A stretch of 2,469 nt of DNA, taken from Escherichia coli (GTDB lineage Bacteria > Pseudomonadota > Gammaproteobacteria > Enterobacterales > Enterobacteriaceae). The translations under genes were made by a program, and so were the position numbers. Shown here one piece after another: positions 1 through 2,469 of the stretch (position 1 is the first letter of the stretch; every line of letters starts with the position of its first letter). The stretch lies in the NCBI RefSeq assembly GCF_003334255.1, contig NZ_QOWU01000133.1; one strand, 5' to 3'. The notes beneath the pieces were generated by a model. It did no database searches. It saw only the letters and a list, made by a program, of their open reading frames with translations, and was not told the DNA's origin.

Positions 1-1094
1 CAGGTCTCGCCCAGCGTGGTGTTCACAAAGGTTTTCAGGCCGTTGGGATCTTTCAGTGCATCCAGCCAGTCATAGACAATCTGTACCCAGGTGGTGAACG
101 GACTGTACGCCGTCCAGATATGGAATGTGATGGAGCGCGGCGGCGGAATTTCATTACCCGCAGCGCTGAAAAACGTCAGGCCGTCACGGGTCCACATGCC
201 CGTGTTTTCACAGATCCACCGCCCGTTGCTCTGGTCAAGATCAGACTGATGGATCACGCAGCCATGATGTTCACAGAGGTAGAAAACACTTTCTGGACTG
301 TCCTTCTCCCATTTAAGGCCAAAAGGCGTGGACTCATCGCCAAATTTCAGATACTGCGCCTCCCCACAGTGTGGGCAGGGCACATAAAAACGCATGAAAT
401 GCGCCGACTCGTTGGCCGCTTTTTCGATCTGGCAGGAGCCTTTTATTTTAGGCGTCGAGCCGCGAATGGATTTTGGCCATACCGAGCCCTCAATACGCTT
501 ATCCCCCAGCAGGGTTGGCGAGCCCTCTTTTTCGACATCCGGCTCGAACGAGGAAAGTTCGTCATAGCAGACCACGTCCACGGATTTTTCACGGTAGTTT
601 TTGGCGGCAGCACCACCCAGGCACCAGAACCCCACACGGGACGTGAATCTTTTTAATGTCAGTGTGTTATCCCGGTGCTTACGCCCCAGCCAGGGGGAAA
701 GAATTTTCAGACAGGGAACATCCCGTAATGTTGACTCCACATGAGACTTCATAAAATCTTCAGCGGCAGAATCCGTAGGCTGAAACAGAAGACTGTTACG
801 GTTTTTATGCTCAATAAAGTAACCAATAACGCCCATCAGCATTTTGGTGTAACCGACTCGAGCTGATTTTATAAGATTAATTGTGCGGATCCGGTCATTA
901 CCCATGCAGTTCATTATTGCCACCTGAAAGGGCAACGTCTTCCACCGCCCAGCAAGATAAGAGGACTCCGGGGGCAAATAATAATTTTGATCGGCCCATT
1001 CAACGGTGGTTACAGGCAGTGGGCGTAAAAGCCCACGAAGTGCCACTCCACAAACAACAGCAAAGTTATTTAGCTGCTTCTCTGAGGTATTCAT
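1..1094 (-). CDS. A: Terminase large subunit (lambda gpA family, TerL), N-terminal 364 codons. The 3' end lies beyond the left edge of the window.
   Basis: The supplied track omits this ORF because it is open at the window edge. I translated the minus strand from ATG 1094..1092 and checked every in-phase plus-strand triplet for tta, cta and tca down to position 1; none occurs. The protein begins [86 protein letters not shown]. It continues through [99 protein letters not shown] and [12 protein letters not shown]. It is colinear, without indels, with lambda gpA as I recall it. The packaging-ATPase landmarks fall at the same residue numbers: KSARVGYTK with K76 at 867..869, and YDE with E179 at 558..560. 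A GGAG Shine-Dalgarno sequence (1102..1105) sits 7 nt upstream of the ATG. The start overlaps the end of Nu1, as in lambda. Confidence 0.96.
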
Positions 1095-1614
1095 CCAGCA
1101 TCTCCGGTAACTTCTCTGCCGTTGATGCGCATCGGTTTGCCGCCTTTGCTATATCGGTTTTCAGGAAATCAAGCATAGCGGGCGTCAGTGCCGGAAACTG
1201 TCTCTGCATGGACAATGGAATGGAGTCAAGAATGGCAGAGATCTCCTGTGCCAGTCTTCCCAGAGCAAAAAGGCAAAACCCTGTATCAATGACCTGCCCA
1301 CTGTCGCGGGCATTTTTCAGTTCCTGTGCATCTGCCTGTGCCTTCGTCAGTCGGTAACGTTCGTAATCAATGGTGCCGGGCTGAAGGTCTGATTCGCTGG
1401 CAGCCCTCAAATCCTCGACCTCTTTACGGAGTTTTTCATTTTCAATATCAGCTTCGCGCTGAGCATACCATTCGATCGCCTTCGCAGAATCAAAGATGAC
1501 CTCAACACCTTTTCCTCCACCAGATATCTGAGGGAGCCCCTGAGTTTGCCAGCGATCAATAGTGCGTATATCGACATTAAAGATTTCAGCAAGCTTCTTT
1601 TTATTAACATTCAT
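1066..1614 (-). CDS. nu1: Terminase small subunit (lambda Nu1 family, TerS), complete, 182 aa
   Basis: This is the track [108 protein letters not shown]... It is colinear with lambda Nu1 ([105 protein letters not shown]...). Shared parts include the N-terminal winged helix-turn-helix that binds cosB and the GGGKG segment. An AAGGA Shine-Dalgarno sequence (1623..1627) sits 8 nt upstream of ATG 1614..1612. The start lies 188 nt from the cohesive-end nucleotide, compared with about 190 nt in lambda. Confidence 0.97.
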
Positions 1615-1631
1615 TCAGCAATTCCTTATCA

Positions 1632-1649
1632 AAAATCAGTTACGACATG
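1632..1649 (-). repeat. R1-like Nu1 binding repeat (minus-strand read CATGTCGTAACTGATTTT)
   Basis: It shares the CATGTCG 5' half with the other two repeats. It sits just upstream of the nu1 ribosome-binding site, where lambda R1 lies. The 3' half is divergent, so this is the weakest of the three calls. Confidence 0.4.
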
Positions 1650-1682
1650 AAATGCCAAAAAAGACAGATTTTTCAGCGTTCT

Positions 1683-1700
1683 GATGTCGTTTCTTTCTTG
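1683..1700 (+). repeat. R2-like Nu1 binding repeat, inverted relative to R3 and R1 (plus-strand read GATGTCGTTTCTTTCTTG)
   Basis: It closely resembles lambda R2 and R1 (TGTCGTTTCCTTTCT) with one C missing. Its orientation is opposite to the R3-like repeat, as in lambda. Confidence 0.6.
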
Positions 1701-1716
1701 ATGATTATTTCTTTAA

Positions 1717-1729
1717 AAACAATAAGTTA
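1717..1729 (+). promoter_or_regulatory. IHF-like site (I1 position of cosB)
   Basis: The plus-strand sequence AAACAATAAGTTA matches the IHF consensus WATCAANNNNTTR at 12 of 13 positions. It has an A/T-rich flank (1701..1716). It lies between the R3-like and R2-like repeats, exactly where lambda I1 lies. Confidence 0.55.
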
Positions 1730-1732
1730 ACA

Positions 1733-1750
1733 ACAAGAAGAACTGACATG
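1733..1750 (-). repeat. R3-like Nu1 binding repeat (minus-strand read CATGTCAGTTCTTCTTGT)
   Basis: It aligns by position with lambda R3 (GGCGTTTCCGTTCTTCTTCG). It shares the ATGTC(G/A) core with the other two repeats. Confidence 0.55.
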
Positions 1751-1790
1751 CTTTTTCCCGAAAAATTTTCATAAATAGCGAAAACCCGCG

Positions 1791-1802
1791 AGGTCGCCGC
1801 CC
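1791..1802 (-). other. cosN, the 12-nt cohesive-end sequence (terminase nicking site), present here uncut and joined
   Basis: Plus-strand AGGTCGCCGCCC is the reverse complement of GGGCGGCGACCT, the cohesive end shared by lambda and related lambdoid phages. On the minus strand it is flanked by ...CCGTTACG (lambda right end ...GGTTACG) and CGCGGGTTTTCGC... (lambda left end). Confidence 0.92.
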
Positions 1803-1825
1803 CGTAACGGCCCGGATCGCCGGAA

Positions 1826-1832
1826 AGGACCC
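1826..1832 (-). other. cosQ-like element (packaging termination signal)
   Basis: The minus-strand sequence GGGTCCT is identical to lambda cosQ. It lies 23 nt from the right cohesive-end boundary, the same spacing as in lambda (GGGTCCT TTCCGGTGATCCGACAGGTTACG there, GGGTCCT TTCCGGCGATCCGGGCCGTTACG here). Confidence 0.75.
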
Positions 1833-1840
1833 GAGAAAAT

Positions 1841-1853
1841 GATAATGATTATC
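1841..1853. repeat. 13-bp inverted repeat GATAAT-N-ATTATC next to cosQ
   Basis: Two 6-bp arms are perfectly complementary around a single central base. The same motif (GATAATCATTATC) sits at the equivalent place near the lambda right end, as I recall it. I know of no assigned function. Confidence 0.5.
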
Positions 1854-2111
1854 AGTTGCAACAAAATCCAGTTTCTTCCACCATCGCACCGGACGAGCGA
1901 CCATGAGGGGACAACGCCACGCTCCGTTAACGCGGTAAACCCCGGTGTGTATCGTTTTTGATTATCCCCGCACACTCGCGCAGAGGAGTCTCCCGGTAGG
2001 GCTGCGGTCTCTGTTCATGTGGGAATACGGCGACGATACTGCGCAAAGACATGCTTCAGAAATACATAAGTAAACTAAAATATTGTATCTCTGTGGCTAA
2101 TTACGTAAATT

Positions 2112-2135
2112 GGTGGCTTGGCCCCTTTAGCCACC
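2112..2135 (-). other. Inverted repeat, a possible RNA stem-loop about 35 nt downstream of the Rz stop
   Basis: GGTGGCT (2112..2118) and AGCCACC (2129..2135) form a perfect 7-bp stem with a 10-nt loop. No U-run follows on the minus-strand transcript (AAUUUACG), so it is not a canonical intrinsic terminator. Confidence 0.3.
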
Positions 2136-2169
2136 GGCAAATCTTCAGCGGATTATCCTTGGCCGGTTT

Positions 2170-2469
2170 TTATCTGAGGCATTGCTCACGAATGTATAGC
2201 TGTGCCCCTTCCAGCTGCTTCTGCATTGTCATCAACCGTTCTCTGAGGATGAAATAATCCCGTTCAGCGGCGTCTGCCAGTCTGGGGCCGGTTGCATTAT
2301 CCACGCCGGAGGTGGTGGGGGCTTCACGCACGGAGCCTGGACAGGTGGCGTTGATCCGCAGGCGCTTACGACCAGCGGCAACGTCAGCGCGAAGAGTTTC
2401 ATTTTCAGCTCTCGCATCGGCTAATTCCCTCGAGTATTTTGCATCGAGCGCAGCAACATCGCGCTGGCG
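2170..2469 (-). CDS. Rz: i-spanin Rz (inner-membrane spanin subunit), C-terminal 99 codons. The 5' end lies beyond the right edge of the window.
   Basis: Hand translation of the minus strand from 2469 gives RQRDVAALDAKYSRELADARAENETLRADVAAGRKRLRINATCPGSVREAPTTSGVDNATGPRLADAAERDYFILRERLMTMQKQLEGAQLYIREQCLR, with stop TAA at 2172..2170. It is colinear with the C-terminal two-thirds of lambda Rz (RQRDVAALDAKYTKELADAKAENDALRDDVAAGRRRLHIKAVCQSVREATTASGVDNAASPRLADTAERDYFTLRERLITMQKQLEGTQKYINEQCR). Both periplasmic cysteines are conserved. Confidence 0.94.
   Translation of the reverse strand, partial: RQRDVAALDAKYSRELADARAENETLRADVAAGRKRLRINATCPGSVREAPTTSGVDNATGPRLADAAERDYFILRERLMTMQKQLEGAQLYIREQCLR
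2232..2417 (-). CDS. Rz1: o-spanin Rz1 (outer-membrane lipoprotein spanin subunit), complete, 61 aa, nested out of frame inside Rz
   Basis: This is the track ORF MRELKMKLFALTLPLVVSACGSTPPVQAPCVKPPPPPAWIMQPAPDWQTPLNGIISSSENG. Lambda Rz1 is MLKLKMMLCVMMLPLVVVGCTSKQSVSQCVKPPPPPAWIMQPPPDWQTPLNGIISPSERG. The signal peptide ends in the lipobox VSAC, with Cys20 at the same position as in lambda. The mature domain is proline-rich, and the second Cys is conserved. A GAGGGA Shine-Dalgarno sequence (2427..2432) sits 9 nt upstream of ATG 2417..2415. Confidence 0.92.
   Translation of the reverse strand: MRELKMKLFALTLPLVVSACGSTPPVQAPCVKPPPPPAWIMQPAPDWQTPLNGIISSSENG

Follow-up and report, generated by a model that had tools for sequence, protein, structure and literature searches.

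A short interval between Rz and a lambda-type cos site in Escherichia coli DNA carries no accessory gene and contains a conserved non-coding island

Morons are a familiar element of the mosaic genomes of lambdoid phages, for which the term was defined (Juhala et al. 2000 and Hendrix et al. 2000, both as cited in PMC3252337; the subject is also covered by the review PMC3594210). Between the spanin gene Rz and the cos site lies one of the intervals into which these units, each transcribed independently, insert and thereby separate genes that are neighbours in relatives. In phage lambda the last base of Rz is 46427 and the last base of the genome 48502; the interval between Rz and the genome end (46428-48502, 2075 bp) holds bor (46459-46752, on the opposite strand) together with lambdap78 and lambdap79. 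An equal order is kept in the cryptic prophage DLP12 of E. coli K-12, where it reads rzpD-borD-ybcV-ybcW-ylcI-nohD. Less heavily loaded counterparts are found among Stx1a-converting phages (for example LC645428) and in the deposited phages PhiR5_1 and the PhiR12 group (PV340545, PV340549-54).

We analysed a stretch of 2,469 nucleotides from a lambda-like prophage of E. coli, which as a whole is referred to below as the window. It contains four genes, all on the minus strand and all confirmed by Pfam, namely Rz, Rz1, nu1 and gpA, and the interval of interest extends over 1803-2169, from the base adjoining the Rz stop to the base adjoining cosN. Pairwise and multiple comparisons with lambda, 21, ev243, DLP12, an Stx1a phage, an O157 prophage and another E. 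coli prophage split this interval into four parts (1803-1854, 1855-1867, 1868-2045 and 2046-2169), with breaks in homology measured at 1854/1868 and 2045/2046. Breakpoints at 1853/1866 and 2030/2170, proposed in an earlier note on this DNA, agree with these. Reading from the terminase end of the window to the lysis end, the features are as follows.

1094..<1, minus strand: gpA, terminase large subunit, N-terminal 364 codons, running off the window (PF05876, E=3.8e-55; PF20454)
1614..1066, minus strand: nu1, terminase small subunit (PF07471, E=1.1e-81)
1615..1790, minus strand: cosB region between cosN and nu1, matching lambda in position and length
1791-1802, minus strand: cosN, the 12-base cohesive-end sequence GGGCGGCGACCT, an exact match to lambda bases 1-12
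1803..1854 (52 bp), minus strand: cos left arm, homologous to lambda 48452-48502 (genome end), with 90% identity to lambda 48452-48492
1826..1832, minus strand: cosQ, GGGTCCT, the packaging-termination signal (exact 7-mer)
1855..1867 (about 13 bp), no strand: junction at slot A, on the cos side, empty in the window, delimited by homology breaks
1868..2045, no strand: conserved non-coding island of 178 bp with sharp edges on both sides, delimited by comparison with relatives
1949..2039, minus strand: island core, an imperfect inverted repeat of about 90 nt and predicted long hairpin in the late-mRNA sense (RNAalifold consensus of 62 distinct copies)
2033-2039/1949-1955 (outer), 2021-2027/1963-1969 and 2017-2019/1971-1973 (inner), minus strand: predicted arms of the core (RNAalifold consensus)
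2046..2169, no strand: slot B, on the Rz side, holding an AT-rich non-coding filler of 124 bp that begins at the homology break 2045/2046
2417..2232, minus strand: Rz1 (o-spanin lipoprotein), embedded in Rz in a different frame (PF06085, E=1e-21)
2170..2469, minus strand: Rz (i-spanin), C-terminal 99 codons plus stop TAA (2172-2170), continuing past the end of the window (PF03245, E=7.7e-41)

The part of the window from 1615 to 2469 is 100% identical to a prophage of E. coli JE86-ST05 (NZ_AP022815.1), and phage PhiR5_1 matches the window over its full length with 99.1% identity. The counterpart of Rz in the JE86-ST05 prophage is annotated as 'lysis protein' and equals window 2170-2628.

Genes and sites flanking the interval succeed each other as they do in lambda (Rz/Rz1, cosQ, cosN, cosB, nu1, A), with cosN and cosQ identical to those of lambda and equally spaced. 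The 12 bases AGGTCGCCGCCC at 1791-1802 are the reverse complement of the lambda cohesive end GGGCGGCGACCT, and therefore position 1802 corresponds to lambda base 1 and position 1803 to lambda 48502. The 367-bp interval is in this way the exact counterpart of lambda 46428-48502. cosQ, which is required to terminate packaging and is highly conserved (PMC4669245), occupies bases 24-30 counted from the nick, a spacing equal to that in lambda and in phage 21, where cosQ is annotated. The start codon of nu1 lies 189 bases from the nick as against 191 in lambda, and the cos left arm is 90-93% identical to that of ev243 and other prophages. The window thus combines the cohesive-end sequence, the spacing of cosQ and, beyond cosB, terminase genes of the Nu1 and gpA types; it contains a lambda-type cos site (cosQ-cosN-cosB), cleavage of which is predicted from the sequence.

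The distance from the Rz stop (2170) to cosN (1802) was given by the earlier note as 367 bp, and these coordinates are exact. Its statements that the lambda interval is about 2 kb long with bor on the opposite strand and that other lambdoid phages load this interval are likewise borne out. Measured from the stop of Rz (or of the spanin gene) to the end of the genome, the lengths are:

lambda: 2075 bp
phage 21: 1895 bp
phi80: about 2560 bp
N15: 2382 bp
HK97 (different cos): 2270 bp
ev243: 1079 bp

All the classical phages that we measured are loaded, with 1.1-2.6 kb between Rz and the genome end. For a broader sample we used IMG/VR, in which 120 island-bearing loci were collected, 46 of them with both an Rz match and a lambda-type cosN and hence usable for distances. 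These loci were chosen by an exact 29-base island pattern and were not de-replicated, so that the sample consists of island-bearing phages alone, and their Rz stops were placed by a longest-open-frame method; within these bounds the median Rz-to-cosN distance in the 46 contigs is 1391 bp (range 252-2691 bp), and only 5 of them have at most 507 bp. A short interval is thus unusual in this sample; most relatives have 1-2.7 kb of accessory genes at this place. The shortest intervals, of 252-253 bp, occur in the Stx1a-converting phages and in three IMG/VR contigs (L048, L051 and L128). These share with the window the lambda-type cosN and cosQ, the type of Rz and the absence of any gene between Rz and cos, and the island of the Stx1a-converting phages is 94% identical over 1813-2045. 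They differ from the window in that their island ends 10 bp from the Rz stop, without the 124-bp filler. Because of these shorter junctions the window is not the minimum, and its 367-bp interval is near-minimal and not a reference state. Of the 5426 complete E. coli genomes, up to 194 have the minimal junction of 252-253 bp at a coverage of at least 80%, and 16-21 have the 367-bp arrangement of the window.

The same 367-bp interval is found, with 97.3-99.7% identity, in PhiR5_1 and the PhiR12 group, and nothing is annotated between Rz and cosN in the records of PhiR5_1 and PhiR12_1. PhiR5_1 differs from the window in carrying more cargo between R and Rz. In the PhiR12 phages cosB and the 5' half of nu1 have been replaced, such that window 1291-1755 has no counterpart and nu1 measures 510 nt as against 549 nt. 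The records of PhiR5_1 and of the PhiR12 phages were submitted as complete genomes and name E. coli C or MG1655 as the host, which suggests that the arrangement is compatible with phage growth. We also observed that the deposited start of the PhiR5_1 and PhiR12 database records differs from cos. The short interval is accordingly an ordinary one, already present in deposited phages and in the 16-21 E. coli genomes, and is known in the sense that both the arrangement in public phage and genome records and the underlying morons are familiar.

The late region of the JE86-ST05 prophage is like that of Stx phages, with a SASA esterase, DUF1378, DUF826, a class II holin and a lysozyme, and small ORFs sit between its R and Rz genes. 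O157 prophages and VT2-Sakai also have a short distance from Rz to the small terminase gene, with an antirepressor gene located between R and Rz. These Stx-type relatives combine a short Rz-terminase distance with cargo at other sites, and therefore the lineage stores its cargo elsewhere. This divides the earlier contention that the slot before cos usually bears cargo: it holds for phages with a lambda-type cos, whereas in the large Stx/O157-type family, to which the lysis module of the window belongs, Rz and the small terminase gene often lie close together, with the cargo between R and Rz or upstream of S. Taken together, the interval is most probably the seam at which a lysis module of the Stx-phage type joins a packaging module of the lambda/21 type, with no accessory cargo at this point.

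Comparison with the relatives resolves two slots, one on each side of the island. Slot A, next to cos, is empty in the window, where cosN and the island are separated by 65 bp. Of 57 IMG/VR loci, 6 have 64-65 bp here, i.e. the empty state, 2 have 119 bp and the remaining 49 have 399-2073 bp. Inserts measured here are 348 bp in ev243 (YlcI/YnfO), 771 bp in another prophage, 1162 bp in phage 21 and 1470 bp in lambda (p78/p79), and the types of cargo include YlcI/YnfO, DUF1398 and lambda p78/p79. A YlcI/YnfO (DUF3950) ORF such as relatives carry between cosQ and the island is absent from the window, in which slot A comprises only 13 bp. Slot B, next to Rz, is occupied by bor in lambda, 21, ev243 and DLP12; its cargo among relatives consists of bor on the plus strand and antirepressor-like genes on the minus strand, and it is empty (9-12 bp) in 29 of 104 IMG/VR loci. 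A search for a Bor/Iss lipoprotein gene in slot B of the window found no support from Pfam or blastn. In lambda, with bor and its own promoter in slot B and about 1470 bp (lambdap78, lambdap79) in slot A, the two slots thus contrast with the 124 bp and 13 bp of the window, and within the interval lambda shares with the window the island core (76% identity, lambda 46868-46981) and the last 50 bp (90%). DLP12 likewise shares with the window Rz, the island core (76.7%), a cos remnant (84%) and a Nu1 homologue in equal order, but has both slots loaded, with borD in slot B and ybcV, ybcW and ylcI in slot A. The annotation of K-12 places no feature on the DLP12 copy of the island.

It follows that the window cannot stand for an unloaded backbone, as the earlier note had proposed, since slot A is empty but slot B holds 124 bp where the empty state measures 9-12 bp. 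Set against the morons of its relatives, the window lacks any such unit and shows the uninserted neighbour state for slot A only. It did serve as a reference for spotting insertions, in that the comparison resolved two slots flanking a conserved island. The observation as such is confirmed and its interpretation half right, so that the proposal is partly supported. Furthermore, the empty slots may result from loss of cargo as well as from never having carried it.

Late transcription, which runs along the minus strand, would meet first the 124-bp filler, then the 178-bp island, the junction of about 13 bp and finally the 52-bp cos left arm with cosQ. By analogy with lambda, Q-modified RNA polymerase starting from pR' would have to cross the entire interval to reach nu1 and A. 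A scan of 1600-2300 found no terminator-like site on either strand, which is consistent with read-through transcription, and the two promoter-like sites found there are at chance level (1.1 +/- 0.9 expected). Likewise on the lambda model, terminase would need cosQ and cosN to finish packaging each chromosome, and the rest of the interval would be dispensable. Relatives would then diverge through insertions at two fixed points, the slot beside Rz and the slot beside cos. The edges of the island are sharp and constant, which suggests recombination in or at the island as the means by which modules are swapped, a route that we infer from these edges. The interval is nonetheless not functionless, because cosQ, as a part of cos, and the widely conserved island both lie within it.

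The finding itself adds one further example of lambdoid mosaicism and is of modest importance. Its practical use is as a map, in which cargo between Rz and cos is placed in two slots around a fixed island of 178 bp and the empty state measures 252-253 bp. This helps annotators to separate the backbone from accessory genes (bor, YlcI/YnfO, DUF1398 and antirepressor-like genes) and to avoid spurious ORF calls over the island or cos. The island, being unannotated, extremely widespread and hairpin-shaped, is the sole part of the interval with a potential for new biology.

The island is common to every relative compared, including lambda, 21, ev243, DLP12 and both Stx1 and Stx2 phages, and to nearly all lambdoid phages of E. 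coli. Of 5426 complete E. coli genomes, 4142 (76%) contain its core (1925-2045), at 11,016 places in all, with a median of 2 and up to 11 per genome; none of 10 sampled genome matches has an annotated feature under it. The core is also present in 398 phage records, among them phages of Shigella and Salmonella and short-tailed Stx2 phages with a different terminase, and it always adjoins lysis genes irrespective of the packaging module beyond. A search of the literature found no paper describing the island. A scan of GTDB genomes for the island pattern returned 34 matches, about 29 of them with labels other than Escherichia. Many of these matches are on contigs about 3.5 or 48.4 kb long, sizes that point to possible lambda control DNA, and four or five may be genuine (four labelled Escherichia and one on a chromosome-sized Ottowia contig), so that the scan is uninformative on the taxonomic spread of the island. 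Two candidate roles were rejected. The island is not the promoter of bor, since in DLP12 a perfect PhoP box (TGTTTAGGGTTTGTTTA) sits within slot B, 52 bp ahead of the start of borD, and since the island also occurs where bor is absent; nor is it a shared promoter for the cargo of slot B, the genes of which are found on both strands. Conservation this strong implies that the island has a function beyond what a junction explains.

One candidate for such a function is an RNA. In this reading the hairpin of the core would act either as a processing or stability element that uncouples the lysis mRNA from that of the head genes, or as an insulator against unmodified polymerase. The wide occurrence of the core beside lysis genes, in genomes and phage records alike, is in line with this, and so is its predicted structure. 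In the consensus hairpin of 62 distinct copies 99.4% of cells pair, as against 34-64% in slid controls, and 4 pairs have changed on both sides, a number reached by none of 500 shuffles; however, the structure was predicted and scored on one and the same alignment, and its copies are closely related, so that the shuffle counts overstate the significance. The variation also favours the late-mRNA sense, in which 11 pair positions vary only through G-U wobble (an A-C mismatch on the other strand), as against 1-2 positions in the opposite sense. RNAalifold energies for the core are -26 kcal/mol in the late-mRNA sense versus -9 kcal/mol on the other strand. Against this, the stability of single sequences is modest (core z-scores of -1.7 to -3.1), folding of the island as a whole is not exceptional, with positive z-scores (+1.0 and +1.3), and lambda shows symmetry between the two strands, since the opposite one also folds. 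Rfam covariance models run over the whole window on both strands gave no match at E<=1. On balance a functional RNA in the interval appears possible, though we would not expect it. Slightly more tentative still is a composite model. Here the island core would be a conserved, folded part of the late mRNA that marks off the lysis genes from the morphogenesis genes, perhaps as an insulator or as a site of processing or stability control, and would also provide a fixed recombination point for the swapping of cargo.

The filler in slot B bears on the history of this seam. It is neither of the empty size (9-12 bp) nor gene-bearing, an unusual intermediate, and one may ask if the short interval arose by secondary deletion from an ancestor with bor or other cargo, the filler being the leader and terminator of a lost moron. 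On the plus strand, which is the orientation of bor, the filler ends in a weak stem (2133-2138/2162-2167) followed by TTTTTA at the Rz stop, and this resembles the terminator of a moron. However, the terminator scan gave no match here, and blastn detected no similarity of the filler to lambda bor, to bor-bearing sequences including the PhoP-box promoter region of bor, or to other slot-B sequences, with the exception of L138. A further stem of 7 bp is found at 2112-2118/2129-2135, and the folding stability of the filler is unexceptional on both strands (z = -0.5 on the plus and -1.6 on the minus strand). The 3' 53-72 bp of the filler (from 2098/2117 to 2169) are present in 484 genomes immediately after Rz, and therefore represent flanking sequence that accompanies a particular group of Rz alleles; two of these genomes, on inspection, had no gene between the island and Rz and carried their cargo on the cos side. 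Few sequences contain all 124 bp of the filler: six phage records, from PhiR5_1 and the PhiR12 group, and 16 of 5426 genomes. The remaining part of the filler, from 2046 to about 2097 (50-70 bp), is confined to the PhiR5_1/PhiR12 phage group, without relatives elsewhere, and comparative tests are powerless on this part because all its copies are 99-100% identical. The filler may be a remnant of something or a mere variant flank, and we consider a secondary deletion of bor or similar cargo to be unlikely.

That the interval carries no credible gene, as the earlier note had stated, is upheld by annotation, Pfam and frame conservation, all of which were negative. The NCBI annotation of JE86-ST05 shows nothing between Rz and the gene for the small terminase subunit, the five ORFs of 39-68 codons that overlap the interval have no Pfam match, and no annotated or conserved protein-coding ORF that could represent a moron was found between Rz and cos. 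It is very improbable that a small protein is nevertheless encoded, be it by the 68-codon ORF at 1975..1769 (minus strand), the 68-codon ORF at 2051..2257 (plus strand) or island ORFs of 40-42 codons: ORFs over the island are annotated in several phage records and the first of these ORFs has the sole PHROG matches found, both weak (phrog_6954, E=9.5e-5; phrog_35601, E=0.0036), but it spans cosQ and cosN into cosB and has only 13 residues in common with the annotated ORFs of VT2-Sakai and ST2-8624 before the frames diverge, the second is antisense to Rz and broken in relatives that share its 3' part, the NCBI annotation calls none of the candidates, and the 79 unique copies of the island, which vary from 162 to 184 bases in non-triplet steps, have no frame that is open across all of them and a flat variability over the codon phases (0.095, 0.067 and 0.100), i.e. 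no periodicity. The sole extra ORF of the PhiR12_1 record is located on the cosB side of cosN.

The conserved non-coding island (1868-2045) has as its core an inverted repeat some 90 nt long, which is kept across most E. coli lambdoid prophages and was located at the following positions in the window, in phage lambda and in DLP12, the cryptic prophage of E. coli K-12.

Window, 1949-2039: inverted repeat of the island core, ~90 nt
Lambda, ~46868-46981: counterpart of the island core
DLP12, NC_000913, 579009-579123: counterpart of the island core

Variation among the copies preserves the base pairing of the repeat through G-U wobble when it is read in the late-mRNA sense, and both-sided changes were observed at four pairs. 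No annotated features lie under the sampled island-core matches, and the repeat matched no Rfam families. An ORF on the minus strand (1769-1975), which overlies both the non-coding island and cos, showed a weak match to the phage protein family phrog_6954 (81 positions), labelled 'Rz-like spanin'. The sequences from which this family was assembled may not be spanins but ORFs called over this conserved non-coding DNA.

Among E. coli genomes, plasmid records hold 691 of the 11,016 island-core places, which may represent phage-plasmids or plasmid-located prophage fragments. The island pattern occurs on 34 contigs of species-representative genomes, of which about 29 bear non-Escherichia labels, such as Cohnella, Pedobacter, Kitasatospora, Nanosynbacter and Pseudomonas. 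Many of these contigs are ~3.5 kb or ~48.4 kb in size, and their sizes alone suggest lambda DNA, used as a control or spike-in, that has remained in the assemblies.

In the source prophage of E. coli JE86-ST05, two small hypothetical ORFs separate the lysozyme gene from Rz (locus 7026-7354), and in PhiR5_1, a phage with the same Rz-cos interval, four ORFs, one of them with 231 codons, do so (locus 5737-6777). Accessory DNA therefore splits the lysis cassette, although the 367-bp slot between Rz and cos (1803-2169) is empty. In DLP12, where the accessory gene borD lies between Rz and the island, the direct repeat TGTTTAGGGTTTGTTTA, a perfect PhoP box, precedes borD by 52 bp (locus ~2946-2962), placed within the moron and outside the conserved island. 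PhoP reportedly regulates borD, and the box would fit such regulation.

Some O157 prophages have a DUF1441-type small terminase and lack the lambda cosN. Homology of these prophages to the window (O157:H7 prophage, locus 3501-3545; alignment columns 1-60) nevertheless extends beyond the island to ~1826, taking in the AT-rich stretch adjoining cosQ (1826-1832) but no exact cosQ. The PhiR12 phages share 98-99.7% identity with the window over the Rz-cos interval and 84% over gpA and the 3' part of nu1, homology is absent over cosB and the 5' half of nu1 (1291-1755, compared with PhiR12_1), and their nu1 is 510 nt long as against 549 nt in the window. From these alignments, the difference looks like the exchange of a packaging-specificity cassette, comprising cosB and the DNA-binding end of Nu1, with one breakpoint apparently immediately to the right of cosN (1791-1802).
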